NCBI GenBank assembly: GCA_951406725.2 | Contig: OX597836.1 | Location: 27,838,001 to 27,902,000 of the forward strand | Length of the DNA stretch: 64,000 bases | DNA from: Octopus vulgaris | Lineage: Eukaryota | Direction of reading: 5' to 3' | In this document: in pieces, positions 1-64,000 of the stretch | Position numbering within the stretch: the first letter of the stretch is position 1 | How the letters are laid out: each line of letters begins with the position of its first letter | Notes under the pieces: model-generated | What the model saw: only the letters and a program-made list of their open reading frames with translations | The model's database searches: none | What the model was told of the DNA's origin: nothing | Translations under genes and position numbers: made by a program

Positions 1-429
1 GGCCAAAGACATTTTTAACTTCTTACCTAATGTGGGCCCAGGGGCGGATAAACCGCATTTTTTAAAGCGTTTTTGGTAACATTAAGGCCCGTAACTTGAA
101 GAGTATCCGGTCGCTTTGTTCCAAATTTGCATCAACTATTAATCAGGCTTCTCGAATTGCTGTTGACTAAAAGAAAATTTCCGACGCCGACTATGGGTCA
201 CTCCGCACAATACAGATTAATCAGATCTGAGTAGACTGCACTGGGTTCTATCTTTGTTTTAGGCCATTTTCCGACGCTAAAATATTGACACTACTTATGC
301 ATTATAAGTAGCGTATAATATTTCATGAAAACTATTTTGTCCAATTTGGCAGAGGAAATGAGAAGAACATTACAATTTTTGTCGGCGCCCTGTTGATGCT
401 TCATGTTACCATCCTGCACACCACCGGAC

Positions 430-464
<35 letters not shown>

Positions 465-626
465 ATGGGTAAAGGCACAACAAACCCATTCATCCATTCT
501 CCAGAAGTGCCTTGTTGATGTTTCACGTTTCCAATCCCGAGCAACGCAGCATCGCCCGGCAGCATGTCTGCTTTCTATGTCACCCACGTCTGAACTATAT
601 AATGCAAAAGGTTCATACAAAAAAGC

Positions 627-1011
627 CAGGAGTGGCTGTGTGGTAAGTAGCTTGCTAACCAACCACATGGTTCCGGGTTCAGTCCCACTGCGTGGCACCT
701 TGGGCAAGTGTCTTCTGCTATAGCGCCGGCCCGACCAATGCCTTGTGAGTTGATTTGGTAGATGGAAACTGAAAGAAGCCTGTCGTATATATGTATATAT
801 ATATATTTATATGTGTGTGTGTGTTTGTCCCCCTAGCATTGCTTGACAACCGATGCTGGTGTGTTTACGTCCCCGTCACTTAGCGGTTCGGCAAAAGAGA
901 CCGATAGAATAAGTACTGGGCTTACAAAGAATAAGTCTCGGGGTCGATTTGCTCGACTAAAGGTGGTGCTCCAGCATGGCCGCAGTCAAATGACTGAAAC
1001 AAGTAAAAGAG
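627..1011 (+). mobile_element. tRNA-derived SINE, group A, near full length
   Basis: Head with A-box-like TGGCTGTGTGG and B-box-like GGTTCAGTCCC, internal (TA)n/(TG)n tract, tail ending CAAGTAAAAGAG; many near-identical copies in the window. Confidence 0.9.
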
Positions 1012-1132
1012 CTGTTGTGACTCACAGCCATTTGAGTTTGACCACGTGCCACTTCTGGAAGCTACGCTTGCCACCTGCAATTAGTCCCCTTCCCTGACCC
1101 CCCCCCCCCCCGTTTATTCGAACGAGTTAACA

Positions 1133-1623
1133 CAGGGTATCCCAGAATTAATCATGATTTGAGAGAAATCGGACGCATTTTTTTAAAGCTCACTTGTATT
1201 TATGTTTATCATGTTTAATATGTGTTAAAAGTGCATAAATTTTGAATTTTGTTTATAATTTTATTTTCATTCCTGTTGGACCCCTCTTATTTGTCCACGA
1301 CAGCTTTTTTTTTTTTTTTTCAATTTGGCTGCTATCATTTTCTTTACCTTCATCCCGAAGATGGAGCAATCGTTCAGCTGAGCTTAAAGAACACATTCAG
1401 TTAGCAATGCAGGAGCTAACTCCTGAAATGCTTCAAAATGTGCTTCACAACGCTAAGGAGAGATCTGAGGTATGCAGGGATACAGACATGTTGGAAAGTT
1501 TCAATAAAAGTTTGACGTAAGATTTATAAATCTATTTGTTTTGGTAATGAACATAAAATTCTGTCAGTTTTTTAAAATTTGCTCAATTTCATTGAAACGG
1601 ATAGTTAATTCTAGAACATCCTG
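1133..1623 (+). mobile_element. Tc1/mariner-type non-autonomous element
   Basis: Imperfect TIRs CAGGGTATCCCAGAATTAA / TTAATTCTAGAACATCCTG followed by TA; internal peptide ELKEHIQLAMQELTPEMLQNVLHN resembles a Tc1-like transposase C-terminus. Confidence 0.65.
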
Positions 1624-1760
1624 TATGGTGTAACATCGTTAGTTGATGCGTTGGTCGAGTAAATATTAAAATCAAAGGTCTTCTCTCCATAAATATCCCA
1701 TCTTTTTGTTAAGCATATTGTATCAAAGAGTATATTATCCCAAATGTATCTCCCCTTTAT

Positions 1761-1881
1761 AGGCGTGGCTGTGTGGTTGAGAAGCTTCAATTCCAATCAT
1801 GTCACCTTGGGTTCAGTCCTACTGTGCGGCACATTGGGTAATTGTCTTTCATTATAGTTCCGTGCCAACCAAAATGTTGTG
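1761..1881 (+). mobile_element. Degenerate SINE A 5' fragment
   Basis: Diverged match to the head of the copy at 627. Confidence 0.7.
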
Positions 1882-2051
1882 TATTATATAATTGCCATTA
1901 CACGTATTGATATGTAAAATAACACATACAGGATGAGATAATCTATATATCTAACACTTTGACTGTAGCTCAGAGAAAGAGTAAAAGCAATTACCCGACG
2001 GGTATTACTACTAGTATCTATCTATCTATCTATATATATATATATATATAT

Positions 2052-3118
<1,067 letters not shown>

Positions 3119-4181
3119 ACCAAGAATCAAACACTTCTATTACATGACAAAACAACAGTTTGGTACATTCATGACTTTATTTTCTCATAACTTTCTCAAA
3201 AAGTATATTTGTCTAATAAAATTCTGCAGAGATCGTTTTCAAGAATATGATCGAGTTGATAACCTCAACATTTTGACAAGATTAATTGTGGGTCGTTCAA
3301 TCTGTATCCTCTTTTCACTATCACAAGCGGTTTTAAAAGGTGCAGATCTTTATATGACATCTTATAGAAATATGTTTTCAAGAGTTTAGATCACCTCCTG
3401 CGTTCGAGATCTCCTTGATTTCTAAAAGTATGTCAACCACTCGACACTTCGACGTTTGTTTATGGAAAATGTTCTCACATTACAAAAAGCTATTAGGTAA
3501 AAAGGAACCCGTTGTTAACGCTCATTTGGTTCAATGATACAGAGTGCTCAGCTGGAATTTAAAAGCTACGGAGTTCGATTCTCTGTAGCAGACGCTGACA
3601 GCTGTTTTTTCTGGCTATAAGAATATTTTTACCCGATTTTATAAATGCGTTTTCACAGCTATTCTCCAGCATTTAAGATTTTCTTCATATCACGCAGCGA
3701 GCCACCACAAAGAACCTCCAAAGCAGAACTCCCTCCGAAGAAGGAATGCTTTCATTTAGAGGGATTGGAAGGGTGTTGGCTTTTATGAGCTCCTCCCCAC
3801 GGACGGGTCCATCATTTGGGGGTGTGGACTAACTAAATACAGTTATACACCAGACGCGCCCAGTACTTGCTAACTGTACGGACGTTGTCTTTTATCACAA
3901 CGCTGTCACACCATACACTTCGGCACAGACGCTGCACAAGATATTGGGACTCGGCTGGGAAGTTTTGTGGTGTCTTCCATATCCGCTTGTGTTTGCACCC
4001 TGAGATTTCCAACCGTTTCGGTGTCTTCAAAATTCTTTGAATGGACAGACATTCAAGTCTGAGGAGGAAGTGAAAAATCAGCTGGAAGGGTTCTTTATCA
4101 GTAAGGACAGGGAATTCTTTAAGCAGGGAATAATAGATCAGCTCACAAGATGGCAAAATATACTAGAACGAAACAGTAATA

Positions 4182-4694
4182 TCTATATATATAAAACTGT
4201 CGTTGTGTGAGTGTCTGTCCCTTTCGATTTAGATTCCTAACTACTCCCACATTTTGCGGTGCAGTTTAACCAAATTCGGGTATCTTATAGTTGTGATTCA
4301 TATCAAGCCCGTCTGAGTATTAGCGCGCGTCTACGATGAGTCTACGATTTTAAAAATAATTTAACATAATTTTTTATTCCATTTTAATGCATAATTTTTC
4401 GGGTGTCGATGGCGGCGGCGTTGGCGTCCATGGTCACACCTGCACCTGTTTGCTTCTCCCCCTTCTTCCCTCCCTCGTGAAGCTGTGGGGAAGGGAGTTT
4501 AAGGAAATGAACGTCGTAATGCGTTGTCAAGGAGACCAGCGTTCTTTTAGAACAACGACTTCATGGCTTGAAGACACCAAAACAGAAATGGCTAAGAAAG
4601 CCCGAATTGGCATCTATAAAGGAAGTAACTCTCTAAAAATGCTTATATAGTTATTTCCCTTATAAACCCGAGCAACGCCGGGCGATACTGCTAG
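4182..4694 (+). mobile_element. Non-autonomous Helitron, variant 1
   Basis: 5' TC after A, 3' hairpin CCCGAGCAACGCCGGG then CTAG; no TSD. Confidence 0.85.
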
Positions 4695-5089
4695 TCTTTA
4701 TATATAAAAGTGAGGTTGTATGCTGTCTGTCTCCTACGATTTATATTCCTAACTACTCCCACATTTTGAGGTGCAGTTTAACCAAAACCGGGTATCTTAT
4801 AGTCGTGATTCATATCGAGCCCTTCTGGATATTAGCACGCGTCTACGATGAGTCTACGATTTAAAAAAAAATTTACCATAATTTTTCCCATTTTTAATGC
4901 ATTTTTGGCATATATAAGGGAAGTAACTCTCTAAAAATTTATTATTAAATCTCAGAACGCAAAAAGCTACAGTAACACCCCCCACTTTGTGGTTAGCCAT
5001 ATTGAGATGGCTATTATACTTTACATCTCTAAAAATGCTTACATAGTTATTTCCCTTACAAACCCGAGCAACGCCGGCGATACTGCTAG
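4695..5089 (+). mobile_element. Non-autonomous Helitron, variant 2, head-to-tail with the previous one
   Basis: Starts TCTTTATATATAAAAG immediately after the first CTAG; ends hairpin + CTAG followed by T; near-identical to 60889-61471. Confidence 0.9.
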
Positions 5090-5763
5090 TCGTTGATAAA
5101 ATAAATTGTTTTGAGATTAAAACTCATGTTTTATTTTCGCTTCAAAAAACGAAACAAGCTTTTTAGGCAACCCAGACGGCTACTCTCATTAATACAGAGT
5201 GATAAATATAGAATAAGGAGTATTATAGAATAAATTACAGTATTAAATATCCAGCTTATTTTTACAACTGAATGACAGAAGGAAAAGTGCAGCCCTGAGA
5301 GACCTCGCAAGATGCATTCAAGTGGTATGAGAACAATTTTCTGAAATGCAGCTGGCGTCAGACATATCAGATACACGATTGCATAATCCAATATATATAT
5401 TATTGTTCAGTTTCCAGTCTGATGCAAATAATAAAGAAAACGCGGTGTGCATTTGCTATGTGGAGACAGGAATGTTTTAACGTTTGTGCTGTTGTCGCAT
5501 TCAAATTCAGTGAAATACTCAGAGGACATAATAAGAGGATAACTGGGATTGCCTAGCGTTGCTCGGCATTGCCCGGTGTTGTCCGGCGGTCCCCGGTGTT
5601 GCCCGGTATTTCCCGACCATTTCCTGGCGTTGTCTGTTTTTGACCGGATAAAAAAACATTCAGTTGTTGGTTAATTAGTTGAGATTGACTCCTGGTAATT
5701 ATGCATAAACATTATTTGAGATATATTGTTTATATTTGTAAGAAAGAGATTAGAAGAAGGCTT

Positions 5764-6191
5764 GGATCTTTTCGGTTTGAACGTCAGTTTTTTCTAGCGG
5801 TGTCTTATGAAATTGTCACCCATAATTATGACCCTAGTATCGTTCTATTGCATTTCAATCTGTTTTAGGGTTAGGGTTAGGGTTAGGGGTGGGAGGAAGG
5901 GTATCTTTTTTTCTTCACAAATGTAAATAAACCCAATCTGTTTCTTAAACGCGGGAATATTCATACGGCACAGAATGTTTTTTTTTTTACCTCAATAGAC
6001 GTCAGTGATTGGTTGAAATTGCAGAAATTGAAGAAAAAAAACAACAAATATCTTACAAACTATAGAATTTCCTCAATAAAGCCAAAAGAAAACAAATGTT
6101 TTATAAACACATTCTACCAGTATACGAAGTTTAAAATTTTTTAGTTACGTAGAAATTATGTTAAAAACTACCGTTCAAACCGAAAAGATCC
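5764..6191. mobile_element. MITE with GG-starting TIRs, 8-bp TSD and internal (TTAGGG)4; Merlin-like
   Basis: TIRs GGATCTTTTCGGTTTGAACG / CGTTCAAACCGAAAAGATCC; TSD GAAGGCTT at 5756-5763 and 6192-6199; TTAGGG x4 at 5865-5888. Confidence 0.9.
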
Positions 6192-6219
6192 GAAGGCTTA
6201 GAAGGAATTAACCTGTGGG

Positions 6220-6525
6220 GAATGATGGAGTGTTGTTTTGTGTATGTGTGCTCGAATCGTGCAGGCCTGGTCAGCCATCAGAACATCTGCACCCTGTGGA
6301 AACGTGTGCCTTTCAGTTGGAGGGTTGAAAAGGCTCATCAAAAGAGTTCATATTGCAGCACCTGTTTCCTCTGCCAGCCAGCACAGCGGTGCATTATGCA
6401 ATAGAATGTGTAAAACTTTCGTCGACCTCAAGAGTCATACAAAGGCTTCACATTGCATCAACGTTGACTTATTTCAGGAATTCTTTCTAGTAATGGCCTC
6501 ACTCATATACGAAAAAGCAGCTAAT
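6220..6525 (+). pseudogene. Probable RTE-clade LINE 3' remnant with C2H2-like motifs
   Basis: Frameshifted peptides VCSNRAGLVSHQNIC, CGNVCLSVGGLKRLIKRVH and CNRMCKTFVDLKSHTKASH resemble the CxSRxGLxSH C-terminus of RTE ORFs. Confidence 0.45.
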
Positions 6526-6544
6526 ATACATATGTATATATATA

Positions 6545-6920
6545 CTTTTCTACTCTACACACAAGGCCCGAAATTTTTAGGAAGGGACCACTCGATTAGA
6601 TCAACCCCCAGTACGCAACTGGTACTTAATTTATCGACCCCGCAAGGATGAAAGGCAAATCTCGAACCCGGCGGCGGAATTTGAACTGAGAACCTAAAGA
6701 CAGACGAAATACCTATTTCTTTACCATCACAGAGGGGACAAACAAGGACAGACGAACGGATTAAGTCGATTACATCGACCCCAGTGTGTAACTGGTACTT
6801 AATTTATCGACCCCGAAAGGATGAAAGGCAAAGTTGACCTCGGCGGAATTTAAACTCAGAACGTAACGGCAGGCGAAATACGGCTACGCATTTCGCCCGG
6901 CGTGCTAACGATTCTGCCAG
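6545..6920 (-). mobile_element. SINE group C, two-unit array
   Basis: Reverse strand has a partial tRNA head and GAGTTYAAATTCCGCCGAGGTCRACTTTGCCTTTCATCC-type core twice; the core resembles the Nin/Deu-type SINE central domain. Confidence 0.85.
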
Positions 6921-6922
6921 AT

Positions 6923-6979
<57 letters not shown>

Positions 6980-7069
6980 AAGAGGCTTCCAAATAGGAAA
7001 GCGTTGTGCTATGTTTATATATATATATACATACATATATAAAATACATACATATACATACATATATAT

Positions 7070-7148
<79 letters not shown>

Positions 7149-7507
7149 CACACACATTCATATATATATACGCATATATATACTTGTAATGCAGTCAAAG
7201 ACAATTATAGTATTCCCGCGAAAGCCAGAAATGAAATGACAGCTGTCAGCTGAACACAGCTGTTCTTGAATGAGTTGCTCATTCAAGGATCTTTAAATAA
7301 AAAAAAAGAAGAGAACATAAAAATGAACGCTTTCTTCATAATTTTAATACGATACTTCAACGATAACAGGCTTGGAATACCACCTGAATGATAGGAAACG
7401 TTTAAGTGATAGTATTGGAATTAAGAGCCTTTGAGTTGTAATGTGTTAAAAAATAGTCTACACTTAAGTTCTGTAATTTATCGCTGGTTGGTGAAGCAAC
7501 AGAGATT

Positions 7508-7541
<34 letters not shown>

Positions 7542-7720
7542 CATACATACATACATACATACATACATACATACATGCATATTTGAGTAATTGAATGCAT
7601 TATCTTATTAAGGATAATTCGAAAGATAACCGATACCTGGGTAGCAAATTCACATCAGAAAGAACACGGTTGAAGCTTCGTCCCTAGGGCATAGACTACG
7701 TGTCTTCGTGCGGAACTTTG

Positions 7721-8000
7721 TATGTTTATTTTAAAATTATAAGTATATGAAAGAATGGAGTTGAACGACTAGTTAACAAATATCCTTTATTCTCGATATA
7801 TGTTTCGAAGGCTGCATATTCCTAATTCCGAAGGAATAAGTTCCTTGATTTTCCTGATGAGAAATCTGCATAATGTACTCCTTATTCCTTCGGAATTAGG
7901 AATATGCAGCCTTCGAAACATATGTCGAGAATAAAGGATATTTGTTAACTAGTCGTTCAACTCCATTCTTTCATATACTTATAATTTTAAAATATACATA
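7721..8000. mobile_element. Penelope-like inverted pseudo-LTR pair
   Basis: About 120-bp near-perfect inverted arms 7721-7840 and 7881-8000; contains a hammerhead core and AATAAA. Confidence 0.8.
7849..7932 (+). ncRNA. Type I hammerhead ribozyme-like motif with long stem II
   Basis: CTGATGA at 7854, stem II CTGCATA...TATGCAG, CGAAA, palindromic stem III ACATATGT, GTC cleavage triplet. Confidence 0.7.
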
Positions 8001-8009
8001 CATGCATAG

Positions 8010-8305
8010 ATATGTTTCTTTATTAGCCACACAGGGCTGCAGACAGACGGGACCAGCTTACAAAGTAGAGCTTTTCTTCATGGGGAGAAAAGAAAAAGAA
8101 GTGGGATAGGTTTTCGATCAAAAGGTATCGTAAAAGAGAAAGAAAAAAAAGGAAAGAAAAGAAAAAAAAGAAAAAGAAAAAAACGATCAATAGGGATCGT
8201 GTATCACAGAAATGTCATGATGTAAAATGTAAAGGGGGAAGCAGATAGGGTTTATCCGTGGAAAGAAAAGCCTACGGAAAAGCCCACGGCAACTTCGGTC
8301 AATAA
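8010..8305 (-). mobile_element. Probable LINE 3' UTR fragment (L1/Tx1-like), tail shared with SINE C units
   Basis: Pyrimidine-rich reverse strand ending GTCCCGTCTGTCTGCAGCCCTGTGTGGCTAATAAAGAAACATA; clade assignment is inference. Confidence 0.5.
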
Positions 8306-8535
8306 TGCAAGTAGGTAACCCTCTGTTTTAAATTTTTCCGGGTTGCTTATTTTGGTTATATATATATATATTGTTATCGCCATATTAATATGGCAGTCTA
8401 ATAGACATAAGACTAAAGCTGTCGCTGATTAGCTCCATGAGGCCATCGCCTTAAGCTAGCTATTTGATACACAAACTGTATCCATTATAACCTTCGAACA
8501 AGGGAGGTCAGCCGCTTCACACTGCCAGTCAGACA

Positions 8536-8578
8536 GCTACAGACGCGTTTCAGGGTATTTGCCCTTTGTCAATGTAGC
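8536..8578 (-). ncRNA. Degenerate hammerhead motif in a PLE-like repeat
   Basis: Reverse strand GCTACA-TTGACAA-AGGG..CCCT-GAAACGCGTC-TGTAGC: all three stems present, core mutated from CTGACGA; flank 8372-8462 recurs at about 37065-37158. Confidence 0.6.
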
Positions 8579-8665
8579 GTAGTCAGACCCAGCAGGTGTC
8601 GCCACTGATCGTCTCTGTTCGAAGGTTTTATTTATTTTAGAGAGACTTAGTAATTTTAATATTTT

Positions 8666-8724
<59 letters not shown>

Positions 8725-8727
<3 letters not shown>

Positions 8728-9697
8728 TCTGCATCTAATGGAATTATAAGGGGATAATTCACTACGAGTTCGTTTCGGACGGTCGATCCATCGATATCAA
8801 CATGTAGTTCGAACAGCTGGAGCAGATGTCTGCCATTGAGCGGTAAAAACACCGGAAATTGGTTAACACAGAAAGCGTGTTCTTCTGCAGCAAGACAACA
8901 CAAGGCTTCACACCGCTCGAACGACCCAGAATAAACTCCTAATACTTAACGGAATCGAAATGATGTTACACCCAGTGTATAGTCCGGACCTAGCTCCCGC
9001 GGACTATCATTTGTCCCGATCCATGGCTCACTTCCTGCGCTCGCGATGCTTCACCAACCAAGAGCTAGATGAAAGCTTCAGTCAAGGAGTTCTTCACCTC
9101 GAAAGACAAGAATTGGATCTTTTCGGTTTGAACGGCAGTTCTTTCTAGCGGTGTCATATGAAATTGTCACCCATAATTATGACCCTAGTATCAATCTATT
9201 GCATTTCAATCTATTTTAGGGTTAGGGTTAGGGTTAGGGGTGGGGGGAAGGGTATCTTTTTTCTTCACGAATGTAAATAAGCCCAATCTGTTTCTTAAAC
9301 GAGGGACATATTCATACGGCACAGAATGATTTTTTTTACCTCAATAGACGTCAGTGATTGGTTGAAATTGCAGAAATTGAAGAAAAAAAACAACAAATAT
9401 CTTACAAACTATATAATTTTCTCAATAAAGCCAAGAGAAAAAGATTTTTATAAACACATTCTACCAGTATACGAAGTTTAAAATTTTTTAGTTACGTGGA
9501 AATTATGTTAAAAACTGCCGTTCAAACCGAAAAGATCCCGAGAATTGGTATCAGCATGGGATCAAAGAACTGGAAGAAAGGTGTCTCCAGACGGTGAACA
9601 AGATTCCCTCTACTTTGAATGTGGCTGCTTTTGTAACTTGACGGATAAAAACCAAAGCATTTTCCAGTGTATTACAAAACTTTTGACTATACACAAT
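8725..9697 (+). pseudogene. Mariner transposase remnant interrupted by the TTAGGG MITE
   Basis: LLQQDNTRLHTA...HPVYSPDLAPADYHLSRSM (YSPDL motif); reading continues after 9546 as YQHGIKELEER. Confidence 0.9.
9115..9538. mobile_element. Second copy of the TTAGGG-bearing Merlin-like MITE
   Basis: Same TIRs; TSD CAAGAATT / CGAGAATT; TTAGGG x4 at 9216-9239. Confidence 0.9.
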
Positions 9698-9926
9698 ATC
9701 AACATTTAATTAACTCACAAAGAAAAGAAAATTGGAACAAAACGTCTGAAATAGCAAAGTTCCTGCTGGTCGCATGTTCTCTGACTTTTCTTTCTTTTTT
9801 TTTTTTTTTTTTTTCGTTTCTCAAAGGAAATATTTGAAAAATAATATTTTTATAATGATAAAAACAATTTCTCCAAAGAACAGAAATAGAAAAGCTGAAA
9901 AGATGGCTTCCTATTACACAGCTGCG

Positions 9927-10012
<86 letters not shown>

Positions 10013-10457
10013 GTATATGTATATGTATGACTGTGTGTGTATGTATGTGTGCGTGGTCAGTTATATATCTATATCTATATATATATATATATATATATAA
10101 ACATACATATACATATATATATATATGTATACTATTAGAGGTTATGTTAACCTCATGAAGAGATGCTTTCATCCAAGGACATACTGGTTCAATTCCTTTT
10201 TATTTGGGGGGAATTAATTTCCTTAAAATAATAGGTGTATATTAAAAAAAAAAAGATCTAGTTTATATTCATAGAAAAGAAGAAAAAGAAAATGGAAATT
10301 GGGAAGTTAATGATTGGCTCGTGATCCAACGCAGGCAAGGTTCCGAGTGTTGTGAAGTATAGATAATAACACAGATGGGCTGAGGTTCACTACAGCTGTT
10401 TCAAACATGTTTTTATTGACGAACAAATCAATTGTTGTCGTTGTTTGTTTCTTCACG

Positions 10458-10538
10458 AGCCACGCCTGGCTCATAAGGGCTGGTTTCCCGGTTTCATTGG
10501 CGAATCCGCTGCTCTAACCCCTAGGCCAAGTGCCTCCA
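10458..10538 (-). mobile_element. Internally deleted SINE B (head fused to end of tail 1)
   Basis: GGTTTCCCGGTTTC (as at 2091) joined directly to TCCGCTGCTCTAACCCCTAGGCCAAGTGCCTCC. Confidence 0.65.
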
Positions 10539-11769
10539 CGAACAAATCAGTTATGCTATGTAAAAAAAAAATGAAGTGTAAAAAATAATGTTCCACAGGC
10601 GGTTCTTTATGGCGCGCTGCTCTGAACCATCGACGTTTCGGACAGACAACCGTCACCTAAAACAAGTTACTGTTGTTTTAGATAATGGTTCTCTCTTCGA
10701 ACAACCCTCACCCGGAAAACTTTTGCTATCGAGAAGTCAAACAACCATTCTTTTAGTTTACAAACTATGCTAAAATCCCATGACTTGTGACAAATAATCC
10801 TGTTGATCAACGTTGACGATACACTTTCGTTACGATCGGCGATACCACGTCTAAGTTTGACTGGTTTTGTAGCTAGTTCTGCGTCAACAGCTGTAAGAAG
10901 CTGTATCAATATCGAGTAGAATCGGGTTTAAGTATCATTTACTTTATAAATCTCATTAAGAAACGCAGCCATTTTCTCTGCAATGACACGTTCCATGGTC
11001 TTGCTGATATACTACACAAGAAACTGAGATCTTAAACCTCTGTCCAGTTATCTCCCTTATAAATAAGGCTTATTCCCTCTATCAGAATTTTTGTGCAACT
11101 GATCACTATCAACAGCTTCGGAAAAGCAACAGAATCGATTTAACTGGCCCCTATTCGATGATTTCGTGAAAGATGTTGGGAAGCCAGCTTAGCTTGTTGC
11201 CATGTTAGAGGCCACATGTCGCCAATGGCAACAATTACATCAATTTCATTTATGGCAGCGTAAATGATGGCTGCCAAGGAGCATAGATATGAGGTGTGTA
11301 TGTATACACGCACATTCATAGCTATCTACACAAGCAGGACTGTGTTCAGAAAATGGTTAAGGTCGCATCGGCGTTATTAATTTATTCTGACAACTAGACG
11401 TATCTTCTTTTGATTTGTTCCTCTCTTTTTCTCTCTTAATAATTCCTTCCATCTTTGACAACATACACACATAAATACATATATGCATGCATGTATACAC
11501 ACACACATACACACGCGCATGCATACACACATACATACATATGTGTATATATATACATATGATATAGAATATATATATATGAATATACTATATATATATA
11601 TATATCATATGTATATACATATTTATATATAATATATGCTATATACCATATACCATATATACATATATCTATACATACATATATATATATATGTATATAT
11701 ATACATATATATGCACACATCATATATCATATATTATGTCAAATATATTATGTATATGTATATATATTC

Positions 11770-11820
<51 letters not shown>

Positions 11821-11854
11821 AAATATATACACATGCAGAGATGTATACATATGG

Positions 11855-11909
<55 letters not shown>

Positions 11910-12334
11910 TACGTGTATATATTATATTTGTGTATGCGTGTGTGTGTGTACATATGAAAGTGGTAGAGATGAGAGTGAAACTTAGGTCTGTGGTCGTTTG
12001 TCTATTGTTGGTTTCACTTATAGTCTAGGATGGTGGTGGTGGTGGTGGTGGTGGTGGTGGTGGTGGTGGTGGTGGTGTGGTGTGGTGTGGTGGTGGGGGT
12101 AAGATTCTGACGCCAGGAACGATAGTGTTTCCAGATATTTAACATCGTAATAAATCATGGAGTGATGAGTTAATCACATCTTAACAGATGAATAAAGCTA
12201 AATTGTGCAAATTCTGCGTATAAGATTGTATGTATGTGTCTGTGTGTGTCTGTGTGTGTGTCTGTATGTTTGTGTGTGTGAGTGTATGTATATCTGTGTG
12301 TACGTGCGTGAATTATCTTTTACTGCTTTTCTTG

Positions 12335-12432
<98 letters not shown>

Positions 12433-12469
12433 ATATTGAGAGAGACACAAGTATGTATGTAAGTATGTA

Positions 12470-14325
12470 TGTTATTATTCATTTTTATTTCAAGATTTCC
12501 TGCCAGTACAGAAAGAGCCGGTTTCTAACCTAAATCCAAGGCTCCTTCATTAGAATTTCAACATCAACAGCAAAATATTTTTGTATGCATGTATATGTGT
12601 CTTCTATTTTTATTTATCCTAAATCTTCCACTAAGGAGGGACCCGGTTTCCAGCAAAGATACAAGGCTCCATCTTTGGGATGTAGCTAATAGACAAATTC
12701 ACATTTGGAACCTGATAAAAGTCTTGCATATTTTTACTGTTTCGCTTACAGATTGCATTTGTAATGTACGAATCAGCCGGTCAATTTCTCTTTCTGCAGT
12801 TGCCAGTTTATCCAGATTCTCCTTTAAGCATTTACTAACAAAACCTAGTGCTCCAAATATTATTGGTATGAATATGAATTCATAGTCTGGATATAGAAGC
12901 TGAAGGTTTCGAAGCAGTTGTCCATAGATATCCTCTTTTTCTTTGATTTTCAAAGAGATATTTATATCTGTAGGGCAGCTGACCTCTATAATGGTACATA
13001 CTTTTGCCCATCCGTCCCAAACAACAGTATCCGGCCTGTTATGCTTACATTTGACAGAAGTTTTGATGGGAATATTCCACCAGTATTTCTTGAGTTGGTA
13101 TCTATGAATGTATTCCGTAACAGAGGGATTTTCTAAATTTATTTCAGGAGAGTCTTTTTTTTTTGTGGATGGCATTGTAAATTGCTTTAGCAACAACATC
13201 GTTCCGCATAGGGAGGTAGTACCGTGACGACATTTTAGGACAGCTGCTAATCACATGCGTGATGTCTTCTACAGAAACATGTTGTAGCCTACACATGCAG
13301 TTGAACCTTACGATTACAAGAGCATCACTCTCTGTTGTTCACCAAGTACTTTGTAGTAATCTCCTGTTCCTGGATTGCAAATGCATAGCCTTCAAAGTGT
13401 GATGTGATGTAGTGGTCTTCATGTCAATTCTACTGTCTTTTACAAGCTTCTGGGTAACATACCCATGCATGGCCTTTTTTTTGTATGCTGAGTGCTTTCC
13501 ATCTAGGTCTTCTCTGAGGTAAGAGAGTTCAGCTGTTTTGGGGCTGTATAAGAGATCATCAAGGAGAGTGTGCTTCTTGAGGAGTTCACTGCCAACTCGT
13601 ACAATGTTGCTCACTTCACTTTTCAGGATTGCATAAATATATTTATTTTTGCTGCTGTTGTTTAGCAGGTGCTGCTTGAGTGAAGGCCGCCTGCACTGAT
13701 CTCAGGCCTCTACCACCTTCATTTCTTCTTAGGTAGAGCCTGTCAATATCACTGTTTTTGTGGAAGACCCCAGTTGTTGTTAGGATTTTGCAGGTTTTGA
13801 TATCCATGGAGTGGATTTCCTCTACAGACCAATCAAGTATCCCAAATGTTGGGATCAGCACTGGTACTGCAAATGCATTGTGGGATATTGTTTTGTTGTA
13901 AGAGGAGAGTTCCGACTGCCATATTTTCCTAAGTTTGGTGTAATATTCTTGGTTCACTCTATTCACTGTGCCTTCATATGATACATGTTCATCTATGCCT
14001 AGGTACTTGTAACATTCTTTGTGTGGAATGGGGGAGATAGAGAGACCATTGTCGCACAAGTTTTGGGTTTGGTGGACTGACTTTCCTCGTTCTATAACCA
14101 AATATGAACATTTCTTTTGACCAAATTCCATGCCTATATCAGCTGAAAATTTTATTTATTCCAGTTGTTTTTTGGCATTGTTAACACTTTTAGCATAAAT
14201 CTTCAGGTCATCTACAAAAAAATTATAAGTTATATTGATATTTCTGGCATGTAACCATTTGTTGTCTGCATTAAGAACGATAATGGATTCAGTGCCAAAA
14301 TGAAAAGAAGCACAGAAAAACTAGT
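12470..14325 (-). mobile_element. 5'-truncated R4/Dong-like LINE (RT, zinc knuckle, restriction-like endonuclease), pseudogenised
   Basis: FVDDLKIYAK near 14190-14220, YKYLG and RLYLRRNEGGRGL in ORF 13643-14131, EDITHVISSC..MRNDVVAK, and KHNRPD..IIEVSCP..KEKEDIY..IPIIFGALG in ORF 12699-13199; 3' end abuts (CATA)n. Confidence 0.9.
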
Positions 14326-14334
14326 TATCCATGT

Positions 14335-14660
14335 ATGTATGTCATTATTCAGTTTTATTTGAAGATTTCTTGGCAATAGAGAAAGAACTGGTTTCTAACC
14401 TAAATCCAAGGCTCCTTCATTGGAATTTCAACATCAACAACAGGGCAATTTTGTTTGTATGTATGTATGTATGTATGTATGTTTACGTGCAGATTTGTAT
14501 GTTTTGTTTTATGTATGTATTCTCATGCATATAGTTGCATGTCTAGACATACTCATATAGACTTAAATGATAAACTTCTGGAAAGTTTTACAGACTTTTA
14601 CAGTTCCATAGATGGCTTTGATCTGTAGTCTTCGAATGAGCTTTCTCTTTTCTGATGATT
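14335..14660 (-). mobile_element. 3' end of a second R4/Dong-like LINE subfamily
   Basis: Reverse strand KLIRRLQIKAIYGTVKVCKTFQKFII* parallels LIRTLQMQSVSETVKICKTFIRFQM*; terminal 120 bp matches 12470-12590. Confidence 0.8.
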
Positions 14661-14759
14661 CCTGAAGGATCCTTCGCCAAGGAAGAAATGATCCGATCGT
14701 GGAACCTCCAAGACTGTGACAACTAGGGATTTAAGGAATATTGGCCGCAAGTTAAGTGG

Positions 14760-14799
<40 letters not shown>

Positions 14800-14965
14800 T
14801 GCGCGTGTGTGTTTGTGTGTCTGTTTTTGTTCTTCCACTATCGTCTGACGACTGATGTTGATGTGCTTAAGTCCCTGTAACTCGATGCGAAACGTAGCAA
14901 AAATCAGTGCTGGCTATAATTTCAATAAAAAAATCTATAGAAATAACCTTAAGAAAATCATATGT

Positions 14966-15578
14966 ACGAGGGCAAGCCAGAAATTATCCGCACGTTTGCC
15001 ATAATATATCTTTATTATTGTCACACTGCTTTCTGCACATACCTGCTTATAGTCGATATTGTTGTGGTCACGTGATCGAAGTTTGAGCCTGATCGCGCCA
15101 TTTTTCTTTCTGGTTTTACAAAGTAAGCATGGCCGCTCCAATAGCAAAGTGCACCAAAGAGAAGCGAAGAGCAGAGATACGATTTCTCTGGTCGGAAGGT
15201 GTGTCAGGTGCTGAAATTCATGGGAGGCTTTTAATGAAATACGGGAACAGTGCACTATCACGTGGAAATGTGTATGAGTGGATGGAAAAGTTTAAAAGTT
15301 GTTCTATAAGCATGACACACAAAGAGGGAGCAGGAAACTCGTCAACCTCCACCACTGACGAGAAGATTCAGCAAGCTGAAGAGATGGTAATGGTAAACCG
15401 GTTTACTATTACCAGCTCTCAGATTACGGCACTTTGTTCTTCTTTGGTGTACATTGCTAATAAAGCCGCCATGCTTACTTTGTAAAGCCAGAAAGAAAAA
15501 TGGCGCGATCGGGCTCAAACTTTGATCACGTGACCACAATATTACCAACTATAATCACGCATGTGCAGAAGGCAATAG
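14966..15578 (+). mobile_element. Mariner derivative with inverted duplication of its 5' end
   Basis: TA-CGAGGG start; N-terminal transposase MAAPIAKCTKEKRRAEIRFLWSEG..EIHGRL..YG..ALSRGNVYEW (15129-15400); 15410-15575 is the diverged reverse complement of about 15025-15195. Confidence 0.85.
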
Positions 15579-16583
15579 TAGGCCCAAGGGTCGATTTGTT
15601 CCTCTAAAATCCTTCAAGGCGATTCGTCAGCATGGGCGCACTCAAATGCCTGAAACAAGATAAAAAGACTAAAATTTTAAAAAAATTATATATATATATA
15701 TATATATATGCCCACTTATTTACACTTATGTGTGGGTGGGGTATAAGTGTCTGTGTGTGTGTATGAGTGTGTAGGGGAGGAGGGGAGGGCGCTGCATTCC
15801 TCTCAGGCCACCGAAGCGCTAAAAGCTTAAATACCCCAGACCCATGTTTGCAATTCGTTACACTTGCATAATTGACTTTTCATTATCTTACAAATAATTA
15901 GTCAAATAATCGCACCTAATTAGTGAATCATGAACATTTCAGAGACCCGAATACTGAGACACAATTACTTTTTGTAATTAAAGCGTTTTTGTATGTGTTT
16001 ATATATGTGTGTGTATATGTGCGTATGTATGTAGGCATGTATGTTATGTATGCATGTATGTTATGTATGCATGTATGTAGTATGTGAGTGTATGTATGCA
16101 TGTGTATGTATGTATGTGTGTGTATGTATGTGTGTGCGTATGTATGCTTCAAACACTGACATTTGTGTATATATGTAATTATGCAACTGCTATATACAGT
16201 TATACTAAGACCCACATCTACACACACGAATACACACCACACACACGCATATACCACACACACACACATACACGCACACAAGCATATATACATGCATGTA
16301 CGTATGAAATGTATGTCTGTCTACATGTCAATTATATATATATATATTCATATATATATATACATATATATATACACATGTATATATACACATACATATA
16401 TATAAATATATATACATATATATATGTATATATATATATATATATATATGCTTACAATATACAAACAAATATGTATGTATGCATGTATGTACGTACGTAT
16501 AAAAATGTATGTCACCATTTACGAATATACATATTTATGCGTACGTGCTAATGATGAATACATAATATATGTATATATATATA

Positions 16584-16650
<67 letters not shown>

Positions 16651-16679
16651 ATGTATGTATGTATGTATGTATGTGTGAC

Positions 16680-16875
16680 CGCATGTGTACCGTTGGCGAT
16701 TTTTTCCCACGTCTTCCCTTCTTTGGATCTTTCCTTTTCCTATGTTTCTGACGAAGAACTCCGCTCGAAACGTTAAACCCTCCTTCTTTCCTTCTTTCCT
16801 GAACGTCCAATAACACTATACGTGTTCCACGTCCTCGCGTTGTTGTGTTTTCTCTTTGTGTTTTCATGTTTGGAT

Positions 16876-16881
<6 letters not shown>
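16680..16881 (+). mobile_element. PLE-like repeat with minimal hammerhead (16744-16778)
   Basis: GTTT-CTGACGA-A-GAAC TCC GCTC-GAAACGTT-AAAC; palindromic stem III; flanked by TA-rich microsatellites. Confidence 0.75.
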
Positions 16882-16964
<83 letters not shown>

Positions 16965-17280
16965 TATACATATATATATACATATATATGTAAATATACA
17001 CATGCATATATACACAAACACTCACACACACATACATACATACATACATACATACATACATACATACATACATACATACACATACTCATCTACATGTGTG
17101 TGTTTGTGTACATGTGTGACATGTGTGTGAGCTTTATTAAATCGAAGATGAATTTTTACTAACACAACGCAGCGTTTCTCCTTTCTGCATCCAATTACAG
17201 AGACTTCGTCCTAAAACATGGGAAAGTAAAGACTTGTTGAGATCGTTCATTAGCATAGAATCTGGTATATGTTAATGTAT

Positions 17281-17349
17281 AGGTGCAGGCGTAGCTGTGT
17301 GGTAAGAACTTTGCTTCGCAATCACATCGATCCGGGTTCAGTCCAACTG
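17281..17349 (+). mobile_element. SINE A head, truncated by a PLE insertion
   Basis: GGCGTAGCTGTGTGGTAAG...CCGGGTTCAGTCC. Confidence 0.7.
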
Positions 17350-17547
17350 ACGGATATTTGTCCTCATCTTGTTTGTTGTTAACACAACGTTTCGGCTGAT
17401 ATACCCTTCAGCCTTCATTAGGTGTCATGGGGGAAATTTCGAACCTGGGTTCTCGTTCCTAAGGTATTTTTCGCTCACCAGCACCGCGCTCTTAACCACT
17501 AAGCCATTTGCCCGTGGGCATATGGCGTAGTGGTTAAGAGCGCGGGC
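17347..17547 (-). mobile_element. PLE pseudo-LTR fragment with hammerhead and fold-back tRNA-like segment
   Basis: Matches 31500-31565 and 63487-63656; inverted pair CCGCGCTCTTAACCACTAAGCCATTTGCCC / GGGCATATGGCGTAGTGGTTAAGAGCGCGG. Confidence 0.8.
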
Positions 17548-17785
17548 ATTTCACCCAGCCTGCTAACGTTTCTGCCAACTCGCCGCCTTGTGGCAAGGAA
17601 TATATCATCCAACGTGTTCCATTCGGAGAGACGGTTGGTGGGGTCTGGTTTGAGATAGAATTGGCTCGAAAACGGCCGGTTTGGACTTTAAAATTTCGTG
17701 TGTGTATGTGTGTGTATATAGGACATTGCAAAAAATTTAGCATTATTCAAATAATAGGAAAATTTTTTTCCTGTCTCTTGTTTTG

Positions 17786-17872
<87 letters not shown>

Positions 17873-18289
17873 TGTTTGTGTGCGTGTGTGTCGGTTTGTG
17901 TATGTATGTTTATGTATGATTATGTGTGTTTATGTGTGTCAATGTGTACGCATATGTGGGTGATTACGTGCATGAATGTATCAATACATCAAGTCCTGCT
18001 TTCATTTTGTACTAATTAACCTGCAGGAAATTATCGAAACAAACAATAAATAGATAAGGTATTTAACAAGAGTTCCTGTTGTTGTTGCTGTTGTTGTCGG
18101 CCGGCCAAACCAAACAGATGGTATTAAAGAACATGGGTTTTGTTTTTAGTGATTCATGGATTTGAGTGTTTGGCGCCTGCGGTGGTGGTCATGGTGGTGG
18201 TCGTAGTAGAAATGGTGGAAACTGTAGTAACAGCGATAATGAAAGCGGTGGTGGAGGTGTTGAAGTGGTAGCGAAGGCGGTATTGGTTG

Positions 18290-18663
18290 TGTAGTAGTGG
18301 TGGTGATGATGGTGGTAGTAAATGATAGTGGTGGTGATGGTGATGATGACGGTGGTGGTAGTGATGATGTTAGTGATGCTGATGGTGGTGATGGTGGTGG
18401 TAGTAGTGGTAATGGTAGTGGTGATGATAGTAGTAGTAGTAGTAGTGGTGGTGGTGGTGGTGGTGGTGGTAGTAGTAGTAGTAGTAGTGAAGTTGTTGTT
18501 GTTGTTGGTGGTGGTGGTGGGTGTGACCGAAGTGGTGGCGGTGATGGTGGTGGTGGTGGTGGTGGTGGTAGTGGTAATGGTAGTGGTGATGATAGTAGTA
18601 GTAGTAGTAGTAGTGGTGGCGGTGGTGGTGGTGGTGGTGGTAGTAGTAGTAGTAGTAGTGAAG

Positions 18664-18695
<32 letters not shown>

Positions 18696-19512
18696 GGGTG
18701 TGACCGAAGTGGTGGCGGTGATGGTGGTGGTGGTGGTGGTGGTGGTGGTGGTAGTGGTGATGGTAGTGGTGATGATAGTAGTAGTAGTAGTAGTGGTGGT
18801 GGTGGTGGTAGTAGTAGTAGTAGTAGTGAAGTTGTTGTTGTTGTTGGTGGTGGTGGTGGTGGGTGTGACCGAAGTGGTGGCGGTGATGGTGGTGGTGGTG
18901 GTGGTGGTGGTAATGGTAGTGGTGATGATAGTAGTAGTAGTAGTAGTGGTGGTGGTGGTGGTGGTGGTGGTAGTAGTAGTAGTAGTAGTGAAGTTGTTGT
19001 TGTTGTTGGTGGTGGTGGTGGTGGTGGTGGTGATGGTGGTGGTGGTGGTGGTGGTGGTGGTGGTGGTGGTGGTGGTGGTTATGGTGATGATAGCAGTAGT
19101 AGTAGTAACAGCAATGGTGGTGGTGTAGTGGTGGTCGTGGCAGTAGTGGTGATTGCGATGGCCATGGTTGTAGTGATGGTAGTGGTGGTGGTAGTAGTGG
19201 TAGTGGTGCGGATGGTAGTGGCAGTAGTAATAGTGATAGTGAAGGTGGAGATGGACGTGGAGGTTTTGGTGATATTAAACGTGGTTATAGTATTAGGTGG
19301 TGGTATTGGTGGTGGCCGTCGTGGTGGTCGTGGTTGTCGCGGTACTTATTATATAAGACATTTACTCTTCGTTACAATGTTGGTTTTAATGATAATATCT
19401 CAAATATTAAAGGTTGCGGCTGTTCTTGTGGTGGTAGTGGTGATGGTGGTGGTAGTAGTAGTAGTAGTAGTGGTGGTGGTGGTGGTGGTGGTGGTAATGG
19501 TAGTGGTGATGA

Positions 19513-19564
<52 letters not shown>

Positions 19565-19615
19565 GATGGTGGTGGTGGTGGTAGGAGTAGGATTGTTGTT
19601 GTTGTTGTTGTTGTT
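18290..19615. repeat. Compound (GGT)n/(AGT)n/(GTT)n trinucleotide field with about 170-bp higher-order units
   Basis: Marker GGGTGTGACCGAAGTGGTGGCGGTGAT at about 18519, 18696 and 18861; fourth partial unit to about 19090. Confidence 0.9.
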
Positions 19616-19949
19616 AGTGCCATATACTTCTGTGTTGATCATTTTAGAAGTGTTGAGGGGCGTTGGGCCCTAAACCTATTTGGCGCAGGTTTCCAAATGT
19701 CTCTATGCTCACATACAAATGTAGATTCCCCCTGCTCTCTTTCTTACTCTCCCTTTCTCTCTTATTCTTTTCTCTCTCTCTCTCTCTCTCTCTTTCTCAT
19801 ACCTTCTCTCTCCTTTACTCTCTCTCACTCTGTCTGTCTGTCTCTCTCTGTTTCTATCTCTCCCTCTCGCTTCACACACACACACACATACTATGGACGT
19901 ATTAGTACATGCGTGTGTATGTATGCATGCATGCTTGTATGAACATATA

Positions 19950-19989
<40 letters not shown>

Positions 19990-20025
19990 TGCGTGTGTGT
20001 GTAAATGTGATAAATGTTCATATAC

Positions 20026-20080
<55 letters not shown>

Positions 20081-20084
<4 letters not shown>

Positions 20085-20202
20085 CGTGATCACCGTGACC
20101 GACCAGGCTATCAGATGTTGCTACACATCGCTGATCACAATGCGCTTCGCATTGTTTTAGCCTTCAAATGAGGCCACCCCGCTGGCTAAGCGAGCAGGCC
20201 AA
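20081..20202 (-). mobile_element. SINE B tail-2 fragment
   Basis: Reverse complement of 59716-59836. Confidence 0.8.
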
Positions 20203-20217
20203 TATAATATATATATG

Positions 20218-20271
<54 letters not shown>

Positions 20272-20636
20272 CATATACACACACACAAATCAGAGGTAGA
20301 AAAGAAAACAACAAACCATCAAAACACAATGTGCATCACAAAGAACGATAACACGACAAACAGGACGGAACAAGATACACGGATCGTTCGCAGCCGATTA
20401 CCTCTTCAGTGGGAGTCCGGAATTTCGTACTAGTTTCGCCCAATTTATCTCCGATACCACTCGAAATCGGCGAGGCCAGAGAGTTAAGCTAAAAGCATTA
20501 AGCCTTTGGAAAAGGCAAACGAATGTATACAAAAGCGAAAACATGAACGGAAACAAAGACGAGAAAGCTAGAATTATACACGTCGGATAGAAAGCCTTTC
20601 GGCTATAAAATAGAGGGACAAAAACATATTTTGTAC

Positions 20637-21006
20637 AGGCACAGGAGTGGCCGTGCAGTAAGAAGCTTGCTTCCCAACCACATGGTTCCGGGTTCAGTTC
20701 CACTGTGTGGCACCTTGGGCAAGTTTCTTCTACTATATCCTCGGGCTGACCAAAACTTTGTGAGTGGATTTGGTAGATGGAAACTGAAAGAAGCTCGTCG
20801 TATATATGTATGTGTGCGTATATGTTTGTATGTCTGCGCTTGACAACCGATGCTGGTGTGTAACTTAGCGGTTCGACAAAATGAACCGATAGAATAAGTA
20901 CTAGGCTTACAAAGAATAAGTCCTGGCGGTTGATTTGTTCGACTAAAGTCGGTGCTCCAGCATGGAGACAGTCAAATTGACTGAAACATATAAAAGAACA
21001 AAAGAA
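20637..21006 (+). mobile_element. SINE A
   Basis: Head to tail similarity with 627-1011. Confidence 0.85.
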
Positions 21007-21225
21007 TATACGGAAAGAAATATGTAAATAACAGACAGGGTCTTTCGACGATCGGACGGCGAGCGAAACGTTTTGAAATAGAATTATACAAACACGATGG
21101 ACAAACGCCTTACGACTACACTACAAAAGGAAAATAATTACATTTATATATACATATATATATATATAAAAGGAAAATAATTACACATATATATATATAT
21201 ATATATATATACGTATGTGTGCATT

Positions 21226-21263
<38 letters not shown>

Positions 21264-21444
21264 AATAATGAGGGAGATAAATTAATATTAATTTAAAACC
21301 AGTAGCCTAGCATACAAAAATCTGAAAAATCAGATTTTCTCTTAATGTATATATATATATTTTCTCTGAATGTATATATATATATATATATATATTTCTC
21401 TGAAAAATCTGAAAAATCAGATTTTCTCTGAATGTATATATATT

Positions 21445-21509
<65 letters not shown>

Positions 21510-22357
21510 GTATGCATGCATGTATGTAAGAACACGTGTAATCTGTGTGTGTGTGTGTATTTATATATATATATATATGTGTGTGTGTGCGTATATATAT
21601 ATGTGTGTGTATATATATATACATTTTTATATATACATATATGTCTGTGTGTGTGTGTCTATGTCTGTGTTTGTGCGTGTATGCATGTATGCATGTATGT
21701 ATGTATGTATGTATGTATGTATGTATGTATGTATGCATGTATGTATGTATGTATCTATGTGTATATGTGCACGGTTGTGTGTGTGTATATACAGTAAAAG
21801 AACGTCTGAGTATATTTACTTAATTACGCAACATGGCGACAAACCAACTTGGAATTTCATCGTTTGAAAGGTTATCAAGAAACGCCATCCAATACTTATT
21901 TATTCCAGCCTTTCATCCTCCAACACCACCACCATTTACCAGTTAGTTCACCAGACAACGAGGGAACCTCGTTGACGCAGTCGTTAGAAATAGCAGTCAA
22001 ATCACAAGATGGAAGGACACATGGTTTAATGCATTCCTAAGTCTTAGCTCTACAAAACGATGGGGTAATTACGCTACACTGTTAGTTTGTTTTTTTTATT
22101 TATCTTCTGGTTTTTGTCTTTTACTTTTTTCAGTCATTGGACTGCGGCCATGCTGAGGCATCCCCTCCAGAGGATTTAGTCTAACAAATCGACTCCAGTA
22201 CTTGTTTCTTGGATATATTACTTATTTTATCAGTTTTGCTGATAACTAAGTCACGGGGACGTGAGCAAACCAACGCTAGTTGTCTGGTGATGGCGAGGGA
22301 CAAGCGCAAAAGCAAACACAAACACGCACAATCACAGCGGGAGGGGGCTAAAGGAAC

Positions 22358-22752
22358 AGAAGCTCTACTCTATAGAGAGGAAGTTGTAAAAGATATGCTG
22401 TGATATAGATATGGAGAATCGTGGAAGGGCTAGATCCCAACGATGAAATTAAAAGCTATACCAAGGCTCGAAATGGACGGCATTGTAGAGGACCGAAGAC
22501 TCCGTCTAGAATAAGAACTCAGTATTCTTTTCTACTCTAGGCACAAGGCCCGAAATTTCGGGGGAGTGAGGCAGTCGATTAGATCGACCCCAGTACGCAA
22601 CTGGTACTTAATTTATCGACATCGAAAGGATGAAAGGCAAAGTCGACTTCGGGGAAATTTGAACATTAAACGTAAAAACAGAATAAGAACTCAGTATTGT
22701 AACAGCTAGGGTTTCAAGAGTCCACAACTATTAAACCTTCTACCGAACATAA
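22358..22752 (+). pseudogene. CR1/L2-like LINE C-terminal remnant interrupted by SINE C
   Basis: LYSIER..RYAVI*IWRIVEGLDPN...ARNGRHC...SRIRTQYCNS*GFKSPQLLNLLP resembles the LYSLERRR..PxLFNxLP end of CR1-group ORF2. Confidence 0.6.
22527..22679 (-). mobile_element. 5'-truncated SINE C with 19-bp TSD
   Basis: AGAATAAGAACTCAGTATT at 22508-22526 and 22680-22698. Confidence 0.9.
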
Positions 22753-22819
22753 ATCCTTAAATCCTTAAAAATGTTTTAGCCCGAAGGCCGCGGCCATGCT
22801 GGGGCACCACCGCTGGTAG

Positions 22820-23215
22820 TTTTTTTTTTTTTGTTTCAGTCATTAAAATGTGGACATGGTAAGGCGCCGCCTTGAAAAATTTCAGTGGAATGAATCGATT
22901 CCAGTAATTATTTTTTGTTGAGCCAGACACTTATCCTATCCGGTACTATTGCCGAACCGCTAAGTTATGGGGGACGTAAACACACCAACACCGGTTGTCA
23001 AGCGGTAGTAGGGGATAAGCACAGACACAAACACACACACATGCAAACACTTACAAGAGGTTATTTCAGTTTCCGTCAACCAAATCCATTCACAAGGTTT
23101 TGATAGGCTCTTGGTTATAGTATTAAACAGTTGCCCAAGATGCCACGCGATGGAACTGAACCTGGACCCATGTAGTTGCGAATCAAACTTCTTACTACGC
23201 AGCCATGCCTGCGCC
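22820..23215 (-). mobile_element. SINE A, older copy
   Basis: Diverged reverse complement of the group A copies. Confidence 0.8.
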
Positions 23216-23257
23216 TTTTCTCCTTTCCTCTCTTCCCAGTCTCTCTCTTGACTTTCT

Positions 23258-23298
23258 TGTTGAATCCGAAGAAGGAGAATGTCCGAAACGTTAGACAT
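23258..23298 (+). ncRNA. Degenerate hammerhead motif
   Basis: CCGAAGA-A-GGA GAATG TCC-GAAACGTTA; core one change from CTGAAGA; stem I poor. Confidence 0.45.
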
Positions 23299-23380
23299 TT
23301 TATAGCTGTATTTCATAACTTTTCTGTGTGACAATAATAAATTTTGTTTTTGATTTTTATTTCAATTGCTGTATACAAAG

Positions 23381-23423
<43 letters not shown>

Positions 23424-24015
23424 TTTCATTTTGGGTTACTTTCTCACATAATCTGATTTTTAATGAAAACTTTCTGCTATTTTCTAAAGAATTGATCTGG
23501 CAACCTCAGTCTCTGCTGGGATGCCTACAGGTCTTCTAGTCTGGGGCTAACTTCGGCTTGGACATTATCATCATCATTATCATGGCCACAATCATCATCA
23601 TCATCATCTTCTTCATCATCATTACGTTTATGTATTGAACATTACCGTATGTACTTAGAATGTCTCCCTTCAAAAAAGATACAAACTCTTGTGAAATCGC
23701 CAGCTTTTTATCTATTTATTTATATATTAGTCCAACTAGAAGAGGTTTCTTCACTATAATGGAATTAGAACCCACAGTGCCGGAACACATACAGCAAACT
23801 ATCCTCCCCCCCTTCCCGCCTATGCTCTAAACACTTCCGCCAAATTAACTGCTTAGAATAATATTTTATTTATCGACCCCAAAAGGCTGAAACACAAAAT
23901 TGACTTCAGCAGGATTTGAACTCGGAACAAAGAGAGAGCCAAAACAATTCATCTAACTATCTACCAATTTGTCACCTAAACCGGACCTACTCGAGTCTTG
24001 TATATATTAGTTTAA

Positions 24016-24235
24016 CCCTTTAGTGTTTAATCTGGCCATATCTGGCCCAGATATTCTACATGTTTTATATTCAAACTGGCAATATCCAGCCTCTCACACC
24101 TAACCTACATTGACATTCTAAAAATAAACATTGACATCATTGAAACCTCAAAGCTATAAGATAATGCATGATTAATTCAAAACAATTTGAGTGAAAAAGT
24201 ATTACATTTAACAGACTAATCTGAACACTAAAGGG
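24016..24235. mobile_element. piggyBac-like MITE
   Basis: TTAA-CCCTTTAGTGTT ... AACACTAAAGGG-TTAA. Confidence 0.85.
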
Positions 24236-24268
24236 TTAAACTGGTTCCACTGTTCACAAGCTTAGATT

Positions 24269-24560
24269 TATTTCGGTATAAATTTACTTAAACCCATTTC
24301 GATGTTGAAATTCTTGGGTTTAATACCAACTGAAATATTTCCCAGACTGCAATAGAATTTTTATTTCCCGTCCTATTTCTGACACTCCATCACGTCAGTG
24401 ATAGCCAATCCTATTTCGGTATAAATTTACTTCGACCCATTTCGATATTGAAATTCCTGGGTTTAATACCAACTGAAATATTTCCCAGACTGCAATAGAA
24501 TTTTTATTTCCCGTCCTATTTCTGACACTCCATCACGTCAGTGATAGCCAATCCTATTTC
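24269..24560. repeat. Tandem duplication, 143-bp unit x2
   Basis: TATTTCGGTATAAATTTACTT at 24269 and 24412; few mismatches between units. Confidence 0.9.
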
Positions 24561-24994
24561 CGATATCACACCTCATCTCTAATACCCTACCGTATCTATG
24601 ATAATTCACCTCATCTCTTATCTCCGACCCTGTCTCTGATATCCATCAACAGTCTCTATCGTTCGTGTATAACTAATGCGATTATTTTCCGTATGTTCTA
24701 GATTCAATGACAAAACAAATATACAATGAAACCATAAACATGTTCTGTTTTTTAAAGATAATCTTTTCTCGCGAAGTAAGACTCTCATGTTTACGTAACA
24801 TTTTAACTTAACCAAATGTAAGGCGTTTAATACGTGTTAAACTGATTCTACTAAAAAACAAACAATGGTTTGAAGCTACAAAACCAATATAAAAGAAAGG
24901 CGTAAAATAAAGTAAATTAAAATGAAACTGAAGGTGGGGAACGGGTAGAATCGTTGGCACGGCGGACAAAATTGATTAGCGGCATTTCTTCGGT

Positions 24995-25197
24995 TTACTC
25001 TTTTTACTCTTTTTCTTGTTTCAGTCATTTGACTGCGGCCATGCTGGAGCACCGCCTTTAGTCGAGCAAATCGACCCCGGGACTTATTCTTTGTAAGCCC
25101 AGTACTTATTCTATCGGTCTCTTTTGCCGAACCGCTAAGTGACGGGGACGTAAACACACCAGCATCGGTTGTCAAGCAATGCTAGGGGGACACACAA

Positions 25198-25230
<33 letters not shown>

Positions 25231-25290
25231 CATATATACGACAGGCTTCTTTCAGTTTCCGTCTACCAAATCCACTCACAAATCCACTCA
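24995..25290 (-). mobile_element. SINE A (3' two-thirds) nested in an old SINE C
   Basis: Degenerate SINE C head at 24932-24994 continues at 25291-25365. Confidence 0.8.
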
Positions 25291-25366
25291 CATTTTGAGT
25301 TCAAATCCCACACTGGTTAACTACGTCATTCATCGCTTCAAGATCGATAAAATTAGGTACCAGTGT

Positions 25367-25577
25367 AATGCTGAAAAGTTCCTGGCTTTGGGTAAAAGAA
25401 AATACAGGAGGATCAGTTAATCATGATTTTATTCTTTATATTTCCATCTCAGATTCACACACTTATTGCAGCGGTTCTTCAGTTTTTCTAAGCCCTATAA
25501 AAGAACTCGGAAGGTTGGTCCTTCAGCCTGGCTTTGCGCGACACCCTTGAAGCCACGAATCTTTCAGCACTGCCTCG
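25367..25577. mobile_element. Mariner-type MITE
   Basis: ATGCTGAAAAGTTCCTGGC ... TTTCAGCACTGCCTCG-TA; inverse copy of 54692-54896. Confidence 0.75.
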
Positions 25578-25793
25578 TATACACACACACACACACACAC
25601 ACATATAATTGTATGTATAAACACTCAAGTAAGCAAAACAAGGTGGCAAAAATTACACTCAACTAAATTGTAGAGAAAACTACTATTTTATTAAAGCCGA
25701 AAAAATATTCTTTTCTACTCTAGGCACAAGACTCAAAATTTGGGGGGAAAGGGCAAGTCGGGCCTTGTACCTAGAGTAGAAAATAATATAGCT

Positions 25794-26370
25794 AAGGCGG
25801 TGAGCTGGCAGAATCGTTAGCACGCCGGACGAAATGCTTAGCGGTATTTTGTCTGCCGCTACGTTCTGAGTTCAAATTCCGCCGAGGTCGACTTTGCCTT
25901 TCATACTTTCGGGGTCGATTAAATAAGTACCAGTTACGCACTGGGGTCGATGTAATCGACTTAATCCGTTTGTCTGTCTTTGTTTGTGCTCTCTGTGCTT
26001 TGCCCCTTGTGGGTAGTAAAGAAACAGGTATTTCGTTCTGAGTTCAAATTCCGCCGAGGTCAACTTTGCCTTTCATACTTTCGAGGTCGATTAAATAAGT
26101 ACCAGTTGCGCACTGGTGTCGATGTAATCGACATAATCCGTTTGTCTGTCCTTGTTTTCCCCTCTGTGTTTAGCCCCTTGTGGGTAATAAAGAAATAGGC
26201 TGTTACGTTCTGAGTTCAAATTCCGCCGAGGTTGACTTTGCTTTCATTCATTCGAGGTCGATGAATTAAGTACCAGTTATGCACTGGAGTCGATGTAATC
26301 GACTTAATCCCTTTGTCTGTCCTTGTTTGTCCCCTCTATGTTTAGCCCCTTGTGGGCAATAAAGAAATAA
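25794..26370 (+). mobile_element. SINE C, three-unit array
   Basis: Head AAGGCGGTGAGCTGGCAGAATCGTTAG then three B-box/core/tail units each ending TAAAGAAAYA. Confidence 0.9.
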
Positions 26371-27021
26371 GGAACTCTCGTGGTCGTGACCGACGGAGTG
26401 CAAGCTATAAATTTGTAGGCTCTCTACAGTTCCTTTACACTTTACTTTAAATTCCTAACTTTGAAATTAGCATCAAATTAATTTACTCTAGAATAATTGT
26501 CTCCCTTACATTAGTTTGACCACCAGGGTACAGCACGTGGTTAAACACCATTTTACTTTCTTATTTTTAAAAAATCACATGGGGTGTAATAATTTGTGCG
26601 TTTGATAGAGGGGTGGGTACTTGTCAGTGTGAGAATTGCTGATTTAATTCAATGAGTGTGTCTGTGTGGACGCAAAGGGCTAATAAAGGCACCCTCTGTT
26701 TTGCTTCATGTTTTTAAAGATATGAAGTGAGCGGTGGGAGAATGTGCTATAACAGACAAGTAAATGTAACAAATGATTAACTATGTAAAGAGAAAGAAAA
26801 AAAAATGGAAAGAAACGTGAAGATGCCGAAGGAGTTTGAATGAGAATGTAAAAGAGACAGATGGCTTTTTTTATTTTTTTTTCTCCCTCTTTTCGAACGG
26901 AAATGAAGTTTGGAGAAAGACAAGAAAAATCTGCTGAGTACAAGATATTAGAAAAAATATTTTAATACATGAACTCATTGGCATTTTTTTACTTCTCTTC
27001 ATCTCGCATTGGATGTGTGGA

Positions 27022-27052
<31 letters not shown>

Positions 27053-27072
27053 CTGCGTGTCTGTCACTCTGT

Positions 27073-27690
27073 AGGCGGCGAGCTGGCAGACAAAGGCGGC
27101 GAGCTGGCTGACACGTTAACGCGCCGGGCGAAATGCTTAGTGGTATTTCGTCTGCCGTTACGTTCGGAGTTCAAATTCCGCCGAGGTCGACTTTGCCTTT
27201 CATCCTTTCGGGGTCGATAAATAAAGTACCAGTTTCGCTCTGGGGTCGATGTAATCGACTTAATCCCTTTGTCTGTCCTTGTTTGTCCCCTCTATGTTTA
27301 GCCCCTTGTGGGTAATAAAGAAATAGGTATTTCGTCTGTAGTTACGTTCTGAGTTTAAATTCCGCCGAGGTCAACTTTGCCTTTCATCCTTTCGGGGTCG
27401 ATAAATTAAGCACCAGTAACGCACTGGGGGTCGATGTAATCGACTTAATACCTATGTCTGTCCTTGTTTGTCCCCTCTATGTTTAGCCCCTTATGGGTAA
27501 TAAAGAAATAGGTATTTCGTCTGTCGTTACGTTCTGAGTTCAAATTCCGCCGAGGTCGACTTTGCCTTTCATCCTTTCGGGGTCGATAAATAAAGTACCA
27601 GTTTCGCACTGGGGTCGATGTAATCGACTTAATCCCTTTGTCCTTGTTTGTCCCCTCTATGTTTAGCCCTTTGTGGGCAGTAAAGAAATA
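27073..27690 (+). mobile_element. SINE C, three-unit array
   Basis: Units restart at GTATTTCG at 27327 and 27512; the first 20 bp or so of the head are duplicated. Confidence 0.9.
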
Positions 27691-27776
27691 TATATTAAAT
27701 AGGAAAGATATTGGGTAAGTGTATTCTGCCATAGGCCCAGTCCAACAAAGACCGTGTGAGGAGATTTGGCAGATGG

Positions 27777-27952
27777 AGGAGTGGCTGTGTGGTAAGTAGC
27801 TTGCTTACCAGCCACATGGTTCCGGGTTCAGTCTTACTGCGTGGCACCGTGGACAAGTGTCTTCTACGATAGCCTCGGGTCGACCAAAGCCTTGTGAGTG
27901 GATTTAGTAAACGGAAACTGAAAGAAACCCGTCGTATATATGTACATATAAA

Positions 27953-27983
<31 letters not shown>

Positions 27984-28209
27984 GTGTATGTGTGTATGTG
28001 TGTGTATGTGTGTGTGTCTGTGTTTGTCTCCCAACATCGCTTGACAACCGATGCTGGTGTGTTTACGTCACCGTAACATTAGCAGTTCGGTAAAAGTGAC
28101 CGATAGAATAAGTAGTAGTCATACAAAGAATTAGTCCTGGGGTCGATTTGTTCGACTAAAGGCGGTGCTCCAGCATGGCCGCAGACAAATGACTGCAACA
28201 AGTAAAAGA

Positions 28210-28211
<2 letters not shown>
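27777..28211 (+). mobile_element. SINE A
   Basis: Full-length match to group A. Confidence 0.9.
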
Positions 28212-28254
<43 letters not shown>

Positions 28255-28622
28255 ATAAACTTACTTGGAAATTGATGCGTGCCGTTCAACCATATAATAA
28301 AAGTAATAATAGTAATAATATATATATTAATTAGCAGATCCAACTAACATAGGATAGATTGCCGTGAACGTCTCGTAAAATCATTTCGCGCAGACAGAAA
28401 ATGCTGTAAAAGCAGTAGACCAAGTTTCGTCCTCAGTTCCGAGGGATACACAGCCCACAAGCTTCTCTCGACATCACTGGCCATTTGGCCTGTATTATTC
28501 TGCACAGGTGTACAATGATCCGTCGCGATATCACGGCTCACTATCGCGGTTTATTATATTTAAGTTTACGTCGATTCATCCGTGGTGTTGTTTTGCATTT
28601 ATAACAAAATAGATAGACGTAT

Positions 28623-28794
28623 AGGCGTAGGAGTGGCATTGTGGTAATTAGCTTGTTTACCAACCACATGGTTCCGGATTCAGTCCCATAGCATGGCACC
28701 TTGGGCAAGTGTCTTCTACTATAGCCTCGGGCCGACCAAAGCCTTGTGAGTGGATTTGGTAGACGGAAACTGAAAGAAGCCCGTCGTATATATG

Positions 28795-28833
<39 letters not shown>

Positions 28834-29048
28834 CTGTGTCTGTGTTTGTCACCCCAGCATCACTTGACAACTGATGCTGGTGTGTTCACGTCACCGTAAC
28901 TTAGCGGTTCGGCAAAAGAGACCGATAGAATAAGTACTAGGCTTACAAAGAATAAGTCCTGGGGTCGATTTGCTCGACTAAAGTCGGTGCTCCAGCATGG
29001 CCACAGTCTAATGACTGAAACAAGTAAAAGAGTAAAAGAGTAAAAGAG
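28623..29048 (+). mobile_element. SINE A
   Basis: Full-length; tail (GTAAAAGA)3. Confidence 0.9.
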
Positions 29049-29542
29049 ACACGAATCATAAAAAAAAATAAGAAGACATATACGGTACAGTACTGTTTCT
29101 ACTTCGCGGATTTTCACCTATTGCGAGGGATTTCGGAACGTAACACCCGCGATAGTCGCAGGTTTAGTGTAACTGATTTTCCTGTGTGGCATCCAGTGCT
29201 CTTCTTTCTGCTGCTGCTGCGGATCTGCGATACGGTGAAACGATGAGACAGTAGAGTCATCACCCGGTGTTGATATAATTTAACCAATCCATATTGAATT
29301 TCGATGCATTTTTGTTATTAGTCGTCAACACAAAATGATTTTTCGAGACGTTCGCCGAAGCCGACGGCGTGGTAAACCACAACATTCAACTAAGATAGGA
29401 TTTATATTCGTTACAAAGACGGCTTTTGTGGTTAATAGCTAATGCAAATACATACATACATGCATGCATATATACATACATACATACATACATACATACA
29501 TACATACATACATACATACATACATACATACATTCATATATA

Positions 29543-29578
<36 letters not shown>

Positions 29579-29625
29579 TGTATGTATGTATGTATGTATG
29601 TATGTATGTATGTATGTATGTATGC

Positions 29626-29701
<76 letters not shown>

Positions 29702-29714
29702 CCATATACATACA

Positions 29715-29802
<88 letters not shown>

Positions 29803-30413
29803 GACACACATCTTCAGGTTTCTGCTTCCGCATAGCTCTAAATGAGAATTATGTTAGTTGAAGCTTAAAATAGAACTACTTCTACTACCATCACAACAAC
29901 GACGACGACAGCCCCACCACCACCACCACCACCAACACTACCACCAGCACCATCATTACTACTACTGCTGCTACTACTACTATTACTGCTGCTGCTACTG
30001 CTGCTACTACTAATGTAACAAAACCTTTCTATACCGAAAATTCTGACAACGTTTTCTTGAAACCTGCTGTAGATGGTTTAGACTACAAGTGACATCAGTT
30101 CTTGAAACATTCATTGGTACCCCCCACCCATTTCTCGGTCTTTCCTCAGCCCACCACCACCACCACGTACAACAACAACTACAACAACATTATTACTTCC
30201 CGTATCACTCTGTCAAGTCTTTCATTTCTATAAAGCAATAACTTTGAGCAAAACACATTCTTGGTGTCTTTCTCGTTTCACTTGTTTTGAGGTGGCTTCG
30301 TTGCATACAGACACACACGCGTATAACAATCATGTACACACGCATGTACACACACATACACGCACGCACACACACACACACACACATACTCACACACACA
30401 CACACTTATATAT

Positions 30414-31312
30414 AGGCGGTCTGATCAATAAGTATCCGGACTGTTGCAATAGTAACGAAGCTAAAGCATGCAGAGTAAAGCCGCTTGGCAAAGATTGACC
30501 TGGAACCCTGCTGTGCATGTACACTAAGCTTTAGCGTTTTAGCTCACTTCCGCTATTTACAGCAGTGCTTGGAAGGAACGCGTGTAGCGTGTGATCGTCG
30601 CATTGACAATGACAGAGAAAGTTGTCTTGGCGATACCTGCTCAGAGGCCAACGCAGATCGCAGAAAGTGCATGGAGAGGAGCATATGAGCCGCACTCAAA
30701 TGTACGAGTGGCCTAGACGTTTCCAAAATGGTCGAAAAATGTCGATATTGACGAACTTTCTGGGAGACCCACAGCTGGCAGAACTGAAAAAAACATCGCA
30801 GCTTTGAGGTGAAAACGCGTAGCTTTGAGGTGAGGCCGTCGAATCGCCACCCCTTAGTTATCAGAGGATGTACAGATTAATTATGGTTCAGTTCAGTCCA
30901 TTATCACAGAAGATTTGGGTATGAGATGCATGTCTGCCAAGATTGTGCCAAAATTGCTTTCAGTTGACCAAAAGGACACTCGGGGTTTCAGTTACATAAG
31001 ATCTCCTTGATTGGGTCGAGAACAAGGAACACGTTTCGGAAACTTTGCGTAGGGCTCTGAGCAGGTATCGCCAAGCTTTTAGCAAAATTTGATGCAGACT
31101 CTCTCCTCAACACTCTCTGCCATGGCCAATGCGACGATCACACGCTACACACGTTCCTTGCAAGCACTACTGTAAACAGCGGAAGTGAGCTAGTAATTTA
31201 AAACTTTGTGCACATACACAACAGGGTTCAAGGTCAATATGTGCCAAGCGGCTTTACACTACATGCTTTAACTTCGTTACCATGGCAACAGTTCGGATAC
31301 TTATTGATCAGA

Positions 31313-31315
<3 letters not shown>
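30414..31315 (+). mobile_element. Mariner derivative with about 200-bp inverted termini
   Basis: GGTCTGATCAATAAGTATCCG / CGGATACTTATTGATCAGACC; peptides HGEEHMSRTQMYEW..RFQNGR and LGMRCMSAKIVPKLLSVDQK (WVPHEL-like). Confidence 0.85.
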
Positions 31316-31347
<32 letters not shown>

Positions 31348-31444
31348 AATATATACATCTATATACATATTCATACATTAATACATACATATGTATATAT
31401 TCATACAGCAATACATACATGCACACATACATGCAAATATACTA

Positions 31445-31673
31445 CAGTTCTATAATTAAGAGATGAGGAATTATGTACATTATTTACATTATTTACATTT
31501 GACGGACATTTGTCCTCATCTTGTTGTTAACACAGCGTTTCGGCTGATATACCCTCCAGCCTTCTCCAAGACACCTGATGAAGGCTGGAGGGTATATTAG
31601 CCGAAACGTTGTGTTAACAACCAAATAAGATGAGGACAAATGTCTGTCAAATGTAAATAATGTAAATAATGTA
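31445..31673. mobile_element. PLE inverted pseudo-LTR pair
   Basis: About 31477-31564 is the reverse complement of 31580-31673; same family as 17347 and 63430. Confidence 0.85.
31570..31615 (+). ncRNA. Minimal type I hammerhead ribozyme
   Basis: GACAC-CTGATGA-A-GGCTG..TAGCC-GAAACGTT-GTGTT: intact core, stems I and II, palindromic stem III. Confidence 0.85.
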
Positions 31674-31691
31674 TGTAAATATACATATACA

Positions 31692-31772
<81 letters not shown>

Positions 31773-31775
<3 letters not shown>

Positions 31776-32120
31776 CAATAATAATAAGTAGCAATAAAGT
31801 GTTTTGAATGGCACAACAATGTACTATAATAACTGTTGTAATTTTATAATCCACAGTTTGATACAAAAATTCCTTCGTCAGATATCTCCAGGGATTGATC
31901 GAGTCACTGATACCATCGATTTTCCAACAACAAAAAAAATCGATTGTAGCAGTGACCCGATCAATCCCTATGGATTTCTGAAGAAGGAAATTTATATTCT
32001 GAAATCATATCAGACTGTGGATGACTAAATTACAACAGTTATTAGTGTAGTCCATTGTTGTTATTATAGTGCATTGTTGTGTCATTCAAAACACTTTATT
32101 GCTATTTATTATTATTGTTT
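31773..32120. mobile_element. Diverged palindrome, probable PLE inverted pseudo-LTRs
   Basis: Arms such as AGCAATAAAGTGTTTTGAATGGCACAACAATG / CATTGTTGTGTCATTCAAAACACTTTATTGCT; CTGAAGAAGG..GAAA at 31978 and CTGACGAAGG on the minus strand near 31880. Confidence 0.7.
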
Positions 32121-32529
32121 AGAAACAATACAAAATGCTTCAAGCGAACTATAATACTCTCATAATATATATATAAACCACTGGTCGACCAGAGCCTATT
32201 GTAGAAGACGCTTGCCCAAAGTGACACACAGTGGGACTGAACCCGGTACCGTGTGGTTAGGAAGCCAGCTTCTCACCACCCAGCCATGCAGATATAGACT
32301 ATCTCTCCATCTTATCTATTTCCTTATCTTTCCGTTCGCGTGTGCTTCTCTGAGCTTCTTTTATTTTGGTTATTGCATTAATGTTATTCCCAGGGTGCAG
32401 ACCAAATTATTACACAGTATATTCTTTGATAAACAAAAAATGTCAAAATAACCTGAAATATTTCTGCTGATGGTTGAAATTAACATTCAACAGAGTCATA
32501 TTGCAACCATATATTACATATCGTCCTTA

Positions 32530-33113
32530 ATACTATAGGCACAAGGCCTTAAGTTTTGGTGGAGTGGACCAGTCGATTAGATCGACCCCAGTACGTAACT
32601 GGTACTTAATTTATCTGCCTCGAAAGAATGAAAGGCAAAGTCAAACTCGGCGGAATTTGAACTTAGAACGTTGCGGCAGACGAAATACCTATTTCTATTT
32701 CTTTACTACCCACAAGGGGCTAAACACAGAGGGGACAAACAAGGACAGACAGACGGATTAAGTCGATTACATCGACTTCAGTACGTAACTGGTACTTAAT
32801 TTATCGGCCTCGAAAGAATGGAAGGCAAAGTCAACCTCGGCGGAATTTGAACTCAGAACGTTGCGGCAGACGAAATACCTATTTCTTTACTACCCACAAG
32901 GAGCTAAACACAGAGGAGACAAACAAGGACAGACAGACGGATTAAGTCGATTATATCGACCCCAGTGCGTAACTGGTACTTATTTAATCGACCCCGAAAG
33001 GATGAAAGGTAAAGTCGACCTCAGCGGAATTTGAACTCAGAACGCAGCGGCAGACAAAATACCGCTAAGCATTTCGCCCGGCGTGCTAACGATTCTGCCA
33101 GCTCACCGCGCCT
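32530..33113 (-). mobile_element. SINE C, three-unit array ending in the alternative tail
   Basis: Junction CGAAATACCTATTTC at 32681 and 32871; head at right end. Confidence 0.9.
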
Positions 33114-33144
33114 AACATATTACATATTATACGTTATAACAACA

Positions 33145-34520
33145 CTAAGCAGTGATGTGCAGAAATACGAACTTGTTACCAGTTCAAATATGCATTGAGG
33201 CATATTCGAACTTATAAGAAAGCCATTCACTCTATTTTGTCATGGAGAAAATTCCTCACTGTACACACATAGGTATAAATACATCAAGTCAGTTCACAGT
33301 GTATTTTGTGATGAAGAATATTTCTCTCTTTTGGCAAATACAGCTGACAGTGTCACCTAACCAGACTGTAGGATGCATACATTTTGGAGTGGTTATCTCC
33401 TTTCCATCCATGGAGACTGGAAAGGGAGATGCTGTGAACTGACATGAGAAACAATTCCTTCTTATGATAGTCTCGTCATCGTTCAGTGACTGGTTGTGCT
33501 ATTCAGCAGCTTGCTGTCAATGAGATACAGTGTGACAGTGCTAAGCCAGTGATGTGTATAAAACACAAACTTGTTACTAATTCAAATCTGCTTGAGGCAA
33601 TATTCAAAACCATAGGGAAGCCATTCGCAGTGTATTTTTGCCATAGAGAGAAATTCTCACTGTTGGCAAATTGGTGTAAATATACCAAGTCAGGTCATGG
33701 TGTCACCCAACAAGACCGTGGGATGCATACATTTCGGAGTGGTTATCTTCTCCCCAGCCACAGAGGCAGGAAAGGGAGATGCTGAAAACCGACACGAGAC
33801 AGGTCCCGCCTATGATATTCCCATCATTGTTCAATGGCTGGTTGTGCTATTCAGCTGTTCACCAGAGATAAAATAGTTTGACAATGCTAAGCAGTGACGT
33901 GCAGAAATACAAACCTGTTACTAGTTCAAATATGCCTGAGACATATTCGAACCTATTTACAGTGTATTGTGTCATGGAGAAAATTCCTCGCTGTATATAA
34001 AGAGGTGTAAATTCATCATCTCAGTTCACAGTGTATTTTTTCGTCATGGAGGAAAATTCTCTCTGTAGAACAATAGGTGTCAGCTCACAGTATCACCTAG
34101 CCAGACTGTGGAATGCATACATTTCGGAGTGGTTATCGCCTCTTCAGCCGCAGACGCAGGAAAGGGAGACGCTGTGAACTGATACGAGAGACAGGTCCCT
34201 CTTATGATATTCTCGTCATCGTTCAATGACTGGTTGTGCCTTTCAGCAGCTCGCTGAAAATAAGATATGGTGTGACAGCGCCAAGCGGTGATGTGTATGA
34301 ATTACAAACTTGTTACCAGATCTAATATGACCTGAGGTATATTCGAACCCGTAAGAAAGCCATTCGCTGTGCTTTGTTGAGGAGAAAATTTCTCATTGTA
34401 GACAAATAGGTGTAAATAGTCCGAGTCAGTTCACAGCTTTCCTAAACTTGACTGTTGGACGCATCAATCCTCAAACATATCCGAACTGGTAACAAATTTC
34501 TATATATAACATGCTGGCTT
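33145..34520. repeat. Diverged tandem repeat, units about 395/345/395 bp plus a partial fourth
   Basis: CTAAGCAGTGATGTG-type start at 33145, 33541, 33887, 34281; shared GGAGTGGTTATC and GGAAAGGGAGAYGCTG. Confidence 0.9.
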
Positions 34521-34925
34521 CGAATTTTGACACAGAGCCAGTAGTTTTGTGTGGGAAGGGTAAGTAGATTACATCGACCCCAGTACTTGACTGTTATTTA
34601 TTTTATCGACCCCGAAGGATGAAAGGCAAATTTGAACTCAGAATGTAAAGACGGGCGATATGCCATTGACCATTTGGTCCGGCGTGCAAAAGACTCAACC
34701 GGTTCACTGCCTTTATAAGATTCATTACATACTGGTTTCAAATTCTGGCACAAGGCCAGAAATTTCAGTGGTGGTGGGTCAAGTCGTTTACATTGACCCC
34801 AGTGTACAACTGGTGCATATTTTATCGACCCCGCAAAAATAAAAGGCAAAGTTGAACACTGCACTGCAGGATTTGAACACAGAACGTAAATATGGATGTT
34901 AACGATTCAGCCAGATCGCCGCCTG
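34515..34925 (-). mobile_element. Two older SINE C-related copies
   Basis: TATCGACCCCG..AAAGGCAAA..TTTGAAC twice. Confidence 0.75.
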
Positions 34926-35326
34926 ATGAGCTATATTACATATTAGATTTTTGTAATTAATGTATTCCTAGTAGAATATAACGATAAATGCAACCAGAAC
35001 GAAAAATGTTTATGCTTCACAATAGACTCCTGTAAAAAGAAAAAAAATTGCCTTCTGAAACTAAATCTGAACATGAATGAACCGTCTGTTTGGTTGTAAA
35101 CGCGTTAAATGTTGTACAAGAGTATATTTATGATGAAATTTAATATTGTGTTACTAGGATTAGTTGCCAAGTGCAGGTGCAGGTGCACTGATTTCTGTTC
35201 CGTGACATAATCAGTCGAAATATTTGACCCGAAATTAAGAGATTTTTATGTACATATTTAGTCAACATATAACTTCCAATATATAAGTTGATATACTGTA
35301 TATAGTTACACATACATAATACACAC

Positions 35327-35372
<46 letters not shown>

Positions 35373-35412
35373 CATCCATCCATACATACATACATACATA
35401 CATATATATATG

Positions 35413-35528
<116 letters not shown>

Positions 35529-35829
35529 ATCTAGTTATCATAGATCTATATCAGCCAATCTTACCAATCGGTTCTGCTCTGGGTATCAGATAACTGAATA
35601 TTAGATAGCAACGCCGTAAAGTAACACTACTTGCTTTTCAGAGCTGGCAGGTATAGCAAAAAATATGGCAATTCTGTAAAGAAACTATTAGTATATTAGT
35701 AGCTGTTATTTTGATACAGTGTACATTACATACATATATAATGAACTCTCCCGTCGCTAGGCGACGTATAAGGGTTCGGCAATTTCTTACCGAACAAATA
35801 CACAGATGGTTTGCTTAAAGTAATCAAAT

Positions 35830-36012
35830 GTTTGTGTACACATAAGTTCACTCCCACCATCAAATCGACATTACCTGTACAAATGCACCGTGTGATCGCA
35901 GGGTAACGCGAAATGAAGGGCTTTGCTCAACGACATAACGCATGCCAGATCCGGGAATCGAACCCACGATCTTGCAGCCGTGAGAGCAACACCCTAACCA
36001 TTAATCCACGCC
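35830..36012 (-). mobile_element. tRNA-derived SINE with group D-type head
   Basis: Reverse strand GGCGTGGATTAATGGTTAGGGTGTTGCTCTCAC..GGTTCGATTCCCGG..TTGAGCAAAGC. Confidence 0.65.
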
Positions 36013-36061
36013 AGTAATGTACCTATAATGACTACAGGAAACATCAGTAAGTCAAATTTGC

Positions 36062-36138
<77 letters not shown>

Positions 36139-36434
36139 ATTATTATTTGAGGAAATAAAATCCAAACTTACAAGGAAAAATAATTCAATTTAGAAATACT
36201 AAATCAAATTCCACACAATATAATATATATATAAAATATTAGAAAAAAAACACCTTTTATCAATTCAAAATGAATAATTAAATTAACTATTATATACATT
36301 ATATTATTTTTGTAATTTACTTAATCTTTACTTTTTAATTGTTATTTTAATTTTAACTTTTCTATGATATGTAATTTTCTAGATGGTGTAATTTAATTAT
36401 TCATTTTGAATTGATAAAAGGTGTTTTTTTTCTA

Positions 36435-36475
<41 letters not shown>

Positions 36476-36841
36476 CTTGACGATGAATATTAACCCCTGA
36501 CCCACCCGAATCATGTTATATGCTTTGTGGTTTTATACTTTTTATTTTCTTCCAAACCAATCCTTCCTGACTTTAACAAATGGATCTGAACTGCTAGAAT
36601 CTCTCACCATGAGAGCTTGAAGCAAAATCGAAACGTAAATCTCGTGTAATCGTGAAATGTAAATTTTATGTAACCCGAGGAGGTTCTTTTGCACTGATGC
36701 AATAACACCAGATGCAACGCATCTGGTATTATTGCATCGTTCCTCGCCCACTAAAGAGCGCTGTAATATGAAGCCGAAACGGTTGCTCGGCTAATAAATG
36801 ATTCTCATTACATTCAGTCTTCTGTATAAATCTTTTAATAC

Positions 36842-36889
<48 letters not shown>

Positions 36890-37163
36890 ATGTATGCATG
36901 TATCTATGTATCTATGTATCTATGTATCTATATATCTATGTATGAATGTATGTATGTATGTATGCATTATTATTATTATTATTATTATTATTTATTATTA
37001 TTATTATTATTTCTAAATCTCTCTAAAGGTGATTACGGCAGATTAAAGGAGATTAAAGGAGATTAATAATTATCGCCAAGCTAACATGGCAGTCCAGAAA
37101 AAGAGGACGAATGCTTCCGTTGATTAGCTCCAAGAGGCCATCGCCTCTAGCTAGCGAAGATAC

Positions 37164-37240
<77 letters not shown>

Positions 37241-37327
37241 ACGGATAGATAGATACATAAATACATACATACATAAATACATACATACATACACACACAT
37301 ACATACATACATACATACATACATACA

Positions 37328-37358
<31 letters not shown>

Positions 37359-37723
37359 GTATATATCTATGTGTGTGCGCGTCTGTTTGTCTGTGTTTGT
37401 TCCCCATCACAGCTTGACAACCTGTGTTAGTTAATATAAATCACCGTAACTTAGCGCTTCAGCAAAAGTAGATCCGATGGAATAAGTACCCCGCCTTAAA
37501 AAAAATCGGTTCATTTCATTAAGAACCCTTCAAACTGTTGCTCCAGTATGACAGCAGTCCAGAAACTGAAACAAGTAAAAATTGGAATATTCAATCGATA
37601 GATACCAGCTTCGATAGGTTCCGGTCCATATATGTACATGTGGTGTTCTGGCCCCACGCTTCACGAATATCTGTCCCTTGCACTAGTAACCATCTTGGAT
37701 ACGATTCCAAGAAACTCTTCAAC

Positions 37724-37893
37724 AGGCGCAGGAGTGGCTGTGTGGTAAGTAGCTTGCTAACCAACCACATGGTTCCGGGTTCAGTCCCACTGAGTGGCAT
37801 CTTGGGCAAGTGTCTTCTGCTATAGCCCCGGGCCGACCAAAGCCTTGTGGGTGGATTTGGTAGACGGAAACTGAAAGAAGCCTGTCGTATATA

Positions 37894-37959
<66 letters not shown>

Positions 37960-38164
37960 TGTGTGTGTTTGTGTGTCTGTGTTTGTCCCCCTAGCATTGC
38001 TTGACAACCGATGCTGGTGTGTTTACGTCCCCGTCACTTAGCGGTTCGGTAAAAAAGACCGATAGAATAAGTACTGGGCTTACAAAAGAATAAGTCCCGG
38101 TGTCGATTTGCTCGACTAAAGGCGGTGCTCCAGCATGGCTGCAGTCAAAATGACTGAAACAAGT
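37724..38164 (+). mobile_element. SINE A
   Basis: Full-length; long internal (TG)n. Confidence 0.9.
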
Positions 38165-38379
38165 TGCACTCTCTTCACTCAGCCGCCACTACAAACTCTG
38201 CAAGATGATCTGCGACTTTGATGTCTGTACTATCTATCATCAAGCGCTACGAAAACGGGGGGGGGGGGGACATTTTTGCAGACGTCATTTATATGAATTT
38301 TCAGGTCCGCTGATCTTTCTTTCTGCTTCTGTAGATTGTGAGTTGTTCAGACAGAGAAGGGGAAAAGAGAAAGAGTGGA

Positions 38380-38467
38380 AAACAAGCAAACAAGCAAGCA
38401 AGCAAGCAAGCAAGAAAGGAAGGAAGGAAGGAAGGAAGGAAGAAAGAAAGAAAGAAAGAAAGAAGGA

Positions 38468-38538
<71 letters not shown>

Positions 38539-38577
38539 GAAGAAAGAAAGAAAGAAAGAAAGAAGGAAAGAAAGAAA

Positions 38578-38643
<66 letters not shown>

Positions 38644-38660
38644 CAGAAAGATAGAAAGAA

Positions 38661-38744
<84 letters not shown>

Positions 38745-38760
38745 AAAGAAAGAAAGAAAA
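38380..38760. repeat. (GCAA)n-(GGAA)n-(GAAA)n microsatellite
   Basis: Direct inspection. Confidence 0.95.
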
Positions 38761-39227
38761 GGCTTGACATTTTAAAATAAAGGTCTTATTGTTTTTTTTT
38801 CTCTCTCAGGGCATAAAATGTCTACAGCGGCCATCAAAGAGTTTTTCATAAAATCCCTACCAATAAAAGGCTTCGTGTTTTCTGCTCCCAGCCTCTTCAG
38901 TACACATCTTTTGACATAAGGACTACGTAAATGGACGCATACATAACAAGCCCGGCATTATGGTCTGGGACACCCACAAAGAAGAAAGCTAAAACAGAGC
39001 AGTTGAATGTTATTCGTTATCCACCCAACGGATGTGAACCTTTAATCAAATACCAACGGAAACATTAATTAGGAGTTTGCTGCAAAACAAACAACACCTA
39101 AACATTGATTAGACACTTTCTGATCTGTACTTATAATTACTGGTACACTTTGATTGCACGACCATTGTATGTAAAAGTTCAGCATGTGACTTTAGAATGA
39201 ATGATGAAGGCGACGGCAGCTGTAGGA

Positions 39228-39915
39228 GTGGTGGTAATGGTGGTGGTGGTGGTGTGGAGGGGGGATGGGAAGGGCTGGTGGTGATAAAGGTGTGTCAATT
39301 GGTGGTGATGGTGGCGATTGTGGCGATGGTGGCGATGGTGGTGGTGATGGTGGCGGCGACAGCGGCGGTGGTCGTGGTCGTGGTCGTGGTCGTGATCGTG
39401 GTCGTGGTGGAGATAGTGGTGGTGGTGGTGGTGGTGGTGGTGGTAATGGTGGTGTTGGTGGTGGTGTGGAGGAGGATGGGGAGGACTGGTGGTGATAAAG
39501 GTGTGTCAATTGGTGGTGATGGTGGCGATGGTGGTGGTGATGGTGGTGGTGGTGGTGGTGTTGGTGGTGGTGGTGGTGGTGGTGGTAGTGGTGGTGGTGG
39601 TGATGAAGGTGTGAGAATTGGCGACAATGGTGGGAATGGTTGTTGTAATGTAACTAGTGGTGGTGGTGGGGGGGATTTGGTGACGATGATGGTGATGCGG
39701 TGGAGTAAGAATTGGCGGTGATGTTGATGGTGGTGGTGGTATAGAAATCGGAAGTGACGGTAATGGTTGTCACGGTGGGGATGAAGTGACAGTAGCGGTT
39801 GTCAGGGTGGTGTATCTGTTGTTGTTGTAGTTGTTGTTGTTGTTGTTGTTGGTGGTGGTGGTGATGGTGGTGGTGGTGGTGGTGGTGGTGGTGGTTTTGG
39901 CGGTGGTGGTGGTTG
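39228..39915. repeat. (GGT)n-rich low-complexity tract with internal duplication
   Basis: GGTGATAAAGGTGTGTCAATTGGTGGTGATGG at about 39280 and 39491. Confidence 0.9.
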
Positions 39916-40301
39916 TGGTGTTTAACTTTCAGACATGAAAGACTTAAAATCATCTCTTTTGTGAACGAAAATGGTTATTGTTGTTGTTGTTCTTTAACTT
40001 CAGGTCAATCCTGATTGATCAAATCGATGACTAAAGGCATTCCAACTGTGACCATCTCGTCTGTGCAGTGCACTCAGGGCAACATCTGACGTGTATTTCT
40101 TTCTAAGACGGTAGGGTGTGATTTGAAGGAATTTGGCTGCTTCTATATAGATTCCATTATTCTAGCACTCTGTCACCTTCACCAACCCCAGACGTTCTGG
40201 AATCCATGCCCAACCATTGAGTTAAGTAAGTACAGGGAGAAATACAGATTGAAGTGTTCCGCCTAGAGACGAATTCACTCCCCAAGATTTAGTAGATACC
40301 A

Positions 40302-40361
<60 letters not shown>

Positions 40362-40489
40362 TTTATATGGAGAAGTGCAACAAGCACACAAGTCACCCTG
40401 TGGTGGGATGGTACCAACTGTCAAAGATTTAGTAGATACCAATTTATATATATATATATATCATTTATATGGAGAAGTGCAACAGCAAC

Positions 40490-41326
40490 ACAAGTCACCC
40501 TTTGGTGGAATAGTACCAACTGTCAATGATTTCAAAATGCACGTGTTTCCAAACATTGCACAAATCTTTAGCAATAGTCAATGGCTATGTGAGCGAGCCA
40601 TCTTAGCTCCACGTAATGATGCTGTCGACAAAATCAATTGGGATCTCTTGCAGCTGTTGCCAGGATACTGTCATTGATTAGGATCAAGCTGTAGTCTTTC
40701 CAACTGAGTTCCTGAACTCTCTACAGCCATCTGGGATGCCACCTCACAACTTAACACTTAAAATGGGGGCTCCAGTCAAGCTGCTCAGGAATCTGGATCC
40801 ACCTCGCCTGTGCAATGGTACCAGACTGGTGGTGAACGTGATGCAGCCTCATGTTCTAGAGGCAGCAATTATCACTAGAAAATATAAGGGTGAGGATGTC
40901 TTCATTCTACGGATCCCGTTAATTCCATCTAACCTCCCCTTTGAATTTAAATGGCTCCAGTTCCCAGTGAAACTAAGTTTCGCTATGTTGATAAACAAAT
41001 CTCAAAGACAGTCTTTCAAGGTTGTTGGACTTAACCTTGCTTCTTCTTGCTTCTCTCACAGGCAATTAAATGCAGGATGTTCTTGAGTTGGAAGTCCCAA
41101 AACTCTTTTTCTTTGTACCCCAATTAAAAAGGAACACTGAAAACATTGTATATTTAGAAGTTCTACAAAATAAAACTGTGATTTATTTCAGGATTTGTTT
41201 TGATAACTGCTTATACTCACGTCATCTGATAGAATTTTTCAGAAAATATATTTTTTATCAGAATAAATACATTTATTTCTTTTAACATTCTTTAAACTTC
41301 CTAGCATCGCCGGGTACTTAGGCTAG
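40490..41326 (+). pseudogene. Helitron RepHel PIF1-like helicase C-terminal remnant with 3' terminus
   Basis: [74 protein letters not shown]; ends hairpin CCTAGCATCGCCGGG and CTAG-T. Confidence 0.92.
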
Positions 41327-41342
41327 TATACAAACATACATA

Positions 41343-41404
<62 letters not shown>

Positions 41405-41447
41405 TTATCGGCCAGTCGCTCAAAAAATATTGTATAAATATGTATAT

Positions 41448-41494
<47 letters not shown>

Positions 41495-41938
41495 TTATAT
41501 ATTATACTATTATCACATAAAAACCTGACCTTTTTCAGTTTTACTGAGCTTTCTGTTAAACGCTTTGCACAAACGAAATATTTTTGTTATGATTACGAGG
41601 TATGTGGATAATACTTCAGTTGTACAAAATGATTTTTTATTTTATTTCAAAAGTTGATTTTGGAAATTGGAACATTCTTTGCACCGGGTTTGCTGATAAA
41701 TTAATCATTAGTTATATCACTGACGTTCAGTCTGTCTCTGGATTTATCTTCAGAGTATATATAACTCGTAAACAAGTATATATAACTAGGATATATATAA
41801 CAAGTAAAAGTCTCGTACAACAACACTATTCACGTCGGTATCAGAAGTTATATAATTTTGTAAGCAACTAACTTGATAAATACACCCATGCATATGCATA
41901 CACACTCACATATATATATGCACATATATATATGTATA

Positions 41939-42150
41939 CTCTTTTACTCTTTTACTTGTTTCAGTCATTAACTGCGGCTATGCTGGAGCACCGCCTTTAG
42001 TCGAGCAAATCGACCCCGAGACTTATTCTTTGTAAGCCCAGTACTTATTCTATCGGTCTTTTTTACCGAACCGCTAAGTGACAGGGACGTAAACACACCA
42101 GCATCGGTTGTCAAGCAATGCTAGGGGGACAAACACAGAGACACAAGCAC

Positions 42151-42207
<57 letters not shown>

Positions 42208-42373
42208 TACGACAGGCTTCTTTCAGTTTCCGTCTACCAAATCCACTCACAAGGCATTGGTCGGCCCGGGGCTATAGCAGAAGATACTTGCCCAAGATGC
42301 CACGCAGTGGGACTGAACCCGGAACCATGTAGCTTGTTAGCAAGCTACTTACCACACAGCCACTCCTGCGCCT
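41939..42373 (-). mobile_element. SINE A
   Basis: Full-length reverse complement. Confidence 0.9.
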
Positions 42374-42376
42374 ATA

Positions 42377-42468
<92 letters not shown>

Positions 42469-42589
42469 TAGTTTTAGAGACTTTTATGTATATGAACAAA
42501 ATATTGAGAGAAGTTCACTTTAGTACCTTTAATTTGAACGTCTCATAATCTTCCCTAATAATTATAATAATAATAATAATATATATATA

Positions 42590-42818
42590 CTGCGAACCAC
42601 ACGGCTTCACACCCGGAACGCCGTGAAGCGTCACAGCTTCGGCCTCGTCGTCACGTCCTTGCGCGCAGGTCGGCTCGACCTTGCATTCGGCCGACGGCGA
42701 ACGGTCGGCTCGGTGAACTGGTACGAACCGGGGGGATTCGACTGTCTTATTAAAAGAGACGGGAAGGACCGCCGCTTGCATACGACTCGACTTGCCGTTC
42801 GGAGTGACGTGCTTAGTA
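42590..42818 (+). pseudogene. 28S rRNA-derived fragment, apparently two non-contiguous pieces
   Basis: GC-rich island; 42715-42755 GAACTGGTACGAACCGGGGGGATTCGACTGTCTTATTAAAA matches the conserved LSU segment after expansion D8 (34/41 to the vertebrate sequence as recalled); 42776-42818 resembles the LSU 3'-terminal region. Confidence 0.65.
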
Positions 42819-44465
<1,647 letters not shown>

Positions 44466-44719
44466 ATTCTTATATATAGTAAAATAAGTATTTAGATAGA
44501 ATTAGGTACTTGAAAAGATATGCACCAAGTAAGGTTGGATAAACCTATGGTTGGTAAGTATCGAATACGATATTCTGGTTGTGTACACAGAAAAAACACA
44601 GCACTGTGAGTAACCCAACCCTCGGGGCTGCTCACAAAGTACGCTTTACAATGAATTGTACGTTGTTGGTATACACCAGGGAGTTCGACAAATCGTAAAT
44701 CCCCTTGGTATATTATAAT

Positions 44720-45016
44720 TAAATGAATAATATTAGACGATGGATAATTGTCAGCTCATTACAGCTGTTTCGTTCGCTATTTGTCAATGGAAGAATGAAA
44801 ACATTACTCCATTACAAGAAAAAAACCGTAATCATCAGATGATACGTAATTTTACAAAGAAAATAATATCACACGAATACAGCAGGGACGGGGCTGAAGT
44901 CTGTCGAGGCTAACCATTTCATGGTCGGCCTATGTTCTCATTCTTCCATTGACAAAATGCGTAAGAAACTGCTGTAATGACCTGACACTTATCCATCGTC
45001 TGTTATTATTCATTTT
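44720..45016. mobile_element. Diverged inverted pseudo-LTR pair (PLE-like)
   Basis: AGACGATGGATAATTGTCAGCTCATTACAGCTGTTTC vs GAAACTGCTGTAATGACCTGACACTTATCCATCGTCT. Confidence 0.7.
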
Positions 45017-45021
45017 GATTT

Positions 45022-45089
<68 letters not shown>

Positions 45090-45229
45090 TGTATGTGTGT
45101 GTGTGTGAGTATGCGTGTGTGTATATCTATACTAATTATGCTTTTGATAAATTGCCTACATATATATATATATATATATATATACACATTTATATACATA
45201 TATATATATAAATGCATACATATATATAT

Positions 45230-45261
<32 letters not shown>

Positions 45262-45457
45262 ATAAATTAATATTCACACACACATACACAATTTATATTC
45301 CTGTTTGCGCAAGCAAATACCTCATTGGTAGATATTTATCTTCATGAGAACCTGCATAAATATAAGAATAAAGTTCAGTTTGTCTCTATACAGTCATACA
45401 TACATTCATAATTATACATATAATGATATATATATACATTAATATATATATATATAA

Positions 45458-45570
<113 letters not shown>

Positions 45571-45792
45571 GTTTGTATGCTCGTATGTAATATGTGCTTA
45601 CGTATACATATATACAAGCGCATATTAATTTGATGTATAATGTCCAAACGGTTTCTTCAATCCAAGACAGCTCAGGAGACATTAACCACGAGAATTCGGG
45701 AATTTATTTCACAAAGGTGATGAAAGAACATTCGCTAAATGCCTGGCGCCGACATCAACCCACATTTTACTGCTTTTTTTTTGTTTGTGTCG

Positions 45793-45838
<46 letters not shown>

Positions 45839-45925
45839 TAAGGTTCAAATGTGTGTCTGCATGTTTATATAGACATTTGCATTAATTTATACAAATGTGC
45901 ACGTGTGTTAATAGATATATACATA

Positions 45926-45973
<48 letters not shown>

Positions 45974-46025
45974 TATATATGCATTTATTCCCAAATTTAT
46001 AACGATGTATATTAATTCATATATA

Positions 46026-46094
<69 letters not shown>

Positions 46095-46684
46095 GTATAT
46101 GCATGTATTAAAAAATTTATGAGGATGTTTATTAATACGTATGTATATATATATATATGTTATATCATATATGTATCTTTATGTGTGCGTATTTGTGTAT
46201 GAATCATGTGTCTGTGTGAATGTGTGCTCCACATTTAGTGTCAATGTTTTTGTTTTTTCAACTACATTTTTTTTGTTATTTTGTTAGGTTTTGATGTGTC
46301 TGTTGTTAGTTATCTTTATAATGCACGACTAACATCAGTTTCCTCCAGAAATTGGGGCTAAAATATGTGAGAAACGAAAACTAATTTATATGTGTATGTG
46401 TGTGTATGTACGTGCGTGCGCCTGTGTGGGGGATGTGATAAGGGACAACACACACACACACAAACACACAATATGTACAATGGGCTTTATTTTTTTTAGT
46501 TTCCGTCTGCCAAATCCACTCACGACGTTTTGGATGTTCGAAGGTCCAAACGCAGTGAGATCGAACCCTGAACCACGTTGTTATGAAATAAACTTCTTAC
46601 CACACAGTCACACCTGTCTGCATCTGTCTCGGTTAGTCTCTATCTCTCTTTCCCCATCTGTCTCTGTCTGCCTGTCTCTCTTTA

Positions 46685-46782
<98 letters not shown>

Positions 46783-47389
46783 AGTATATACATATCCTCT
46801 GTCTGACGTATTTTTTCTAATAGGAAATTCCTTACATCTCTATCTAACATGTAAATCTTTGTAATTCCTACTAACCAACGAAACAAGTGTAATGGAGAAT
46901 AAATCATGCCAACGACGAGAATGATTGCTCAATACCGCATTTGTAGATAGAACTTCTTTATTAAGGCTACCATTGGTTTTATGTTAAGAAAAATATCTTA
47001 ATATCTTAACAATTTTTCATGCCGATCACATGGAGAAATGGTGTTTGTCTCCATTTCAGATGAAAACACAAAGTCACGTGAATTCGCTGAGAGTCTCGTA
47101 AAAAAAGACGATTAACTAGGTGGCACAACTCTTGGATAACACCTTTTGATTGGTTATGTTTTTGGCTTTGACATTTGGGAAACATTCATGTTGGATGGTA
47201 AATTTGTTTGCATTATATTATATTATATTCTGGGTATATGTGAAGTTTGTATTTTTGTGTGGTGCGGTAGTTCGGCACGGAGGCATGTTTTTTCTATATG
47301 TGGGGTTCGTGTGTTGTATATATTCAATTTTCAGAGAAAGAAAATATCGTTGTGGGCTAGTGGCACGGGTGGTGGTTCTTCTTTCAAGT

Positions 47390-47650
47390 GTCTAAGTGTG
47401 AAATATTGCTTGTGCATGCAGGGAGGGAAGTTTTCATCCGTAATATTGGAGATATTATACGTTGACTGTATATTTAGTTTTTCACTGATACAAAGTTCAC
47501 ATTTGGTATCCCGTCCTCTATATTTTCTGCCTTTAGCAATGATGCTCCACTTTATCTAGGAGTTACTTATTTTCCTTCTTTCAATGTCCATATCATATTA
47601 GATAGGGATGTTGCACGTCTTTTAATTTTGTTCCTGTGAAAGAGTTTGGT
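47390..47650 (-). pseudogene. Penelope-like GIY-YIG endonuclease C-terminal remnant
   Basis: Reverse strand KRRATSLSNMIWTLKEG..IKWSIIAKGRKYRGRDTKCELCISEKLNI..CMHK. Confidence 0.75.
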
Positions 47651-48439
47651 TCATTCGTGACACTTTTGATACGATGTTTTAGATGGACAGTAAATACCCA
47701 GAGAGACGATATACCTTTGATTATGTGTGACATGTATGTGTATGTGTCTGTATGTGTGTGTGAGAGAGAGTGTCTGTGTGTGAGAGCGTGTGAATGTGTG
47801 TGTGTGTGTGAGTGTGTGTTTGTGTGTATGTGTGTATGTATAGAAGTATGTCTACGTTTGTGTGATGGTGGATGTGTGTGTAATACTGCTCTACAATAAA
47901 AGATATAAAAATTACAAACTCTTTGAACTGAATGAATTTAGGCATCTGTTAATTTTCATCTCTTCGTGTATCTGTTTCTTTATCTAATTAGTTTAGTTGA
48001 AGGATGAAGTGGTTTTAAGCAAAGGATTAAATCCTTACCCACGCACGAACAACAGCCTGACAGACTCTGAAAATGAAATACCATTTCATGCGCTCGGCCT
48101 TTAAATCAAAACGTAATCTCAATTGCAAAGCCAAGGATTTCTTAGTGTTTGATATTGAACATTTGCCAGCAAGATATAAATAGCTTAATCTATTCAATAG
48201 AAGAGACTCAAAATCATCTACAGCTGCATAACAAAAAATTGTTAATATTTTACAAGTAAATTTTATCAAATTAATGGAAAGAACAATTACTTGGATGTAT
48301 TTGCAAACAAAGCGTGGAAAAGGATTTACATTTTAAGAATTTTAAAAACTGTGCTTTTCGATCACGATCCTTAACAGTTGTTTCCCCTTGGATCTGTTTC
48401 AGGGTCCAGAAAGCTACTTACCACACAGCTACTCCTGCG

Positions 48440-48502
<63 letters not shown>

Positions 48503-48969
48503 CAGAGAAAGAGTTTAGGTCACTGCTGATCTAAAATATTAGGTGTGCGGTCTGAATACTTCAGTTGATAAGCTACAAGGATCCTAGTTCACGATGGAGG
48601 CTAAAGTTGTGGTAGCCACTGACCAGTAGCGAGAGAACCGGGGATCCGTAGACTACATCCGAGTCAGTAGATATACTTTAAAGAAGAGGAAAACAAAATC
48701 AAAGCAGAACAGGCAGAAATGATATTTTATATTTGCTTACTTCGCTCCACCATTAAATTAATTTAAACTGATAAGCATGTGTTGCCTAGATTTTGTTTTC
48801 CTCTTTTTTAAATCAAATATTATATATATATTACGGAGATGTACTTGCATAGGGAGTGACTTGATCTGAGATCGTGTGCTGGAACGAAAACAATTGCAGC
48901 GTGGAAGGTGTTTATAAGCCATTTAAGAAACACAAAAACCGTTAGATTCACTTCAACATTTAAATTTAA

Positions 48970-49020
48970 TTTGTCAAAATATTTTCGTCGCTTTGAGACC
49001 GCGACCTGTTCACTGACAAA
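48970..49020 (-). ncRNA. Hammerhead-shaped motif with non-canonical core
   Basis: TTTGTCA-GTGAACA-G-GTCGC..GCGAC-GAAAATATTT-TGACAAA: three stems intact, core GTGAACA instead of CTGANGA. Confidence 0.45.
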
Positions 49021-49048
49021 ACTCCGTGCTGTTGTTATATATATATAT

Positions 49049-49430
49049 GGATGGAAGCACTCCGTCGGTTACGACGACGAGGGTTCCGGTTGACCCGATC
49101 AACAGAACAGCCTGCTCGTGAAATTAACGCGTAAGTGGCTGAGCACTCCACAGACACGTGTACCCTTAACGTAGTTCTCGGGGATATTCAGCATGACACA
49201 GAGAGTGACAAGGCCGGCCCTTTGAAATACAGGTACAACAGAAACAGGAAGTAAGAGTAAGAGAAAGTTGCGGTGAAAGAGTACAGCAGGGATCACCACC
49301 ATCCCCTGCCGGAGACTCGTGGAGCTTTTTAGGTGTTTTCGCTCAATAAACACTCACAACGCCCGGTCTGGGAATCGAAACCGCGATCCTATGACCGCGT
49401 GTCCGCTGCCCTAACCACTGGGCCATTGCC
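49049..49430 (-). mobile_element. SINE B head/core with tail type 3
   Basis: 49260-49430 matches B head and core; 49049-49250 matches the tail of SINE D copies at 53170-53350 and 53890-54064. Confidence 0.85.
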
Positions 49431-50969
49431 AGGTGTGCTAACGTTTCTGCCAGCTCGCCGCCTTAGAAAGAAATACAATGAAGGCAATGAGTCGACAGTT
49501 GGTGCGTCGAACAAAATTCTTCGCAGTGTTTCTTCTTCTTTACATTCTGCGTTCAAGTTCCGCTGAAGTCGGCTTTGCTTTTTAATCTTTCAGAATCGAT
49601 AAAATAAGTATCATTACGCACTGGGGATCAATGTATTCGATCAGCCCCACCCTCTTCTTGAAATTTTCAGGTCTTGTGCCAAAACTTGAAACTACTTGTC
49701 ACCTCTAAAATATCAAACTGGACCCTTTCTTGGGTAGAAATTTAAAAAAAAAAAAGGTGGGGAGAAAGGGTTTTCGTCATTAAAATGCCAAGTCACGATC
49801 AGACGGTGTTGAAGGGGGCAATTTTAATGGTTAGATTAGACGGGCACGTTTTAATAGCTACACGGGCTTTCAGCTATAATAAATTTATGTGAATGTGTGA
49901 GTGTCTATGCGTGTAAGGTGGGAGACGTGTATAAGTGTATGTGTGTATGTGTGCGTGTGTGTGTGCATGTGTGAATGTATGTATGTGTGTGTGTGTGTGC
50001 ACGTGTGCGCGTGTGCACGTATTTTCGTTTCATTATGCTTAAAACAGCTTGTGTTTTCTTTCAGATGTTATTATCTCGTTTTATATCCGCTTCCAGTTCA
50101 AATTCGCCGCGTCTGGAATGAAAGATAAAGAACTAACAACTCTGCATTTCTTTCAGACACAGACAGAATCCCCCTTCGTTCTTGAAATAAGATGCCCCAC
50201 AACTTTCTCCCCAATTTCTATTCCTTTTTCCCTCCCTATCTCTTTCTCTTTCTCTTTCTCTCTCTCTCTTTCCCACAACAGTTACATCCATGATGAATTT
50301 TTTTTTTTCTTTTCTACTCTAGTATTAGATCGACCCCAGTACTTATTCTATCAGTCTCTTTTGCCGAACCGCTAATTTACGGGTACGTAAACACACCAGC
50401 ATCGGTTGTCAAGCGATGGTGGAAAGACAAACACAGACACAAACGCAAACACAAATGCCATCCTTTCTCACTTACTCTCTCTCCCCCTATATCTGTCTCT
50501 CCCCACAAAGTCACGGTCACCATTTTCCTCCCTCTCTGTTATATAAACCGTCACATCCCAAAACACTCTCACCATTTAGCAATCACCCCTCGCTCCTCAT
50601 TTTTCTTGTTATTGCAAAGGTCCCCGTTCAACACATTCACTCTGTCATACTCCATCATTCATCTTAGTTGTTTTTTCCTCACCTCACTTCTACCCCCACG
50701 TACCCGACCCTCTCGTACACCCCATCCTCCACCCCACCCTCTCTAAGTATTTTACCTCAGTTCATCGACCACATAAATCCTCCTTTCTGAAATATGCTTG
50801 CTGCCAGTGTAAGACCCTCAACCATAATTAATGACATTACACACAAAACACACACAAACACACACACATACATACATATGCGCATACACGCACACACACA
50901 CACACATACGCGCATACACAGATATATATTTTATTTTTATACATATGTATATGGGTAAGTTTATATCCA

Positions 50970-51062
<93 letters not shown>

Positions 51063-51075
51063 GTATATATATGTA

Positions 51076-51148
<73 letters not shown>

Positions 51149-51187
51149 GTATATATATGTGTGTGTATTTTTGTATATATATATATA

Positions 51188-51269
<82 letters not shown>

Positions 51270-51416
51270 AATCAAGCAACAAAGATATCTGCATTACTTC
51301 TGGATATCCTTGTTGCTTATTTTCAGTTTAATCACCTTACTTTGAAATTGTATGGATAATACAGTACTAAAATCTGGTGCCTCAACCTAAGTACCATATT
51401 CATCTGAATCTATATA

Positions 51417-51475
<59 letters not shown>

Positions 51476-51652
51476 ATACATATTCATATATGTGTATGTG
51501 TGTGTATGTAACAAAGCACAAAGAATACATTATATATATATATACATACATACACACACATATATGTATACAAATATATACATATATATCTATATATATA
51601 CACACATATACAGATATATCATACGTATGTAAATATATGTGTGTGCATACAT

Positions 51653-51687
<35 letters not shown>

Positions 51688-51775
51688 CGTACATACCCAC
51701 GCACACATGTAAGAATGTACACACATATGCATACATACATACATGCATACATACATGCATACATACATACACATG

Positions 51776-51831
<56 letters not shown>

Positions 51832-52024
51832 ATGTATTCATTGTGGTTTGTGCTACTGTTTCCTGTAAATCCTGCACACTGTCCCCTTGTCTCTCTCTCA
51901 CCCAACCATTTCTTCTCACCATTTTCACACCATTTCCATTCGTTCTCACCAACAATCAATCTTACTTGAGCTTTCACTTCAAAGAATTTCCCTAAAATAT
52001 TTAAAACATTTTCGATTTTAGCAT

Positions 52025-52029
52025 TTATT

Positions 52030-52082
<53 letters not shown>

Positions 52083-52231
52083 TTATTATTTATTACTATT
52101 ATTATCATCATCATTATTATTATTATCATCATCATTATTATTATTATTATCATTATTATTATTATTATTATTTTATTACTACTACTACTATTACTAATAC
52201 TACTACTAATATTATTATTATTATCATCATC

Positions 52232-52263
<32 letters not shown>

Positions 52264-52304
52264 CATCATAATCATCATCATCATCATCATCATCATTATT
52301 ATTA

Positions 52305-52360
<56 letters not shown>
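52025..52360. repeat. Compound (ATC)n/(ATT)n/(ACT)n microsatellite
   Basis: Direct inspection. Confidence 0.95.
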
Positions 52361-53024
52361 TGTGCCAAATTTTTCCCATTTTCATGTCTATGCAGTCAGT
52401 CCTTTTCTTCGCAAATATACACACATACATGTATGTTTATACATAGGCACATGATATATACTACAATGCACACACACACACACACACACACAGAGAAAAT
52501 GTAGCGAAAGAATGACAAAGATATACTTGTGTATGTCTTTTTGAGTATCATGAAAACAACAAGAAACTTATTCCTTGTACCTCAATCAAAATTTGAGCGT
52601 CGTTCATATAGCTTTTTTTCTTTTGTCCCGTTATGTGTTTCCGACTTTCTGTTTATCGAACAACGTGTCTGCCCGTATCTATTTATTTACCTGTAATTAA
52701 AAACAATAATTTGTGCAAATAGTGAGTGCAAATTAGTTTAGTGTGTTTGGTATTCAGCAAGAAATAACCTATAAAATAAACATTTCCCTTTGAAATATTG
52801 TTCAGATAGTTATATAAATATTTGTGTATAATGCATAATTTTAACAATTACCACTATTTTTTATGTGCCAATTGATATAATCATTCAATTTAGAACTTAT
52901 TTTAGATATGTGTTGGGGTGCGTGTATGTATGTGTTTGTGTTGCAATAATCACAAGATGCACTCATCAAGGCCACTCAAAATCTGAAAAAGTCATTCGTT
53001 TGGTCTTCTATCTTCATGTTGTTC

Positions 53025-53350
53025 AGGCGCGTGGCTTAGTGGTTAGGGCATTCGGCTCACAATCGTAAGGTTGTGAGTTCAATTCACGGCAGCGTGTTGT
53101 GTCCTTGCCCAAAGCACTTTATTTCACGTTATTCCAGTCTACTCAGCTGGAGAAAAAAAATGAGTAGTAGCTGTAATTCAACAGAGCCAAGCTTGTCACA
53201 TTTTGTGTCACGCTGAATCTCCCCGAGAACTATGTTAAGAATACGCGTGTCTGGGGAATACCCAGCCACTTGGCCGTTAATCTCACGAGCAGGTTGTTCC
53301 ACTGATCGGATCAACTGGAACACCCATCGTCGTAACCGACGGAGAGCCAC
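53025..53350 (+). mobile_element. tRNA-derived SINE, group D with tail 3
   Basis: GGCGCGTGGCTTAGTGGTTAGGG..GAGTTCAATTC..GTGTCCTTG..GCACTTT; second copy at 53752-54064. Confidence 0.85.
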
Positions 53351-53393
53351 TTAGTTTATCTATCTCTGTGTGTGTGCGTATACATATATATAA

Positions 53394-53487
<94 letters not shown>

Positions 53488-53596
53488 TTATATATATGTA
53501 TACGCACACACACAGAGATAGATAAACTAAGTGGCTCTCCGTCGGTTACGACGATGGGTGTTCCAGTTGATCCGATCAGTGGAACAGCCTGCTCGT
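53285..53596. repeat. Near-perfect fold-back palindrome centred on (AT)n
   Basis: SINE tail, unique flank and (CA)n on the left are mirrored on the right with one substitution and a (TG)n length difference. Confidence 0.9.
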
Positions 53597-53628
53597 TATC
53601 TATATATCTATATATATATATACATATC

Positions 53629-53681
<53 letters not shown>

Positions 53682-53751
53682 ATATATATATGTGTGTGTG
53701 TATGTATATATATATATGTGTGTGTGTATGTATATATATATATATATATGA

Positions 53752-54064
53752 AGGTGCTTGGTTTGGTGGTTAGGATATTTGGATCACGATCGTAAGGTCG
53801 TGAGTTCAATTCCCGGCGGCGATTTGTTTCCTTGAGCAAAATCCTTTATTTTATGTTGCTCCAGTCCACTCAGCTGGCAAAAATGAGTCGTATCTGTAAT
53901 TCAAAAGGGGCCGGCCTTGTCACACGCTGAATATCCCCGAGAACTATGTTAAGGATACGCGTGTCTGTGACATTTTCACCCATTTGCACGTTAATTTCAT
54001 GAGCAAGCTTTTCCGTTGAACGAATTAACCGGAAGCCCTCGTCGTCGCAACCGACGGAAAGCCA
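53752..54064 (+). mobile_element. SINE D with tail 3
   Basis: Colinear with 53025-53350. Confidence 0.8.
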
Positions 54065-54691
54065 TCTTTGGTTGATCCACCGCGTAATCTGTGAAGTCAC
54101 CCAGTAACACTTTTATCAACAAAATAGTAAGCAATTTGCAACTGTTAAGAGCATGCAAGAAAAAAGAAATTTCTTGAAATATATTTTAGTCATAAAATTA
54201 ATGATTAGAGGGTTAATATCTTCAGAAAAATAGCAAAAACATTATCATCTCAGCCTTAGTATCTCCTAGACTATAAATTACGCAAACAATTATCGTTAAA
54301 ACGAGAAGTGGCTCAGAGTAGGAAGTCAGAAAAAAATATAAAATAAGAGCTGAAAGATAAAAGGGAGGAGAGAGAAAAACGGAAGAACGTAAAGAGAGAC
54401 ATAGGTAGGGCTTTCCGTTAACTAAGTTTTATATAAGTGAAGGCTTCCTTAGATATGCTGATAGGCATTTCCTCCACAGTCATAGATACAAAATAGTTTT
54501 AATAAATATTCATCTACTTAGGGTCAATTTCAGCAGTACAACCGATATTAAATAGAGCATATCTCATAAGTACAACTGATTGTTTGATACTCATCAAGAA
54601 CCTTTGTCATATACTTACTCATCATCATCGGTGAGGCAGAGGTAAAATCTAAGTACATGAACGATGGCAGCAACCTAAAGTGTTACATCTA

Positions 54692-54896
54692 CGAGGGGAT
54701 GCTGAAAAGTTCTTAGCTTTATGGGTATCGCGAAGGGCCTGGTTGGATGCCCAATCTTCCCAGTTCTTTCTCAGGGCTTAGAAAAACTGAAGGACCACTG
54801 CAATCTGAGAGGCGAATATGATCAATAAAATCATAATCAATTCATCCTTTTGTACTTCCTTTTACCCAAAGCCAGGAACTTTTCAGTACCTTCTCG
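54692..54896. mobile_element. Mariner-type MITE
   Basis: TA-CGAGGGGATGCTGAAAAGTTC ... GAACTTTTCAGTACCTTCTCG-TA. Confidence 0.85.
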
Positions 54897-55901
54897 TATA
54901 TAGCAAAAGGGTCTTCAAGAAAAAAAATATTATTATCCCTATTTCTTCCTTCAGAAAATGCATAATGGAACATTCGAACTATTTTCGGGTCCTAAAAACA
55001 AAAAAAGCGGCGACTTTCGATCTCAGCTGAAAAGTTGTCGAAAACTGTAAGCCCTAACTGAACGCTAGCAGGGGATGTAGTCGCTGCACCGCAGAGAAGT
55101 GTCTGATCTCCAAAAATTCTAGTTTGTCAGAAGTATATTTAAACACTAAATCAGAGCATTTCAAACTCTGTATGAAGGAGAGGAAATTTAGCCTTCGGCA
55201 CTGGAGATACCCATATTAAATCCGATAATGTTTTTGCCTATTTTTATGGAGTGAATCCCAAGAAAAAATTATCCACCGAACGTTTGTTTAAAAATTTTTC
55301 TTTCCTTGCTTGTTTTTCTTGATTTTTTTCTTTCTTAAATTCTTTTTCCGTTCTTTCTTTCTGCCTTTCTTCCTTTCGCCTCTCTTTACTTCTTGCTCTT
55401 AGTCACCTTTAAGCTTAGTTATAATTAATAAATTTTCTTAATTTAAAAACATCTCAGAAATGCTAAAGTTGATTATAAGTCTGGTAATTGCCTTGATATT
55501 TTCAGAAGATACTCTCCTTTTGATCATCATTTTTATTACCAAAAATATTTCTCACGGAAAATTTTCTCAAAAATGCTAAGACACCAAGTACATGAAGACT
55601 TCCTTTGCTTTCCGTCACAATATCATAATTCTTGTATAGTCAGCTCTGAAATTAATTTTCATTTCAGCCAATGTCAAATACAGTAGTGGTGATTCTGTTT
55701 TCGATTCTAATAGCCTGATGCAAGACGCAGTTCTTCACCAACGTGTTTGGATAATTATAATCATTTTATCTTTGTTGCCACTTTAACGTGGCTGTTCCGT
55801 AAGAACGGACGTTACTAAGATTTTTTTAACCCCAAGAGGATATGTCATCCAGCTGGTAAACGGGCGGGGAAGCAAATCCCTACGATCTTCTAGAGACAAG
55901 A

Positions 55902-55951
55902 CCAGCAGACCAGCCTGGTTTCGAGCTATTTCTGCTCGTCCTCAGTGCTGG
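55902..55951 (-). ncRNA. Type I hammerhead ribozyme, apparently intact
   Basis: Reverse strand CCAGCA-CTGAGGA-C-GAGC AGAAATA GCTC-GAA-ACCAG G CTGGT-C-TGCTGG; GTC cleavage triplet. Confidence 0.85.
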
Positions 55952-55984
55952 ACACCTTGTCGAGTTCGTCTAATGTTACGGTCG

Positions 55985-56170
55985 TGTGCATTAGACTGCA
56001 GTGCTTTACCGACCAGTTTGTCAGTGATAGAGGGGTAGAACTCAATGATATCTATTTGAATAGGCTTACATTCATATTTGCCCTCAGTCTGTGTGAATCT
56101 GTCATTAATAACTTTGGTGTATTCCAGATGTTTACTTTTGTGGCGGACTTTGCTGCTTTCTAAAATGGAC
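55985..56170 (-). pseudogene. Penelope-like reverse transcriptase fragment
   Basis: Reverse strand CKPIQIDIIEFYPSITDKLVGKAL matches the PLE RT motif D-I-x-x-F-Y-P-S-I; adjacent to the hammerhead on the same strand. Confidence 0.7.
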
Positions 56171-56714
56171 AGAGCATTCCAGTTACTCTATAACATCCAA
56201 TTCTATAAAACAAATCCTTTCGGCGAATAACTACAGCATCTTTCAATGGAGTCCACACGGAGGAAAAAGTTAACTGTAACTGTTGAAACAACATGTCATG
56301 CCTTTTGGATAACTAATGATATAATGTAACTGCGTCACATGACAGCTCATTACATAATGGAAAAACAACTGTTCCGCTTGAATAATTTATGACGTTTAGT
56401 AAATAGTCCGTGTGTGTGTGTGTGTGTGTGTGTGTGCGTATGCGCGTGTGAATGTGTTTGTGCGTGTGTAGATGTGTATGTTTGTTTGTGTCTGTGTATG
56501 TGTGTGCTTATGTCTGTGTGTGTGTGTGTGTATTTGCCTGCGTGTGTGTGGATGTGTGTGGATGTATGCATGTGATTGTATGTGAGTGTGTGTGTATGTG
56601 TGTGTGTGTGTGAGTGTGTGTGTTTTATGGATTCTCATAAATATTTAAAATATTCTCAAAACAGGGAATGAAATGTTGAAAAGCTCAAACGAGCAATCTA
56701 TTATATACGCCATA

Positions 56715-56914
56715 CTCTTTTTTATTTGTTTCAGTCATTTGACTGCGGCCATGCCGAAGCACCACCGTTAGTCGAAACAATCTACCAGAGGACTTATTCT
56801 TTGTAAGCCTAATACTTATTCTATCGGTCTATTTTGCTGAACCTCTAATTTACGGGGACGTAAACACGCCAACATCTGATGTCAAGCGATTGTGGGGGTC
56901 AAACACACACACAA

Positions 56915-56974
<60 letters not shown>

Positions 56975-56980
56975 GACAGG
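56715..56980 (-). mobile_element. SINE A 3' part, followed by a degenerate SINE C (to about 57125)
   Basis: TTGTTTCAGTCATTTGACTGCGGCCATGC... Confidence 0.8.
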
Positions 56981-57479
56981 TTTCAAAACGCTTACCTGCA
57001 TTTTACCCGTCTTTACGTTCTGAGTTCGAGTCCCAACGAAGCCGACTTTGCTTTTAATTTTTTCGGGGTCGATGTAATCGGTTTACCCCTCCGCCGAAAT
57101 TTCAGGCCTTGTGCCTATATTGGAAATAGTTATTTAAGCAACGTCTTTCTTCTTGGCAGAATCGTCTTGTTGTCACTTGAATCCACGTTGGTCGGTATCA
57201 ACTCCAGCATTTTCATCACGTGACCTGATGAAAATTCTTTCTCGGCAAATTGTCTTTTCTGTATAACATTGGCTCTGATGAAGACACCTTTTTTATAATC
57301 ACTTTGAAGTTTTCTCTACTGATTTTCTATAGAATTCACAGTCTGCACTGAAAGTTACGAAGTTTCTTTTACAAATACGTCTATATAAACAATGCAATCG
57401 AAGATAGAAAAAGATAGATTATGAGTGTATATGCACATTTCAAGACTAATTGCTCTTTCTTCAGCTGCTGAAATTTTTT

Positions 57480-57539
<60 letters not shown>

Positions 57540-58196
57540 AAAAAATAAGCTTGGAAACAATGTAAATTGAAGTTCTTATAATAATTTTTATTCCATTTAT
57601 ATAATTTAGCAGTATTTTAATCTCCACAAAAAATGTCATTTATCATGGAAGTTACATTTTGTTTTCAAAAAAAAAAAAGAAAAGAAACAAAAAAGGATGA
57701 AATAAAGAAAAAGAAAAATAGCAACAATTTCAAGTGGAGAAAAATTTACTTGAAAGCATAAATACACAGCCGAATTATTTATTTGAAAACTCATAAACAG
57801 GATTTTAAATAGATCCACGATAACACAGGTTTTAATTTAAAACCATTAACAGGTCTCCATTTGTCTTTAGCAGAGCCTTCCCTCGTTGCTAGCATTTAGA
57901 CAAGACCTCAGTTTCCTTCCACTTCATGTTTTTCGTGCAATTATTCACGTGCAGATGTTTAGACAGGGTATCGGCCAAATCAGATCGATCGTTAATATGA
58001 TCTCATCGATCAGTCGGTCACTTCGGTCTTAGAAGCTTTATCTTCTAGAAGTGCTTTACATACTTTCCCCCTTCTTAAATCAGATTTTGTCGGTGAATTT
58101 GTTGATGCACACACACACGTATATATATGTGTGTGTGTGCGTGTGTGTGTATGTATGTATGTATGTATGTATTTATACATATGTTTGTGTGTGTGC

Positions 58197-58234
<38 letters not shown>

Positions 58235-58435
58235 GTACATATATATGTGTGTGTATGAGTATATATATATAATATATATGTTAGTATGTATGTATATAAA
58301 TATATACATATACATGTGTGTGTATATATGAGCATATATATGTGTGTGTGTATGTGTATGTATATATATATGCCTATATATATATAGTAATAATAATAAT
58401 AATAATCTAAGGATGTAATTTCATAAATACTTTAA

Positions 58436-58720
58436 TGCATCGCTACGCGCGTTTCCATATATCCCATGTTGTTTGTGACTATAATCTGCCTCCGTTGGAT
58501 GATTACAATATAATTTGTAATATCCATGGATATTAAGGTGAGTCATTACTCATACGTTCATTTCACTGGTGCGTTCATTTCATCAGGTTATATATCACCT
58601 GAAGAAATGAAAGCATGAATAACAACACACAATAATATCCATGGATATTGCAAGGGATATGGTAATCATCCTATGCCTGAGGATAATAGTCACAAGTAAC
58701 ATGTGATCTGTGGAAACACA
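58436..58720. mobile_element. Diverged head-to-head PLE-like pair with long-stem hammerhead motifs
   Basis: TTCATTTCATCAGG (minus-strand CCTGATGAAATGAA) faces CCTGAAGAAATGAA; outer ends ACGCGCGTTTCC and GGAAACAC; arms share GTGACTAT/ATAGTCAC. Confidence 0.6.
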
Positions 58721-58808
58721 CCAACAATGTTTGTCAAGCGATGGGGGAGGGGACAAACACACACGTGTGTGTGCGTGTGTGTATGTATGTATGTATATAT
58801 ACACACAC

Positions 58809-58887
<79 letters not shown>

Positions 58888-59129
58888 TAATAGTAGGGAA
58901 TATAAAATTCCAAATTTACAGGGAAAAATTCAATTTAGCAATTCTGAATCAAATTTCACAATATATAATATATAATGTTTATTTAATTTAGTGATTTTTA
59001 GAATAATATTTATATTAATATATTTAATTTTTTTCTATATGATTTGATATTGATAATATCTTTCACTATCAATTGAATTACTTAATAGAGATTATTTCTC
59101 TTAATTATATTTATATTTATATATATATA

Positions 59130-59365
59130 CCGGGTTGGCCAAAAGTCACCTGACAGCCAATAAAACCCATTTAATGCCAAGATTGAGACAAACAATTATT
59201 TTATATGAGACTTCGCTAATAAACAGACAAATGTTGAAAAAGAAACGTGATTTTAACTGACAGCATTCAATTGTTAAACATTCACAATTGGAATGAATAA
59301 ATAAAATTGAATATTAAGTATTTATGGAATTTTGATTTACTGTCGGGTGACTTTTACTAACCCTG
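59130..59365. mobile_element. Tc1-like MITE
   Basis: TA-CCGGGTTGGCCAAAAGTCACCTGACAG ... CTGTCGGGTGACTTTTACTAACCCTG. Confidence 0.75.
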
Positions 59366-59371
59366 TCTATA

Positions 59372-59510
59372 TATGACGGGCTTCTTTTCCGCTTTGGTCG
59401 GCCCGAGGCTATAGTAGAAGACACTTGCCTAAGGTGCCACGCAGTGGGACTGAACCCGGAACCATGTGGTTGGTAAGCAAGCTACTTACCACACAGCCAC
59501 TCCTACGCCT
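59372..59510 (-). mobile_element. SINE A 5' half
   Basis: Reverse complement of the group A head. Confidence 0.85.
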
Positions 59511-59531
59511 ATATGTATTATATATATATAT

Positions 59532-59836
59532 GGAGGCGCAATGGCCTAGTGGTTAGGGCAGCGGACTCGCGGTCGCAGGATCGCGGTTTCGATTCCCAGA
59601 CGAGGCGTTGTGTGTGTTTATTGAGCGAAAACACCTAAAAGCTCCACGAGGCTCCGGCAGGGGGTGGTGATCCCTGCTGTACTCTTTCACCACTCTTTCT
59701 CCCACTCTTTCTTCTGTTGGCCTGCTCGCTTAGCCAGCGGGGTGGCGTCATTCGAAGGCTAAAACAATGCGAACGCATTGTGACCAGCGATGTGTAACAA
59801 CATCTGATGGTCTGGTCGGTCACGTGATCACGTGAT
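59532..59836 (+). mobile_element. SINE B full length, tail type 2
   Basis: GGAGGCGCAATGGCCTAGTGGTTAGGGCAGCGGACTCGCGG..TTCGATTCCC; ends TCACGTGATCACGTGAT in (TA)n. Confidence 0.9.
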
Positions 59837-59875
59837 ATATATATACATATATTATATATTAAATATATATGTATA

Positions 59876-60264
59876 TTCGGTTGTCCGGAAAGTTCGTGCC
59901 GATTTTAAAGGAAAGGAAAAGGTCAATAAATACTTGCTATTACATTTTTAATCAACTAAATATGAACCATTTTGTTGCACAATGCGTCTCCATCTTTCCT
60001 TTAACTTGAAAATATCCTTTCCCCAGAATTGAGGTGGTTTCATGGCAAAGTATTCATCAAGGTATCTTTTTACGTCATCCAAGGAATTGAAATTTTTACC
60101 ATTAAGACTATTCTGCAGAGACCTGAATAAGTGGAAATCCGATAGCTTAAACTGTGCTCTAAATGGAGGTGTAGTTAAATTCTATTTTATGGACACAACC
60201 ATGTTCTAAAATAAGTCGAAAGGTAAGCTACTATAAATCGACACGAACTTTTCGGACAACCCAA
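59876..60264 (-). mobile_element. Internally deleted mariner
   Basis: TIRs TTCGGTTGTCCGGAAAGTTCGTGCCGATTT / AAATCGACACGAACTTTTCGGACAACCCAA with TA flanks; reverse peptide DFHLFRSLQNSLNGKNFNSLDDVK..LKERWRRIVQQNGSY. Confidence 0.92.
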
Positions 60265-60888
60265 TATATATATAATATATATGTATTATATATGTAATAC
60301 TATACATAAGTTTCATAAACTACAAAATGCAAATATCCACATTACCACACCTGAAACGTACCTGTTATAACTCTTTATCTCGATTTGAATGTACGTGAAG
60401 GTATTTAGAATGCCCAAATATATTTCTGCTAATGTGCTAAGCACTGATGCTGATCATAGTTTAATTAATTAGCGTAGGAGCGAGATAAATGCAGTAAAAA
60501 TAGGGCGGGGTCAGTGGCGACCCCAGAAATTGAAGCCCCAGAAATTGAACCGTCCTACGATTACTCCCTGGGAGTTTATGTAATGAAGTTCATTGCCATT
60601 GCTCCGATTTGGTCGCCTATGCCAATGAGCTAGTTTAAAACGCAATAAAAATAGGTGGGACCCCAATCAGGCGCCCCTTAAAAAGATACCCCCTTAAGAC
60701 ATTTCCTGGGATTAGGAGAGTTGCTGGTTTGAGTTTTGTTTTCCTTGCACCAACGGTCTAGGAGGAGTTAACGAACATAGCAAACATAACGGACAGAGAA
60801 ACATCACTCAAATTTATAATAGGATATATGTGTTATATATGTAATAAATTTGTATTATATATGAAATATACATGTATTATATATGTAA

Positions 60889-61471
60889 CTAGCAGTATCG
60901 CCCGGCGTTGCTCGGGTTTGTAAGGGAAATAACTATATAAGCATTTTTAGAGATGTAAAGTATAATAGCCATCTCAATATGGCTAACCACAAAGGGGGGG
61001 TGTTACTGTAGCTTTTTACGTTCTGAGATTTAATAATAATTTTTTAGAGAGTTACTTCCCTTATATATGCCAAAAATGCATTAAAAATGGGAAAAATTGA
61101 TGGTAATGTAAGGGAAATAACTATATAAGCATTTTTAGAGATGTAAAGTATAATAGCCATCTCAATATGGCTAACCACAAAGGGGGGTGTTACTGTAGCT
61201 TTTTACGTTCTGAGATTTAATAATAAATTTTTAGAGAGTTACTTCCCTTATATATGCCAAAAATGCATTAAAAATGGGAAAAATTGATGGTAAATTATTT
61301 TTAAAATCGTAGACTCATCGTAGACGCGCGCTAATACCCAGAAGGGCTCGATATGAATCACGACTATAAGATACCCGGTTTTGGTTAAACTGCACCGCAA
61401 AATGTGGGAGTAGTTAGGAATCTAAATCGTAGGAGACAGACAGCACACAACCTCACTTTTATATATAAAGA
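60889..61471 (-). mobile_element. Non-autonomous Helitron variant 2 with internal duplication of about 188 bp
   Basis: TC...hairpin-CTAG termini in an A/T site; TGTAAGGGAAATAAC at 60919 and 61107. Confidence 0.9.
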
Positions 61472-62182
61472 TATATACGTATCATATGTGTAATAATTAA
61501 ATTTTGTGTTGCTTTGTTGTATTTTGTTATGTACATGGCCACCCTGGTCAGTGAAAAAACCATCTTGCATGATTCCGGTCTGTGCCGTAGAAAAGATTAA
61601 GGACTGCTGCTATAGAAGGTCGTTTCTTCTAATACCAATCGTTTTCCCATGGTTCGTTAAATATATGAGTACAAAATATAAATATAGCGCAGAAGGAAAT
61701 AATCGAATAACAGTTTTACAGAATAAGGGTTAATTGTAAAACAAAACGAAGGAGCAAAGTTTGATTTCGTTTAAGATTTAGAAAATAAAACAAGATATCT
61801 TGAATAAAAAAAAAAAAACTTCCTTCAAAATGTGTTGTATATACATGATTTGCAAAAATATTTATATACATGCGTGATGTCGAAAATGTCAGAAATAATC
61901 AAATAGAACAGTACATCTTTGATGCCATTTTGTAGGGAAGAAACAAGGGTGTGTTTTCATTTTTTTTTTTTTTTTTTTTTTCCTATTTTCAGTCTGTCGG
62001 AAGGAGTTATAGGAAATTTCATCGTAAACATTTTTGCGGTTGGTAAAATTCGCCGTAGGAAATTCCATTTTAAATAACCTCATCACGTTTTTTTTATGTT
62101 TGATGTGGAATAAGGATTTGCCTATTTAATACATTTTTCAGTTTTTTTTTTGTATATTTTAAAAAATACTGATATTTTATAG

Positions 62183-62265
62183 ACACAGGCGTGACTGTGT
62201 GGTAAGAAGCTTTTTCCAAACCGTATGGTCCCGGGTTCAGTCCTACTGCGTGACACCTTGGGCAA

Positions 62266-62300
<35 letters not shown>

Positions 62301-62712
62301 CATAGGAGTTGTTGTGTGGTAAGTAGCTTGCTTATCAACCACATGGTTCCGGATTCAGTCCCACTGCGTGGCACCTTGTGCAAGTGTCTTCTACTATAGC
62401 CTCGGGCAGACCAAATCCTCGCGAGTGGATTTGGTAGACGGAAACTAAAAGAAGCCTGTCGTATACATGTATGTGTGTGTATGTGTGTGTATATGTTTGT
62501 GTGTCTGTGTTTGTGTGTCTGTGCTTGTGCCCCTACCCCATCACCGCTTGTCCCCGTAACTTAGCGGTTCGCCAAAAGCAACCGACAAAGTAAAGTACAA
62601 GGCTTTAATTTTAAAAAATGACTTCTGGGGTCGATTTGTTTGACTAAAACCCTTCAAGGTGGTACTCCAGCATGGCCGCAGTCAAACGACTGAAACAAAT
62701 AAAAGAACAAAA
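62183..62712 (+). mobile_element. SINE A head fragment followed by a full SINE A (from 62298)
   Basis: Two heads separated by (TA)n. Confidence 0.85.
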
Positions 62713-63564
62713 GAATAAACGAATGCACTTTAGTCTTGTCCATACGGCAAATTTGTGACACGGCGAAGTTGTCTCATGGCGAATCTTCATTCCGATTGGG
62801 CGAAATTTTCTTTGGCGAATTTTCCGGACTCGGTCGGAAGGGAATATTCTTACGATTCTCGCAGGCAATCCCAGATAGATGAGATTCAATAAAGTAGCTG
62901 TTTTATCTGAATAGAAGTTGTTAGATACTAATTTTATAACTATGAAGAATTTATATCACAGAAGACGTGTCCAAATGTTCCATAAGATTGGTTTTAGCAG
63001 TTTTATATCATGCATTGTCGATTAATGGTTTCATTGCTTAAAGACTTCCGACGTAACGATTACCGGATCCCAGAGCTTTGAATAATTAGCAGAGAGAAAT
63101 GTCTGGCCGATTCGTGGTCATTACAAGGAAGAAACTATTTTATCGTATGTATTTATGTATGCATGTATGTAGGCATACGGCGAATTTCAATACAGTTTCT
63201 GGCTACAAAATTCCATTCTCAAAATACCGAGCACCTCTGCCCTATGCTAGAACACATTGGTCAAAGTGAGACGCATGGAGAACGAACTTCATACTGCAGG
63301 ATTACAATATGAACTTCTGAAAAATGCAGCCGAGCTACTGCTCTGCAACACGTCAAAACAGTTCCTTCATTCTGGTATTCATCCATTTCATAGCTTATCT
63401 CAAGAATTCAGAATATATCTGAATCCGCTATCAGATTCTACAGTTCTATATTTAAGAGATGAGGAATTATGTACGTTATTTACATTCGACGGATATTTGT
63501 CCTCATCTTGTTCTTAACACAACGTTTCGGCTGATATACCTTCAGGTGTGTTCGGGAAATTTCG

Positions 63565-63648
63565 AACCTGGTTGATCCTGCCAGTAGTCATATGCTTATC
63601 TCAAAGATTAAGCCATGCAAGTGTAAGTTCATGCCGTAAACGAATGGT
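63565..63648 (+). pseudogene. 18S rRNA 5'-terminal fragment
   Basis: AACCTGGTTGATCCTGCCAGTAGTCATATGCTTATCTCAAAGATTAAGCCATGCAAGTGTAAGT: 3 differences in 64 nt from the conserved eukaryotic SSU 5' end. Confidence 0.93.
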
Positions 63649-63689
63649 ATTTTTCGATATTATTATCATTATTATTATTATTATTATTA

Positions 63690-63752
63690 CTTGGAATCGA
63701 ACTTGGAATCTTGGGGTTAGTAGCCCGCGCTCTTAACATACGCCATATGTCC
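63690..63752 (-). promoter_or_regulatory. tRNA-like Pol III type-2 promoter segment inside the PLE 3' region
   Basis: Reverse strand GGACATATGGCGTATGTTAAGAGCGCGGGCTACTAACCCCAAGATTCCAAGTTCGATTCC; B box GTTCGATTCC; intact A box TGGCGTAGTGG in the copy at 17523. Confidence 0.65.
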
Positions 63753-64000
63753 GTGGGTAATTTTAGGGTTTATAAATCTAATATTTTTCTATCTTTCCTT
63801 ATTACCTGTTTCCATATGCTGCTCATATCTGCACACGGTCTGCTTAGGAGGTTGTTGAGTCCTAGCATATGTACTGCTTCTTTTAGTTTTCGTATTTTCC
63901 AGTGGTGTTCTCTTTCTATTATTTTAACTTCCATACATGATCAGCTATACCCGATTTATATCGATTATCTCCTCGTGTCACAGTTTTGCGGTGATCGTCT

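Follow-up and report, generated by a model that had tools for sequence, protein, structure and literature searches.

How does a dispersed SINE come to lie in head-to-tail arrays that possess a single head and that resume, unit after unit, at the same internal nucleotide? The question is raised by the window, i.e., the whole stretch of 64,000 nucleotides of Octopus vulgaris DNA analyzed here (G000:C23:27838001-27902000, in a genome of 2.8 Gb), in which four head-to-tail arrays of one SINE family are found, each composed of one head (consensus 1-47) and two or three units.

Four arrays and their junctions

Array boundaries were established with Tandem Repeats Finder, with a BLAST of one monomer against the window and by direct reading. 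Two tails are distinguished by labels of our own, tail A ending ..AAAGAAATA(G) and tail B ending ..GGCCTTGTGCC..AGTAGAAAA.

Array 1 lies on the forward strand and opens with the head (consensus 1-47) and a first unit (25796..26027) that carries a junction-forming tail, GGGTAG..AAACAG. Unit 2 (26028..26198, or 26031-26198 by BLAST) restarts at GTATTTCG, is devoid of about 12 nt (consensus ~57-68) and ends with the tail GGGTAAT..AAATAG, and the last unit (26199..26370) lacks about 10 nt of its start and bears the tail of the other A subtype (GGGCAAT..AAATA) before unrelated DNA begins. Tandem Repeats Finder detected 3.0 copies with 90% matches over 25860-26369, with a period of 172 bp that results from the loss of about 12 nt just behind GTATTTCG at junction 26027. 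Directly 5' of the array, and outside it, an inverted pair of B-type tail fragments is located at 25703..25791.

Array 2, also on the forward strand, is preceded by a stretch (27073..27094; period 21, 2.0 copies) in which the initial 21 nt of its own head are repeated in tandem. The head and first unit (27095..27325, consensus 1-232) are followed by unit 2 (27326..27510, consensus 48-232), whose junctions are seamless at both ends, and by a last unit (27511..27690, consensus 48-231) with the tail GGGCAGT..AAATA, after which an AT-rich flank begins. The period is here 185, with 3.0 copies and 91% matches over 27142-27690.

The two other arrays are encoded on the reverse strand. Array 3 (32538..33109; period 184, 2.6 copies and 89% matches over 32571-33063) consists of head and unit (33109-32879), unit 2 (32879-32695, with the tail end GAAATA doubled) and a last unit with a B1-type tail (32689-32538); its units 2 and 3 have several non-consensus changes in common over consensus ~64-145. 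Array 4 (6546..6920) consists of a 5'-shortened head with an A unit that has suffered a tail deletion (6920-6728), followed by a last unit with a B1-type tail (6713-6546). Both of these arrays end with a distinct tail (..GGCCTTGTGCC..AGTA).

At six of the seven junctions in the window, the tail ..AAAGAAA(T/C)AG is followed by GTATTTCG, the reading across the boundary being ...AAAGAAATA and then directly GGTATTTCG, so that the restart corresponds to head position 48 of the consensus. At the seventh junction, between 26198 and 26199, ..AAATAGG is followed by CTGTTACG and about 10 nt of the unit start are missing. A previous sequence-only reading of this DNA had described four arrays with one head and two or three units each, six of seven junctions at one restart site with the seventh a few bases later, and a different tail on the last unit of two arrays. 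This layout was retrieved in all its parts by Tandem Repeats Finder, BLAST and direct reading. On the contrary, the tRNA origin that it had attributed to the head found no support: ARAGORN predicted no tRNA in the window and Rfam returned no tRNA match at E<=1 over 25700-27800, the box-like motifs of the head being visible by eye only.

Genome-wide abundance of the junction

The exact junction 25-mer that was searched first is present 18,844 times in the 2.8-Gb genome versus 0 times for a reversed-pattern control, and the junction feature is far beyond chance. When both A subtypes are considered, 34,273 exact junction 25-mers have the tail GGGTA(A/G)T.. and 2,238 the tail GGGCA(A/G)T.., while the intact head site (exact 26-mer) occurs 15,726 times.

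Arrays were annotated in a sample of 1,073,443 bases distributed in 62 blocks. An unbiased part of 464 kb comprises the window with 200 kb upstream as well as 100 kb from each of two other contigs; the remainder is made of 60 ten-kb stretches centred on junction 25-mer matches and five 3-kb loci from the same search, so that 609 kb of the 1.07-Mb sample were picked at exact junction 25-mers of one contig. Two consensus references (232 and 211 nt) led to the annotation of 272 elements or arrays, including 108 multi-unit rows. The family has the features of a SINE, with a consensus of 232 nt, dispersed copies and duplications of 8-22 nt around 30 elements.

Before any filtering, 144 of the 189 non-first units begin at position 48 and 6 at position 15; 160 units precede a unit restarting at 40-56, and their tail is A in 156 cases and B in 2. 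A structural filter left 79 arrays (44 dimers, 26 trimers and 9 longer ones, with a maximum of 11 units), of which 32 end with an A unit, 32 with a B unit and 15 with another or a truncated unit.

Copies nested at a single nucleotide

If the restart at position 48 reflects insertion, some resident copies should be interrupted at this very point by a complete element. The pattern used for such a canonical insertion was a unit start (48-60), followed by 0-14 nt and a head start. A full-length copy placed exactly between positions 47 and 48 of a resident was found by this pattern at 94 places genome-wide versus 0 in controls. At least 14 of the 20 loci inspected have the expected structure, with the resident from position 1 to ~61-75, a full-length A copy (1-232, sometimes with further units) and the resident again from position 48 onwards; at four others (L129, L131, L143, L144) no resident remainder was found behind the inserted copy. 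The resident may be of A type (e.g., L128, L133, L139, L145) or of B type (L130, L132). The target-site duplications start at G48 and measure 13-18 nt in 9 loci, and the HSP ends at nested loci suggest duplications of up to 28 nt. An additional locus (L105) reads 1-232, then 48-68, then the last 17 nt of the tail, then 48-232, i.e., a heavily 5'-truncated insertion with a visible duplication of 21 nt.

The SINE thus inserts at one fixed nucleotide of resident SINE copies, as seen directly at these loci. The sequence-only reading had proposed that a variant with the ..AAAGAAATAG tail inserts site-specifically into the head of resident copies, and the fixed nucleotide that it implied is indeed what the 94 exact-pattern places and the nested loci exhibit. 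Its view of the head as the target is correct in part: heads are struck, but so are internal unit boundaries (L135, L142, L146, L147). Copies that bear a duplication remain rare, 94 against about 36,500 seamless junctions, which represents ~0.3% of all junctions.

The junction-forming subfamily and its target motif

Subtypes were called at consensus position 219, the T-type corresponding to GGGTA.. and the C-type to GGGCA... Units located before another unit are T-type in 151 cases and C-type in 5, versus 52 and 28 for units that are not so placed (p=1e-10). The same bias is observed in the unbiased blocks (16 T and 0 C before a unit versus 11 T and 5 C elsewhere; p=0.043), at the junctions not used for sampling (63 T, 1 C) and in the window, where junction-forming tails are T-type in 7 of 7 and terminal A tails C-type in 2 of 2. 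Junction formation had been ascribed to one particular tail, and this is confirmed, since almost all tails concerned are T-type and the other (B1) tail adjoins a unit start at only 3 places genome-wide. We refer to the subfamily with the tail ..GGGTA(A/G)TAAAGAAATAG as A2.

The strict specificity contained in the earlier proposal did not hold. In the unbiased 464 kb, 16 units of the subfamily stand directly before a unit start and 11 do not; these 16 of 27 are above the threshold of more than 20% of flanks that was formulated, for LINE families, in the work on SINEU-3 (Kojima, 2015, PMC4494074). Solo A copies are flanked by ordinary target-site duplications of 8-22 nt, and the family is therefore not strictly site-specific.

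The insertions located elsewhere are informative on the motif. The 3' flank begins with (A)GGTA in 16 of 46 T-type versus 1 of 25 C-type elements (p=0.003). Duplications starting with GGTAT.. are present at L021:2049, L008:6685, L019:3681, block T082:14880, C5a:62926 and T080, and several off-target duplications match the unit start over 2 to 8 bases. Other insertion sites start with ATAT.. or AGAAA.. and match the tail end itself, and no conserved bases were seen upstream of the nick at off-target insertion sites. Such a graded and one-sided match is what would be expected if the nicked strand paired with an RNA ending ..AAAUAGGUAUUU.

Probable growth of the arrays in place

Arrays might also have been produced elsewhere and inserted as a whole. 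According to this explanation, multimeric masters would be transcribed from their single head and retrotransposed entirely, and composite A-B masters would give rise to the mixed tails. The consensus units harbor no run of four T, and on a reading of the sequence transcription from the head could proceed through them. A few arrays begin inside a unit with no head upstream, such as L072 (17 nt of tail and one unit, in unique DNA) and L061 (from consensus 89), as whole-array retrotransposition allows, and B1 units are found behind an A unit in 33 cases versus 19 with their own head, some of these 19 being mis-chained. However, 77 of 86 arrays begin with a full-length unit versus 19 of 34 A monomers (p=9e-5), and yet truncation would be expected to increase with the length of the RNA. 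This argues against whole-array retrotransposition and likewise against template switching, since both predict a 5' truncation at least as frequent as in monomers; it also agrees with the earlier claim that a single head is kept per array. Nor do the arrays behave as a fixed multimeric SINE family, as they comprise 2 to 11 units and their 5' end is incomplete in 9 of 86 cases versus 15 of 34 monomers.

The age of the units provides a second argument. In 26 arrays ending with a B1 unit, the core divergence of this unit is 8.6% versus 6.4% for the A units, each from its own consensus, though the B1 consensus was built from 52 units only, which may inflate the B1 value. The B1 unit is the more diverged in 19 arrays and the less diverged in 4 (p=0.0009; p=0.04 at non-CpG sites). 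Thus, the resident last unit, often of another subfamily, appears to be older than the A units inserted before it. The A and B1 divergences within one array are correlated (rho 0.43), which was counted against serial insertion.

Rare variants, defined by a frequency under 8%, point to the same direction of growth. Among 33 neighbour pairs of an A unit followed by a B unit, they are common to both units at 8 of 58 sites in positions 48-75 versus 10 of 263 in positions 76-165 (p=0.007), as in L021:3641, L022:2385 and L014:2975, whereas random pairs share 1.5% of them. This concentration at 48-75 indicates that the beginning of the new unit received its private changes from the resident, in the manner of a target-site duplication. 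Multimeric masters account neither for array-private variants duplicated at 48-75, nor for the different ages of A and B1 units of one array, nor for the many different resident types on which A2 units sit, and we regard them as an improbable source of the arrays.

The head itself is less simple. Position 19 in the heads of B1-ending arrays shows the A2-typical base (A) in 15, the B-typical base (T) in 10 and C in 1, a result that counts against self-directed insertion: a resident head kept unchanged does not predict such mixed counts, and overwriting of the head during repair would be required. Position 19 was hence discarded as a marker of head ownership, since partial overwriting would deprive it of its value. 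With regard to a clustering of deletions in the duplication zone, new and resident units did not differ significantly (6 of 157 versus 14 of 197). Separately, duplications around 5'-truncated arrays were noticed in a few, ambiguous cases.

Template switching would create the junction within one reverse transcription, the enzyme jumping from position 48 to the 3' end of another SINE RNA. Seamless headless units and a different tail on the 3'-most unit would both follow, and a few solo copies do start at consensus 51-57. According to this scenario, however, the units should be equally old, private variants should not be shared and junctions should be free of target-site duplications, all of which is contradicted by the observations above. 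Headless arrays should also be common, but only 2 of 86 start at 48-52, and by reading of the sequence the cDNA end at position 48 exhibits no complementarity to the tail. We consider it highly improbable.

Local duplication as a second process

Insertion of new copies at resident units is not the only process that lengthens the arrays. The sequence-only reading had stated that its proposal would fail if the units of an array were each other's closest relatives. Such a relationship is found in 27 of 58 arrays, where adjacent A units have at least 4 common non-consensus changes (51 of 100 pairs versus 6.8% of random pairs), and in the 11-unit array (G000:C1, from ~4676072 onward), whose units are 99.6% uniform, with a pairwise distance of 0.004 versus 0.044 to the consensus; it does not apply throughout. 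Between adjacent A units, rare variants are shared evenly along the unit, at ~13% in every bin, and no 5' gradient of shared variants was seen in these A-A pairs. This even distribution points to duplication of whole units rather than to a 5' duplication zone.

On the other hand, pairwise distances in most trimers are near the sum of the distances to the consensus, and A dimers share just 12 of 210 rare variants. A few long uniform arrays have features of a satellite, but 70 of the 79 clean arrays are only 2-3 units long with mostly independent changes. Local duplication is a second array-building process besides self-directed insertion.

Could it be the main builder? A few accidental ancestral junctions would then have been multiplied at each locus by unequal crossing-over or replication slippage, which is what the relatedness of adjacent A units and the uniformity of the 11-unit array suggest for those loci. 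Such a process cannot, however, have created a junction anew at each of tens of thousands of distinct loci. It also leaves unexplained the terminal units that belong to other subfamilies (32 B and 15 other among 79 arrays, with 18 of 43 last A units being C-type), the nested full-length copies with their duplications, and the low sharing of rare variants in A dimers. That local duplication built most arrays is in our opinion unlikely, while self-directed insertion as the seed of arrays is well supported.

A candidate partner LINE

SINEs commonly depend on the enzymes of a partner, and candidates were sought here among LINEs with a zf-RVT domain (25,803 candidates, of which 30 loci were inspected). 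Downstream of the ORF, 19 of these 30 loci possess a sequence that closely matches the 18 final nucleotides of the SINE tail. In the best-resolved example, L219, 25 of the 26 last nucleotides are identical to the SINE tail (81% over 47 nt); this LINE encodes an ORF1 of 459 aa with a CCHC knuckle and an ORF2 of 1132 aa with Exo_endo_phos, RVT_1 and zf-RVT domains. The SINE thus shares its 3' tail with a LINE of the same genome.

The parallel with sequence-specific Tx1-clade LINEs that was drawn by the sequence-only reading may apply, but the LINE that shares the tail was not encountered at the junction site. None of 17 copies of tail-sharing LINEs is located at a unit start, the flanks being CATA.., AAA.. 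or AAC.. instead, and targeted patterns for a LINE between positions 47 and 48 gave 1 and 0 matches in genome searches. Similarly, no non-SINE element with the SINE tail was found at this point in the ~1.4 Mb examined. Stacks of ORF1-only elements with the SINE tail exist; the pattern for their tail adjoining a unit start had 0 matches, and an ORF1 protein search with eight 10-kb stretches retrieved ORF1-only stacks with no RT. Two further candidates for a LINE at the site were rejected: the element located before a unit in L087 and L092 is a member of an ORF1-like family (1,118 candidates) whose tail is related, but the copies of this family next to a unit are limited to 3, nearly identical and on a single contig, and the upstream sequence at L072 is unique DNA.

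A model of self-directed insertion

Taken together, it is likely that A2 inserts by target-primed reverse transcription at GGTAT sites, the commonest of which is position 48 of the SINE itself, and that the headless seamless units derive from the same insertions. Target sites would begin with GGTAT, the most frequent one being position 48, which is present both in the SINE's own head and at the start of every unit. The bottom strand would be nicked left of G48 and the A2 RNA copied there, and the top strand would be cut 13-28 nt downstream of the nick. The 3' end of the top strand (48 to ~63), identical to the incoming copy, could then hybridize with the new cDNA and serve as primer for the second strand, whereas the cDNA of the incoming head would be lost as a flap, leaving one head followed by units 48-232. 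Since inserted units would offer the same site again, arrays could grow at any unit boundary, and unequal crossing-over or a similar local process would subsequently multiply units in the longer arrays.

The seamless headless junctions would accordingly be the same events as the nested copies, closed by annealing inside the duplicated stretch. Closure by annealing would account for the presence of only one head in an array, for a 3' junction that does not vary and for the short losses just behind the restart in array 1. A mechanism based on a palindrome was rejected: the junction AAATA-GG-TATTT is near-palindromic, but the tail is not complementary as would be needed to prime at G48.

The choice of the target probably depends on pairing of the nicked DNA with a SINE RNA whose 3' end extends into the GGUAUUU of the following unit; alternatively, it may be based on a preference of a LINE endonuclease for GGTAT. 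A more daring version, which we propose only tentatively and consider rather doubtful, is that the address is borne by the RNA: transcripts of an A2 copy located before GGTATTT in a SINE head would read on, gain a 3' end able to pair with positions 48-54 of every SINE copy, and steer to the SINE head an ordinary LINE enzyme devoid of any such preference. Each insertion would then renew both the RNA address and the landing site, a self-reinforcing loop leading from a dispersed repeat to satellite seeds. Non-LTR elements of the R1, R2 and Tx1 groups are target-specific; their read-through transcripts carry the target at the 3' end, and their endonuclease is itself sequence-specific. The resemblance of the octopus SINE to these elements would lie in the proposed homing by pairing of an RNA 3' end with the nicked target.

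Comparison with known systems

In crocodilians, SINEU-3 and Tx1-Mar LINEs exhibit a strong preference for one sequence in another repeat, a Mariner DNA transposon; tandem copies "sandwiching a TSD" were explained by sequential insertion, and a co-transcribed target was proposed to strengthen homing (Kojima, 2015, PMC4494074). The octopus SINE similarly has a strong preference for one sequence within a repeat. SINEU-3, however, targets Mariner and has partner LINEs at the same target (PMC4494074), whereas the octopus target lies within the SINE itself and no partner LINE was seen at the site; in the octopus, moreover, the duplicated stretch has its homologue in the copy that arrives, and the majority of junctions are seamless and devoid of a head.

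Arrays of SINEs are also known. The blood clam, another mollusc, harbors head-to-tail arrays of tRNA-related SINEs with 2-15 units, some of mixed families, in the forms TSD1-(SINE-TSD1)n and TSD1-(SINE)n-TSD1, and the authors suggested that they originated when target-site duplications recombined unequally (Martelossi et al., 2024, PMC11481361). The units are there whole SINEs, and the sections of that article that we consulted describe neither a fixed internal restart nor self-targeting. Likewise, SINE-derived satellites of squamate reptiles are tandem repeats of SINE portions whose longer arrays are more uniform; a few loci are concerned, and they are ascribed in a general way either to unequal recombination or to recurrent insertion (Vassetzky et al., 2023, PMC10702118). 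In the octopus, one exact junction recurs at loci that number tens of thousands, and copies nested at this junction are accompanied by duplications. A recent repeat annotation of an octopus assembly of the same size reported active L1-Tx1 families and 11.6% SINEs, and the portion of it that we consulted does not mention such arrays (PMC13282606). We found no description of a SINE targeting its own head in open-access full texts and preprints, supplements aside.

Implications

Neither SINEs with a preferred site nor tandem arrays derived from SINEs are new when taken separately; here, one mechanism would link both at the scale of a genome. A landing site contained in the element's own sequence is a pad that would multiply with every insertion, each array keeping one promoter-bearing head. 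Tens of thousands of short arrays are left by this process and can be expanded to satellites by recombination, which would represent a concrete and countable route from interspersed to tandem DNA. If the address is borne by the RNA, the targets of LINE-driven retroposition could evolve while the endonuclease stays as it is. Finally, self-landing may help to explain the large share of SINEs in such genomes, given as 11.6% for an octopus assembly of the same size (PMC13282606).

Restart sites and other repeats

Besides the main restart site at position 48 of the SINE consensus, a second, rarer one was identified at head position 15, where 6 of the 189 non-first units resume directly after a tail. 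These units are located in sampled blocks T052, T056, T077 and T095 (loci L052, L056, L077 and L095, respectively), as well as in locus L005. Within the window, array 2 carries a tandem duplication of the initial 21 nt of its head at 27073-27113 (period 21, 2.0 copies). Directly 5' of array 1, two fragments of the B-type tail form an inverted pair at 25703-25791, resulting in a palindrome of about 90 nt, whose matches to microRNA precursors in Rfam were all sub-threshold (best 31.3 bits vs. a gathering score of 52).

Elsewhere on the contig of the window, G000:C23:27697566-27698400 (L011-L012) harbors five tandem copies, 180 bp each, of a B-type SINE with an internal deletion that fuses the head (1-55) to positions 101-210, and this array is a separate, small SINE-derived satellite. 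On another contig, eight pattern matches spaced by 64 bp at G000:C10:17996023-17996504 apparently reflect head-only units (positions 1 to ~63) repeated in tandem, an arrangement that local duplication would produce, as would repeated insertions whose 5' ends are closed very early.

Other elements with related tails

Several types of ORF1-only retroelements are stacked head-to-tail at L178-L183; their ORFs span about 250-516 aa, and a CCHC knuckle is present in many of them. Each element ends in the 26-nt tail common to the SINE and the LINE, and the tail of one element is immediately followed by the start of the next. An ORF1-like element is present in three near-identical copies on a single contig (L087:4118-4620, L092 and L109), where 9-10 additional bases lie between its related tail and a downstream SINE unit starting at about position 48; the three copies may all derive from a single event through segmental duplication.

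Finally, a further element, whose related tail reads ..CCCTGTGTGGC(C/T)AATAAAGAAA, is represented by its 3' ends at 8015-8053 of the window (minus strand) and, outside it, at L020:5250-5297 and L048:8078-8120. Since the 3' end adjoins an (ATCT)n microsatellite at both L020 and L048, these copies hint at a sister family whose target is a microsatellite.

Follow-up and report, generated by a model that had tools for sequence, protein, structure and literature searches.

What brought a piece of the 18S rRNA gene into the pseudo-LTR (pLTR) of a Penelope-like element (PLE) in Octopus vulgaris, and was the donor an RNA or a DNA molecule? The piece lies near the right end of the window, the whole 64,000-nt stretch of DNA analysed here, where a first-pass annotation had attributed it to an RNA template captured by microhomology.

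An 18S fragment between two shared words

Alignment to the rDNA array of the same genome identifies the insert as nucleotides (nt) 2-84 of the 18S gene, identical at 81 of 83 positions (Table 1). The two substitutions are nt 34 G>A at 63598 and nt 43 C>A at 63607. The insert begins at the 5' end of the RNA, at nt 2, is 3'-truncated and lies wholly within mature 18S, without poly(A) and without 5' ETS. The Rfam model SSU_rRNA_eukarya matches it from model position 1 (E 1.4e-05) under the gathering score, and no Rfam family matched the window at the gathering score. A repeat finder run over the entire window gave output dominated by microsatellites.

The locus at 63554-63656 reads GGGAAATTTCGA - ACCTGG - 74 nt - GGT - ATTTTTCG. 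The 74 nt (63572-63645) stand between the two words where paralogues hold 14 nt, a replacement that had been described from a single copy and is upheld by the comparison with paralogues. The target thus lost 14 nt, and the host is collinear with its paralogues on both sides. The GGT homology expected at the right junction is present in 18S (...AATGGT|GAAACC) and in the element (...TAAGGT|ATTTTT). At the left junction a 7-nt word had been proposed; a word is indeed common to the element and 18S, but it is the 6-nt ACCTGG, because the species' own 18S begins with T after an ETS that reads ...GGTGA. For the same reason the insert holds no ETS, which settles the suggested check for a match reaching into it.

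Table 1. Features of the insert locus and of its host element in the window (positions of the window unless stated otherwise)
Feature	Position	Strand	Basis
Target-site duplication (as read), left copy of the 15-nt repeat CCGCTATCAGATTCT	63425..63439	+	
Decayed, 5'-truncated PLE copy, ~1107 nt	63440..64000, on to L001:2485 (G000:C23:27902546)	-	
Putative type-I minimal hammerhead remnant, 11 nt short of intact copies	63516..63550	-	read by eye
18S rRNA gene nt 2-84	63566..63648	+	alignment to own rDNA
Left shared word ACCTGG, in element and 18S nt 2-7	63566..63571	+	
Right shared word GGT, in element and 18S nt 82-84	63646..63648	+	
(ATT)n run, part of the element family	63659..63689	+	
Broken RT/GIY-YIG frame, 3' end, stop at ~63770-63772	63770..64000	-	
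Paralogue pLTR fragment with uninterrupted 14-nt middle (comparison copy of the first-pass annotation)	17349..17473	-	

The insert matched the genome at 43 places, including nine spaced ~18 kb apart in a tandem array. Exact matches to the uninterrupted 31-nt word of the element number 3366 genome-wide; the left junction has one, and no further copy of this insert was found. The 29-nt word bearing the nt-43 change is likewise unique in the genome, and the joint flank of this locus was not found at any other of the 49 matches of the 18S-start word. An rRNA-derived SINE, which would consist of many copies of one fusion, is rejected by the single-copy junction. No target-site duplication surrounds the insert, and the longest direct repeat nearby, a 6-mer, belongs to the element itself. 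The orientation of the ORF remnants confirms that the insert is antisense to the PLE strand. No function is predicted for it.

The host is a decayed Penelope-like element

The second copy of the 15-nt repeat CCGCTATCAGATTCT lies outside the window, at L001:2486-2500 (L001 being the locus of the insert). The broken frames of the host resemble the ORFs of its paralogues, which match RVT_1 (E 3.3e-11) and go to Atlas clusters at 0.97, where GIY-YIG is found on 12-15% of the cluster members; no Pfam match to GIY-YIG was obtained in the paralogue ORFs. By way of RVT_1 and the Atlas clusters, the host shows the order of a PLE, an RT followed by a C-terminal GIY-YIG.

Intact pLTRs of the family, read by eye against the features listed for minimal hammerheads in PMC4209133, appear to have an extra base after position 9, the pair G10.1-C11.1 and a palindromic 15.2-16.2. 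Rfam gave no hammerhead match in the window or in the pLTR copies, and the minimum-energy fold lacks the minimal hammerhead (z -1.64). The host had been annotated as having lost its hammerhead core. The copy is indeed shorter, with stem II 5' strand and part of the core missing, but the motif is not wholly deleted. The hammerhead region measures 38 nt here versus 48-49 nt in 29 of the 31 other pLTR copies listed, and the other two carry a 17-nt deletion of their own. A tie between the hammerhead deletion and the insert is unsupported, comparable deletions being present in other copies. More pLTR fragments of the same family, in inverted arrangements, lie at 31439-31670 and 17490-17547 of the window.

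Short rDNA pieces are dispersed through the genome

The rDNA unit used for comparison (L072-L073, G000:C20:24018000-24037999) is GC-rich and 18,290 nt long, with an 18S of 2651 nt. Left ends around the 18S start were collected with a word at 18S nt 10-31, all 49 matches of which were examined together with six loci from the insert search; 18 whole or near-whole rDNA units were set aside, leaving 35 dispersed loci. ETS is carried by 23 of the 35, 12 with 8-26 nt of present or older ETS and 11 with longer or older ETS, some of these calls resting on weak 8-14-nt matches between loci. A further seven begin at nt 5-15. A clean start at nt 1-2 was seen in three (the insert locus, L076 and L081), and two more (L002 and L027) are ambiguous.

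The left ends thus range from about -26 to +15, at ~0.6 per nt, which gives ~3 expected at the mature end versus 3-5 observed (P(>=3)=0.58, P(>=5)=0.18). There is no significant excess of left ends at 18S nt 1-2 among the 35 loci. An apparent pile-up at -2 to -6 dissolved into older ETS variants that extend further, and the apparent ends of several 28S-start pieces likewise gave way to older ITS2 extending further. Left ends crowd at -25, where the GC content of the rDNA unit falls from 0.76-0.88 to 0.40-0.52, a step that agrees with such an accumulation in an AT-rich host. No convincing target-site duplication was found around the 18S-start pieces in 32 loci.

Other parts of the rDNA unit are dispersed in a similar form. 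Short pieces derive likewise from mid-18S, the 18S end and the 28S start; they frequently extend into ITS, and ITS2 pieces belong to the same class. Among the spacer controls, a word present once per unit has 12 matches, all in or at rDNA units, and a word present four times has 119, of which 14 are solitary among the 100 listed. All 14 of these, when fetched, proved to be dispersed spacer pieces of 86-412 nt in unrelated DNA, and three sit inside SINEs with the same anatomy as the insert locus. Dispersed matches number 31 for the 18S start, 11 for mid-18S, ~18 for the 18S end and 11 for the 28S start; for the spacer words they number 0 (single-copy) and at least 14 (four-copy, at least 3.5 per copy). 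The surplus of coding over spacer anchors may be due to fast spacer evolution together with CpG decay. The host repeat flanks the rDNA piece collinearly on either side in 7 of the 42 loci tested, among them three with spacer donors (L191, L193 and L201), one with ETS (L026) and one with mid-18S (L099).

Two dispersed loci start exactly at 18S nt 1, without ETS and without a shared word on the left: L076 and L081, whose pieces (nt 1-64 and 1-69) are 100% identical to the present rDNA. At L085 (G000:C21:35198300-35200000), 18S nt 1-130 is repeated head-to-tail in four decayed copies, restarting three times at nt 1, with junctions at which nt 129-130 (TA) coincide with nt 1-2. This arrangement could derive from a small DNA or RNA circle, or from template jumps. 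L076 and L081 are better RNA candidates than the insert locus, and L085 too is a better place for such a test.

A repair patch as the favoured origin

The insert is most likely the scar of an ordinary repair event and one among dozens of its kind. We favour an origin by end joining, in which rDNA supplied a DNA patch for a PLE copy already in place; this reading is probable though by no means secure. From the joints and the class of similar loci, which are observed, we infer the break, the nature of the donor and the enzymes. A break would have occurred in the pLTR of an already integrated copy, where 14 nt were trimmed. A 3' end reading ACCTGG would then have paired at 18S nt 2-7 with rDNA DNA, either a loose fragment or the array serving as a copying template. 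Copying or capture of 77 further nt would have followed, and GGT would have served to join the remaining end, by a polymerase-theta-type reaction or by NHEJ, after which the patch would have decayed neutrally. Polymerase-theta end joining is a model for microhomology-guided repair patches of this kind. The capture by microhomology proposed at the outset is supported. The piece derives from the 18S start, words are shared at both joints, the deletion is small and the insert is antisense and single-copy.

The first-pass annotation had gone on to conclude from the mature 5' end that the template was RNA. The start is not supported as a discriminating mark of this kind, given the lack of a significant nt 1-2 excess among the dispersed 18S pieces and the occurrence of spacer pieces of the same kind. 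On the two strands of the 18,290-nt unit the word ACCTGG has a single occurrence, at 18S nt 2; because of this uniqueness, a DNA end carrying the word lands at the mature 18S start. A DNA-repair patch is likely because dozens of similar short rDNA pieces exist, many from regions outside the mature RNA. Against a DNA donor stand the left end within one base of the mature end and the absence of ETS, the nt-1 starts of L076 and L081 without a shared word, the restarts of L085 at the same base, and dispersed matches that are commoner at the 18S start than at other anchors. Transcripts of the precursor or of the spacer are themselves conceivable sources of the ETS-bearing and spacer pieces.

The strongest rival, which we regard as possible but doubtful, has mature 18S rRNA template the repair of a break in the element already present. 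The right end would prime with its 3'-CCA on the GGU of nt 82-84, an RT (LINE or PLE) or polymerase theta would run off the 5' end, and the cDNA would be joined through ACCTGG after the loss of one base. This route would account for the nt 2 start without ETS and for the 3' truncation, and the exact nt 1 starts of L076 and L081, the nt 1-130 repeat of L085 and the predominance of the 18S start among dispersed matches speak for it as well. Precedents described for L1 point the same way, namely tailless retrocopies (PMC5322556) and antisense, 3'-truncated 5S/tRNA pieces with the RNA start at the joint (bioRxiv 10.1101/2025.02.02.635956). A human survey, however, reports only two tailless 18S copies, both 5'-truncated (PMC5322556). 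There is also no significant mature-end excess and no duplication around the insert, and by our computation the chance that a fixed RNA end meets a 6-nt partner within 14-35 nt is just 0.3-1.5%.

A Poseidon PLE protein is described as preferring ATT for nicking, its own pLTR included (PMC11167929), and ATT follows the right junction of the insert. As the mark of a PLE nick this motif is uninformative, ATT or its complement starting at 4.9% of the element positions. Given the exact nt-1 starts at L076 and L081 and the repeats of L085, this genome may possess an RNA route. Somewhat less probable again is the wider proposal that, besides DNA capture, a germline route reverse-transcribes mature 18S to its first base, the cDNA closing breaks without target-site duplication, possibly where a Penelope enzyme nicks its own pLTR; its fossils would be the insert locus, L076, L081 and L085.

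It is very improbable that the PLE acquired the piece while it was itself integrating, with second-strand synthesis switching template twice, first to 18S RNA or rDNA and then back. The ages allow it: the host has 12 of 230 minority columns and lies ~4.9% off the family centre, versus 2 of 83 for the insert off rDNA, and the two are inseparable (Fisher p=0.37). The orientation argues otherwise for the first strand, since a template jump there would require antisense 18S as template. The RT jump in first-strand synthesis that had been offered as one form of the RNA-template explanation is thereby excluded, leaving RNA at a break as its surviving form. The element is collinear on both sides of the insert, the same anatomy is found in SINE hosts, and no second copy carries the insert, all of which speaks against uptake on integration.

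We consider it similarly far-fetched that the locus is an assembly chimera of a repeat with high-coverage rDNA reads. Neither junction is spanned among the contig pieces listed in the Logan sets X1, X2, X3, X4 and X18, where rare paths drop out and a filter takes away some records. Two further copy-specific stretches, L001:1485-1489 and 1904-1932, stand at depth 0 in the same sets, and three runs carry the flank together with the first 23 nt of the element. The contigs therefore drop copy-specific paths, since such host-specific stretches are at depth 0 although the flank is present. Raw runs X21 and X22, sampled at about 3 in 100, gave 2 and 0 reads on the locus, none over the 18S part. Against a chimera stand the two private substitutions, with the nt-43 change in a unique word, the shared words at both ends, the collinear element on either side and the many similar loci. 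Four contigs that bridge L001 1510-1585 with 14 other letters were considered as an empty allele and rejected; they begin at 1493, without the private bases of this copy, and were treated as paralogues.

Comparison with known systems

Insertions described elsewhere share parts of this anatomy. Yeast breaks are described as capturing pieces of rDNA, mtDNA and Ty, the rDNA mostly by NHEJ (PMC10802722). The insert resembles these in its short rDNA donor, its length within the tens to hundreds of nt, its trimmed target and its joint microhomology. Unlike them it is fixed in the germline of an animal, inside a repeat, and its repair pathway is a proposal.

Tailless retropseudogenes, described for therian L1 (PMC5322556), share with the insert the 5' part of an RNA gene, the 3' truncation, the lack of poly(A) and a 3-nt complementarity at the 3' joint. 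In contrast to them, the insert shows a 14-nt loss instead of a target-site duplication, a longer word at the 5' joint and a 3' end that is not A-rich; it is not filed among them because it has no target-site duplication. The antisense 5S/tRNA-LINE-1 twin-priming chimeras (bioRxiv 10.1101/2025.02.02.635956) likewise hold an antisense, 3'-truncated RNA piece whose RNA start faces the 3' part of the element. In those chimeras the RNA piece is the end of the insertion, inside the duplication, whereas here it is internal and the element resumes, running ~900 nt beyond the insert to the second 15-nt repeat instead of ending as twin priming or template switching would have it.

The host itself agrees with Penelope/Poseidon PLEs in its RT and GIY-YIG-like remnants, its terminal pLTR with a putative minimal hammerhead and its short tail (PMC11167929, PMC4209133), and differs from those described in being 5'-truncated, broken and 11 nt short in the hammerhead. 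Among the papers listed by our literature searches and in the passages cited here, rDNA patches of this sort are not described for a genome of this kind; the main text of PMC13282606 does not contain the word "rRNA".

As a neutral scar, the single locus carries little weight alone and is useful as an entry to its class. Dozens of short rDNA pieces lie in high-copy repeats, whose paralogues let the empty site be rebuilt, so that in an invertebrate one can count germline repair events at breaks and how many of them drew on RNA or on DNA. Should a full catalogue show a real surplus at mature rRNA 5' ends, it would document, in fossil form, repair templated by rRNA and the copying of foreign RNA by PLE or LINE enzymes.

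Further observations on the dispersed pieces

Several features of the dispersed class and of its source are recorded here in their own right. A spacer motif containing TATATT recurs four times in the rDNA unit and is a candidate promoter repeat. The spacer piece at L198 (244 nt) stands between 10-nt direct repeats, TAGACATTTT. Among the mid-18S pieces, those at L098, L101, L119 and L121 end in the A/T-rich nt 855-864, and 18S nt 761-763 is the starting point at L098, L118, L121 and L122. At L118 (G000:C6:80645525-80648546), pieces 763-845 and 17-65 of 18S lie adjacent in opposite orientation, at ~1450-1586 of that locus. Older ETS and ITS2 variants that are missing from the present array survive in dispersed pieces (L025, L026, L028, L077, L078, L080, L082-L084, L088, L089, L092-L094, L158, L169 and L172-L174), which constitute a fossil record of spacer turnover.
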